Positions 1-64,000 of a DNA stretch of 64,000 nt are shown in pieces (within the stretch, counting starts at the first letter, position 1; every line of letters starts with the position of its first letter). The notes under the pieces were generated by a model. It had not been told where the DNA came from. It worked only from the letters and a program-made list of their open reading frames with translations, and did not search any database. The position numbers and the translations under genes were made by a program. The stretch lies in contig OZ025678.1 in assembly GCA_964019335.1 (NCBI GenBank), positions 551,302 to 615,301 of the forward strand, read 5' to 3'. Source of the DNA: Diplonema japonicum (taxonomy: Eukaryota; Protista; Euglenozoa: Diplonemea).

Positions 1-3000
1 CTCGAGACGTCGCTGACCCTCACAGAGGGCAGCCTTAGCGGTGATGAGACAAGCAAGCCTCCCGAAGAATTCAACCCTATATTTGGGCGCCCCCCTCTCA
101 TCAGGTTGGAGACCTTGACGTCGTTCAACGTTAGATGGATTTTTGCTGTGTTTTATGTAAGCCTTGGGATGACAATGTACTTCAGAATAGAGGAGAGAAA
201 GGCGTACTCCTGTTACCCGCTGTGTCCGCAAGAACCGTCGTATGACTCATGCATGATGGATGTGATATCCGCTCGTGATGATGTGGTGACGTGTGCGAAC
301 AAAACAAACGGGCAGTGGGTGTTTGACCTCCAGAACATGGAGAATTGGAATAGGTGGCTCTATCTGTACGCGGGCCTAGACCAGCTGGCGGAGGCTGACA
401 GCGTTACGGTAAATGTGAACTTCACTTTACAGTTCTTGCGGTCCAACGAAACGAAAACCGACAGTATACCAGTTGCCTTCACGTGCCCAGAGAGCGACAG
501 CGGTAACAGCACAATCAGCTGTGGTGTGGAGTTCCTGAAGAGATACGATGGCGTGCACAACGCGCGGTACTTGATTGTGGACGTTGCTGCCGACGTTGCA
601 CTATCGGGGCTGCGCTTCGAGGCGCTGACCGGCAACAAAACATTCTCGATAGTCGAGCTGTCATTCAGGTGCCTCATGATTCTCATCACGTTGATCCTCT
701 TCATAAGGTTGTTCGTTATGTTGAGACTATCCGTTTTTTCATTGTGGCTACCCGAGCACTTGTGGCTTCTATGGGTGCTGCTTGCTATGATCTTTGCGCT
801 TGACCCCTTCTGGTACTGGGGGCTCACGCACGACGACTTCTCGTCAGCATTCGAGCGCTTCAGCTATTTCGAGAAACAAGTCTTATACGACTTCTGCTCG
901 GACGTCGTGAAAGCCTTTGAGTTCCTGACGCTGTCGTCCATCCGAGACGCTGCCAATGAAAGCCACTGGATGTTTGATGGAAGGATGTTCAAGCCCGCTG
1001 TGTGGTCTTCAGTGTGGCTGTTTGGCATCACGCTGAACAGGGTAGTGCGTGTCGCGACCATGCCCTGGGATCACAGCACCGACGGCATGCCGAACGACTT
1101 CTTCGTGGTCCCTGACCCGGATGCTGACGACTTCCACTTCGTCGTCATCAAGATCTTGTTCGACTTCGCCTGGTACCTGGCCATCGTGCTGCTAACTGTG
1201 CGTACGTCGAACACACTCGAGAAGCTTCCCTACCTCCAGACCCGCTACCGCCAGCTCACCTTCAGGTTCATTGTGTTCCTGTACCTGTGCTTTGTAGTTG
1301 CGTGGATCCCGCCTTACTTCATCAGGATGTTTCTCGATCACCAGCCTCCTCCCCTCCACATCAACATAGGTGAGCTCTTGGGAAATGCCGCATATACGTG
1401 CATTCTAGCGTACGTACTGACTCCTATCACCGACTACCAGCACAAGCTAGTGTACGTAAACGAGATCCCCGACCCTTCTGACAGGCGGTGGATCAAAGCT
1501 GCCACCTACAACGTTGACCTCATGCGGTTCATGAAGGGGGACCAATCGTTGTTCTTCTTCTTTACTGAAGAAGAGCGAGACACCTTCTACGCATCCACAG
1601 AAAAGGCCTACGACACAGCGGTCGCACAGTGCGCAAGTGAACATTATAAGAATTCAGAAAAACACAGCCTGACAGAAGCCAAAAGGGCCATGGCACGTGT
1701 ACGGGAGGTGTTCCACACGGGGATGGACGTTGCCAAGGACAAGGTGATGAAGAGCGCACAGAAAGCGCACGAGTCTGTTGTGCAGCTTCCTACGGCGATG
1801 GCGGCCTTGCCGAGGAAGTCTAAGGAGGCTGCCGTAAACGCAGCATCGTCGGTGAAGCAGGGTGTGATGCACCCGATGAACACGGCGGCTAGCTTGTCGA
1901 ACAGGACATTTGAAATCTGTGAGCAAACTGTCGAGAAGATTCTGTGCAAGTTGGAACCTAACACTAAGCCGCCTGGTGGCCTCACACGCAGTTTCCACGG
2001 CGCGCTGGGTCTTCCTGTCGTCGTGGGAATGCGTGAGGACGACACTTCCATCACCGTCTCCCCGCCGTCGCCTGAACACAGGGCGGAGGAAGCCAGCGAG
2101 CCCGAGTCTCCACTTGGTTCAGAACGGTCCTTTGCCGCTTCCATTTCTTCCAAAAAGTCTCGTAGACCACGCAGCGAGTCGCACTACGCTGCCGTGGGTT
2201 GGTTCCTTGAATGGTACGACAGGATCACGAAAGATATGTTCGGGTACAGCCCCGTGCCTGAGCCTCTCTTCTGCTTGGAGACATCACACAACATGTTCAA
2301 TCTGTCGTGGGAGGCATATTTCCAGGACCCTGAGGAACAGTTGACCGAAGACTTCATCAACGAGGTAGACAAGTCACTAGCAAAGAGGGCTAAAAAGCGT
2401 GAAAAGGAGAAGAAGAAGCGTCTTGAACACAGCTTCAAATCGCTCCGCGATAAAAACAAATTGTCATTGAAAAACCTCTTTAAGAGGTCTAACTCGCCAC
2501 CCACGTTCCGTGACGACGATACGCTCGACTCCACTCAGAGGCGGACGAAGTTCAAGCAGTCGCTACCGGCGCTGGACGTCAGCACTGGGTTGGATGAGGA
2601 GGTACCAAGGTCTACGAGGAACACACCTTTCAATATGCTGCGCAAGAACACGTTCATCAACGAAAAGCACTTGTTGATGAAGCGGCGCGGGAAGGGCTTT
2701 AACGAAAAACATGAGAAGGAAAGAGTGTTGCTTGAGGTGCTTGAGGATAAGGTGTACATTGACGTTGAGCAGTATGGGTACACGCTGGAGGCAGTTGTCA
2801 ACAAATCGCAGAATCAGGTGATCGTTGCAGCTAAGGATGACCACATCTCCATCGCCTTCAGAGGCACCTGCAATACGAACAACGTCAAAACCGACCTGAC
2901 ACTCACAAGGCAGAAGCTCGAGCACATCAGTGGGTCCAGCGGATTCCTGGGGAAGCTGGCCACCAAACTTGGCCTGTTCCAGCCCAGGGTGCACGTCGGC

Positions 3001-4268
3001 TTCTACAAGGTGTGGATGATCCTTCGCGACGACGTGATCGCAGCCATCAACAGGTTGACATCTGAGCGCCACGTGTCGAAGATATACCTCACAGGGCATT
3101 CCCTCGGGGGGGCCTTGGCCACCATCGCTGCGTGGGACATCACCAAGTGGGTGACGCGGGAGATAGGTGTTGACAAGTACGGACACCCTGCTGTCAAGAT
3201 CAGCATGTACAACTTCGGCTGCCCCCGTGTGGGCAACCCTGTCTTCAGCAACTACTACAACATGTTCGTTCCCGACTCCTTCCGTGTTGTCAACGATGGT
3301 GATGTCGTGTGCTCGACGCCCCCACGGCTCTACATACCTTTCATCGGTGGGATGTACCGCCACGCTGGTAAACAGGTGATCATCGACTGGAAGGGTAACT
3401 TTGTAATCCGTCCCGACTTTGTGGAGCGTGCACTTCCGAAGTGGCATTTGCGACGCAGCGACCCCACACGGCATCAGATGGCGGGTGTTGCTGCAGACGT
3501 AGATGCAGGGCGTCAGACTAGCTACAGAAGTGCGCTCAACGCGGTGGCTGCGTACTGCAGGACGGGCACACGGTGCTTTCAGGTTCTGATACAGCGTCTT
3601 GAGGAGTTCGATGAGGACCAGCTGGAGGCGACAGTACGTTTGACCACGACGAATGCAAGGATAGAAAGGTGCACGTCACTCTTCGACACATTAATCATGC
3701 CAGGGGGGGACCCGGAGGCGTCGATGGCTGTGGTGGTGGGCACACTATGTATGGTGAGTGTCGCACGTGTGCAGCGTGGGCTGTGCGCACTTTTGAAGTC
3801 ACCGTCAGTTGCGTCGCACGACACGATGCTGAGCATGCCATCGATCATGCAGCACAACGAAAGCAACAGCTCGCCGCTCACGACGCCTCACTTTGCGTCG
3901 CGCACGCAGAGCGTGAGCAGCACCGAGCTTGCTCAGCATCTGCTGCCACAGCGCACACCTTCACAGTCACAGTCGCAGAGCTCGAGCAATGGGAGGCGAG
4001 GATGCGTGTTGACGAGCCCTGTAAGCATCTCGAACCCCTTGGCAAGGTATGAGAATTGCTTTCTTTCACATCATTGCTCAGGAACTCTCAGCAGCTTTCC
4101 TCTGTGAACTCCACGCCCACCACCTCTCGCAGTATTGGCCTAGACACCAACTCCCTACGATACCTCTTGGTGCGGTACGGTGTGGCGGGCCCCGCTCCGT
4201 CGCCTAAGTCTGCGACACCTTCGAGCATCGCCTCCCCCACGCAGCACAGCCATCACATCACCTTGTAG
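1..4268 (+). CDS. TMEM181/Wntless-like multi-pass membrane domain fused to a class 3 lipase (5'-partial)
   Basis: Frame is open from base 1. The N-terminal TM region (NKTFSIVELSFR...WLPEHLW...DPF; LPYLQTRYRQLTFRF) resembles TMEM181/Wntless. Lipase_3 motifs: IAFRGT, VHVGFY, GHSLGG, NFGCPRVGN, VNDGDVV. Predicted introns 3481-3516 (GC-AG, in frame) and 4047-4081 (GTATG..CAG); the second joins to the 4056-4268 frame. Confidence 0.85.
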
Positions 4269-6110
4269 GCATTTTTTTTTTACCCCCTCTTTTTTTTTTT
4301 GTTCAGTTTTAACAGTTATTTTAGCCTAGGCAACGGTCTATTCAACTTTTTCATCCATACCATCTTTTTTTTGTTCTTCTCCCTTCTAGTGGGTGTGCCT
4401 TAAGATAACTCGTATCGGCACGCCTTCGAGCGAAGCAAAGCAAGCAAAGCACCCATTTCAGGGTATTATTGTTGTTGTTTTTTTTTTTCTTTTCTTGTTT
4501 TGAATTTTGTCGGGAGGGGGAAGCAACCAAGTGGGGAGCGAGGAAGAAAAGATAGATATATCAATATATTATTTCTTTTTTTCCAACACCCTGGCAGAAC
4601 ATATCCTTTTTTTTTTCCCCTCAAGGTCTGCCTTTCAAGAGGACCGCAGCATTGAAGCGGACCCGGCCCCCGGGGCTTGTCCTCCCCAAGCGCAGCCATC
4701 AGTTTTTTCTTCCCCTCCCACCCTGCCTATTGTTGATTGTTGATTGTCCTTGTACCAAATGTTGCGCCCGCCGGTTGCACAACAACGCCCCCCCCCCCCT
4801 TTTTTTATCTGTGAAGTCTTTTTTTTTTTCTCTTATATTCTTTTTTTTTCTTTTTTTTTATTTGCCTCTGTGCATATTGTCGTGTCGAAGAAAAAAAAAG
4901 AAGAAAATAAAAAAAAAGGAAAGAAAAAAAAAAGCTTGTATAAGAAGACTAAAACTTCCTTCCCTATCCGGGCCCCAATAGGTGGCCACTGTTTTCGCTT
5001 TGGACACATCTGGTCTTTTTGGTCCACTTGCAGGGTGGGAGTGGATACTTAACACTTGAATGCTTAAAACGTCTGCTGGGCAGGATCCAAAACTCCACCG
5101 GGTGCACTATGCAGTGACGGAAGGAAAGTTTTTTCTCTCTTCTTGTTTCTGGAGATAGCGCGTCGTATATACCTTTCTTTTCAATATCCTCTTCTCCTTC
5201 TCCTCTTTGTTTTCCCCCCCTTTTTTTTCTTTTAGTGCGTCGGGGGGGGGGGGGTGTTCAATTGGCAACAACTAGCGAAACAGAATATTAAAATAAAGAA
5301 AGTGTTGTTTCCAGTTTTTTCGTTTTACGTATTTTTTCTTTTTCTTTTTTTTTTCCCGTTTTTTTTTTTCGGAAAACAAAAAAGTTATCTCTTGTCCAGC
5401 AACCGTTTGTTTGGGCATGCCTGTTTAAAAAAAAAGGGAGTGGGAGGGGGGGGGGGGGGGGGGGGATCTCATTGGAACAGGAGAACTTCCTGCGCTTTTC
5501 CTGTAGTCTGAAAAGCGAGAAAAAAAAGAAAAAAAAAACCAAAGACCTTATTTACAACCTACTCACGCTGTACTGATACATGGGGCGTTGCTTTTGGTCC
5601 TTCAAAAAATTTAGTTGAAAAATGTGCACAGATACAACTGACCAGAAATTGACTTTCTAAGAGCCTATTCCAAAGCGCGAATTTCTTTTGACTCAAACTA
5701 CTGAATAGCGCAATGTGGGAGGTAAATACTCGGTCGCAAAAAAAAAAAAAAAAAAAAAAAGGGAAGAAAAAAATAGAGAGTTGGAGAAAACGTCAGATAA
5801 GAAATATTGTCTTATTGGTCCCAATAATATGGAGGTGGGGGGAAGGAAGGAAGTAAGAAAAAAGATTTTTTTTTTTAAAAAGAAAAAAAGAAAGAAAAAA
5901 AAGATCGAACGATTATTATAAACCAGTCGAATCCATCCCCATAACTGCCTCCTTTTCCTGTCCCACTTTTTTTTTCTTCTTCTTTTCTTTTATTTTTTTC
6001 CGCCTATGTTTTTGTTTCATTGTCAGTTCCTTTCGCTTTTATGCTGTATTTTAAACAGTCCTATTTTCCCTTACTTCCTTACCTACCTACAGGAGCCTTG
6101 CTACCACAGT

Positions 6111-9100
6111 ATGTACAGCACGTCTGCCGAGACGGCGGTGCAGCAGATCCAGGCGAATGAACCTTCAAGGAAGGAAATGTCATTGTCGTCAAGAGGGATC
6201 GACGACCTGCAGTGTACAAGCATTGCAGAGGCACTCCAAGCCAACGACACTTTGACTGTATTGGATTTACAGAGCAACAGGATCACAGCAGCAGGCGGGG
6301 AAGCACTGAGCCAAGCCCTCAGGTGCAACACATCTCTTGTAGAGCTCAACTTGGAGAACAACCAACTACAGGACGCAGGTGCCGAGCGGCTGAACGAAGT
6401 CCTCAACGAGAACCACTCCATCAAAGCCCTGCACCTCGAGATGAACCAGGTCAGCCCCAAGCTCTTGGAGCAAATCAACAACAAATGCTTGCTGAACACG
6501 CAGCCCCTTCCCCTCAAGCAGGCCATGCCGCAGCTTGTAGCCAACGACCCTTCCATCACAAGCCTCGACCTCTCTGCCTACACCAACGCGAACCTCTCGT
6601 GCTACATGCTAGTCGACGTCTTGAAGCACAACACAGTCCTGAAGCATCTGAACCTCGCAAACATCGGGATCCAAGACAAGGGTGCTGAGATCCTCGCAGG
6701 CCTCCTGCGCAAGTCCTCTGCCCTCGAGTCACTTGACATCTCAAACAATGGGATCGGCCTTCACGGTGTGCGTGACCTGGGCGACGCACTGAAGAGCTGC
6801 ACGTCACTCGTGTGCCTTCTGCTGAGAAGGAACAAAATCGGCGACGACGCCACCAGGATCTTCGTCGAGACGTTGAAAGTGAACGACAGGATCACGGAGC
6901 TCGACCTTTCGGACAATGCAGTGTCGCAGGGCGCGTTGGAGCTCTTGGCTAAGGCACTGGAGCTGAACTCCCAGCCCCTCGAGCTCAAGAAGGGGCTGCA
7001 GCGCACACAGTGCAACGATCCTTCTCTGACCACCATAGACTTCTCCTGCATCACAAACATGACAATGTCGGCGGCCCTTTTGAGCAGCGCCTTGAGGGTC
7101 AACACGACAGTGAGGGTTCTAAACTTGTCGAACAACCACATCAAGAATGAAGGGGCATTTGACCTAGCGAACGTGCTGAAAGTGAACAGGACGATCACAG
7201 AGCTGCAGATCCCAAACAACAACATCACTGCGGATGGCGGGAAGGCCATTGCCGTTGCGGTGGTCGACAACCAGAAGCTCATCGACCTCAACATGGCGAA
7301 CAATGAAATCGGTGATGGGGGTGCCTTGCAGTTCATCGAAGCCCTCAACACCAACAACTCCCTCACTGCCATCAACCTAGAGCTCAACGACGTCACTTCG
7401 CCGTTGATGAAGGCGGTCGATGACGCCCTCTTCATCAACCTGCAGCCACACGCTTTGAAGGTGGTGCTGCCCAAGCTAGAGGCAAACGACTCTCGCTTCG
7501 ATGTGCTTGATTTCTCGAAGTACGACGGCGAACGGTACCACAACGACAACAGCATGACGGTGCTGTGCAAGTCGCTGATGGTGAACAACAAGGTGCAGGT
7601 TATGAACCTTGCGGACAACAACATCGGCGACATCGGGATGATCTGCCTAGCTGATGTCCTGAAGAGCAACAGGTCCATCCACACGTTGGTACTGTCCGAC
7701 AACTCCATCAACGACAGAGGGGTCAAGGCACTGGCGGAGAGCCTCAAGACAAACAGGACGCTTACGAAGCTGGATGTGAAGGGGAACAACATCTCGGAGT
7801 CTGGTGGGGCAGCTCTCTTCGATGTGCTGAAAGTAAACCACGCGCTGCTCTCCGTACAGACCAAGCTGAACAAGATACCACAGAGCTTGCAGAATGAAAT
7901 TCAAATCGCATGTGCCATCAACACACAGCCTGTATCCTTGAAGCAGATGACTCCCAGGCTGCACACGAACGACCCCACGCTGATGGATCTAGACGTGTCA
8001 CATTTCGACGGGCAGAAGTACTATGACGACACAGCCGTGATCATTCTATGCCACGAGATGAAAGGCAACGAGACGATCACATCCATCAACCTGTCCAACA
8101 ATACCTTCGAGACGGATGGTGCAAAGGCACTTGCCGAGTTCCTCGTCCAAAACAGTACTCTCACAGAGCTTGCGGTGGCCAACAATACTATTGGTGACCT
8201 TGGCTGCCAGTACCTTGCGGCTGCCCTTCGCCAGAACACAACCCTGGCTAGATTAAATCTGGACAACAATAACATCGGGGACAGAGGCATCGAGGCGCTC
8301 ATCGAAGCCTTGCAGGTGAACGATACGCTTGTGTCACTGAACGTCGACCGGAACGACATTGCCAAAACGCTGTTCCACCAGCTGGACGACGCCATCGCAC
8401 TGAACAGCCAGCCGCTTCCACTGAAGCGAATGCTCCCGAAGATCTACGCGAATGTGGACACGATGACATGCATCGACATCTCGGGTGGGAATGACGGCAA
8501 GCTCTATGGCGACGTGTCGTGCAGGATCCTCGCGATCGCCTTAAGGGACAACAACACCGTGAGGGAGTGCAATGTGACCGACAACGAAGTGACAAGCATC
8601 GGTGTGGGCTACCTAGCTGATATGCTGGAGGAGAACCAGACCCTAGAGGTGCTGCATTTGGACAACAACAAGTTCGACGACAAGGGCGTTAAGGCATTGG
8701 TGAGCTCGTTGGCCATCAACAACACAGTGTGGAGGATCAGTGTGGAAGGGAACAACCTGAGCGAGGCAGTGTTGGAGGAGCTGCAGTACGCGATCATGAT
8801 GAACAACCAGTCGATCCTACTGAAGAGGGACATGGCGCAGTTGACGGGCAACGACCCGAGCTGCACTATGCTGGACTACAGCACCTGGGACGGGAAGAGG
8901 AAGTTCGATGACAACGCACTGCGCATACTGTGCACGACGCTGCTGACACACACATATGTCACCAGCATCGACCTGTCGGACAACGAGATAACAGACCAGG
9001 GCGCAACGTATCTCGCAGATGTGCTTAGGATCAGCCCGTACATTACAAACTTGCGCCTGACGAATAACAACATTGGCGCTGAGGGTGGGAGTGCCTTGAA

Positions 9101-9467
9101 GGCAGCTCTGAGAAGCAATCACACGCTTGCTGTGCTAGAGCTGAAAGGGAACAAGGTGCCTGACGAGATCATGGAGGTGTGCACATCCACCGTCACGAAA
9201 TCATTCAAACAGGACATCGAAACAGCAATCACAATCAACGCGCACCCCATCAGCGAGAACAAGGAGCGGACTTGCGGAAGGCCCAGACCAGGTGTGTCAC
9301 CGTACAGGCATCAATATCACTACAGAGACGTGCGATGATCCTTCAGAGTTCAAAACAACGCAGTACTACCACGAGCTGGTATGTCGTCACACGTCATTCA
9401 CATACCACAGGACAAGGGCATCCTTGAAGACGCACTCCAAGACAAGCACCTGCGTGCCGTGCTGTGA
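6111..9467 (+). CDS. RNI-like leucine-rich-repeat protein with seven tandem tropomodulin-like modules
   Basis: Many LxxLxLxxNxIxDxGAxxLAxxL repeats, with a recurrent NxQPxxLK..L.ANDP cap. ATG 6111 follows a pyrimidine tract and CAG. Predicted 3' introns 9177-9212 and 9379-9410, plus one uncertain intron ending at 9307. Last exon DKGILEDALQDKHLRAVL*. Confidence 0.8.
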
Positions 9468-9763
9468 GCCCATTATGTTTACGTCGCAGTTTCATCTTTG
9501 ATGTGGCCAGCGGGTTCTTTCCAGAACCTTCCCGTTGGTCACTTTCCTTTCTCCTGCTCTTTATTTTTTATTTTCCTTTATCTGGGCAATGTAAAAAGTA
9601 TTCCTTAACCTTTAATATGATATACACCCTTTTGTCCTACCTCAGAACTTCTTTCGAAGAAAACCTCTTCCATTTACCCCCTTTTTCCTTTCTTCACTTT
9701 CTCCCTTTCTTTGGTTTTGACACTGTTGCTCATATGTATTTCTCCAGCAGGCAGAGGGCTTCG

Positions 9764-10282
9764 ATGGCGTCGACAGCGAAGTCTGTGGAGACCTCGCCAG
9801 TTACGAAGACACTGACATGGACGAGCGGGAAGTCGGCGGGAGAGATGGTGGTGCTTGAGAGGGTACGCGCAAAAGAAGAGGAAGAAGTGCTGACATCATG
9901 GTTGGCAGTACGAGATTTGCGAGGTGTGGGTGCCTTGCTGAAGATTAAGAAGGTTAGAACTCTAGAGGGGCTCCTTGGATGCAGGGGGAAAGTACACAAG
10001 CTGCTTCGCAAGCCTGAGAGCGATAGACTCATTCGGCGCATAGAAGCTGCCATCAGCGACTATGCACGCCACGCCCCAACCACAACCCGTATCAAGCTCC
10101 AAAACTATCGCCCTGTAACTCCTTCGAACAGCTTCGCGCGCACCGTGACAACCTCCCCTTCCCTTGCCCCCTCCATAGCCACAACGGTCCCCCACTGTAT
10201 CTACAGTACCGACTACATAATCCCTAGACAGTCTTGCATAAAACAGTGCCTTGCGCGCTCAAGTAGCAAGAACCGCCGCTGA
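9764..10282 (+). CDS. hypothetical protein (~170 aa)
   Basis: ORF with coding-like composition after a long pyrimidine tract and CAG; no recognised domain. Confidence 0.5.
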   Translation: MASTAKSVETSPVTKTLTWTSGKSAGEMVVLERVRAKEEEEVLTSWLAVRDLRGVGALLKIKKVRTLEGLLGCRGKVHKLLRKPESDRLIRRIEAAISDYARHAPTTTRIKLQNYRPVTPSNSFARTVTTSPSLAPSIATTVPHCIYSTDYIIPRQSCIKQCLARSSSKNRR

Positions 10283-11414
10283 AGCATCCTTAACAGGATG
10301 ACATGGTGCCCTATGCCCTTGTCGAGAACAACGGAAGAAAAAAAAAAATGTGTTATACCCTTCTTATTCCTTTCTTTTCCGATATCCACCCCTTCTTTTT
10401 CATCCCCCCCCCTTTGTTAACTTTTTTGCTTGTTTGCACGCCGAAAAAAAAAGAAAATATTGAACACTGTGATGATCGTCAAGAGTGTACTTCCTGGGGT
10501 TGCACAAATGAGTGGAGCACCTTAAGGTATACAGCGATACCCACGACAAGCCTTTCTCTCTCTCTCTTTTTTTTTTGTTTTTTTTTTTATTACAACAGAG
10601 TAGTGGTGGCGAGGAAAGAAGTAACGTCGCAATGTAAGTTCACTTTAGTGCTTGGTGGGTTCTTCCTCGTCCCCGTTCGGTAGCGGCTGTCGCCCTGCAT
10701 CACCCCCATGTGGAATATTGAAGAGTCTTGTTGATCAGGAGTCTTTTATCTCACACGAGTCACTCTTCCGTCCCCCCGTGTGCTATGATGGCAAGAAACT
10801 GGGTTCTTTTTTTTCTTTCTTGTATCATTTTCGAAATGGTACCGTTTCCACGTTTCTCGCGGTCGTAGCCCTATCTGCTCCGGGTAAGGTTTGTTTCCAC
10901 CTCTATTCTATTTGAGAAAACCTCTGAACAGGCTCTGTAGTTATCAAGAAAAAAAGAATGTCGGCAGCGCTATGCGTTACGAATAATCTCTCTATTACGT
11001 AAGAATTTTGTAACCGCTGCGCAAAGAATTACCCGCCTTCTTCTTTTTTTTTTTTCCTCTTTTTTTTTTATTATTGATAACGCAAGTTTCCGAGAAAAAA
11101 AAAAGAAATCTACCGTTTATCATAAGCGTAGTTTTCAAAAAACCCCGTCCCAGTCAAAAAAGAAAAAAAAAAAGAAGAAAGAAAACTCGCCTTTTTTTTT
11201 TTCTTCTCTCTCTCTTTTTTTTTTTCCTATTTTTTGAATAGAAACAAGTTGAGCCTTTAACATTAACATAAACAAAGTAAAAAAAAAAAAAAAAAAAAAA
11301 AAAGAAAAAGAAAAGAAGAAGAAAACAGTCTAATTCAGAGGTTTTCAATACCCCCCTCCCCCCCACTTCCAGTTCCTATTAACAAAGCAGTTTACCACAG
11401 GCAAAGGCAGGGAA

Positions 11415-11908
11415 ATGGAGACACCGTCACCCACACATATGAACAACAACCCCATGACAAGGTGGTTGCACTCCTATGGGTTCTGGGCGTTGTATATTTC
11501 AATGATCGCAGTAACGCGGTTGGTGTTGTGGATGGTGCTGAAAGAAGTGGATTTGGGGTGGACGCTGACGTGCGTGCTGCATGCCTTCATAAGCTATGCG
11601 CTCCTGCACGGCTTACGGGGGGCGCCTATAGGGGACATCACGATAAGAGGAAAATACGATCACCTCACCTTCTGGGAGCAAATTGACGATGAGTATCACG
11701 GCACTGTGGTGAGAAAGCTCTTTGCCAGCGTGCCCGTCATTTTGTATGTTCATTTTCACGCCACCAACAACACCACAGGTTGGGCATTGCCTTCAATTGG
11801 GTCCGCAACAACTGGGTGCTCCTCCCTTGGGTGATCGGGTCCACATTCGTGTGTGTAATCCCAAAGCTTCCCTTCATGCACAGCAAAAAACGTGAGCACT
11901 CTGATTGA
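11415..11908 (+). CDS. ORMDL: ORMDL/ORM1 family sphingolipid synthesis regulator
   Basis: WTLT..LH, LHGLRGAP, GKYDHLTFWEQIDD, RKLFASVP. Removing intron 11744-11778 restores the conserved C-terminal IPKLPFMH. Confidence 0.92.
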
Positions 11909-12098
11909 TTTTCGTCTCACAATATATATCTGGCCAGAAAACTTTTTTTTTTCTTTCTAGCCCAGTGTTTCGATAGGATGTGCCGCAATTGGGACCTTTT
12001 TTTTTTGTTTTTTTTTTAAAGGAAAACAATAGAGAATCTGTTTGGTTCTGCACTCCCACCCACCCTTATGACAGACAACAAACAAGTATCGTAAAAAC

Positions 12099-12968
12099 AT
12101 GGCCAACCCCACCTTCCCCGCACCCAGTCCTATCACCCTTTACTATGATGATGGGAAGACGGAAGAGTACACGCCCCTTGACATCCTGTTCCAACACGAC
12201 AAGAAGACGGGCATTGTGCTTGTTACCTTCAATAGGGATGACAACATGAACGCTTTGCAGCCGACGATGATCCAGGAGTGTCTGTTTGTCCTGGAGCAGG
12301 CTAAGCATGACGACACCATCAAGGTGTTGGTGTGGACGGGAGCAGGGAGAGCATTCAGTGCCGGTGCTGCCCTGAAACCGCGTACGGGGCCTAGGCCGAA
12401 GTTCCCTAAGGAGATCATGAAGCAGTACAAGAAGAGGAACATGGTGTTCCAGGCCTTGATGGACATCGCTCTGGGCGTGCCGACCATCGCACATTGGGAC
12501 TGCCCGAAGATTAACATTGCAGCGGTGAACGGTGTGGCCATTGGTGGTGCCACGAACATGGTGTTGTGCAACTGGTACGACTTCACTGTGGTGTCCGAAG
12601 AATCGAAGTTCAAGTACCCCTTCGTGAAGCTTGGGATTACCCCGGAGCTCGGCAGCAGCAGAGTGCTGCCCTTTTTGATCGGGTTCTCCAAGGCAAAGGA
12701 GCTGCTGATGGGCGGTGAGTTCTTCTACCCTCAGGATGCAAAGAAGATGGAATTGATCAACGAGGTGGTGCCGAAGAAGGACGTCCTTCCCAGGGCCTTG
12801 GAGCTTGCTAAGAAGTACGCAGCAGTGCCTAACACATTTGCTTTGCGGGCTGGGAAGAAGCTGATCAACAGCCACCTGCGCAAGGAAATGGATGAACTCA
12901 TGAAGACAGAGAACGCCAACATCCGCGAGTGCGTCAAGCGCGGGACAGACTTCACGGCGAAGATGTAG
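12099..12968 (+). CDS. enoyl-CoA hydratase/isomerase (crotonase superfamily)
   Basis: LVTFNR..NMNAL, VWTGAGRAFSAG, PKINIAAVNGVAIGG, FVKLGITPELGSS. Ends in AKM, a PTS1-like tripeptide. Confidence 0.92.
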   Translation: MANPTFPAPSPITLYYDDGKTEEYTPLDILFQHDKKTGIVLVTFNRDDNMNALQPTMIQECLFVLEQAKHDDTIKVLVWTGAGRAFSAGAALKPRTGPRPKFPKEIMKQYKKRNMVFQALMDIALGVPTIAHWDCPKINIAAVNGVAIGGATNMVLCNWYDFTVVSEESKFKYPFVKLGITPELGSSRVLPFLIGFSKAKELLMGGEFFYPQDAKKMELINEVVPKKDVLPRALELAKKYAAVPNTFALRAGKKLINSHLRKEMDELMKTENANIRECVKRGTDFTAKM

Positions 12969-13281
12969 AAAGGTGCTTGGTCAACAGCCACTTTGCTGTC
13001 ACCACGGCAAAGAGGTTGTTTGGTTTCTGCAGCTTTAGGTGGAAGTGTACACAACATCTACACGGTCTTTAACGTATGCTCTTAGCCTCCCTGAGTTCTC
13101 GGGAGGTGGTGTTGCAAACCGGATATTGCGAACTTTCGTATTGGACCGGGATAAAAAAAAAGAGAGAAAAACGAAGAGTGGAATGAATATTTAATCTTTT
13201 ATTTGAAATGCTTCCCTCATTAAAGATATGAGCACGTTGAACCCTTTATGCTTTGCAAACCAGGTCGTTCAGTGATGAAAT

Positions 13282-16196
13282 ATGGATGAATGCCCACCTG
13301 CCTCACCAAGCTACTCGAATGTGGGGGGAACTAAAACGGTGAAGGAGACCGCCTTGATTGCTTTCGAGTCGTTAAAGCGGAGGCTGACAAGCGATGAAGC
13401 AGAAGATATTGGGGAGAAGCTGATCGACGTGGTGCACGAGGATGAAGAAGCCTTCCGACCAAGATTGAGGCGCTCAAAGCGTGATGATGGGTGGTGGTGC
13501 CACGTTGAGACATGCAGGGAGGTCATGAAATACGACCAAGGCAAGGTGCTGTATGCCTTTGAGCACGGGCTTCAAGTGACTATCGCACGCGGCGACCTGA
13601 CCACCAGAGATATCCAGGAGTGCATCATGTCGGCTATCTTCCTAGAGATGCTTGGCTGCGACGTCGACTTTGCTTATGTTCACGCCATCAACTTAACCGC
13701 TCTCCCCGGTTCGACCGCCGAGCAGAAGAAGCTCGGTTACCTGCTCTGCTCAATGTCCCTCTCGCAGCAGGACGAGCGCTTCATCTTACTCGTCAACAAT
13801 ATTCGTAAGGACCTCATGAGCCAAGACATGCTAGTTGTGCAGGTTGCCCTCACTGCATGCTGCAAGCTTGTGTCGGAGTCAAGCTATTCTATCCTTGCAG
13901 AGCACATCTGGCACCACACATCCTCGAAAGACGTCCATGTCAGAACCAAAGCCACCATAGCGCTGCAGCAGTTCTACTGCGTTGCTGGTAAATACGCACT
14001 GAGCATCAACTTCATGGAAGCCACACAAGTGTTCAAAAACCTCATCAACGACCGTTCGTCTGTACTTTGCAACTTCTCCTTCTGTCATACCTTAGTAAAG
14101 GGGTCGTCTCAGTTGGACGGCAATGAAGCACTTCAGTGCGTGCTGACATGTGCACAGCGGATGATGAGCGGCCTTTTCTCGCCTTCAGCCAAGCACTCCA
14201 TGTTCGTGACAATAGCTTTGCTGAAGCTGCTGGTGGCTGTGTGCACAAAGGTAGGTGAGGTGAGTGTTGGGCGGCAGATGCCTGCGATTACGTCTATCCT
14301 GTTTAGCATCTTGAACCCCTTGAAGAGGGACCTCAAGCAGCGGGAAGTTGCCGTTGCTTACGAAGTGCTACGTACCATGGCCCACCCCTCGCTGCTAGGC
14401 TTCATGCGGTTGCCTGATCAGACAAAACTGAAGAACATGGCGAATGACCTTGTCGATACCATGCTGTCCTGCACCAACAAGGACATGTACTACACAACGA
14501 TACGGTGCATAGGATACGTGGCTTTAGTGTCAAGTTCTGATGGAGCGTCGCGGAAGGAACATGTATTCAAAGCGCTCTACAGCTCCGACTCTTCCCTTCT
14601 CCTGGCAGGTGTCGATGTACTGTGCAGCATTGCACGGCAGCACAATGTTACGCACGTTCTCTCAAAGCTGTTCACTTTTGCAAGGACACCTCCCCACATT
14701 TCGAACTTTGCAGTGATATCTGCGCTGCGCACGGCACTGGTGGCGAGGATCCACCTTCTGTCGTGGGACGTTGCCAGACCTTCCTCATCGCTGCTACACC
14801 TCACAACTACTATGAAATTATTTTCGGACTTCTCATCAGACGTGCACGGCGCTGCTGAACAAGAAGATGAACATGGTCTCAAGATGCTCGACTGGTTACA
14901 CAGCGAGCTATCGTTGCAAGAAGGCGAGATGGTGATGGGACACGGGGACCTGGAGCTATGTGGTGAGAGTGACGTGGAAGAAACAGGCGAGGAGTTATTG
15001 CTAGCCAGGAGAGAGCTTCGCACAGCAGCTTGCAACAAAATGGGTGACATCTTAGAGCACAGAGCGAAGACAGGGCGGGGCCTCGTGTGCAGGTTTGACC
15101 CTGTGCTGAGCAGGTCGTCGGAACCCGTGTCGGTGCGCGTGGCTTCATGGGCATTGGGGGAGTTCGCGATATGGTATGGCGAACGGCAGCTAAACGATGT
15201 GTTCAACCTTATGGTTGATGTGCTGTTGGACACTGCTGCAGGTTCAGGTGCACTTGCCCTAACAGGCATCGTAATTTCGTTAAACAAGCTGCTTTGCATG
15301 TACACACATCTGAGGTTGTCAGGCCAGCCTGCCTTCATTGAGGGACGCGACACGCAACTGAAGGCGGAGAGCCTTTCTGCCGGAAAGAATGCACTGCTAG
15401 AAAGGTCACGATCCAGAGACGTGACGGTGGCTGGTGCTGCTGCGGAAGGCTTGGCACTACTGCAGCTGTCGCTCCAGTCCTTGTCACATGAGGCAAGTAC
15501 GCAAGAGAAGGGGCAAGCTACTGGGACGCTTGAGCTATTTGAAGAACTGTCTTTGCCATACAGCACATGCTTGCAGCAAGACATTGACACGGACCTCAAG
15601 TTCCTCGATTCATTCGTCGCGGAGCAGACGATGCGGCGTGAGAGCCAAGGGTGGACCATCAAACGATATGTAAAGAAGTCAGAAAGAGAAGAAATGGACC
15701 CAGCAGACGTCGGAAATGATGTTCTTAATGAGCCGGAACGAGAGCCAGCGTTGGTAAAGGACGAAGAATCATTACTGAAGCCTTCGAAGGTCCCGTGGGG
15801 TAGAGATGGGTATAGTGGCAAGGGAACTGAAGATGTATGCCTATCGCAGCCAAGCAGTACGGCGGGTAGTCCGAAACAGTGCGATCCCCCAGTACAGCTG
15901 GAGAAACCGAGAAGGAAGAAGACACACGCATGGCTGGAGGAGGCGATCGAGTTGGCAAATAAAGATAGGAAGCGAAAAGTAAAATACAATAAAGTGGTCA
16001 AGGAAGCGGGGCTGCGTGGATCTGGTCTTAGAAAGACGTGGGGCCCGACCTATCCTACAAGCACTACCTACACGAACATGGATTCAGGTGAGGTGACACA
16101 GGAAACAGAGGATTGGCGCCAAGGTATGTGGCCTCAGCACAACACATCAATACAGACACCACCGAACTGGCCGAGTCCGACGATGACATTGATTAG
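13282..16196 (+). CDS. AP4E1: AP-4 complex epsilon subunit-like adaptin (divergent)
   Basis: Adaptin_N signature EMLGCDVDFAYVHAINL...KKLGYL...ILLVNNIRKDL, and DIDTDLKFLDSFV. Intron 16124-16155 gives the end QDTTELAESDDDID* and removes the apparent overlap with the kinase. Confidence 0.75.
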
Positions 16197-16292
16197 TGTA
16201 GTGTACTTGCCTGCTAGAGGTGGGTTCGTGCTGAGATCCTCCTTTACCGTGGTCAACCATGGCATTTCATTACATTACAGGGTTGGGTGCAG

Positions 16293-18037
16293 ATGGGTAA
16301 GAAGATCGGCGACTACATCTTGGGAAGCACTCTGGGCTCCGGTGCTTATGCGAAGGTCAAGAAAGCGGTGCATGGACCTACGAAGAAAACATACGCAATA
16401 AAGATCATAAATTGCGCAAAATACAAATCCAAGGACCGAGAAGAATGGCTGAGGAGGGAGGTCGCAGTTCTCAGAAAGCTTGACCACCCGAACATCATGA
16501 AGCTCTTCGACGTGATGCAACAGGGAGACAAGATGCACCTGGTCCTCGAGTACGTGAATGGAGGCGAGCTGCTGGAGGTGATAGCTAAGGTAAAGCGTCT
16601 TTTTGAAGACGAGGCCAGACATTACTTCCACCAACTGATGAGTGGTGTTGCATATATGCACTCTTTGGGTATTGTGCACCGAGACTTGAAACCGGAGAAC
16701 ATCTTAGTGACTGACAAGAAAGTTCTCAAAATAGCTGACTTTGGTCTTTCCAACATTGTCCCGCAAGATAAGAGCTCTGAGTTCCAGCTCATGTCAACCA
16801 TCGTGGGAAGCCCCGATTACTGTGCACCGGAAGTGGTGCAAGAAAAGAATTATGACGGGTTCAAGGCAGACGTCTACAGCTGCGGGACAATACTATACAC
16901 CATGGTGTCGGGCAGCAGGCCTTTCGAGGCAAAGGACGAGGAAGCGACCTTGCAGAAGGTTGCTGCAGGTATCTTCATCGTGCCGCGTCATGTGAGCAAA
17001 GACTGCGACTCGCTCATCAACGGCATGATGGAGATGGACCCGGATAAAAGGATGAGTGTCAAAAAGGTCTTGGCACACCCATGGTTCACCGTGGGCCTCG
17101 ACTCAAAGAAGCTGAAGGGCTTGGTATGCAACCTTTGTCTGCCACACACAATACAGCAAACACCCTCTCAAGGGCCCATTGACATTAGTGAGGAAGAGAT
17201 CGCACAAGCTATACAGCAGGTGCACTTGGAAAAGGCCAGCGGCAATGTGTTCTCTCTCATCGCAGGTTTGCAAACAGGTGACGTGGACGCCCTGGTGGGC
17301 AAGGGGAACGATGTAAAGTTCCTTCTGACTGTGCATAACATGCAGCAGGCCTTCACGAGAGTTGTGGGTTTGCTGAAGAAGATGAGGTGCAAGGTGCAAG
17401 AAAGAAAGACAGACGGCTGCACGTCGGGAAGGCTTCTGTTGTACTCGTACATCACGCTTGTGAACGGAATCATGACGTTCACGACGGAGCTGCAAGCGCG
17501 CCCGCCGAGTTTGGTAGCAACGACACTGAGGAAGGAGAGGGGTGATACGAAGACATTTGAGGACTTCAGCAATGTGATATCTGCACACCTGTGCGATCTG
17601 TTTGAGGAGCATGAGTGGGAAATGGTCAAGGGTGTTCATAGACAGGAATTATTCAGTCCCTTGGCTCAGACAGGGTCTCCCTTTCCCACAGGGTCAGAGT
17701 GGGATGTAACTGTCGTCAGTGCCTCCCCAAAGACCTTCCACATATCCACAAGACTTTGCAAGACTGACGCTGCGAATATGATTTATGACAAACTCACGGC
17801 ACTGGACACGAATCCTGTTCTGCTGCGCAACAAGGTATCTGACCAGTACCGGTTGACAGGTTTCATCACCCCCGATCCTCCTGTGTTGGTATGCTACTCA
17901 TGTATCTATAATATTTTACTCTACAGCTGACCTTCAACGTCGACGTCACCAGTGAAAAGGACTGCTCACTCACCTTCACCCTCATGACTGGCGATCCAAA
18001 GCTCTTCGCAGAGCTTCAGGCAGCCGTACAAGGCTAG
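16293..18037 (+). CDS. SNF1/AMPK/CIPK-like Ser/Thr kinase with NAF-like motif and C-terminal regulatory region
   Basis: LGSGAYAKVK, YAIKII, HRDLKPEN, DFGLS, GSPDYCAPE; NVFSLI after the kinase domain. Introns 17124-17156 (in frame) and 17889-17926. Confidence 0.9.
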
Positions 18038-18343
18038 TGTTGTCAACAGTAGACACCATGATCCAGATCATGCTACGACTCTTATTAAGTTTACGGAACA
18101 GAAAGACTCCTGATCTTCTCTTTCCGTTGTGGAATAGCGACCAGTAGCTTCGCCTGTTTTGCCTCCTCGATGTGCGGTATTACACTGTCCCGTCACGTGC
18201 TTTCGCTTCTCTTGTCCCTTCCATTACCCCTACCTTTTTCTTTTTCTTTTTTGGTCTCTCCCCATCCTCGGTTTAAGATAGTTCTGTTTCTGTTCATTCG
18301 TATGTGTTTGGAATACCCACTGCAAACCCACACAGCAGGTGGG

Positions 18344-19369
18344 ATGCGGGCAGTATGCAGGCAGCGGAGGCTGATGGGTGTCTTTAAGTACCCCCGTATG
18401 GGGGGTGACCCCAATGCGAAGAAAGCAGAATGGGAAAAGCATGAGTTCATAAACCAACAACAATTAGGATCGATCAATGACGAAGGGATGCAGCACTTCT
18501 GGGTGTCGTTGACGATGGACAGGATCCCACAAGAGGAGGACATGCTGAAGCTCCCAAACGGGCGACTGACGGTGTCGAAGTGGCGAAACGTTTACAACAG
18601 AATGAAAGACATGCACCCCATGCCTGTGAAGCAGTGGCTGGAGGAAGAAGGATGGTGCACCTCCAACAGGGACGACCCCTATCTGAAGGCGTTCAACAAC
18701 ATACACACAACAGGCATGTCACTATGGGAGGGGTCATCGTTTAACAAATACGAGCCTCTTATACATCAAAGAAGAGATCTAAGAACGCTGCTACACAAAG
18801 ATCGAACAAGGTACAAGATGATGTACGCTACTCTGCCAGCCTGTGACAGGATTCTAGATTGGATAGAGAAGGCAGCGGGGGGTCGACAGATAGTACTAGT
18901 TCAGGCGGGAATAGGGTATTGGGCAAAACAACTGCTGGAGCACAACGTAACGAACATCATTGCACATGAGGAGTGGGCCCACCCACAGCTGCGCAGGGGA
19001 CACAAGTTCATGACAGACGTGATCGAGACAAGCGGCGAGGCAGAGTTTTCTAGCGGGAAGTACGACGACAGTGTTGTACTGAGCATCACCCCCGAACGTC
19101 CCTTAGAAGAGATCCGAGGGTGGAAGGGTGACACAGTATGTACTCTCTGTTCCCAACCACCACCTTGCAGCTAATCCACATCGGGCAGGGTGCCATTGGT
19201 GGCTCCTATGATGTTGGCCTATCTCTCATCAACAGGCAAGAGGATTGGTCTCTTGACACGCACCATCGTACCCTCACCTGGCCTTTGGTATGACCGTGCA
19301 ACACGCAGGACCAACACACAGTACTATGACCACGCGTATTGCTTCAAGAAGCCAAATGAAAAGAAATAG
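18344..19369 (+). CDS. hypothetical protein with a possible mitochondrial presequence and degenerate methyltransferase-like C-terminus
   Basis: MRAVCRQRRL N-terminus; IVLVQAGIGYWAKQL resembles SAM-binding motif I. Introns 19136-19170 and 19288-19321. Confidence 0.6.
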
Positions 19370-19468
19370 GGCAATAAAAAAAAACCCCCTGGCTGTTTAG
19401 GTGCTATTCAACAATGGAGATCGAGATCAATGAGTAAATTAAAAAAATGAAATCAAACGTAACTCAGA

Positions 19469-20350
19469 ATGGGAAGAAAGAAGGCAAAAGAGAATACATG
19501 GCGGCGGGTGCTATGGAAGCAGAGGGATTACGACGATAGTTATGTGGACGAAACGTTCATGAAAGATCTGAAGATGAACTTCTACAGGTCGAGGTTGGGA
19601 TATTTTGTTCTGGTGAAAGAATCAAGCTGCATCACGCAGCAGCTGTCGCTTGTGATTTTGTACATGATATGTTTCTTTGATGCAATGGAGGAGGCGGTTG
19701 ACCCATTCACTCTGCTGCTGCTGTGCTTAGGCATCGCGGTCTTCCTTACGACGGTGTCGAAGATGTTCGTCGAGGAGCACAAGTCGCGCCTCATGGTGAC
19801 GGAGTCCATCTCGACAGCAGGGCTGCTGTTCTTTGTGTCGCCAATCCTGCGCACGCTGACGGAGCCCTGGTCGGACGACACGCTAACCGCTATGTGCCTC
19901 TTATTCCTGGTGATCCACCTTGCCTCCACTGACTACAGCACTAAGCCACGCGACGAGCCCATCGCTGTGAACGCTGCATCCTTTGCTTCCGTTCTCCTTG
20001 CGTCACGGCTTCCGCAGTACAACTATGGCTTCATCATGATCACCCTTGGTGTCCTCCTCTTCACTGTTTCCCCCGAACCTCGCAAAGCCCTTCGCACGAA
20101 GGTTCCAGAAGCCTGGTCCGCCATCACATGGCTTCTTGTCGGCGCTGCCTTCGCTTTTCTCTTGAATATCGACAAGGCGTACGCAGTTCTGTACTGCTTT
20201 GTAATACTGAGCATCACGTTTCTCATCCCGGCGTGGTTGATTCACGAGCATGAAGTGGGTAAAATGCAGATAAGTGGTCCTTGGGACGAAGCCAAACCTA
20301 CCAACTCAGCAGCCGCTGCTGAATGGGCTACAGCAGGGCTGCTGACGTAG
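19469..20350 (+). CDS. PIGC: GPI-GlcNAc transferase subunit C (PIG-C/GPI2)
   Basis: WRRVLWKQRDYDDSYVDETF, SPILRTLTEPWSDDT, NAASFASVLLASRL, KMQISGPWDEA. Confidence 0.95.
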   Translation: MGRKKAKENTWRRVLWKQRDYDDSYVDETFMKDLKMNFYRSRLGYFVLVKESSCITQQLSLVILYMICFFDAMEEAVDPFTLLLLCLGIAVFLTTVSKMFVEEHKSRLMVTESISTAGLLFFVSPILRTLTEPWSDDTLTAMCLLFLVIHLASTDYSTKPRDEPIAVNAASFASVLLASRLPQYNYGFIMITLGVLLFTVSPEPRKALRTKVPEAWSAITWLLVGAAFAFLLNIDKAYAVLYCFVILSITFLIPAWLIHEHEVGKMQISGPWDEAKPTNSAAAAEWATAGLLT

Positions 20351-20417
20351 CAAGTTCCTTTTTTTTTTTTTTTTATTAACGACTGACTGCTGCGCTTCAC
20401 CATTCGCCAGGTTGCTG

Positions 20418-22813
20418 ATGCTCCATAAATATGGAACCTCTCCCAGCAGCAACATCAAAGGACACCGTCCTCTGCGTGTGTTGGGGGATGCTGCGTGCTT
20501 TCACAGTGCTGTTGAATGTGACCCACAATGGGAGACCCTGACAAAAATAAGGTCAGGCAGTAAATACCTCCCTGCGGTGAGGAATGAAAGCAGCGTACCA
20601 AAGGTGCGAAAAGCACCTCAGAAAGCAGATTGCAGGGTTGCAAGCATAACCAAGATGCCTGCGCTCCCCCCTTTGTTGTGCACAATGGATTCAATGGATT
20701 TAGACGATGTTGCACCTAAAACAGTCAAGTCGGAGCTGTTCGAGGGACATTTGCACACGCCCAGGTTCTTTGATTGGCTACTAAAGAGAAAGGTCACTAA
20801 TCTGATGAAAGAAGAGACAGAAGAGCGCGAGCAGGTCATCGGCATTGAGAGCGATCTAGTGGAAGTGACCATCTTGCTAGAGTGGATGCAACTATCAATT
20901 TTCGGGAACGAAAACTACCATAGAAACTCGTTGTTATCTGAAGAGTACTGGACGCGACGACTTATAGGGAACATGAAATGCATATCAGCAAAGGTTATGA
21001 ACTTCTTGAAGCTAACCCAGTTCAAGCTCGCCAACAAATACTGGAGCGCATTGCGGCAGAAGACCAAGGAGGCCGCAGAGATCCGCATTGGCGGGAAGGT
21101 TGCTGCGCTTATCGACCAAAGCATGGCACGGACTGTTATGAGACTCCATTACAACAGGCTTTTCGATTACAGTCGAACCCAACTCCTCTTCAAGCAATGC
21201 CGCAGGGACATCACCAACCAACAGTATCAATCTCGCGCCTTCATCATTCAAGAAGAGTTGCAAGAAGCTGTCATCATACGAAATGCCATCAGTTCCTTGA
21301 ACCTCATGCTTTGGCTAACGCACAGACAGCTTGCGCATATACCTTTCGAAGAAGCGGACGGAAGATGTGCTCTAGATGAAGAAGGAGTTTTCACTTACGA
21401 GGTGCTGTTCACTAGGAGTGAAGTAGAGAAGCAGTGGATCAACGACATGAGCGTCATCGCTGCTTCCGAGGCCTCTGAGCTCGAGAAGAAGTTGGATCGA
21501 TGGCTATTCCTTGTGAAAGGCCCGCATACGTGCGCTTACTATTACTCGAGGTGGGTGAACTGGTCGAAGATGTCAAGCTTGAAAAAGAAGTCAAACAAAC
21601 AACTTATGGGGCGTTATAAGGTTAGGCTAACGGCGTTCACTACAGAAGCGCGAAAGCTTAAAGAGCACAAAGCAAACGTGGCAAGGCTTCTGTCAAAGTC
21701 CAACTTCCTTCTTGCAAGGAAGGCATGGGCACAAGTGAAGATGCTGCTCATGAAGGTTATTGCCCGAAGATTGATGCTGACAACCGATCGTGGGCTGGTG
21801 CGGCATTGCTGGGGCTACTGGAGGGACTACGTCAAGATCCATGCCGCTGACAGGATGATTGCCACGTTCAAGGTGCAGTTCAGCGTGAATACCGAAATTT
21901 ACATCCTCCGCCTTTACTTCAAGAAGTTCTTCACGTGGCATGTGAAACATCAGCAAAGTAGAAGAAAGTCAAACTACGTGCACGTAAAGAACGTGGCCAA
22001 GCACCTAGCACTAAGGTACATCCCACTGAAGAGATTCACAGCGAGACAGCAATTTGAAAGGGAGACGCTCAATATACTGCAAGGCATCATCTACCTTGCG
22101 CAGTGCGCACAAGTACGCCTTGCGTGGTTCAGGTGGCTCGGATTCATCACGGAAAAGGAGGAGAAGCGCGACAAACGGGAACAACAACGCCAGAAATGTT
22201 CAGTGATGGCGGAGACATGTGTCCATCGTTTGCGGATGAGGTACTTCAACATTTATTCTCAGTGGCACGTGTTGCTTCAAAGAAAGGTGACGAAAGAGCA
22301 GGATGCCGCTGAGATGCGAGACCGTGCCTTCTTTTTAATAGCAAGAAGGTACTTCCGATCGCTCATCAAGTTGAGGAAGAAGCCTGTGCCCGATGTCACA
22401 CCACTGTACGCAGCTATCATCAACGCGCACACGGCCATGAGGTTCGGCTGCTGGCTACGATTGTTACGTAGGAGAAAGAGAAATGATGAGATGGAGCTTA
22501 TGTCTTACGTTCTGCACAAGGATATGCAAGTTGCGCTGTTGAAAAGGCACTGGGAACCTTTGCTACGGTGGAGCACGTCGGGCCCTTTGGTACATACACG
22601 GAAAATGGCAGAACGGCACAAGGTATGCAGCTTCTTTCGATCACAAACACACGACAGGTGGCCTTGACAAAACGATATTATAGTCACCTCTCCCGGTACC
22701 AATTTGTTCTCGAAAAAAGGAGTCTCCAAAATGACCAAGCAGCCACATTGTGTGTGCTTTACAGCACCACGTTGATGAGGAAGTACTGGCAGAAATGGGC
22801 AATTCGATCGTAG
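20418..22813 (+). CDS. hypothetical helical protein with basic W/Y-rich repeats (Sfi1/IQ-like, possibly flagellar); start uncertain
   Basis: Long ORF with repeated LxRxYFxxW-type segments. Intron 22623-22657 joins to the 22568-22813 frame. Confidence 0.6.
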
Positions 22814-22865
22814 TTTTATTTCATCTCATCCCCGAGCCCCGAGCTTTTTAGGCATTGCAGTACAC

Positions 22866-23687
22866 ATGTTCGACACGCGAGGCTTCAATGTAAAGGTGGT
22901 GTCGCAAGGCAGGGTGCATGTGATTGAGTGTGATGAGACATGTGCGGTAGGGAAGTTGAAGCGGCAGATAATGAACAATAATGAAATTATGGAAGGGCAG
23001 CCGCTTGTAAGGCTGGTGCTGGTATTTAAAGACGTGACTCTGATTGACGAGAAGCAGGCCATCTGTGATGCAGGAGTCAAGAAGGGCGATCGTGTGCTTC
23101 TGACGGACGGTGTCACATTTTCGATGCCTTCGAAGCCGAGTACAAATACTAGCAGCCCCGCAGCTGGCGGTGGAACCTTTGCCACGTCATGGGCAAAGAC
23201 AGCTGCCGATAAGGCAGTTGAGCAAGTAGACAGAGTGCTTGCCCCATACCCATGGGCATACACCGCCCTGTGCGTCATCGGCATCTTGTTCGGTCCTGCG
23301 GTGGTATTCAGCGTTGCCGGACTATCAGGCAACAGCAGCAGCGGGTTTTGCATCATCGCGACGAAGGCAAACTGCCTTGGTGCGGAAGCACCTGCGTTAG
23401 CAAGGTTTTCTTCAAGCAACTCAGGATGGGACACGCCACATGCCGAGTGCCTCCTAAGCGGGAAGGGTATTTGCACTGCAAGTGTCGGAGATATCACGAC
23501 TTGCTTGATTACAGGAACTACATGTGATGTTACTGACCCGCACTACGGTTTCTACTCCCTGATTATCTCGCTGTGCAGGCTAGTACTAGCGGCGATGGTC
23601 GCGTGTTTGTTTTTCTTCTCGTGCTACAGGTCTGTAGGTGATTTGCGAACGTCGGTAAGCGACAGAAGAGGCTACTTGCCTGTTTGA
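22866..23687 (+). CDS. ubiquitin-like domain membrane protein
   Basis: N-terminal Ubl (VGKLKRQI...LVLVFKDVTL...DAGVKKGDRVLL), then two hydrophobic segments flanking a Cys-rich loop. Confidence 0.7.
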   Translation: MFDTRGFNVKVVSQGRVHVIECDETCAVGKLKRQIMNNNEIMEGQPLVRLVLVFKDVTLIDEKQAICDAGVKKGDRVLLTDGVTFSMPSKPSTNTSSPAAGGGTFATSWAKTAADKAVEQVDRVLAPYPWAYTALCVIGILFGPAVVFSVAGLSGNSSSGFCIIATKANCLGAEAPALARFSSSNSGWDTPHAECLLSGKGICTASVGDITTCLITGTTCDVTDPHYGFYSLIISLCRLVLAAMVACLFFFSCYRSVGDLRTSVSDRRGYLPV

Positions 23688-23773
23688 TTTGCGCATTCCT
23701 TTTTTTCCCTTTTTCTAAGCCCAGTTTCAGCACATTCATTTTATTCCTCACACCCCTTATCCTCACAGCAGAG

Positions 23774-24838
23774 ATGGTGGGCGGGCTGTATTTCAAGGGT
23801 GGTGACGAACAGAAGTTCCCTGACAAGTGGCCAAAAGGAATGTCGAAAATGCCTGATTGTGCTAAGAAGTTCCCGCTGAAAAATATGACGTATTTTCGAG
23901 TGGTGAACAAGGTGACGACTAGTGGCAAGCTGCAGGAGAGGGCATGGATCATCACACCAAGATACATGATGTTGTGTGAGCTAGGAGGCACAGTTAAGCG
24001 TGTAGTGAGGATGCATGAGATATTAGCCGTGTACGTGAACATGGTGACGGACAAGAACACAAATAAAAATATAGAGCAGGTCATGATTAAGTCCGTAAAT
24101 ACCGACGAGCCCACGATGATCATCCAGTTGAAGGAGAACCTCAAAAACAGCGAACTCCAAGCTCAAAACCTCGACCCGTACCACATGTTGTGGTTCTTCA
24201 ATAAAAGGTTTAAAGGCCCAGATGAATGCCTCAAGGTGATAAAGGTCCCGACACCTAATTTTAACTACATAAACGAGAGGACCATGGGGCCTCTTAATAA
24301 GACGGTGAATTACAAAAAGCCTAAACAAAAAATGGAAGCTTGGAAACATGAAACGGTACCGTTGTGGAAGCCGCCTCCGGAACCAGAGAAAGAACCAGAG
24401 CCAGAGCCAGAACCAGAACCGGAACCAGAACCGGAGCCTGAACCGAAACCAGAGATCGTTGAACCTATTGTGGAGGAGGTCCCGGAAATTGAAGAACTCG
24501 AACCTGCACCTATAATGATGGAATATCCCCTGCCGCCACCTACGCCGACCCCGCCTCCAGCAGAACCTATGATGCTGATACCTGCAGATATGTTGAGTGC
24601 TCTCCAACCCCCTGCTCCTGTCATAAGACGAAAGAGAAAGCCAAGAGATCTCCCTGGTGCGCCACGTACACTGAATAACAATTGCAAGAATATCAACCTT
24701 CACCTATACATGCACAAACCCACTCAGGCTCGCAGGGGCGCACCCATCGCCATCGACAATGGCATCCCTGCCGTGTCTCCCATCGCCGTTGCATATGATA
24801 GCCTTGCCTCTCCTACGTACCTTCCTGCACGTGTTTAG
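23774..24838 (+). CDS. protein with a myosin-TH1/PH-like domain and (PE)n proline-rich linker
   Basis: VNKVTTSGKLQERAWIIT...TVKRVVRMHEI resembles the TH1-type PH fold; EPEPEP tract near 24375-24455. ATG follows an AG acceptor. Confidence 0.6.
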   Translation: MVGGLYFKGGDEQKFPDKWPKGMSKMPDCAKKFPLKNMTYFRVVNKVTTSGKLQERAWIITPRYMMLCELGGTVKRVVRMHEILAVYVNMVTDKNTNKNIEQVMIKSVNTDEPTMIIQLKENLKNSELQAQNLDPYHMLWFFNKRFKGPDECLKVIKVPTPNFNYINERTMGPLNKTVNYKKPKQKMEAWKHETVPLWKPPPEPEKEPEPEPEPEPEPEPEPEPKPEIVEPIVEEVPEIEELEPAPIMMEYPLPPPTPTPPPAEPMMLIPADMLSALQPPAPVIRRKRKPRDLPGAPRTLNNNCKNINLHLYMHKPTQARRGAPIAIDNGIPAVSPIAVAYDSLASPTYLPARV

Positions 24839-24940
24839 GGGGGTTAGGACTCTGTTTTGTTTTGTACATGTCTATCCACTTGTTAGTTTTTTTGCCACCA
24901 TCTTTACCCCCTTTCTTTAGACTCTACAGCACACAGGACA

Positions 24941-27900
24941 ATGGGAAATGAAACAGAAGAGGGAACAAGTGAGGTCGCTGAAGATGTGGTGGCACTGAAA
25001 GTGAACGAACTAAATGAGGCTGTAAAAATACTGACTGAAAGGAAGGCTGTCCGGGAGAGGAACTTGAAGAGGGAAGGGGGATTGGTACCGAAGAATTTGA
25101 AGTCCGATTTGAAGAAAAGCACGGCAATTGTGAAACGGTTTAAGTCCTTCACAGCAGACGACGCGGAGTGGTGTATAACACAGTTGAAAACCTTTAACCT
25201 GACTCGTTATGTCTCTGAGCTAGTGCAGGCCTTGGTGCAGGCGGTCACGGATGGCAAGCTGAAGTCGAGTGATTGCACAGAAGCTTCTAAAATTATAAGC
25301 TTGCTGCACTGCACCTACGCTGACTTCACCGAAGACTTACTTGCCTCGTTGCAGAAGCATTTAGACACCGCCTCGCTTACCTCCAGCGGCACAGATGCAC
25401 AAGTTGCCGTGACTAGATCCATCTCACGAATGCTGCTCGAGCTATTCGCGATAGGTGTCTGTAGCGATTTAAAAGTAATCAAAAAGCTTCTGCAGCTTAT
25501 CTTCTCCGCAGGTGGGTCGGGCATTGCTGTGCCGGGCGACAGGTCTGTGTCACTGGTGGCTTTCCTCCTCAGGCACTATGGGCACGAGGTGTTTGGCTTC
25601 GTCTCAGTCTCACAGGTCAATGCCACTACGGAAGCAACGCCGAAAACTAAAGAAGACATTAAAACGTGGGCACATCTGCACGCCAAGACTGTGGCTGGGT
25701 ACGTAATACTCACGGAGCAGGAGTCCTCTGGCTTCAAAAGCGGTTTCAAGAAGTATTTCGCGAAGGCGGTTACTTCCTGCAACAAGATGTTTGAAGACTT
25801 CGAAGCTTTGCACCAGGAGGGTGTTGAGTGTATCAAGACAAAAGGTGAGCTCTCTGACGACAAGAAGACTGCATTAGACGACGCACGTAAGAACCTTGAC
25901 AAGTTCATAGCAACAATGAAGCAGCTGGCTGACACTCTCGACACGCTAGACGAATTGCCCGAGCGGCAAGACCTCACTAAGTTCCAAACGGGGGAAACGA
26001 GTACTAACATCTCGTTCATGTCTGGCATGGCCTCCTACTACGCACCGGTCGAGGACTTTGGTACAGCTTCCTTGTATGACGACGAGGACCAGCGTGCCTT
26101 CTATGAAGACTTTCCTGACCTCACGATTGAGCTCCCTGAGTGGGTGAATAGCCCGAATTTGCGCAAAGCACTTGTGAAAGGCTCGAAGCAGGCAGAGGAC
26201 GAAACAGCAAAGAAAGATAATAAAGGAGTGAAAGAGAAGTCAGTGGTGACTTTCAGTGAGGGCACCGAAGACAAAGTGAAAGAGAAGAAAGAGGAAAAGA
26301 AAGAAGAGCCCAAGGAAAAGAGAGCTCCCGACTTCAGTGCTGTGGATGAGTTACTGAAGACTATGGTAGACAGGTGCAGCGGCAAAGTGTCAGCCGACTT
26401 GTGGCTATCGGAGTACATTACCGAGTGCTTCAGCCCCCCTGGTTCCGACAGCTCTGATGTCTCTTTCATCACCAGTTTTGCGGCAACGTGCCGAAAGAAG
26501 CTCAGCAAGGCGATATTTGATGTCCCTAGGAATGCCTTCAACCTGTTCCCGCAGTATTGTCGCATTGTAGCAGCTTGCACAGAGATATGGAAAGAGTTCG
26601 GGCCTAACCTTGTGAGTGCCTTTGATGACGAGTTCGAGAGGCAGTATCAGCAGCAGAATCAGTTGTGGATAGAGGAGAGGAGAAGGAACATCAGAATGTT
26701 GAGTGAGCTGTGCAAGGCAAAACTGTGCCAGCCTTCGATGCTGCTCAGGTGCCTGGCACAGCTGATCGACAACTTTGTGCACCATAACATCGAGGTTTCT
26801 TGCCACTTAGTGGAGGTGGCAGGCAGGTTCCTGTATAGGAACGCAACGTCTTCAGTCAGATTCCAGAACTTGCTGCAGCACATGAAGCGTCAAAAGGATC
26901 AAAAGCACCTCGACCCGCGACAGGAGATGCTGATAGATAGTGCCCTTCAGGAAGCTAGGCCTCCGGAACTTGATCCCGGCAAGAAGGTAATCAAGAAGGT
27001 GAAGCCGGTGCACCCCACTGAAGCCTTTATTCGACACCTACTGTTTTCTAAGTTGACGCGACAGAATGTGTCACAGGTGGCCAGCAGCCTGAGGAAACTC
27101 AACTGGTCTGACCCCAAGACCTTGAAATGGGTGGCTGGGAACCTCAAAAAGGTACACAGGATAAAGTACGCGATCATCCATGTTTGTGCAAACCTTACGA
27201 GTATCTTGGGTGAGTATCACCCTGAGGTGCCTGTTGTACTTGCTGATAACCTCCTTGAGAGCATAAGGCTCGGGCTTGAGATATGCCCTCCCGTGACTGA
27301 TGGACAGCAGCCGATCTCACCACAGCGAAGGCTCCTTGAACTAAAACTGCTTGGTGACTTGTACATCTACAAGGTGGTGGACGAGGCCACGTTGTTCGAA
27401 GTTTTCTACTCGTTGATGTACTACGCGGGATGGAATGACCCCATTGGGTACTACTTCAGGATCCGCATGGTGCTCACACTTTTCGAAAATACTATCTCCT
27501 ACATCACCGAGACACCGTCTGGGAGGCGCAAGCTCTACAGGCTACTTCCCTTCTTCTACCAGTACGTGCATGCCAAAGCCCACCCCTTCCCAGTTGACAT
27601 TGACTACAAGTTGGCAGACTTCATTGACACGCTCTACTCCCTAATCCCGAAGCAGTCCAGGACCTTTGTCACGTTCCCAACCACCATCAAGGGTGCCAAC
27701 GCCATGATCAACGGTGTGGTCGAAGTGCTGGAAGGAACCAACAAGTCGCAGGGCCATAAGGAAAGACTCTTGGGTGGCAAGTCAGTTGCTTTGATGAAGT
27801 ATATTAACAACTTGAAGGAGGCGGTGGGAAATCCTGGTGTCCCGTTGGATGGAAAGAAGCAGCTGCTTTCGAACAGCATCGTTCCGTTCAGAACTAAAAT

Positions 27901-28707
27901 ACACCCTTTGAATCACGGCAGTGAAGTGGACATGGAGGATGAGGACTCGGAGGACCACGAAGAACAGGAGCAGGGGCAGGAACAGGAACAGGAACAGGAA
28001 CAGGAACAGGAACAAGGGGAGGGGGCGAAAGGTGTTCGTCGAGAGCAAGATGAAGAAGATGAAAACGACGAGGAAGAAGAAGAGGACGAAGAAGACGAGG
28101 AAGACGAAGACTCCAGCAGTCATGACGAAGACTACTCAAGAGGGAAATTCCTGATCCCGGTCGCGGGCTTCACTGCACATAGGAAGCGCGAGCTAACAGC
28201 AGAGGAAGAAGAGTTCGACGCACTTTTCAACGATACGGTGAAAGGGATGTACGACGATATGAAGCAGAAGGCATCTATGAAGCAGATGAAGGGTGGCAAG
28301 CTCGACGACAAGATTGCCACAACTATGAATTTACCCCTATCAAACGTGGTGAGAGCAAGTGACAAACAGAGACAGGTACACAAAGCTAACCCCGAGCCTG
28401 GCTCTACTCCGTTCACTGTTGTGCTGAGAAGGAAAGCTGAAGGAAATGCAAGTGTAAAGATCGGTAGCAAGTCTATGAGCATAGGCGTTTTGCAGGTATG
28501 CAATTACGTACACCACTACAAACCTATCAGGTCCCTTCGGAGTCTTCTCTTGCTGCAGGTGATCAGGAAGCCCACAAGCTCCGCAAGACGCAAGAGGAGA
28601 ACGAAGCAAGGCACCGCACCATCCGTTTGCAGGAACAGGCTCAGGCACTTGAAGCCCATGAAACAGGCTTACCGACATACAAAGTGTACAGGAAAGGCGG
28701 CAGGTAG
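24941..28707 (+). CDS. UPF2: nonsense-mediated decay factor UPF2 (MIF4G domains)
   Basis: LKSDLKKSTAIVKR, NLTRYVSELV, LYDDEDQRAFYEDFPDL, HHNIEVSCHLVEVAGRFLYR, YFRIRMV, acidic region. Intron 28496-28530 restores C-terminal VPSESSLA. Confidence 0.9.
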
Positions 28708-28788
28708 GTCGCGCGTGCGGCGTTAAGCAAAGAAAGTGTACTTTTATTTTCTTGCAGCATGCTAACACATCACTTATACAGACAAAAG

Positions 28789-30000
28789 ATGAACGTTCCT
28801 CCTATCACACCCCTGAGGGATGAAGATTTTTACAGACCCATCACAAACGGTAACGTGTCGGTTGAGAACATAGAAGGAAAAGGGAAGGCCATGGTAGCCA
28901 AGCAGGACTTCAATGAAGGTGACATTATCTTAACAGTATGCAACATGACAACTAGTGACAACAAACAGGACCACGCATTGGTAGTAACACAAGACCTTGA
29001 GGACCGCATAGCTGGTATTCCGATTTGTGCGCACACTATGAAAAGCTTAGAGACACCGATCGAGACCTTCGAGAGGGTGACGGATGAAAAAGTACCGAAG
29101 ATGCAGCACATGCACACCTTTATCGATGATGATGGTCATGATCCTGTCGACTGCGTGAAGGGGTGCCCGTTGCAATTCCGGAGCGAGAAAATAAGGAAAA
29201 GAGCTGATAAGCAATGGCATCGTAAGCTCTGCAAAGGCAGGATGACGGAAGAGCAACGCGAAGCGTACACGGCGTTCGAAAACACCAAATGGAAACAGGG
29301 CGGCATTGACTACTCCGACTCCTTTCATGTGCTTCTCCATGCTGTGGCCAAGATCATGTGCCGAAATGAAAAGCTCAGCTTGGTGGAGGCCTGGTACCCG
29401 TTCGACATCCTGGCATGGGCCATGTGGGACGAATTGGCAGTTGAGTGGGCTACAAGGAAGGAAGCCAAGCATACCTCTGCTGATGTACTCAAGAAACTTT
29501 GCAATGCCATCTACCAAATATTTGGAAAGGAATCATGCGACGCCATTGATCTCACAAAAGAGAGGGTCAGCCGCCTGGCGGGTGCTATCCTGTTGAATGC
29601 TCAAGAGCGGAGCCCAGAGTCACCTTTCGGGAGGTACCTAGTATGGCTCGAGGAAAAGGGGCATGTGAACCAGCTCCTCGGTGGCATCTATGATTGGCGT
29701 GCCAGCGAACCGACGGATGTATCGAACGAGCTGTATTACTCAGCAAAAGCACAGGGAATCTACAGCACTCATGCTGTAACAAACCACAGTTGCGCACCCA
29801 ATGCTGAGGTGCAGTACACAGAAGGCATGGACGAGGGTCTCCATATGGTGGCAGTGCGCAACATCAGCAAAGGTGACGAGGTCACCATTTCTTATATATT
29901 GTTGCCCGATGACATGGGGCTTGCTGAGAGGCAGGCCTACCTTCTGAATCACTATAGGTTTAGCTGTACCTGCGAAAGATGTGAGCGGGAAAAGAATTGA
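28789..30000 (+). CDS. SMYD-like SET domain lysine methyltransferase
   Basis: GKGKAMVA, NHSCAPNA, GDEVTISY, post-SET YRFSCTCERC. In-frame intron 28936-28968. Confidence 0.9.
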   Translation: MNVPPITPLRDEDFYRPITNGNVSVENIEGKGKAMVAKQDFNEGDIILTVCNMTTSDNKQDHALVVTQDLEDRIAGIPICAHTMKSLETPIETFERVTDEKVPKMQHMHTFIDDDGHDPVDCVKGCPLQFRSEKIRKRADKQWHRKLCKGRMTEEQREAYTAFENTKWKQGGIDYSDSFHVLLHAVAKIMCRNEKLSLVEAWYPFDILAWAMWDELAVEWATRKEAKHTSADVLKKLCNAIYQIFGKESCDAIDLTKERVSRLAGAILLNAQERSPESPFGRYLVWLEEKGHVNQLLGGIYDWRASEPTDVSNELYYSAKAQGIYSTHAVTNHSCAPNAEVQYTEGMDEGLHMVAVRNISKGDEVTISYILLPDDMGLAERQAYLLNHYRFSCTCERCEREKN

Positions 30001-30077
30001 TGCTCGCACCCTCTCCCATGCTTTTATTTCCTTTATTCTTAAAAACTGCTTACATTACATATCTGCGTAGGTGCCAC

Positions 30078-33000
30078 ATGTCCGGGCAGGTGGACAGGGT
30101 CCGGAGATCACAGTCAAGGCATGTGCTAGCAAAAGATGTGTTCGAACGGTACTACATAGTATCGAGTTTGGCCAGGAGATGTGACACACAGGTGATAAGC
30201 ATCGAAGGGGTCACGGGACGGATGCACTACTCCTCCACGCCTGGTGTTGACTTGTTCAGCACGCACGAAGAGGCAATGGAGTCTCTTGATGGTGCTGACG
30301 TATTGTGCGAGGCGGCGGCCTTGATCGGCTATATGGTGATAGGATCGGAGGGGGTGCTGCTAGTGGCTACCTCAGTAACCGAGACCTTTAAGTTGCCACC
30401 AAACAACAGCATCTTCACCATTGTGGACTCAATGTGGGTGAGGATACCTTTGAAGTACCCTTATGGAAACCTTTCGAAGCAGGAGTCATCCCACCTCAAC
30501 ACGCTCCTCTCTTTCCAAATCAAAGAAGGCTACTACTTCAGCGAAGCCTACGATGCAACACATGTGTACCCCAACAGCAACCCTGTCTCGCAGTACAACA
30601 AGGAGTTTGTCTGGAACCACGCGCTGCGTTCGGAGTTCATTTCTGCAGGCATTGAAGACTGGTGTTGTGTCCTCCTGCAGGGCATGGCCATCTCGCTCCG
30701 TACGGCTGACCGCGACCTCATGAACGAGTGCACCATTGGACTCTTCACACGTAGGTCATCTCTCAACCCGTCCATTAAATCACAGGGAAATGGTCTGAAC
30801 GAGTACCACTCACCACCCAATGAGTATGAGTTGGAGCTACTCGTTTACACGCTCAAAGATAAGCCCTTCTCAGATCCCACCTCGTCCGCCGCAAAATGGG
30901 TGAAAGAAGGGAAGTGGGCTTCGCATGTAGCACGGACTGGGACCGTCCCTGTCGAGGCAAAGACACGGAACTCAGGATCGCCACACAAGGGTTGCCAAGA
31001 ATATTGGAAGAGGATACTAAAGCGTTACGGGGGAGGATCTCCCGTAGTATGTGTGAGTCTGCTATCGGAGAAAGAGAACGCAATTAGAAGCTACTATGAG
31101 CAATCCCTGACGGAAGTGAAAAAGATTTTCAATTTGCGCGCTGAATTCTTTCACTATGACTGGCAGGCGAGCATCTCGAGTGACTTTGCTGTCACTGCAG
31201 AGGACTTGTGGCGGCTCATTAACCCCTCTTTGTTCAAGCACGGTGTGAGCAGTGGTGTTCAGGAGTTTAGCAAGACTCACGGAAACCCTCTAAGCTCGTC
31301 TGTCACTTCACAGCAAGAAGGCGTGTTTCGCTTCTCCTGCATCGATGGCACTGAAAAGAGCAGCTCTGCATACTTCGTTGCTGCATTACAAATCGTCCCA
31401 GAGCTCTGCCGCATGATAGGCGTAAATCACCACAACGCCAATGCCGCTGTCACCCCCAGAGCGGAGTGGCCGCTGCGCGACTTGAAGCTCGCTGATGTGA
31501 AAAGTGCTACCAACAGAGCCATGCTTTCGAACATTGTGATCCTCTTCGCGGAGCACGGCGACCTCGTGACTTCAATGTACGTCGGGCCCGCACAGGCAGC
31601 GACAGGACTGACCTCGTTGCTTCCTTCGATGTTCGGCGACGTGTATTCCGAAGTTAGGAAGAAGTACTTCTGCCACGACAAATTGACACCGCAGCAAATG
31701 GAGTTACTTCTTCAGCAAAAACGAGAAAAGTACTTCCCGTCGCTAGGTTCGAGCGAAACACCGTCCCCCGAATCGAATATTTATGAAACGCGGCTGCTTT
31801 CCGAGTACCCTTCTGCCATCCTTGCAACACCTGTTCCATGTGCCTTTAAAACATGTGTCCCGCAGGGATTGGTTCTACTCTCTGACAGTGCTTCTCACTA
31901 CGAGCCGTGGGTTGTGCCTGCCGGCATTGATCATGCCACCCTTTCTATCGTTCTTCCTGAATACTGCACTGTGACCGAAGTGCACATCACGATCCGGCAT
32001 ACCGGTGCCGATACAGAGCTTTTGACACCGGCAGCTTGCGACATCTTGATAGGTCACCATGCCGATACTTGTGTTCCGGCATACACAGGCCTGCGTCTCC
32101 CTACAGCCCCGGACGGCACTTGCTTGCGATACACGATACCCGCGCACCTATCCGGAATGAAGAGTGCAGGGGGGATCTTGGCCCAGAAATTGAACAATTT
32201 CCACAATAAGCCTTCTCCTTCTTACATGCGCGTGGTTCATATCAACTTCCAGTCTCTGTGCCCCACGCTCCCAATGCTGCTTGGGAACGTTCAAGTGTTC
32301 GGCGTGTGCGGTCGGCAGGTGCCTTGCGAACCCCTTAGCACCACGTTGGACGACATGTTCGAGCTTCTAAGCGATGTGCCTGCAGACAAGGAAGCAGTTT
32401 CCTCTGGAAAGCTGTTAGAACTCCTGAAGTCCGTCGAGGCCATCGACGACGTGAGTCCTGATTCCGACGACGATTCAGACTTTAGTGATGATAATGAGGT
32501 TGGCCTTCAGCAAGCGGCACCAAGTCAGCCAGAAGAGCCTATCGTAGACTTCAGCCTTGCAGTAGGGGCATACAAGTCTTTGGTGACAGAGAAGATAAAG
32601 CGCAAAGTCGATTTCACAGAAGCTCTGTTGCTTGAAAGTAAACGACTGGAGCTGAAGATTCCTAGTGCCATTCGGGATGTAGTGCTTTACCAGCTTTCTC
32701 AGAACCCTGAATCCTTGGACCCTTCGCGCCTTATCTTCAAAAAGGATCGCAACGTGGAAGCTTCGTTAAGAAAAAGGCTGGTGACGCCTGCGTGCAGTGA
32801 GGAGACATGTCAGAAGTCCTTCAGATTCATGATGAGAGGAAAGGTCAGCTGCAAGTACTGCAGAATGACCTTCTGCAAGGAGTGCATGTACAAAGACAGA
32901 ATGACTGTGATCGAATACGGGTGGGATGTAGCTGACAACGACGTCTGCAGCAGGTATGTACTGAAGCGTCATGTTATCATCTTTTAGATGTGCGGCAGAG

Positions 33001-34454
33001 ATTCAGACACAAAAGGAACTTATTTACAAAGTTCACAACCCGACGGACGAAGTGGCCCTTGCTGACAATTGTGCAAAAGTCTATGGCTCTCTCTTTAGAG
33101 ATACGCTCCAGACTAAAGATATCAAGGAGGGAGCAACCTACGGTATGTAAGACCCTTTAACCCTTTTAATCCCCCTGCAGAAGTCTTGATATCCAGACCT
33201 TACTCTGTTGCGGAACTTCCTGAAGCAGCTATTCTGTCGGCTGTAGAAGCACATGAGTCGAGTCCTCCTATCGAGAGCATCTTGTTCCACCCGCTTAGGG
33301 CAAAACATCCTCCGACATCCAGCGCATACGGGAATCCAGATGCGATTCCGCCTTTAGAGCCCCTGCACAGCGGGTCGTACTGGTTCACCCCAGACGGCTG
33401 CGAGGAAGTAACGATCGATATCAGCATCCCTATAGTCGTGCACGCAACATCCGTGATCCTCATGGCAGATGGCTTAGGCTACACAGAACAGGATAGACTG
33501 AAGGTTACGGTAGAGGTAGGGTTGCTGATCGGACAGCTGTACCCTTGTGGGGAGTGGGACGTGGGTGAGGTAGCACCTGGAGAGAAGCAAGAGTTCAGTC
33601 TCGGCAACTTCCCGCCGGACCAAGGATCACAAATAATACGATTGAAGGTTTCCTTGCGGAATGGTATTGCAGAGGACGCCCCGGTCATGCGACAGAGAAT
33701 ACATATCGGTTGTGTGCTGGTGCAAGGGCTGCCGAAGTTGCAAGCGCCCGTTGAGCAAGTGGAAGAGCCAATTGAAACCAGGAGCAGGGCAGGTGCAATG
33801 AGATCGGGTATGGGTGGTGTGAAACAGAAGTACATCGAGAAGGGATCGAACCAGTCTGTGCTGAGCGTCTTGACGAATCCCAACCTGGAAAAAGTACAGC
33901 GAGAAGTTCTCAAGCGAGAGGGCGAGGAGTGGTCGGGGTCGAAAGAGGGCGTGCTGGATATTATACTGAAAACGTCAGACATGGAGAAGACTGTGATGGG
34001 GTTTAGTATCGAGCACAAAAGCGATGACACCATGAGCCATGCAAGGGACGTGAGGATCTCGCTGTTCAGGGGAGTCGAGGAGTCCCAGTCTCACATTAAT
34101 GTGGGCGACTTTGTCATACCCGCAGTCGGGGTCGGGACGCAGTTACACTATCTCTTCCCAGTTCAATGTCAGCTGTCATCTGTAAAAAAAGTATGCATAT
34201 CACTATCCTCCATTTGTCAGGTACGGTGTGAAGTGTTGTGCCACTATGGCGCTCCAAAAGTCTCCAAGCCATCCATCTCGCTCTTCACGTCCAGCATCAG
34301 AGTCAACATGCCTAAGGTATGTTCCTACTTTCACATTTTATCTATTTTTCAGACTTTCCCATCTGCTGAGTACTGTTCCTTGTTTCTCTCGAAAACGGCG
34401 ACTTATTACAACGAAACAGTTCGAAAAGCTTCCCGTTGCTCAATGAGTGATTAA
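30078..34454 (+). CDS. SAC9-like phosphoinositide phosphatase-domain protein with FYVE-type zinc finger
   Basis: EFVWNHAL, WCCVLLQG, RRSSLNP, NEYELE, RTGTVPV, FRFSCIDGTEKS; Cys cluster CSEETC..CKYC..FCKEC..VCSRC. Introns 32954-32987 (completes CSRC), 33143-33180, 34191-34220 and 34317-34352 merge the two track ORFs into one gene. Confidence 0.8.
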
Positions 34455-34607
34455 TCTACGTGTGAACGCCTGCTTCTTTCCTTGATCTTGCGCTTCAGCT
34501 GCCCCATGTGCTAATTTCTTTTTGCTTCTTTTCTTGCTTTTATCAGCCCCCTCCCATTCTCGGTAGCACCAGTAATATAACATTAACATGAAACACTGCG
34601 CTGCTGC

Positions 34608-35813
34608 ATGCCAACCATGCTAGAGCCTTCGGACAAGCGGTATGCACGACGAAGTTCCCAACACTCGCACAGGACAGAGGAGGAAAGCGGTGAGGAGAGT
34701 GAATGGAACCCAAAGCTGTGCGATGTGGATACAGATGAGACCGTAGAGATGGCGTTTTCAAGAAAGGTTCACGCACTGCTTGATGCCAGCGGGTACGAAG
34801 AAGAGTCTTATGCACAGGAGCATGCAATGATCACTAAAGCCCTCTTCTTCTTGTCGTTTGTTATGATAATGTTGAGTGTGATCGTTTTCACCGTGGAATC
34901 CCTCCCTGAGTACTACAACCGAGGCCTTCCAGCCTTCTTTACCTTGGAGACAACCTGTGTTGTGTGGTTCACTATCGAGCTTGTCACCCGACTTGTAACG
35001 TGTGATTCCATAAAAGATTTCATGAAATCAATGATGAACTGGATTGATTTCATTGCCATAGCCCCTTATTACCTCGACCTCGTTCTCACGCTGAGCAAAA
35101 GAGGTGGGGGTGGTGCAAAGGAGCTACTCATATTAAGAGTCATCAGGCTGACCAGAGTGTTCCGTGTCTTTAAGCTTTCAAAGTATAACGAAGGCGTTCA
35201 AGTAGTGATGGCCTCCCTCGCGAATAGCACAGACGCATTGAGCTTGCTATTCTTCTTAATGACGTTGACCGTGGTACTGTTCGGGAGCGCTATGTACTTC
35301 GCTGAGCAGACCGCCGCTACATGGGATGATCAGAACCGCACTTGGGTACGAAAATCAGAGTACGGAGGTCCCGTTGAACAGCATAAGATTATATCAATCC
35401 CCTACGGCTTCTGGTGGTGCCTTGTCACAGTTACAACCGTGGGTTACGGCGACATGGTCCCTGTCACTTTTGCGGGATACTTGGTAGGCGTGGCCGCAAT
35501 GCTGGCAGGCATACTTATTGTCGCTTTTCCCATCATCATCATCGGTGCAAAGTTTACCGAGGTTCGCGACCAGTTCCGACGAAGAAAAGAAGAAGCCGTT
35601 ATCATGCGCAACACAGCAAAGCTCAACAAACAGAACAAAGATGTCGTGCCTCAACAAATTCGGCCAAAGCCACCCAACGACGCCGACGCCATCCGGGATC
35701 TCATCAAGAGGTTGGATGCCATGTCTAAGAAGATTGATGAGCTTATACAAGATGACATAGGGAAGTGCCCAAACTGCAGGACGCGAGCTTTTCCAAGCAA
35801 GCAAACTGACTAA
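34608..35813 (+). CDS. voltage-gated potassium channel (6TM)
   Basis: S4 LRVIRLTRVFRVFKL, pore WWCLVTVTTVGYGD, S6 AFP; no obvious T1 domain. Confidence 0.93.
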   Translation: MPTMLEPSDKRYARRSSQHSHRTEEESGEESEWNPKLCDVDTDETVEMAFSRKVHALLDASGYEEESYAQEHAMITKALFFLSFVMIMLSVIVFTVESLPEYYNRGLPAFFTLETTCVVWFTIELVTRLVTCDSIKDFMKSMMNWIDFIAIAPYYLDLVLTLSKRGGGGAKELLILRVIRLTRVFRVFKLSKYNEGVQVVMASLANSTDALSLLFFLMTLTVVLFGSAMYFAEQTAATWDDQNRTWVRKSEYGGPVEQHKIISIPYGFWWCLVTVTTVGYGDMVPVTFAGYLVGVAAMLAGILIVAFPIIIIGAKFTEVRDQFRRRKEEAVIMRNTAKLNKQNKDVVPQQIRPKPPNDADAIRDLIKRLDAMSKKIDELIQDDIGKCPNCRTRAFPSKQTD

Positions 35814-35867
35814 AATTGTGCATATTTTCATTTGACTTTAATATTGCCATTGGTTACGTACATAGGA

Positions 35868-37809
35868 ATGGGTGATGTGCTTCAGGACCTCCTCGCTTCG
35901 CTGAAAACCGTTTTCATCAATGAGGGCGTGGAAATGGAAGGTTGTAACTCTGTTGCAAACGTCTCTGACATCTTAGCCTTCACGAAGGGCTATGTACTTC
36001 CAAAGCCCTTAGCAGCGGCTGGCAAGACTATCAACGTGCCAGATAACAAGGAAGATTTTGACACACTGGTGTTTGATGAGTTCGTCAGCATGAACGAGCG
36101 GATACGGCAGTCAGAAGGGCAGGACGACGTAATCATGCAGGAGATAGAAAACTGGAGAAAGAAGTGGCTCAGGAGTGTGTCTCCAAGCAGCTCACGAACC
36201 ACCTCAGCAGATTCTAGTTCTTCGGTGGTCGCAAAAAATCTTGAGCATACCAACAACATGTCAAGAAAGTGGCGCTGGATGCCTCTTGACGGTAAACACA
36301 CCATCCAGAAGCTTGTGGAAAAACCAAAGCCTCGGGTACCTTTGCTCACTTACTCTCAAGAAGCCTTTATGAACGTCCAGACGCTTCAGCAAGACTGCGA
36401 AGAAGCAATCAAACAAACAGCACCTGTACCTGTTGTCCCCGGGGAGAGAGACAGTCCGGTCAATCAGAGGTGCAGTATTTGCCACTTCAGCTCGATCTGT
36501 CTAAACTGTACCCTGACAAAGAAAAGAAACCCTCTTTACCAGCAAGAGATGTACTTAATGATGAGAATTGAAATGTGCAAAGCAATTGAAGATATAAGAA
36601 CGGAAGAAGAAAACCGGTTGAACAAAACCGATGCTGATTATGAAGCGTCGACTGCCAAACTGCGCGGCGTTTATAATAAACTGGTGATGAGGGAGCCTTG
36701 GGTGGAGTGGTTGTGTCGGTACGACGCTGACATGGCAAGGATCACCCGTGAGACGGACGAACGCATCCTGACGCTCGTTGAGGAGCACGAGCAAAACGTG
36801 CACAGCTTGAGGGCCATGAACACACAGCTAGAAAACGAAAAGCGAAATGTATGCACTTTTATACCCCACCACGCGTTACAGCTTCAAGAAACCATGACTC
36901 AAGCAATGAAAGAATCCTCCTGCCAGCTTGAGAACGTCAAGGAGTTGCTTGCTTCTAGTAGTGTATGTTCGTACAATCGTGTAAACACCCCTTCAGGAGA
37001 CAGTAGAGGCGCTCGAAGCAGAAGTGGATATCGCAAGAAAGGTTAAGAAAGTACAGACCATCTTTACTAGTAAAAGGAATCGTGCTTTAAATGCGTGTAC
37101 AGAAAAACTGAAGGCCGCGAAAGCGAGAATGCAGGAGAACAAGGAAAAACAACACATTAAGAACTCCTCGAACGGCTTGTTTCGCGATACGATGCAGCAC
37201 AGCCTGCTCACGATGATGAACAGCGAGGTAAGTTCAGTTGAGGTGGAAGAGTTCGGCTCAGAGTCATGGATAAATGGGGACGAAGTGAGGCAAGCGTGTG
37301 CAACTGAGTGGTGCCCGGTGTTTGATCTTGTTAAGACAACAACCAAAAAAGCGGTAATGATGCAAGAACTGCTTAGGAAGATGCGTTCCAAGGAGAACGA
37401 AACATTCACGAGGACGAAAGAAATGGAAATAGAGATCGACCTCTTGAACAAGCAGCTGCACAGGAGATCGGGTGCTGGCAGCGTATCGTCTTCAGTGGAT
37501 CTCATGCCCTTTGCGTCTTTTATGCAATTCACCCGTAAGCCGCGAGAAGAAAGCGACCATGAAGGCTCGGAGTCGCCAGGCCTTCCTGCCGTTCCCCCGA
37601 CCCTCCCAAGGACGTCCGTCAGCGAACGGCCGCGGAGGGTGTCCTACGTCATGGATGAGAGTCAAACTTTCGGTTCTGTAAGAGGCATGGGGTCGATGAG
37701 TGGTAGCGGGAGGAAGTGGCGCGGATCGCATGCCGCACAGATAGCACTGCGTAGGTCGTCCATTAGGTCATCCATCAGGAGTACCGACTCAGGGAGCAGG
37801 CTTAGATAA
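35868..37809 (+). CDS. hypothetical coiled-coil protein
   Basis: Two track ORFs joined by intron 36963-36996; in-frame intron 36849-36881; CxxC..CxxC motif. Confidence 0.6.
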
Positions 37810-37897
37810 TAAGTTAACACTTGTCATTTACACGTACAAACTTTTAAAATAAATTTATTTGTTTTGTCTTCGTGCTTCCTTGCATCATTACGCAGCA

Positions 37898-38171
37898 ATG
37901 GGGCTGCAGATCCATCTGCACAGAAGGGCATTTCGCCGAGCAGGTGTCGTGACGGATTGGCTAGAGGGCTACGGTTTCATTAAATGCGATGTGGAGCACA
38001 AGGTGTTTGCCCACAAGACGAACCTTGTGAGCGGAAAGAGACTGCGTGTGGGGCGGAAAGTGGAATTTGACCTGCAGTACACAGCGAAGTATGCAACTTT
38101 TTGTACTGTCATGAACCAACAGGGGCCCTGAGGCGTTCAATATAACAGGTCCGCAGGGCACTGACCCGTAA
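37898..38171 (+). CDS. cold-shock domain protein
   Basis: GVVTDW..GYGFI, VFAH, GRKVEF. Intron 38089-38122 restores KGPEAFNITGP. Confidence 0.85.
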
Positions 38172-38255
38172 ATACGTAATGTACTTTCAAATAATTGGCG
38201 ACACGCCATGAAAAGGTTTTTTCTTTCTGCTTCGACACTAGCATCACAGGCATCA

Positions 38256-41200
38256 ATGTCAGGCGGAAGGAAGTCTTTGGCCTTGCAGCCTGCTTCTCCC
38301 AGAGGCCGTTCTGGTGGTAGCAGTTCGCCTACGTCCCCTAGAGGCCGCCATGGGAGCGGTAGCCCACCTAAAAGAAAGCAACCGCAAAATGAAACAAGTA
38401 ATGTGAAGGTTGTCGTGCGGGTGCGTCCTTTCGTGCCCAGGGAACTCGATATTCATGAGCAACTCAAAACGCCTGAAGATCCTTATCTGCGCAGTATCAT
38501 CGAGATGCCCACGACGTCCCCTGGCACAGTGTCTGTTCTTGACTATACAAAGAATTGGGTAGAGAGGGAGAGGTTCAGTTTCGATAGCGCTATCTGGTCT
38601 ATTCCCAGTGATCAGCAAGAGTACGACGGCCATATCTCCGACCAGAACGATGTTTTCACGTGTGTGGGCCAACCGGTGTTGGAGAACACGATGAAGGGGT
38701 ACAACAACTGCATCTTTGCCTACGGACAAACAGGGTCAGGGAAGACGCATACCATGATGGGGGGTGACGACGGAGAGGACTTGGGTGTCATTCCCATGAT
38801 TTGTAAGGGACTCTTCAAGTACATCGATGAGAAACGCTCTTCAGAGGAATCAACGCAATTCGACCTCAGCTACAAAGTGGAGGTGCGCTTTTTGGAGATT
38901 TACAACGAGCACGTGAAGGACCTTTTGTGGCAGCAACGTACCCCTGAGGAAATCGACAGCTTCAGGGTAGAAAACCGTGGACAGGCACCGAATCCATCCA
39001 ACCTTCAGGTCAGGAACCACCCTATCACGGGACCATACGTGCAATTCCTCACAGCAGTGGAGTGCACGAACGTAGAGGACTGCATAGACCTCATCAATAT
39101 AGGCAACACAGAGCGTTCTGTGGCTTCGACAAAAATGAACGAAAGGTCCTCGCGTTCGCACGCTGTCTTTAAGATCACCTTCACGCAGACGACGAAGTCG
39201 CGCCCTAAGAATAAGTTCGACAAGCCCGCCGTAAACGAGAAGGTGTCGAGTATCAACTTGGTCGATCTGGCAGGGTCAGAGAGAATTAAGAAGAGCCAGT
39301 CCGCAGGCCAGCAGCTCGTTGAGGCTGCTTCCATAAATCTGTCGCTGACAACATTAAAGATGGTGATTGATGCACTGGTCGAGAACAGCAAGAATCCAAA
39401 GAAGAAGATGCCTGTTCCCTTCCGTGATGCAACCCTAACCTGGTTGCTCTCCGACAGTCTTGGTGGAAACTCGAAGACCATCATGTGTTGTAACGTCAGT
39501 CCGCATCCTGATAATTCAGAAGAGACTGTGAACACCCTGCGTTACGGGTCGAAGGCAAGGGAGATCATCAACGTCGTACACGTAAACGAGGACCTAGAAG
39601 CAAAGCGTATCCAGGAGCTCGAGCTGGAGATGTCTTTACTTCAGGAGAAGCTGAATGCTGATCCCGAGTCACAGGCTGTCGAGAACGAAGACCTCCGAAA
39701 CCAGATGGATGAGACCATGCACGAACTACGCATGTCTAGGCAGCAAGCTGCTATTCATGTTGCTGAGAAGGAAGAATTCCTCGACGCACGCGTGAAGCTG
39801 TCTTTCCAGTACGCCTTCCAGATGGTGCTGGCGGAGAAGAAGCGCACCTATTGGGGAGACTCATATGATGCTACTTGCAAGGAGCTTGATGCCAGCAGAA
39901 AGGAACTAGAACATCAGAAAGAACTGAACGAAGGCCAGCGCAAGTCAATGAACGACGCAAAGGACGATCTCACAGGCGAGATGGCCCGTTATCAACAAGA
40001 AATTGCTTCTTTGAAAAGCGAAGTTGCATCGCTGCGGCAGCAACTACAAGGGGAGAAGGAAAGCAGGCAGGCTGACATAGATGATCACCAAGTCATTGCT
40101 AGTAAGAAGAACGAAGCCTGGGAGGAAGAGAAGCAGATACTTGTGGGGCGACATGACACAGAGTTGCGCAGGTCTGAAGACCGTTACAAGTTTTACGTGG
40201 AGAGCGCCGAGAAGCTGCAAGGCAAGCTATCCAAGGAATTACAGGAGACCAATGACATGCAGTCGGAGCTGTCATCTACGAACCAGGCACTGGCATACCA
40301 AGTGGACAGCTTGCGCAGCACCAACGAAGCTTTAGAAAGCCGGGTTACGGAGCTGCGTGCTGAGTTGCGTGAAGAGATGGCGAAGGCAGGGGATGAGTGG
40401 CAAGCCAGATTCTATGATAGTGAAAAGGAACATCGTCGCTTGATAGAAGAGAACGACGAGAAGTGGCATGAGCAGTTCGATCAAAAGTCTGAAGAAACAG
40501 AAGAGATCTTTAAATCAATTCAAAATGAGCATAAGGAAGAGAAGGAAAGGCTTAAGTTTTCCATGGAGCTCGACTTTGCACAAGAACGCGAGAAATTGAA
40601 GGGGGAATGGGATGTCATCGAAGAAGAGTTGAAGACGCGCCTTAATGCAAAAACAAAACTCACTAACGAGATGCATCAGTTCTTGAAAGCAGTCGAAGTC
40701 AAAGAAGCAAAGTATTCTTCTTTAGCTGCACGCGTGTCTGCGGTGATGAGTGACGTTTCACTGGAGGGGTCTCCCGACTTCATGCAGCTTCTCGGGATGC
40801 TTCGCAAGTTCCAAACTGAGTACACCAGTTATTCCCCGAGCAAGGAGATGCTGCAAAAGCTCTTGAGGAGCAAATCCGGGATAGAGCTGGATCCTACACC
40901 TGTTACAGAAGAACCTATTTCCTTCGTGCCTCTTCGCGCCACTAGTGGAAAAAGGAGCAACAGCCGTCCTGCTAGCCCCACCAGAGCTGGATTCCGCCCC
41001 CCCAGTCCGTCGCGAGCTGGATCTCGACCTCCCAGCCCGTCGCGGGCTGGATCTCGGCCTACCAGTCCATCGCAGGCTGCCAGTCCTTCATGGGCTGCGT
41101 CGCACCCTCCGAGCCCATCGAAGCCCTTAATAAGCACCCCCACAAGGGCTGGTTCCCGCCCCCCCAGCCCACGAACTGCGTCTCGCCCCCGTAGCCCTTC

Positions 41201-41303
41201 TAGGAATGGCTCCCAGATGGGGAGCCCGCGCAGGTCGTCAAGCTTAGTGCGTGGTGCAGCGGCGAAACCCGTCATCGCTAGGTCTAGACGGGTCTGCGGG
41301 TAG
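38256..41303 (+). CDS. kinesin-3 (Unc104/KIF1-like) motor with coiled coil and SP-rich tail
   Basis: NVKVVVRVRPF, FAYGQTGSGKT, NERSSRSHAVF, LVDLAGSER, LTWLLSDSLGGNSKT. Confidence 0.93.
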   Translation: MSGGRKSLALQPASPRGRSGGSSSPTSPRGRHGSGSPPKRKQPQNETSNVKVVVRVRPFVPRELDIHEQLKTPEDPYLRSIIEMPTTSPGTVSVLDYTKNWVERERFSFDSAIWSIPSDQQEYDGHISDQNDVFTCVGQPVLENTMKGYNNCIFAYGQTGSGKTHTMMGGDDGEDLGVIPMICKGLFKYIDEKRSSEESTQFDLSYKVEVRFLEIYNEHVKDLLWQQRTPEEIDSFRVENRGQAPNPSNLQVRNHPITGPYVQFLTAVECTNVEDCIDLINIGNTERSVASTKMNERSSRSHAVFKITFTQTTKSRPKNKFDKPAVNEKVSSINLVDLAGSERIKKSQSAGQQLVEAASINLSLTTLKMVIDALVENSKNPKKKMPVPFRDATLTWLLSDSLGGNSKTIMCCNVSPHPDNSEETVNTLRYGSKAREIINVVHVNEDLEAKRIQELELEMSLLQEKLNADPESQAVENEDLRNQMDETMHELRMSRQQAAIHVAEKEEFLDARVKLSFQYAFQMVLAEKKRTYWGDSYDATCKELDASRKELEHQKELNEGQRKSMNDAKDDLTGEMARYQQEIASLKSEVASLRQQLQGEKESRQADIDDHQVIASKKNEAWEEEKQILVGRHDTELRRSEDRYKFYVESAEKLQGKLSKELQETNDMQSELSSTNQALAYQVDSLRSTNEALESRVTELRAELREEMAKAGDEWQARFYDSEKEHRRLIEENDEKWHEQFDQKSEETEEIFKSIQNEHKEEKERLKFSMELDFAQEREKLKGEWDVIEEELKTRLNAKTKLTNEMHQFLKAVEVKEAKYSSLAARVSAVMSDVSLEGSPDFMQLLGMLRKFQTEYTSYSPSKEMLQKLLRSKSGIELDPTPVTEEPISFVPLRATSGKRSNSRPASPTRAGFRPPSPSRAGSRPPSPSRAGSRPTSPSQAASPSWAASHPPSPSKPLISTPTRAGSRPPSPRTASRPRSPSRNGSQMGSPRRSSSLVRGAAAKPVIARSRRVCG

Positions 41304-41381
41304 GCATGATATCGCGTCATTGTTTGTATCTCTTTTTCCGTCAGTTTTATTCACCATACCCCCGCTACTTATGCACCACAG

Positions 41382-41657
41382 ATGGGACGGCTGGTGGGGG
41401 TCGTGGAAAAATGGCTTCCTAAACTTGGGTACGGATTCATCCTATCCCCCCAGGGAGAGCATGTGCATGTGCACCACAGGAACATAGTGATGCCGAATTA
41501 CAGGAGTCTTGCTATTGGGCAGCGTGTGGAATACACCCCTGCTCTGAAGGACGGTCTGGCCTATGCTGCGAGCGTCACAGCAGTTGGAGGTGGTCAAGCA
41601 AAGCGGGAAAACGAAGGACCTGACACTGACCTCACGGGCAAGATAGTATTAGATTGA
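41382..41657 (+). CDS. cold-shock domain protein
   Basis: GVVEKW..KLGYGFI, VHVHH, YRSLAIGQRVEY, AASVTAVGG. Confidence 0.85.
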   Translation: MGRLVGVVEKWLPKLGYGFILSPQGEHVHVHHRNIVMPNYRSLAIGQRVEYTPALKDGLAYAASVTAVGGGQAKRENEGPDTDLTGKIVLD

Positions 41658-41765
41658 CAGTTTGTATTTTTTTCCTTTCTTTTGGGATAGGTGACGGCAG
41701 AGGATGAGGCATCTCACAAAAGACTTCCTTTAACTCATATTCGAAGGTTATACAAAAAAATAATA

Positions 41766-43766
41766 ATGTGGGCACTACCTACCGGAGGGAAGGGGCAGAT
41801 ACCGCAGAACATGATGGACATGTTGAACGGGTACAAACAGCAGCCAAGGCCGCCGCCAAGCGGGGGGCAGCGGCACTCGCATCCTAGCTCGGCCTCGGAT
41901 AGGCACCGTGACGATGAGCACACGACGCAGCAGAGAACTACGACCCATAGGAGGCCTGAGCCAAAACACGCCTTTACGTCCCGCACATCTAACGGTAAGG
42001 CCACACCACGTTCTAGCCACAATTCATATGGCCATTCGCACTCGCACCCTCATCTTCAGCAAGGAGGGCAGATTACACCAGCCAACGCCTTGAAGCTGTA
42101 CGCTGATTGCCTCACTGATTATGAGCAGTCAGAAATCTTTGACTACCCTCACATTTTTTTCTTGGGGTGCGGTGCACAGAAGATAAAAGGCAGCATCGCC
42201 AACACAAGGAACAACCACGGCTTCGATGACGACAGAGGCGACTACAACTACGTGACGCACGACCATATTGGCTTCAGGTTTGAGATTCTGTGCCTGTTGG
42301 GGAAAGGCTCCTTTGGCCAGGTGTTGAAAGTGTTCGATTACAAGGAAAACAAACCGATGGCCCTCAAGATCATTAGGAACAAAAAACGTTTCCACCACCA
42401 GGCGCTCGTGGAGGTGAAGCTGCTGGACCATCTTAAGGAGCACGACAATGAAGACCAGTATAACATCATCAGGATGGACGAGTACTTTTACTTCCGAAAT
42501 CACTTGTGTATCACATTCGAGCTGCTGTCTATTAATCTTTACGAGTTCATCAAAAACAACAACTTCCAGGGCGTCTCACTGGGGCTCATTCGAAGGTTTG
42601 CTATCCAGCTACTTACGTCCTTGAAATACCTCCACCGCGAGAGGATCATACACTGTGATTTAAAGCCGGAGAACATACTGCTGAAGAGCCCTACGAAATC
42701 AGGGATAAAGGTGATCGACTTCGGTTCCTCGTGTTTCGAGGACGAGAGGATCTACACATACATCCAATCACGGTTCTACAGGTCCCCCGAGGTGATCTTG
42801 GGCATATCATATGGGAGGCCTATTGACTGTTGGTCCTTCGGGTGCATCTTAGCGGAGCTGTACACAGGGCTCCCCCTCTTTCCTGGCGAGAATGAAACGG
42901 AGCAGCTTGCCTGCATCATGGAAATCCTGGATGTCCCCCCAAAGCACATCATCGAACTGTCAACGAGGAGGAAACAGTTCTTTGATTCATCTGACTTTCC
43001 ACGTATCCAGCCCAACAGCAGGGGCAAGAAGCGCAGACCCGGCACCAAAGACCTTGCTAGTGCTTTGCATTGCAACGATGCACAGTTCGTGTCCTTTCTC
43101 GAGGGGTTCTTGAGATGGGACCCGAGAGAGCGATTCACTCCAGATGACGGCCTGAGGCATGAATGGATATTAGACGCAATGATACCACCGACATTCAGGC
43201 CTTATGGGCAGCAGCACAGAGGACACTCCGCGGACCCGGGTACAACGAGGAGAGTGAAGAAGAAGGAGCAACACCAGTCCCATCAGCAGTCCCACCAATC
43301 CCATCAATCTCACCCGTCTCATACTGAGCAGACTCATCAGCAGACTCATCAGCAACACCAGACTCATCAAGGCCAGTCACATCAGCACCAGCACCAGCAA
43401 CAGCAGCACCAGAACCAAAGCCAAAGCCAGAGCCAAAGCCAAAGCCAAGGCCAAAGCCAAAACCAATCTTACCAGCAAAAAAACGAAGAGGCAAAGAAGA
43501 ACACGACACAACAACCTTGCCAGCAGCCGTCGTCAGGGAGCAACCAGCATGATCCACAGCAACGTGAGACTCAAGGTTCAGAAGGCTCGCAGCCTCAAAA
43601 CCAGCAATCGCAGCAACAACAGCAGCAGCCACACAGCAATGTCTCTGCTCAGCTGACAAAGAGCAACCTAAACACCCTCGGGATGGGCCTGAACAAGATT
43701 AATACCCTGCTGCCTCCCATCGACGGTGTTCCGTCGGCTTTAGGTTTGCTTCCCTTTAAGAATTAA
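41766..43766 (+). CDS. class 2 DYRK dual-specificity kinase with Q/H-rich tail
   Basis: DH box NHGFDDDRGDY, GKGSFGQV, HCDLKPEN, DFGSSC, YTYIQSRFYRSPE. Confidence 0.95.
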   Translation: MWALPTGGKGQIPQNMMDMLNGYKQQPRPPPSGGQRHSHPSSASDRHRDDEHTTQQRTTTHRRPEPKHAFTSRTSNGKATPRSSHNSYGHSHSHPHLQQGGQITPANALKLYADCLTDYEQSEIFDYPHIFFLGCGAQKIKGSIANTRNNHGFDDDRGDYNYVTHDHIGFRFEILCLLGKGSFGQVLKVFDYKENKPMALKIIRNKKRFHHQALVEVKLLDHLKEHDNEDQYNIIRMDEYFYFRNHLCITFELLSINLYEFIKNNNFQGVSLGLIRRFAIQLLTSLKYLHRERIIHCDLKPENILLKSPTKSGIKVIDFGSSCFEDERIYTYIQSRFYRSPEVILGISYGRPIDCWSFGCILAELYTGLPLFPGENETEQLACIMEILDVPPKHIIELSTRRKQFFDSSDFPRIQPNSRGKKRRPGTKDLASALHCNDAQFVSFLEGFLRWDPRERFTPDDGLRHEWILDAMIPPTFRPYGQQHRGHSADPGTTRRVKKKEQHQSHQQSHQSHQSHPSHTEQTHQQTHQQHQTHQGQSHQHQHQQQQHQNQSQSQSQSQSQGQSQNQSYQQKNEEAKKNTTQQPCQQPSSGSNQHDPQQRETQGSEGSQPQNQQSQQQQQQPHSNVSAQLTKSNLNTLGMGLNKINTLLPPIDGVPSALGLLPFKN

Positions 43767-44052
43767 TTTAACAATCACAGCTCACTCGCATGCCCACGGC
43801 AAGGCAAAGGCACGCAACACCAGTTCAGGAGAGGCTAAGAAGCTGACTGAAGAAGCCATGCAGAATTTCATGAACAAATATAATGCGGGATAACCTTTCC
43901 AGGTTCCCAAAGCCCTTAAGTCTGAACCCTACTAACCGTGTCTCCGGTGATCCTGCGTGTAAAATAAAGTTGTTAAAAGTAGCCCTAACTAACCAGCTTT
44001 CTTTGTCTCGTAGCTACATACAGGTTATTATGAACTGATCCCCACGCAGTAA

Positions 44053-46783
44053 ATGGACTATCGTGAAGAATACCGAAAGCTGTGTGTTGACCACAATGTT
44101 AAGGTCAACTCACTCGTGAGCTCGTTGCCTGCTGGTGGTGACAAACTTGAAGTTCTTGATTTGACTAATACGCTTGTTGGTGCAAACGGCGTCAAGCCCG
44201 TCATCGGCCTTGTGCAAAAGTGCACTGACCTCCACACGTTGAACTTGCACGGCCAGCGCCTGACTTCGGAAGCCGCTCAAGAGGTTGTCAATGCGCTCCA
44301 AGCGCATCCTAGCCTCACGGCCTTGGATCTCTCAGACAACCACTGTCCACTAGCCGGCCCTTCGATATTGGAGCTGGTGAAGAAAAACACAAAATTAATC
44401 ACACTGAACATCACCGACTGTGCAGTGCGTCCCATGTTTCAGAAGTTAATCGACCTGCAGCTAGCTAAGAACGACGGGAAAGAATACAATGCTGGGGAGG
44501 CGAAAACAGCCAAAGAAGCTGACACAGTACAACAAGCCGCTGTCAGCACTGGAGCAACGGCCCACGTGGTGACACCCCCGACAAACGACCCCTTTGCTGC
44601 TGATGACGATGACGACGACAACGATGGGTTTGGCTCTTTTGATAAGCAGGACACTGGCCAGAAGAAGCCCGACCTGCTGCGTCCTGGGTCCTCAACAAGA
44701 AGAGGTATCATCTTTTTAAAAGCAACTTTAAAAGCACAAATTCACAGACAAACGCAGGCCTACTGTGTGCAGTGAGGTGTGGCAAGACAAGGAAATCGAC
44801 GAGTTCCAAGCACCCATCGTGTCGAAACCAGAAGAGGCGTCCAAGTGGCTGTGTGAGAGGTTGGAGCACGTGCATCTGTTCAGTCACCTTGATGACCGCG
44901 AGCTCAAGATGGCTGTGGGCGCTATGGAGGAGACGAAGTTCAAGGTCGGCGACAACATCAGGACACAAGGTGAGGAGGGAGGGGATAGGTACTACGTCAT
45001 CTACAGTGGGGAGTGTGACAGCATCGTGGATGAAACAGTGCAAGCCATGAAAAAGGGCGATCACTTCGGCGAAGTGCAGCTTTTATATCACCAAGACGAG
45101 ACAGCGACCATCAGGGTGACATCGAGTGAGCTTGTTGCCTACAGCATCGAGCGTGAGATATACCGCAGAATCCTGGCAAAGGTATGCAGCAAATGCGCCC
45201 CAAAAAGCCACTCAGGCAAGTAAGATGAAACGCAAGACGTACGGTGGGTTCCTTCAAAATGTCAAGTTCCTTGAAGGCATGACGCGCACTGAGCTCCTCC
45301 AACTGGCTGACGCGCTTAAGGCTGTAAGGTATGGAACAAGCGAATAGCGGTATCACAACAAATAGGGTCAAGAACGGCGAACAGATCATTAGCTATGGCG
45401 AAGAAGGACAGTGGTTCCACTTAATCATCGAAGGGACTGTAGAGGTGATCGGTAGGGACGCTAACGGGAAAAACATCAAAGTGTGCGAGTTTACGGAAGG
45501 GGACTGTGTTGGTGAGCTAGAGTTCATTAATAACCACAAATGCGTGGCCGATGTGCTTGCCGTGGGGGAGGTAAGGACAGCAAAAATGAACAGAAAGCAC
45601 TTTGAGATGTCGATGGGGCCTGTTGTTGATGTGCTGAAGAGGACTGCTGAATCGAGCAATGTTTATGAGTACTACCGTCTGACGCAGGAAGAAATGAGCA
45701 AACCGACAGAGGTGCCCACGGAAGAAACCCCAGAGGAAGAAGAAGGCGAGAGCGAGTTCGGTGGCTTCGGTGCGAACCCCTTCAACAACGACGACGCACC
45801 AAAGCCAACGAGGGGCAGGCGCCAGACTGTATCTGCGGAGGTTATCACAGAGGAGGACGTCGAGTCATTCCAGCCAAACGTTGTCCCGAAGTCCAACGAA
45901 AGCAAAGAGTTCATCGCAACGGCACTGGAGAGGATACCGTTGTTTTGCCATTTGGAAGCTTTCGAGCTCCAGCAGCTTGCGATGGCTATGGAAGAGATGA
46001 AGTTCGAGAAGGACGAGGTCATCATCGAGAACGGGCATGAGGGGGATATGTTCTACCTAGTAGCAAACGGGGAGGTGCAAGGCATCACGACTGACGAGGA
46101 AGCTGTGGAATACAAGTCGGGCCAGCACTTCGGTGAAGTAGTGTTGATGTATTCGCAGCCACACCAGATGACGTACAAGAGCGCCTCGCATGATGTAGTG
46201 ACGTACACCCTGGACAGGAACACATATAAGCACATTATGCAGAAGGCGTCAATGAAGAAGCGTGCTATGTACGGCGATTTTTTGAAGAAGGTCGGCTTCC
46301 TTAAAACGTGCAGCGATGCCGAGCTGCTGCAGCTGGCAGATGCCTTGAAACCTTCAGCATATAGGGATGGCGAGCACCTCATCTCCTTTGAAGATGCTGG
46401 GACATGGTTTTACATCATCGTGGAGGGCAAGGTCGAGGTATGTTACAGATCTGCAAGCAATTACATCTGACAGGTGTGGGGCAGGGACAGTGAGATGAAG
46501 GAGAAATTGGTGTGCGAGTTCGTGGAAGGAGATTGCGTCGGTGAGTTGGAGTTCATCAACAACCACAAATGTGTTGCAGACGTAAAGGCCAAGGATGACG
46601 TCAGGACAGCGAAGATGCACAGACATCATTTTGAGATGTGCATGGGGCCTATTGTAGATATTTTGAAGAGGCAAGCCGACACGGGTGAGGTGTACGAATA
46701 CTATAGACAGGTATGCCACCTACAAGACATATACCTTTCAGACACTTGCGGGAAACAACGCGCCTGTTACAGCAACAGACTAA
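44053..46783 (+). CDS. euglenozoan-type PKA regulatory subunit, internally duplicated: LRR + [inhibitor site + CNB-A + CNB-B] x2
   Basis: Five tiny introns (44705-44747, 45182-45215, 45329-45365, 46438-46473, 46711-46741) join the track ORFs in frame. RRPTV and RRQTV sites; VGELEFINNHKCVADV occurs twice. Confidence 0.88.
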
Positions 46784-48790
46784 AGGGCCATTGGGGTTAG
46801 ATATTCTTCTGCCTCCTGTTAATACCGTCTTTGAATATGTAGAATAGCTTTTTCTTTGTGGTGTCATCTTACACGGCCCTGATATTTCTTTTTCTTTTTC
46901 TTTTCTTCTTCTTCTTCTTCTCAACTGCAGAGCTAATGATGCGCTGCGTGTGAGAAGAGCCCTGCGGGAACGAGTGTTCCATGACAATCGAGTTCCTCGT
47001 AGGGTAACTTAAATTCTTTTGTTTAAGACACCTTTGTTTTTATCCTTTTTTTTTTTCTTTTTTTTTTTAGAGGACCTGTCGAACTAGATGCTTGCACACG
47101 GAGCAACGGGTAAGGTATTGAGAACGCTATTGAAGAGTGTGTTACCCTACGTCGATTACCACGATGGATCGATTTTGAGATGACCGTTGGGACAACATGG
47201 GCTGTTAGAGAGAAAAACTAATAGAATGCAGACATGTGCGGCAAGGGCAACAATCTTAGCGTAGCATCTCATCCATGACTGAAAAGCAAACACTGACAGG
47301 CACGTGTAGGATCCCCAGTCCACGGTAGGCACCAACCAGCGCACCGCAAAAATAGATGAATTTTTTTATCTCCAGATCCTATGCTTAGAGTATCGTGCCG
47401 TGACATTTTTTGATACAACGGCACCGTGGGGTTCTCCCCACTACACATCACTGATACTTTTTCTTGACACACCTAACCGTCTCGGCATATGTGTGGTGCT
47501 CAGGCAGACCATGTAATATTACCCCATGAGCTTTTCCGCATTTGTACATTTCTTTCTGCCGCACTTTTTTTCTGGAAAGAAGATCTTAATCCACCATTGG
47601 TGTTTTTTTTTTTTTTTTTCATATTTTATTTTACCCAAAAAAATAAAAGAGCAATTTTATTTTTGGGAATAAACCAAACCATTTTTTTTTTAAAAAAGAA
47701 TATTTTTTCCCACGATTTTTTTTCTCCCTTCTTTTTCCTTTACTACACCACTACTCTCCCTCTTTTTTTTTTCTTCATTATTGCAGCACCACCCTTATAA
47801 TTATTTCTTATCTCTGTTCTATTCTTTTGATGTGCCAGCAAACAACCCATCTATTACAGCTTCTTTAAAACAGTAAATGCTTCATTCTGCATGCGGTGCG
47901 TGTCAGCAAGAGACGCGAAGTCCGTGTGTGCGCCGAACTCTAGCCTAGTTCTTTGGCAACACTGCACGTGTGAATGTGAATGTGAAATTTCTAAAAGGCG
48001 TCAGCTGCTGAAGAAAGCACTGGACGCCGCGATGTTACTTGAACGATGTAACTAACTCCTCACCACATGTATGTGCAGGATGTTATTGAATTGATCAAGG
48101 TTACAAAGAAGCAGTCAAGGCGCGCTTAGCCATTTCAGGTTCAGCGAGAACGGAACACTAAAAGGTTCGGGGAAGACACCGGTTACACTCCAGTCTTGAT
48201 TGTGTGTACCGGGAGAAAGAAGTCGAACTGCTAAGATATCAGCACCAGGGTACTGAATTGCCTTTGACTTCTCATTGATAGAGCGCAATAAGCTATGCCT
48301 CCTTTAAGCAACATGACCTATGCCCGATGTACGTGGGTTCGGGTTCCATTGCTTTGGCTATTTCCTTTAGTCTGGTTACCGTCGTACCCCCTTTCGTTGC
48401 GCCATGATTTATAAAAGGGGTTTTGTCGTGTCTTCGAGAGGCATCTCACGATTCTTGTTCATAACGAACTCATCTTTCGCCTTTTACTAAAGATGACCGT
48501 GGACATGGATCACTAAGTGATAATTTTTATAAAGGTCCAGCACCTTTCTTTTTGAATCGCCAGAAGAAATGCGTCTACTGGGACTGCTCATAAAACGTGC
48601 ACGTGACTCACACCGGCGCTCCTACTGCCATCAACCACTGAGATGGTATGTTAAAAGAATAGAATGCTACGTGAGAGCGGTTGAGCACAAAAAATGATAA
48701 GTAATCTTCGATTACTGAAGGAATGTGCTCTGGGACGTGCGAAGAGGCGGGCGGATGACGCAAACCCATGGGAAAATAGCCAGAAAGAAG

Positions 48791-48831
<41 letters not shown>

Positions 48832-49157
48832 GACTCGATTTATCTCTTGATGTTGTCAAAGGACGATATTTTAGTAGACCTTTTTTTTGGAGGGGGGCAC
48901 ATGAAGAGGTATGAGGCGTAAGTAAAAAAAAAGAGGGGGGTGCTCAAAGGCTTTTTTCCCCTTTTACTTCGTGTTATTTTGTACAAAATAATATAAAAAA
49001 AAATGAACAAAGTAGTGAAAGGACCCCTCCTGTTGGTTGTGTAGGAAAAAAAAGGACAAAAAAAAAGAGACAACGAAACAAGGTACCGATAAAAAGTGGG
49101 GGAGGGGAATATGAGCTCATTGGAGGGAAGAAAACAAGTATGTGGAATAGTAAGAAT

Positions 49158-49197
49158 AACCAAACGATTCTAAAGCTACAGTTTCTGTACTTTATTG
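49158..49197 (+). other. genomic copy of the spliced-leader (mini-exon) sequence, diplonemid type
   Basis: AACCAAACGATTCTAAAGCTACAGTTTCTGTACTTTATTG. The 3' part, CAGTTTCTGTACTTTATTG, is the conserved euglenozoan SL end. Confidence 0.92.
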
Positions 49198-49339
49198 GTC
49201 GTCTGTGTTCTTGTTGGTGCCTGCTGCGTCCGCTCGGTGTCCGTTCGTCGTCGTCTGGGGGGGTTGTTTCGGCCCGGCCCGTCTGCCGTTTAGCAAAGGA
49301 TCCCCTCCCCCCTCAACACAAAAAAATAAAAAAATAAAA

Positions 49340-49948
49340 ATGGACCCTAGACGAAACGTCGTCGGAGACCGCCGCCCGCAGGAGGAACGCCTACGAGAGA
49401 CGCCGACCAAGCCGACCACCCGACCAGACCGAAATCTGGCCGGGCAGTATGACCCTCCCCTCCCCTTAGATCCCCCGATTCCGCAGCCGCCGCCGCCACC
49501 CGCCTGGAAGACTGAGAGGGGGGAAAAAAAGAAAGAAGGAGGGTGGGTGCTCATGGGAGGGGACCACCCCCCGGGCTTAAGAACAGGCCCGGCCCCCACC
49601 CACCCAGAGACCTTGCTCTCGGGGGGGTGGGAGTCCATTTCGGGGAACAAAGGGAGGTAAACCCTCCAATTTGGTTTCAGGTGGGTGGGTGCCCGTGCCA
49701 AAGTGCGCCGCACCACCCCGATCCCAGAGGGGGCTAGGGGTTGGGTGGCGGAGGTGGCCACCGCAGCGGGGCTGGGGATCACCCCAGACCAGGTGCTCGT
49801 GAATCGATACGAGCCTGGGTGTGGAATTGCCCACAACACCGACGACACAAGGTTGGGACCAGTGGTCCTCAATCCAACTCACAGCCTTCACGTGGCGTCC
49901 CCTGTAATTATGGCCCTGCGAGAAGGAGTCCAGGCTTGGAGGTTATAG
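49340..49948 (+). pseudogene. AlkB/2OG-Fe(II) oxygenase-like pseudogene within an SL-headed, poly(A)-tailed retrocopy
   Basis: R*TLQFG...PDQVLVNRYEPGCGIAHNTD...GPVV matches the AlkB N-Y-xPGxGIxxHxD region. In-frame TAA at 49658-49660, N at the expected His position, C-terminal half missing; poly(A) at 50094-50156. Confidence 0.65.
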
Positions 49949-50091
49949 TTGGGAGGAGATGGGGTGGGGAGGGAAAGATAGAACCTTTCAATTACCTTTC
50001 ATCCAGTGCATTTTTGCCTTTTTATCGGGAGCTCGTTTTTCAGAGGGGATAGTCCGTTGAAAAGACACACGATCTCATGATAATACACATG

Positions 50092-50156
<65 letters not shown>

Positions 50157-50158
<2 letters not shown>

Positions 50159-51035
50159 ACGAGTCCTCCCTACTCTACGAGAGACTCCAAAGAATGGAGA
50201 ACACAACAGGCAAGAGGGCAGTGGAAGGACCGGGAAAAGGCAAGTCATGGCTAAAAAAGGCGAGCGACAGAGACAACCAGCTGACGGCCCTGAGAAGACA
50301 CGGAAGAGCACCCCTACAACGACAATCACCCATCCCCCCATGGGAATGGACAATCTTGAACAACCTCAAAATAAGAGCAGAAGGGAGCGGAACGAAGAAA
50401 AAATCGAAAGATGATCAACTGGAAGCAGCACGCGAGATCATCCGGAAACCCCCCAAAGCAGAGGTAACCGTGTACACGGACGGATCCGTGGAGAAGGGGA
50501 CGGAGGTGCAGGTGTGAACATACAAATGGAAGGCGAACAGATAAAAATCAGCAAAGGGGTGTGCAGCTCATGCGATAGCTTCCAAGCAGAACTCACGGCG
50601 ATGGAGGAAGCACTCATCCAGCTGTTAAAGACCGGAAAGAACAATGTGCAGATCAACATCCTGACAGACTCGATGTCTTGTCTGCAGAAATTGAAGCAGG
50701 GCCAGCACGACAACCAGAAAGCATTACGAACAGGGTCTGGAGCCACCTGCACGAGCTGCTGAAGAGAGGGAACCGCATAACCTGCTGCTACATACCCAGC
50801 CACTGCGGGGTGGAAGGAAACGAGACAGCGGATACCCTCGCACGAGAAGGCACCAAGCAGGAGTACACGCAAGAGCTCAGCTTCGGAGCAGCGAAGAATT
50901 ACCTGCGATGCTTGGCAAAAGAGGAATTCGCAAAATGGAAGAGCGAGATGTGCAAAGAGTCAGTCTACCACAAGGTAACGCAAGGAAAAGACGCTCCAAA
51001 GAGGATGGTAGGACTGGACAGAAGGGAGGAGGGGT
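50157..51035 (+). mobile_element. degenerate Ingi/L1Tc-like non-LTR retrotransposon fragment (RNase H region)
   Basis: PPW...VYTDGS, FQAELTAMEEAL, ILTDSMS and YIPSHCGVEGNETADTLA spread over three frames (two frameshifts). Confidence 0.82.
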
Positions 51036-51040
51036 TTTAT

Positions 51041-53120
51041 TTTCCATTACAACAAATCGACAAAGAAAAAAAAAAGGGGACCGGGAGTTTTCCCCCTGAA
51101 GTTCCTTTGTTAAAACATGTTTGCTGTTGGGTTTCCGTTTCTTTTCTTTTTGGTTTAACTAGAATTTTTCCTTCTACAGCTTGCTTGCTGATGGTTTTAA
51201 GTTGATTCTCTTTTATTTTTATTTTTATTTTTGGTTTAACTAGAAGTTTTCCTACAGCTTGTTTGCTGATGGCTTTAAGTTGACTCTTTTTTATTTTTAT
51301 TTTTGGTTTAACTAGAAGTTTTCCTTCTACAGCTTGTTCGCTGACGGGTGGGTTTATCGGGCGGGCTTCCATAGCTGGTGATCTATGGAAGCCTTCCCAA
51401 ATTTTTTCTTTTTTTCAAGGACGGCAAGACCACCAACGGAGGAGAAACCGCTGCAGAAAGGGGAAAGGTGTAGGAAGACGAAGAGGACGAGAGGGCGTCT
51501 CACAAAGACTCCCTTTGATTCATATATCTTTTATTTTCTTTTTATTTTTCTTTGGAGGATCGTGGCGGGAGGGGTTTTCTACACCCACCCAAAGGCGTGG
51601 TACCAGGACAAAATCACCAGACGGGTACCACCCCCAGAGGGCGAGCAGAGCGAAAGCGAGGACAGCTCGGAAGAGGAAGGGGACGAGACACACGAGCGTG
51701 TGAACAAGAGACCAACAACAGACGAAGTCACATGCGACGCGTGCGGTGCGGAGGAGGACGAGAGCAACATGCTGCGACACGCATTATGGGAATGCAGTGT
51801 GGCGAAGGAGGTGCAACAGAAGGAAGTACATGCAGAAGTAGTGGCCAGCAAGACGGAAATGCCAATCTGCATGCAGCTACATGGAACGCTCCCGCGTGGT
51901 CACCGAACACACCAACACCGGCTGAGGAAGACGCAATACTACCTGCTGGAAGTGGTGGCAAAACGGGACCAGCTTCTCCAGGACAAGAGAAAGCTAGAAA
52001 CGTACACGACGCACCCCTGGGAACAGATAACGGAAGGAAACGCTCATGCGCCACCTGAATGGAAGGAGCTGAGGAAGCATGTGAGCGGGAGCCTGATGAT
52101 GAAGCACGGTGAAGACATCGTCAAGTGGCTCAAAAAGCTGAAGTGGTACGATGGACCGAGGAAGACGACAGTCACCACAATGGAACTCGTACTAGACTTC
52201 GAGAACACGCTGGGCGTCGAGCCGATCACGGGGAAGAAGGGTGATCTAGACATGATACAGAAGAAAGCGCGGAGTTTCCACGGCCTCCTGGAAAGAATCC
52301 AAGAAGGGTGGGACACAGCACGCATACAGAAGAAGGTCAGAGGCAAGCGGATCTTCCCAGCGGAGAGCAAGAAGAACCACGCGCTTAGAACCATAGGTGC
52401 GAAGAAGAGTCTGGGATGGAACAGAAGGCCAGTTTTTGCATCAGAGAAAACCAAGAAGGACCTTAAGAAACTGGGCAGAAAGTGGCAAGAAGAAAGGGAG
52501 GATACTTTGAGGAAGGCAACACAGCCAAAAAAGAAAGAAAGGCCGAGGCCCCAGAAGGGGGAAAGGGGTAGATAAGTAGAGACAAGGGGGACGTTCCAAA
52601 ACAGGAACCTCCTTTATCTCATCTCTTATTTTTCTTTTCTTTATTTTCTTTCTCCCAACCCAACCCCCCCCGAAAAAAAAGAAAAGAAAAGAAAAGAAAA
52701 GATTCATTCCTCCCTAGTTTATTATATTTTGCATCAGGTTCGCCGAGAAAATAAAAGGAAAAACAAAGAAAGAGAACGGCAACCAGATTTTAAATTTTTA
52801 TTTTATCATCAAAGGAGGTTTGAAAAAGAGAAAAATTAAAGAGAAGAAAGAGACCTTTTTCTCCTCTGTCGATAAGTGATTCACGAACTCGAATCTTTAT
52901 CACCACTTTTTTGTGCATGCCAGATTTTTTTTTTCTCCCGCCTTGTTAAAGAAGTTTTAATTTACTAATAAAAAAAAAAGTGAAAAGAGGAGTAGAAGAC
53001 GATCCGGTGGGGGGCATGGGAACCATAAACCGTGTCTTCCATCGCGATCGGCAAGGCGGGGGCTTTTCCGTCCCATGGGTGAAAAGAGGCGGATAAAATC
53101 ACTATTCCGGACCCCCCCAA
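51041..53120 (-). repeat. ~1 kb non-coding dispersed repeat, copy A (interrupted by the 51554-52625 insertion)
   Basis: 51041-51553 plus 52626-53120 is the reverse complement of 55443-56410 with scattered differences; internal ~65-70 bp subrepeats. Confidence 0.88.
51554..52625 (+). mobile_element. 5'-truncated LINE 3' fragment with 12-bp target-site duplication
   Basis: Open frame with CDAC...HALWEC zinc knuckle, stop at 52575, ends in (ATCTC)2. TTATTTTTCTTT is duplicated at 51542-51553 and 52626-52637 and is single in uninterrupted copy B. Confidence 0.85.
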
Positions 53121-53128
53121 AAAAAAAC

Positions 53129-54623
53129 GAGTTCTTGAAGGAGGTGGCATCTGAAGCAGCGAAGAGGACGCGACGACACAGGGTGGAGGTCTTCAACGAC
53201 ATGAAGGCCGCAGTGTCGGCGGCCGTGGTCAAGGGCGTGGCGAGGGCGGCCATCAGGAAGGGGAAGGTTCTGGTGGAGAAGATGGAACTGGACTCGGAAG
53301 CGGAGCAGCACTCCCAGGAGGAGAGGAGGGAGCGGGAGGATCAGGAGGCGATGGAACGGGAAGCTGCGGCTACAGGAATGGAGGAGGAGGTAGCTGAGGC
53401 GGCGTTCTACCTGACAGGGATGGCTGCTCTGGCCGCGGCGAAGGCGGCGGAGAACAAGTTCCAGGAGGAGGCAGAGAGGAGGACCGCGAACCTGGCGGCC
53501 GCGGCGGTGGTAGCAGCAGCGTCAGCGGCAGCAAAAGCAGCGGCGGAGCGGGTGGACGCGGAGATGGGAGAGGAGGAGACAGGGAGCGGCACAATCCAAA
53601 ACACAAAAGCTGGCCCTGTGAGGAGCGGAGAGGAAGGAGGGGCCCGGAACCAGGGGGCGGTGGATGGCACAGAAAACAATCAAACAGCTAACCAGCGCAC
53701 CGAGGGGAAGGACCAGCAGGCAGAGACCACGACAGGCACAATCCAAACACACACAGCCGACGGGGTCGAAGCCGAGGACGCACAGGGAAGCCAAGCCATT
53801 CTTCCGGAGATGGAGTTGCGTGACCCGAAGGAGCCGTACATCGTCGTCGCCACGCACCACGGGGATGTGGTCGCGGAAGGGGAGACCCAGTTCGACGCAC
53901 AGGAGTGGCTCCAGAGGGTGAAACAAGTGATGGAGGAGTGCAGCGGGGAGGAGAGCGAAGAGTACTCCCAGCTGCTGCGCGACGAGTGCACCACGTCGGA
54001 CGGGGGAGAGGGGAGGCTGTACGACCTTGTGGCGAGGATAGAGCAAGCACAGGAGGTCCGGCCTGGAGGCAGGAGGGTGACTATCTTCCCCACGGGGGCG
54101 GAAGAGGGGGTGAGCTACACTCTCAATACCCAGCCCGACGTGGATCCCGAGGTGTTCAGGTGGAGGATAGTCGCGAGCAACATGGCGAACGGCACCGAAG
54201 GGAACCTGCACCTGGTGAAGGTGCAAGAGGAGGGTGGGGAAGTGGTCCCCGTGGCGGAGTACCAGAGGGTCTTGGAGGCGCGGAAAAGACACAGGGATTT
54301 CGCGGCGGGGATGAGGCGGGTGAAACAGGAGGAAGGGGCAAACAAGAGGCAGAGGGAGGGGAGCGAGGGGACGATGGTGGGAACCCCGGACGGACAAGGG
54401 AAGTCGGTGGAGGTCCAAAAGTCCAGGAAACAGCTCGCCCCTGCGCGTGGGGTGGAGGCGCAGGAGGAGATGGACACCTATGTCGGGAGGTTGTCACCAT
54501 CATCTTCGGAGGGGGGCTCCCAAAGCGCGACCCCCCGAAGCCCCATCCCCCTTCAGATGGAGGGGGTTGATGACAGCGAGTATAATTGAGAGGGATAGTT
54601 AAATAGGGAAAACTACAAAGGAG

Positions 54624-54654
<31 letters not shown>
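53129..54654 (+). mobile_element. 5'-truncated copy of the CRE-like retrotransposon (3' end, short UTR, poly(A))
   Basis: 53129-53680 reads identical to 63449-64000. TGA at 54587-54589, ~35 nt UTR, then poly(A). Confidence 0.92.
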
Positions 54655-54656
<2 letters not shown>

Positions 54657-54743
54657 AAAAGAAAAAGAAAGAGAGAAAGAAGAGAGGGAGAGAAACAGGG
54701 TTAGTATGCTTTCGTTAAAGCGCTCCCCCATACATGCATTTTA

Positions 54744-54774
<31 letters not shown>

Positions 54775-54828
54775 TAGTCCTTGTTTTCCCTTAACAATGT
54801 TTTGGTCAAAACGTTCTTTAGGGAAGGG

Positions 54829-54865
<37 letters not shown>

Positions 54866-55066
54866 ATAAAAAGAAAGAGAAGAAAGCAATTGATTGTCTG
54901 CTTCTCTTCTCCCTCTCTATTTTTACTTTTATTTTTATTTATTTTAGTCAAAGGGTGCCCCAACCAGCTTCCTTTAAATCATCGAGCTTATTTTTATTTT
55001 TATTTTTAATTTTAGTTTTAGTCTTAAATTGTGTTTTATTTTTATTTTTAGTTTTATTTTTAATTA

Positions 55067-55131
<65 letters not shown>

Positions 55132-55442
55132 CCACACCCAAAAGGGGTGCCAAAATGGGGCTGGACGGACGCAGATGCCTACAGGGGGTTTTTGTAAGTT
55201 TGAAAACCGAAAATTCCGGATGCAAATTTGGCTCCGCGGTGTTCTTGGTGTTCAGGCTCCCTGTCTGCCAGGGCTGGCCCACCATGGCTGTTTTCACCGC
55301 CTTCCTTGGGGCCGTAGGTCTTTTGTTATTTCCCTAAACTCCTTCTCCTTGGCTTTTTTTTTTCTTGGCGTCCGCCGTAAAATTGGTGATATTTTGATAA
55401 ACAAGAGAGGTATGTATGGGGGAAAAAGTGCATGCTCAGTGT

Positions 55443-56410
55443 TGGGGGGGGTCCGGAATAGTGGTTTTATCCGCCTCTTTTCACCCATGGGACGGAAAAG
55501 CCCCCGCCTTGCCGATCGCGATGGAAGACACGGTTTATGGTTCCCATGCCCCCCACCGGATCGTCTTCTACTCCTCTTTTCACTTTTTTTATTTTTTTAC
55601 TAGTAAATTAAAACTTCTCTAACAAGGCGGGAGAAAAAAAAAATCTGGCATGCACAAAAAAGTGGTGATAAAGATTCGAGTTCGTGAATCACTTATCGAT
55701 AGAGGAGAAAAAGGCCTCTTTCTTCTCTTTAATTTTTCTCTTTTTCAAACCTCCTTTGATGATAAAATAAAAATTTAAAATTTGGTTGCCGTTCTCTTTC
55801 CTTGTTTTTCCTTTTATTTTCTCGGCGAACCTGATGCAAAATATAATAAACTAGGGAGGAATGAATCTTTTCTTTTCTTTTCTTTTTTTTTTTCGAGGGG
55901 GGGTAGGGTTGGGAGAAAGAAAATAAAGAAAAGAAAAATAAAAAGAAAATAAAAGATATATGAATTGAAGGGAGTCTTTGTGAGACGCCCTCTCGTCCTC
56001 TTCGTCTTCCTGCACCTTTCCCCTTTCTGCAGCGGTTTCTCCTCCGTTGGTGGTCTTGCCGTCCTTCCCCAGCCCGGCCTGAAAAAAAGAAAAAATTTGG
56101 GAAGGCTTCCATAGGTCACCAGCTATGGAAGCCCGCCTGATAAACCCACCCGTCAGCGAACAAGCTGTAGAAGGAAAACTTCTAGTTAAACCATAAGATA
56201 AAAAATAAAAAAGAATCAACTCAAAACCATCAGCAAACAATCTGTAGAAGGAAAACTCCTAGTAAAACCAAAAAGAAAAGAAACGGAAACCCAACAGCAA
56301 ACATGTTTTAACAAAGGAACTTCAGGGGGAAAACTCCCGGTCCCCTTTTTTTTTTCTTTTGCTAACTTTCTTTTTTTTTTTTTTTCCCCTTTGTCGTTTT
56401 GTTGTAATGG

Positions 56411-56475
<65 letters not shown>
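55443..56475 (+). repeat. ~1 kb non-coding dispersed repeat, copy B, ending in a 65-nt poly(A)
   Basis: Inverted counterpart of copy A; A-run at 56411-56475. Confidence 0.88.
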
Positions 56476-56479
<4 letters not shown>

Positions 56480-56586
56480 GACTGGCCGTTGTTTGTACGT
56501 GCCGGGTAAAACCTGGAGACGTTTGTCAACCCGAAACACGTTGCCAACGTTCCCCTTTTGTTTAGACAAGTCAAAGACTCGTTCTT

Positions 56587-56627
<41 letters not shown>

Positions 56628-56734
56628 GACTGGCCGTTGTTTGTACGTGCCGGGTAAAACCTGGAGACGTTTGTCAACCCGAAACACGTTGCCAACGTTC
56701 CCCTTTTGTTTAGACAAGTCAAAGACTCGTTCTT

Positions 56735-56775
<41 letters not shown>

Positions 56776-56882
56776 GACTGGCCGTTGTTTGTACGTGCCG
56801 GGTAAAACCTGGAGACGTTTGTCAACCCGAAACACGTTGCCAACGTTCCCCTTTTGTTTAGACAAGTCAAAGACTCGTTCTT

Positions 56883-56923
<41 letters not shown>

Positions 56924-57030
56924 GACTGGCCGTTGTTTGTACGTGCCGGGTAAAACCTGGAGACGTTTGTCAACCCGAAACACGTTGCCAACGTTCCCCT
57001 TTTGTTTAGACAAGTCAAAGACTCGTTCTT

Positions 57031-57071
<41 letters not shown>

Positions 57072-57178
57072 GACTGGCCGTTGTTTGTACGTGCCGGGTA
57101 AAACCTGGAGACGTTTGTCAACCCGAAACACGTTGCCAACGTTCCCCTTTTGTTTAGACAAGTCAAAGACTCGTTCTT

Positions 57179-57219
<41 letters not shown>

Positions 57220-57326
57220 GACTGGCCGTTGTTTGTACGTGCCGGGTAAAACCTGGAGACGTTTGTCAACCCGAAACACGTTGCCAACGTTCCCCTTTTG
57301 TTTAGACAAGTCAAAGACTCGTTCTT

Positions 57327-57367
<41 letters not shown>

Positions 57368-57476
57368 GACTGGCCGTTGTTTGTACGTGCCGGGTAAAAC
57401 CTGGAGACGTTTGTCAACCCGAAACACGTTGCCAACGTTCCCCTTTTGTTTAGACAAGTCAAAGACTCGTTCTTGC

Positions 57477-57499
<23 letters not shown>
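56476..57499 (+). repeat. tandem array, 7 copies of 113 nt + poly(A), 148-bp period
   Basis: Units start GAGGGACTGG at 56476, 56624, 56772, 56920, 57068, 57216 and 57364; A35 spacers, last tail A23. Confidence 0.97.
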
Positions 57500-57507
<8 letters not shown>

Positions 57508-57552
57508 GAATTCTAAAGAGGGCTTCCCTCAGGAACCCTTAATGTTGGCTGC

Positions 57553-58404
57553 TCAAGCCCTGGGCCCTTGCGAGCCCAGGGGGGTGGATCGACCACCCTG
57601 GGGCCCCCTCACATCTCGTTGGACAGGGCCCTTCCCGACCTTAGCGGCGCGTTGGGCCGACTGGGTCTCGTGGGAAGGTACCCTTTTTCTGGCGACCTTT
57701 TCCCCGCCCTCTACCCGGACATCGGGGTTGGAAGTTTCTGGGGTACTGACCTCCGGAGAGAGGCGCCCCCCGCCTTCAGCCCCCAGCACGGGAGACTGCG
57801 ACGGACGAGCGGGCGAAGGCTCTCTGTCCACACCGGAGGGGGCCGAATGTGCCTCCATCCCGTCCGACTCGCACAGGTCCGCGGCCATGGACACCACGGG
57901 CGCCTCCGGGAACCTCGCCTCTGGAGAGTAGAGCCCTGCACCGCTCGCCCCCGGAATGGGAGATTGCGCCGTTTCGCCTTCCTCCTGCGGCGGCCTGCTA
58001 CCCACGGCCAAGGGGGTCAGGGAAGGGGGCGGAACCGCTCCGAACAGCACGCGCATGCCAGCGGCCAGGCTCGATTCTCTTACGTCCAGCTGGCCGCGAC
58101 CCTTCTTCACTTTTGGGGTCCGCTGGGCGGACTGAGCCTCATTCGAGGGCACCCTCTTCCTCGCCAGACCCCTGTTCCCACTGACCTCCGGCGAATCAAT
58201 CTCGAGGGGCTCGGGCGCGGTCCCGTCCTCCACCGCCGCTCCCGTCTGGATGGGGGGCTCATTAGCTTCACCTTCCGCCTGGGCAGGGGACTCCCCTCCT
58301 TCCTCCTGGATGTGGGACTCATCACCCTCCGACTGAGTAGGGGATTCGCTATCCTCCACCTGGATGCTGGATCCACTGCCCTCCGTCTGAGTGGGGGACT
58401 CACC
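57553..58404 (-). mobile_element. acidic low-complexity ORF fragment, probably the 3' end of a related retroelement
   Basis: GC-rich block beginning abruptly after an A-rich run. Three ~18-aa ESPxQxEG..IQ repeats and a duplicated ARKRVPSxExQSAQR; composition like the CRE C-terminal tail. Confidence 0.45.
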
Positions 58405-58960
58405 CTTTTTTTGTTGTTTCTTTTTCTTTTTCTTATTTTTCTTTCTATCTTAAAATTTTTAATCTTCCTAGTTTAAAAGTTTAAAAGAAAGAAAATGAAA
58501 AAGATTGTTTGATATGGGTTCTAGGTTTTAAAAAAAAAAAAAAAAAATTAATTAATTCTTTTTCCCTCCTCCATCTCTTCCTCTCAAGTTTCGATAGCCC
58601 TCCCACCCCCCCCAACTTTCTTGAACTTCTTTTCACCTTTTTCCCCCCCTACCTCTCCTTGGTTCCCAGTGAACGAGAAAGAACGAAAGTAAATAAAAAA
58701 AGCCTTTCCCGTCCCTTGTTCACTCCGCCGTGCACCCCGATATCCTCCTCCCTTTAGTTTCTTCCCCCTAGTTTCGCACGGGTGGGTCCATTGTTATTTG
58801 CCAAAAAAAAAAAAACAAAAAAAACAAAAAACCACCCCCACCCCCTGTAGGAGACATACCCATCCCCCCTGAGAGCCACCGGGACCCTGCCCCTAGGCCA
58901 CACACCCAACCCGCACCTGCCCCAGCGAAGGCACCCCTTCCCCCCTATGTAGACGTGCAT

Positions 58961-61900
58961 ATGGGGAATAAGGTCTACCTCAGGACTTTGAGGAGACCCC
59001 AAGAGGGACCGCGCCCACCGTCCACGCACGCCCTGCCCCCACTCCAAGGAATAGTGGGAGGAGACACGGTGGAAACGGCTGGCAGGGCGACCCGGTGGAA
59101 CCCACCCAGGGAAAGGCGCAGGGGTGTGCGAACTGGGAGGAAGAAGGAGGCAGCCCCGAAGAAGAAGGAGAGGAAGAGGAGGAGGACGGAGGCTGCTCTG
59201 GAGGCGAGGAGGCGGAGGAGGCAGGCGGCCAGGGAAGCAGAGGCCGACAGGGAAGAGGCAGGGAGGCAGGAGAGGAAGAGAGCGAGAAGGGAAGCGAAGA
59301 ACGCAGGCAGGAGGGAAGCAAGAACGAGGCGCAGGAGGCTGGAGGAAGGGCAGGCGGAAAGGGAAGTGGAGAGTAGTGGGTGGAGGGTTGCCCTCCCCAT
59401 TCTGTTCCACCTTCTATGCTGCCTTGTCACCCTCGCCCCTGCCCCAGACCTTGGTGGCCACTCAAGTGCACAAGGGGAAGGGTCGCGTCCCACGAGGAGA
59501 ACGAGGAGAAGGTGGGTGGGTAGAAGGCCTGGCAGACCTTCATTCAAGGTTGGGGGCAGGAGCTCTTCTAACCCCCACTTCCTTCCCTCGTCTCCACTAC
59601 CCCCTCCTCCTCCGTTTCCCCAGTCCCTTCCCCTCCCCTTCCATCAGGGGCTGAAAGCAACCGCCGAGCCCCCCCCATGCTCGAGACGCAGTGTCGCCCT
59701 CCCAGGAGGTGCCTTGAGAGGAGGGGCAGCATTCGAGTGCAAAAGCTGCGACTTCAAGGCGAAGACCAAGGGGGGACTCCGGTACCATGTCGCTGGTCAC
59801 TGGCGGAAGCAAGACGGCATCACGGCGGAGCAGGTAGTGGAGATGGGTTTTGGAATATGCGAGAGCTGCCCGGGAATATGCGCGGCTAGCAGCAAAAAGT
59901 GTCCGGAATGCTCGAACCAGGCGGGTGCCGGGAAAACCAAGTCGAAGAAGAAGAAGCCCCAGCAGGCCAAGCCAAGCCTCCAGGGTGACGGAAGAGCAAC
60001 AATGGATGCACTCATATCGTTCACGGGCGCGAGACTGGTCCCAGTGGCGGGAGACGGGAACTGTATGTTCCGAGCCATCGCCCACTTCCTCCACCGAGAT
60101 GAACGGAAGCACGCAGAGGTGAGGGCAGAAGTGATGGAGCACATGCGGGCCGAGGCTGGGAAGTACTCGCCTTTCATGGAGGAGGGCAGCCAGGGCCTGG
60201 AGGAATACGTCAGGGAGATGAGCAAGGACAAGTCGTGGGGAGACCACGTATGTCTGGTGGCGGCCTCGGATCTTTGGCAGAGGCCTATCCTAGTGGTGGT
60301 GGGAGGCGAGTGGTCGGTGCTGGAGATAGCGGCAGAGGGTGTGGACCTGGGGACGGCAGGGTCGCACATCGTCATGGGCTTCAACGGCGAGCACTATGAC
60401 CCGGTGGAGGCAGACACACAACAGATGGAAAGGATGAGAGGGTGGGCCTACAGCGTGAGGTCGCAGGCGCCAGGGGTGCAACCCGCAGCGGCACCTAGCG
60501 AAGACTTCATGAAGGTATCGGATCCAGTAGAGAAAAGAGTGGACCCGGGGGTCGGAAGAGCGGAGGAAGCCGCCCCGTTGAAGTCAAAGACAGACCTGTA
60601 CTGCCCCGTGTATGGGTGCGAGAGGTCGCTAAGGATGAAGGGGAGGGCCTTCATGTCGTTCGCGACCCTGACGGAGCACCTGAACGATCACCTGATGGAG
60701 TCGGAGGTATCGCAGGCGGATCTGCGGGGCATAGGCCTGCGCCCGTGTGTCTGTGGGAGACTGGCGAGCACGGAGAAGGGTGCGCACGAGGAGTGCCTGA
60801 AGGAGATGGGAGAGTTCGCCCCCACCGAGAGATGCGCGGCGCCGCACAGGTCGGAGCTCCCCTCCCTGGATGAAGTGATGTCGGCAAAAGTAAGGGTGCT
60901 GAAGTGGGTCCCAGACAGCCTGAGGAGGGACTGGAGTGTGGCACTCAAACAATGCATGGACAGGGTAGTGGAAGAGAAGACCTACGAGTCCTGGGTCATG
61001 CTCATGATGCTCCCCAAGGTGTGCCTCTCGAAGCGCAAGGGTGGGAAGGATAGGAGGAAGACCAACGAGAAGAACAACAAGAACAAGCTCGCACAGTGGC
61101 TGAGGGGAGAACACAAGGAGCTGTGGGAGGACCTGCCGAAGCCTAAGTATGTACCTCCGAAGGAGCCGACGGAGGAGACACGCCTGAGCAGAGCGGAGAC
61201 GCTGACCAGGGAGATGAGATTCTCCCAGGCGAATGCGGCCTTGACGGCGGTAGGGCTAGCGGACGACGACGAGGACACAGAGAGGAAACTCGAGGCGCTA
61301 CACCCGAGACCAATGCATGACCCGAGCCTGCTGGACCTGGGGGAGCCGGAAGAGGCGGAAGTGCTTACACCCCTGGAGTGTGTCCGCACCCTGCAGGACC
61401 TGGGCAAGGGGAAGTCGGCGGGCCCTTCGGGCCTCAGCGTGGAACATCTCCGGGCAGCTGTGGAGGGCAGGGCGAAGGCGAAAGGGATCACAGAGTCGCT
61501 GACAAGGACGTGCAATGTGATGGTCCAGGGGGAGGTCCCGAGTGACGTCGTCCCGTTCCTAGCAGGCGGTTCACTTACTCCGCTGAAGAAGCCGGACAAG
61601 GGAGTTCGCCCAATCGCGGTGGGCGAATGCCTGAGGAGGTTAGTGGCGAAAGCCCTGGTCGTGAAAATAGCCCCTGCAGTTGCCACGGAGTACTTGAGGA
61701 AAGGTGGTCAACTGGGGGTGGCGGTGCCGGCGGGCATGGAAGCGGCTGTGCACACCTTTAGGCAATACGTGAAGAGGGAGAGGGAACAGGGAGAGGGAAA
61801 CAGGGTAATCGTGAAGGTGGACTACGCGAACGCCTTCAATTCTATGAGCAGGCACGAGATCTTGCGACAAGTGAGGGCGAAGGCTGCTGGGGCGGAAAAA

Positions 61901-64000
61901 TGGGCGCAACTTTGTTACAAGAATCCCACGAACCTGCTGTACGGGGATGGGAAGGTCCTGCAGTCGAAGGAGGGTGTGCAGCAAGGGGATCCTCTGGGAC
62001 CCCTCTTCTTCTCCCTCGCCCTCCAACCCATCATTGAAAAGGTCAAGGAACAGACGGACTTGGACATCTGTCAGTTTTACCTGGACGATGGGGTCTTCGC
62101 GGGCGAGGTGGAGCAAGTGAGGAAGGCGGTGGACATCCTGACGGAGTTGAGCGCAGATGTTCACCTGTCGGTGAAGCCGGCGAAATGCGAACTCATCTGG
62201 GTACGCGGGGAGAAGCCCAACGACCCAGCCGAGTGGGGCTTCAAGGGCTTCAGAAAGGACAAAGTGTCCCGCGACGGCAACTTCGAGCTGCTAGGGGCAC
62301 CGATCGGCACACCGGAGTACACGACCGCCTTCCTCCACAGGAAGATCGACAGGCTGGCGGAGACCTTCCGGATGCAGTCGAAGATGCGGGCACAGTCGGG
62401 GTACGCCCTCCTTCGCAGCTGCCAGTCTTTCGGCAAGATGGTGCACTTCATGCGGACCATCCCTGAGACCCATGTTGGGGACGCCATGCAGAGGTTCGAC
62501 GAGTTGGTCAGATCGACGATGGGGTGCCTGGCGGGAGGGGAGCTGGAGGGGCACCAGTGGAAACAAGCAAGCCTAGCAGTAAGGAGGGGAGGGCTGGGCC
62601 TGAGGAGCTGCCAGGAGCACCTGAGAGTGGCGAACATCGCATCCCTGGTGGCGACGCGGAACATCTCCCAGGAGATCGACCCCATGTACGACTGGGATTC
62701 CGCGGCAGACTGGGAGGAGCACTGCAGGTGGCTGAACGAGAAGGTCCCGGGCGAGGCGGCCCTGATGAGCGTGGGGCTCTTGAAGGACTACCCGAAGGCA
62801 GCTCAGCAGAGGCTCCTGTCCCTCATTCTCGAGGACAGCGCATGGCAAGGCCTCCTGGGGGAGGCAGGGAAGGAAGACAAGGCCAGGATCCGCGGGACGG
62901 CGATGCAAGGAGCCGGGGCATGGCTGGTGGCCCCCCTCACCCATGGCAACCTGATGAACGATGAGGAGTTCAAGGTGGCGACGAGGTGGTGGCTCGGGGC
63001 GCCTCTATACCAAGAGGGCACACAGTGCTTGAACTGCGGGGAGGAAATGGACGCCCGAGGAGACCACGCGCAGTGCTGCAAGAACGGAGGGACCACGCAA
63101 CACCGCCACAACGGGGTGAGGGACGTCCTGTATGACCAGTGCAGGGAGGGGGCGATAGATGTGGTCAGGGAGGAGAAGCACATCGTGGCTGGCTCATCGG
63201 CAAAGCCAGCGGACATCCTCCTCCCGAGCGGGATACAAGGAAACGGCCACGGGCTGGCGGTGGATGTGACGGTGGTGCACCCTCGGACGGTGGGCAACCT
63301 GGAACAGGCCTCAAAAACTGCTGGCTACGCTGCGAACAAGGCCCAGGAGGCGAAGAACAAGAAGCACATGGAAGCGTGCAAGGAGGCTCACAAGCAGTTC
63401 CGCCCTTTTGCGGTGGAAACGTTTGGGGGTCTGGCAGGGCAGGCCAGGGAGTTCTTGAAGGAGGTGGCATCTGAAGCAGCGAAGAGGACGCGACGACACA
63501 GGGTGGAGGTCTTCAACGACATGAAGGCCGCAGTGTCGGCGGCCGTGGTCAAGGGCGTGGCGAGGGCGGCCATCAGGAAGGGGAAGGTTCTGGTGGAGAA
63601 GATGGAACTGGACTCGGAAGCGGAGCAGCACTCCCAGGAGGAGAGGAGGGAGCGGGAGGATCAGGAGGCGATGGAACGGGAAGCTGCGGCTACAGGAATG
63701 GAGGAGGAGGTAGCTGAGGCGGCGTTCTACCTGACAGGGATGGCTGCTCTGGCCGCGGCGAAGGCGGCGGAGAACAAGTTCCAGGAGGAGGCAGAGAGGA
63801 GGACCGCGAACCTGGCGGCCGCGGCGGTGGTAGCAGCAGCGTCAGCGGCAGCAAAAGCAGCGGCGGAGCGGGTGGACGCGGAGATGGGAGAGGAGGAGAC
63901 AGGGAGCGGCACAATCCAAAACACAAAAGCTGGCCCTGTGAGGAGCGGAGAGGAAGGAGGGGCCCGGAACCAGGGGGCGGTGGATGGCACAGAAAACAAT
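58961..64000 (+). mobile_element. CRE-clade non-LTR retrotransposon, single intact ORF (3'-partial): basic N-terminus, C2H2 fingers, OTU protease, reverse transcriptase, CCHC + restriction-like endonuclease, acidic tail
   Basis: Manual translation from ATG 58961 found no stop before the window end. CKSC..H..H (59732), GDGNCMFRAIA..WG..HYD (60030-60410), CPVYGC..HLNDH, RPIAVGECLRRL, DYANAFNS, GVQQGDPLGP, YLDD (62078), LGAPIG, GGLG, CLNC..DHAQCC..RHNGVRD (63026-63125), PADI, AVDVTV, FAVETFG. Confidence 0.93.

What the first reader, a model, noticed from the sequence alone, without database searches (positions are those of the whole stretch)
49158..50156. Spliced-leader-headed, poly(A)-tailed retrocopy encoding an AlkB-like domain
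Seen: a full SL exon, ~140 nt leader, ATG at 49340, a decayed AlkB-like ORF, then A63. AATAAC occurs at both 49155-49160 and 50155-50160, a weak possible TSD. The SL is followed by GTCGTC, not the GTATG donor used elsewhere here, and I see no Sm site or T-tract. Known: the SL is added to mRNAs by trans-splicing, so a genomic SL fused to a CDS indicates reverse transcription of a mature mRNA, as with dinoflagellate relict SLs. Inference: either a retroposed mRNA, or the 5' end of an SL-trans-spliced, AlkB-carrying LINE whose RNase H remnant follows at 50157.
Basis: partly seen in the sequence, partly recalled or inferred. Interest (0 to 1): 0.72.

Follow-up and report, generated by a model that had tools for sequence, protein, structure and literature searches.

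The report
Leader-headed AlkB retrotransposon, broken chimeric copy
In a marine flagellate, this stretch is the broken front end of a repeated element that begins with the cell's own mRNA leader and carries a predicted demethylase, likely a jumping gene, fused to unrelated sequence and a poly(A) tail; it is not a copied host gene.

Summary
In detail: spliced leader (SL) at 49158-49197, ATG 49340, AlkB-like reading, A63. It is not one retroposed mRNA. 49173-49871 is the 5' end of a family with about 7-35 near-identical copies. In public contigs the family starts inside the SL, has an intact HxD codon and continues for over 6 kb; this copy is 3% diverged, broken, and leaves the family at 49871, mid-AlkB. 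The best diplonemid relatives are Diplonema papillatum proteins, some of which join AlkB, OTU and reverse transcriptase, with a CRE-type endonuclease motif. 49872-50093 is other sequence: a piece of a second repeat that looks like an HDV-type ribozyme, then a 3' end found on a 5.4-kb contig. The AATAAC duplication is likely real (P about 0.007). Removing the unit leaves a 200-codon open frame running into the RNase H remnant, so that remnant is the likely target, not the continuation. Best reading: a dead template-switch chimera of two retrotransposon RNAs. How the family gets its SL (trans-splicing or read-through from SL genes) is open. The scan noted this AlkB element on another piece of this genome, and SL-headed LINEs in other groups, before.

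The parts
49158..49197 (+). Spliced leader exon, 40 nt (one extra A against other genomic copies)
   Evidence: in run X7, 875 of 921 laid contigs are 99% or more alike, depth peaks over the SL, and varied sequence follows it
49198..49339 (+). 5' UTR of the AlkB element family; first 14 nt shared with sister families
   Evidence: X3 contig 49173-49529 at depth 264 (table 8); loose ends behind 49211 in X3, X7, X11, X12
49340..49871 (+). 5' part of the family ORF: Pro/Arg-rich stretch, then N-terminal half of an AlkB (2OG-Fe(II)) domain; this copy has two 1-nt indels, a 69-nt deletion, a stop at 49658 and a lost His codon at 49835
49872..49907 (+). Piece of a second multicopy repeat; with its family flanks it has the pairing pattern of an HDV-like ribozyme (read by eye)
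   Evidence: loose ends before 49871 (X4) and behind 49907 (X1, X3, X4, X7, X12); no Rfam match
49908..49927 (+). 20 nt of unknown origin
   Evidence: between the 49907 loose ends and the X1 contig that starts matching at 49928; only a chance-level 14-nt match elsewhere in the window
49928..50093 (+). 3' end of another element or transcript; in run X1 49928-50084 lies at letters 5185-5341 of a 5373-nt single-copy-depth contig
   Evidence: table 8, record 7
50094..50156 (+). Poly(A) tail, 63 nt
49155..49160 (+). Left copy of likely target-site duplication AATAAC; overlaps SL nt 1-3
50155..50160 (+). Right copy of likely target-site duplication AATAAC; first two letters inside the poly(A)
50157..51060 (+). 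Frameshifted RNase H-bearing LINE remnant; likely the target that was interrupted
   Evidence: PF00075 pieces; frame open for 82 codons left and 118 right of the empty site
48915..49157 (+). Left flank, open frame in phase with the right flank; possibly the upstream part of the same old LINE
   Evidence: indels in other alleles (table 4) weaken this

Best explanation
The unit is a broken, 3%-diverged copy of the 5' end of a multicopy element that starts with the host spliced leader and encodes an AlkB-like domain, likely a CRE-type non-LTR retrotransposon, joined at 49871 to unrelated repeat sequence and a poly(A) tail, likely by a reverse-transcriptase template switch during one insertion into an older LINE. 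Shown: the family, its SL start in DNA-like contigs, its intact HxD codon and over 6 kb of further sequence; the break at 49871; the foreign tail. Inferred: (1) the family encodes OTU, reverse transcriptase and endonuclease like its D. papillatum relatives; (2) priming began on the poly(A) of a second element's RNA, whose 5' end carries an HDV-like ribozyme, and the enzyme then switched to the AlkB element's RNA and copied it to the leader; (3) the leader's first three letters paired with the target, giving the AATAAC duplication; (4) the family's RNA is SL-headed, most likely through RNA processing (about 0.5) rather than read-through from SL RNA genes (about 0.4); (5) the AlkB domain would demethylate the element's own RNA or DNA, by analogy with orchid Gypsy AlkB (untested).
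For: Depth over 49173-49871 is 246-264 against 7.6-21.5 for unique flanks in X3, and 1123-2005 against 109-152 in X1, i.e. about 7-35 copies. One X3 contig runs unbroken from inside the SL (49173) to 49529; a 6443-nt X3 contig matches 49507-49871 with 11 differences and goes on for 6071 nt with other letters that, translated by eye, continue an AlkB-like reading. All contigs of X1, X3 and X7 have G at 49658 and C at 49835 (table 3). Of 17 protein hits, 15 were scanned and all 15 carry PF13532; of the 10 looked up, the two with an organism name are D. papillatum proteins. Related D. papillatum proteins KAJ9442719.1 and KAJ9464152.1 hold AlkB + OTU (20-21 bits, just under the cut-off) + RVT_1, the former with a CRE-type endonuclease motif. 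In a 17-row tree the window fragment and the D. papillatum rows are one side of a branch, support 86/87. Duplication: 4 informative letters, 949 of 145,284 random sites do as well.
Against: The family's sequence beyond 30 letters past 49871 could not be read, so RT and endonuclease are not shown for this family. The tree branch is not starred, rows are long, no diplonemid host AlkB was in it, and grouping with P0004 is not rejected (p-AU 0.16); identity to the D. papillatum domains (40%) equals that to P0004. No listed contig bridges 49871/49872 or 49907-49928; X1 has no cover at 49920-49927 and carries 49928-50084 behind 5.2 kb of other sequence, so the short form may be a deletion or an assembly collapse. 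The kind of the runs is not on record; DNA for X1 and X3 is inferred from intergenic cover and contigs of 64-102 kb. Summed contig depth is a rough copy measure. Other alleles have indels in the left flank that break the in-phase frame.
Confidence: 0.55

Rival explanations
1. Same 5' family, but a longer history: a near-full-length ribozyme-headed LINE of about 5.4 kb sat behind 49871 (by the same template switch or by a later insertion), and about 5 kb of it was lost in this strain or collapsed in the assembly.
For: X1 holds 49928-50084 at the end of a 5373-nt single-copy-depth contig; L1Tc, a ribozyme-headed LINE, is 4.9 kb (PMC5814959 table passage); no contig listed bridges 49907-49928.
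Against: 49908-49927 matches neither side, which a clean deletion would not give; contig simplification can remove a single-copy link between repeats; the window's own diverged letters are present at single-copy depth in X2 and X4 (table 3), so the locus itself exists.
Confidence: 0.3
2. On the origin of the leader: the family is a classical SLACS/CRE element whose master copies sit in SL RNA genes; the SL promoter reads through exon plus GT into the element, so the leader is target-derived, not trans-spliced.
For: CRE elements insert in SL RNA genes, between nt 11 and 12 (PMC12278014, PMC5814959 passages). The element follows the exon with GT, the first intron letters. X1 and X3 contigs show no leaderless entry at 49198. 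In X12 the promoter-side and intron-side contigs have similar depth (72, 77) with 34.5 going into the element, which fits this model but also the other.
Against: None of the 8 X12 records is a poly(A)-plus-partial-SL junction (repeat filters apply). An unrelated SL-headed sequence also starts GTCGTC (L001), so GT is not diagnostic. The other CRE-type element in the window has no SL at either end. An unchecked scan note puts the family in a short satellite (e1-10630253).
Confidence: 0.4
3. Processed pseudogene of an ordinary trans-spliced host AlkB mRNA.
For: SL, leader, ATG, ORF, poly(A) and a duplication are in the expected order; D. papillatum has about a dozen AlkB-type genes (PMC10161547 passage).
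Against: High-copy family, SL present in DNA-like contigs, over 6 kb continuation, tail from other sequence.
Confidence: 0.05
4. 5' end of an AlkB LINE whose RNase H follows at 50157.
For: RNase H pieces lie just downstream on the same strand.
Against: A63 and the duplication separate them; 50167-50398 is at single-copy depth; the frame is continuous across the empty site; the six D. papillatum cluster members scanned, including both AlkB-RT proteins, gave no RNase H hit.
Confidence: 0.04

Closest known systems
CRE clade non-LTR retrotransposons (SLACS, CZAR, CRE1/2 of trypanosomatids; MoTeR/FoTeR of fungi)
   Same: D. papillatum relatives have one long ORF with RT and a C-terminal restriction-like endonuclease motif; an SL exon stands at the 5' end, as it does for copies inserted in SL genes
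   Different: N-terminal AlkB and OTU domains; this copy lies outside any SL gene and has no SL behind its poly(A); RT not seen for this family
D. papillatum proteins annotated 'SLACS 132 kDa protein' (KAJ9442719.1, KAJ9464152.1)
   Same: AlkB domain near the N-terminus, 40% identical over the 81 aligned residues
   Different: Their DNA, and whether they start with an SL, could not be read; the genome paper's main text mentions AlkB once, as host demethylases
AlkB-carrying Ty3/Gypsy elements of Phalaenopsis orchids (PMC9289625)
   Same: Retrotransposon with an AlkB domain; m6A demethylase activity shown there in vitro
   Different: LTR element, separate ORF, ALKBH5-like; here non-LTR, activity untested
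Relict-SL retrogenes of dinoflagellates (PMC5585692, PMC6050394; search listing only)
   Same: Genomic SL marks a reverse-transcribed RNA
   Different: One repeat family and its sisters rather than many host genes; no tandem relict SL
Chimeric retrocopies such as U6-L1 (recalled) and Pr77/HDV-ribozyme LINEs L1Tc, ingi, NARTc (PMC5814959, PMC4035085 passages)
   Same: 5' end of one RNA joined to a poly(A)-tailed 3' end inside one duplication; ribozyme-like piece at the joint
   Different: Both partners appear to be retroelement RNAs; ribozyme fold read by eye only

Membership tests
CRE/SLACS clade | Single ORF with RT and restriction-like endonuclease | not testable with these tools
CRE/SLACS clade | Insertion in SL RNA gene between nt 11 and 12 | tested here: not met
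   For this copy: no SL remainder or SL intron behind the poly(A), one SL in window. For the family: inconclusive
CRE/SLACS clade | Poly(A) tail and target-site duplication | tested here: inconclusive
   Both present, but the tail follows non-family sequence
AlkB (2OG-Fe(II) oxygenase, PF13532) | Profile match | tested here: met
   17.8 bits, under Pfam cut-off; E 2e-20 with profile of hits; all 16 PDB hits are AlkB or ALKBH8, E 0.04-1
AlkB (2OG-Fe(II) oxygenase, PF13532) | HxD...H iron ligands and C-terminal arginines | tested here: inconclusive
   HxD lost in this copy, intact in family contigs; distal His and Arg lie beyond 49871 and were not seen
Processed pseudogene of a host mRNA | Colinear with one parent transcript from leader to poly(A); parent without SL in DNA | tested here: not met
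   Break at 49871; SL-headed contigs at family depth
SL RNA gene | Exon followed by conserved intron | tested here: not met
   Differs after GT from the conserved continuation seen in X3 and X12; fold not unusual, z -0.89
HDV-like ribozyme (49872-49907) | P1, P2, P3, P4 and catalytic C | tested here: inconclusive
   P1, P2, P3 pairings and a C-bearing joint read by eye from window plus loose ends; window piece lacks both outer parts; no Rfam hit among 42 matches

The most novel reading that the evidence does not exclude
A young, homogeneous family of diplonemid CRE-type retrotransposons carries the host spliced leader as its own fixed 5' terminus, outside SL genes, and renews it each round by trans-splicing onto the end of the DNA-encoded leader (its pyrimidine-rich 3' half and final TG acting as acceptor), so that a promoterless element gets a capped, host-like mRNA; it also brings its own AlkB demethylase and OTU deubiquitinase against host marks.
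Probability: 0.2. Interest if true: 0.75.

Novelty: new variant of a known kind. Interest (0 to 1): 0.48.

Why it matters
The locus itself is a dead fragment. The family behind it matters more: a non-LTR element with AlkB and OTU domains was not found in print in my searches (AlkB on a retrotransposon was found only for orchid Gypsy elements), and it offers a testable case of an element erasing RNA or DNA methyl marks. A family-wide genomic SL asks how a promoterless element gets its 5' end in a lineage with polycistronic transcription and universal trans-splicing. The chimera shows that SL-capped RNA is copied to its first bases here, so SL-tagged retrocopies can form in diplonemids.

Tried and rejected
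No whole genome is held, so no parent-locus or copy-count search was possible. No listed run is on record as RNA: 'no RNA holder listed'; X7 looks like RNA by its many SL-headed contigs, but this is inferred. Homolog search of the read-through fragment among 257-2000 aa proteins: 0 of 697 candidates. AlkB region of KAJ9442719.1 among 1449-4612 aa proteins: 1 of 186, its own cluster; no wider distribution shown, weak evidence. The apparent C-terminal AlkB arginine motif at about 49975-50000 is rejected: the profile does not match it and it lies in non-family sequence. Metagenome pattern scan: 1 match, an unrelated SL-headed coding sequence. Viral contigs with the AlkB fragment: one 16-residue match, not pursued. 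ESM Atlas on 50158-50514: uninformative, RNase H cluster only at 0.82. No tRNA in the window. X3 has no cover at 49920-50143; a hole proves nothing. Supplements of PMC10161547 (7 files searched) gave only orthogroup rows for AlkB and SLACS; 'spliced leader' and 'SL RNA' had no hit, so the supplementary text on repeats and SL RNA genes was probably not among the files read and may bear on the SL question. The original SLACS/CRE1 papers were not read; duplication sizes for them are not used except as recalled background.

Full report
Setting. The window is gene-dense to about 47 kb, then a U5 snRNA gene at 48444-48546 and a block of repeats. The leader and the protein relatives point to a diplonemid; D. 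papillatum has a 39-bp SL exon (PMC10161547, passages). No whole genome is held, so copy and junction questions were asked of public contigs (7 of the 13 listed runs were laid).

Observation. The SL lies at 49158-49197 and is the only match in the window. In run X7, 875 of 921 laid contigs are at least 99% alike, depth peaks over the SL and many different sequences follow it, as expected of a trans-spliced leader. Other genomic copies join at 49163, so this one has one extra A. A continuation shared by X3 and X12 after the GT is the likely SL RNA intron, and differs from the window after two letters. ATG 49340, stops at 49658, 49946 and later, and A63 are as described. PF13532 matches 49673-49906 at 17.8 bits, under the cut-off; a profile of 12 AlkB hits gives E 2e-20 and is the only AlkB match in the window; all 16 PDB hits are AlkB or ALKBH8.

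The 5' part is a repeat family. Depth over 49173-49871 is 246-264 in X3 against 7.6-21.5 on unique flanks, and 1123-2005 in X1 against 109-152: about 7-35 copies (depth is a rough measure, and DNA is inferred for these runs). One X3 contig runs unbroken from inside the SL to 49529, so the copies appear to enter through the leader, with no leaderless entry at 49198. A 6443-nt X3 contig matches 49507-49871 with 11 differences and continues for 6071 nt with other letters; the 30 served letters, translated by eye, continue an AlkB-like reading. The family has no stop at 49658, keeps the His codon at 49835, and has +1, +69 and -1 nt against the window between 49452 and 49506, a net in-frame difference. 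The window's own letters are seen at single-copy depth in X2 and X4. Sister sequences share the SL and the next 14 nt in four runs, including organisms B and C (small shares).

What the family likely is. The search of 1.84 billion proteins gave 17 hits; 15 were scanned (two long multi-stretch hits were left out) and all 15 carry PF13532. Of 10 looked up, two are D. papillatum proteins. Following these gave 4 proteins among 265 candidates, all D. papillatum, and a cluster of 8 that includes KAJ9442719.1 and KAJ9464152.1 with AlkB, a sub-cut-off OTU hit and RVT_1; the former has the CRE-type endonuclease motif and is 34% identical over 1214 columns to the OTU-RT element at 58772-64000 of this window. 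The window fragment is 40% identical to these AlkB domains and equally to P0004. In the tree it sides with them at 86/87, not starred, and an alternative grouping is not rejected. So membership of the AlkB-OTU-RT kind is likely, not shown. An earlier scan note (e1-10630253, unchecked) reports an SL-headed AlkB-OTU-RT element elsewhere in this genome; I confirmed the D. papillatum layout myself, not its target claim.

The 3' part is foreign. 49872-49907 belongs to a second multicopy sequence with different flanks on both sides. With those flanks it shows, by eye, the P1, P2 and P3 pairings of an HDV-like ribozyme, the device at the 5' end of L1Tc/ingi LINEs (PMC5814959, PMC4035085, passages); Rfam gives no match. 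49908-49927 is unassigned. 49928-50084 sits at the end of a 5373-nt contig at single-copy depth in X1. No listed contig bridges these joints, so a 5-kb deletion or an assembly collapse remains possible.

The insertion site. AATAAC flanks the unit; four letters are informative, and 949 of 145,284 random sites score as well. With the unit and one copy removed, one frame is open for 82 codons to the left and 118 to the right, into the RNase H remnant; phase alone has a 1 in 3 chance, and other alleles have indels in the left flank. The remnant is therefore the likely target.

Mechanism. Most likely a reverse transcriptase primed on the poly(A) of a second element's RNA, switched template to the AlkB element's RNA at 49871 and copied it to the leader, whose first three letters match the target end (confidence 0.55). 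The rival is a longer insertion later shortened (0.3). For the leader itself, carriage on processed RNA (about 0.5) and read-through from SL genes as in SLACS and CZAR, which insert between nt 11 and 12 (about 0.4), could not be told apart. X12 depths fit both; 0 of 8 X12 records show a poly(A)-SL junction. A single untandemed leader and the lack of an AG at its end mean that plain re-splicing of leader-headed copies needs a non-standard acceptor; this is the novel case, untested.

Literature. Ten searches. Passages read: PMC10161547 (also 7 supplementary files searched), PMC9289625, PMC12278014, PMC12857005 (no AlkB or OTU), PMC8061765, PMC3636483, PMC5814959, PMC4035085. Listing only: PMC5585692, PMC6050394. 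AlkB on a retrotransposon was found in print only for orchid Gypsy elements; an AlkB-OTU non-LTR element and SL-headed diplonemid elements were not found, in a library that lacks most subscription papers. U6-L1 chimeras are recalled. The scan has noted SL-headed LINEs in euglenids, ctenophores and dinoflagellates.

Verdict. Real feature, misread as one transcript. A dead chimeric fragment that marks an interesting family: new variant of a known kind, interest 0.48.

Noticed in passing
IMGVR_UViG_3300046534_001516 (loci L002-L005, L007-L014): A 237,777-bp contig with a Pox_A32 packaging ATPase and other giant-virus-type genes carries this SL core at 8 places. The four full copies read lie 30-60 nt ahead of an ATG and shortly behind an AAAA(A/T)TGAA motif (resembles the mimivirus early promoter, recalled). 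It suggests a diplonemid-infecting giant virus with DNA-encoded leaders; PMC8061765 says no diplonemid virus was verified. The scan has similar notes for dinoflagellate and kinetoplastid leaders.
   Followed up: partly
window 58772-64000 +: Long ORF with zinc-finger-like motifs, OTU, RT and CRE-type endonuclease motif, no AlkB, no SL; 63449-64000 is identical to 53129-53680, a 5'-truncated copy ending in A31 at 54624-54654.
   Followed up: partly
window 56441-57499: Seven identical 148-bp units (113 nt plus poly(A) of 35 nt, the last 23), SINE-like tandem array or assembly artefact.
   Followed up: no
window 48444-48546 +: U5 snRNA gene at the edge of the repeat block; contigs show a second diverged copy of its upstream region, and organism B shares the core.
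   Followed up: no
window 51062-53121 and 55442-56359: High-copy element with a 397-aa ORF and weak zf-RVT hit, with inverted partial copies and many internally deleted variants in the contigs.
   Followed up: no
run X7, joint 49198 to 49872: A contig joins the SL to the ribozyme-like repeat (depth 263, letters between not known), hinting that this second family is trans-spliced close to its putative cleavage site.
   Followed up: no
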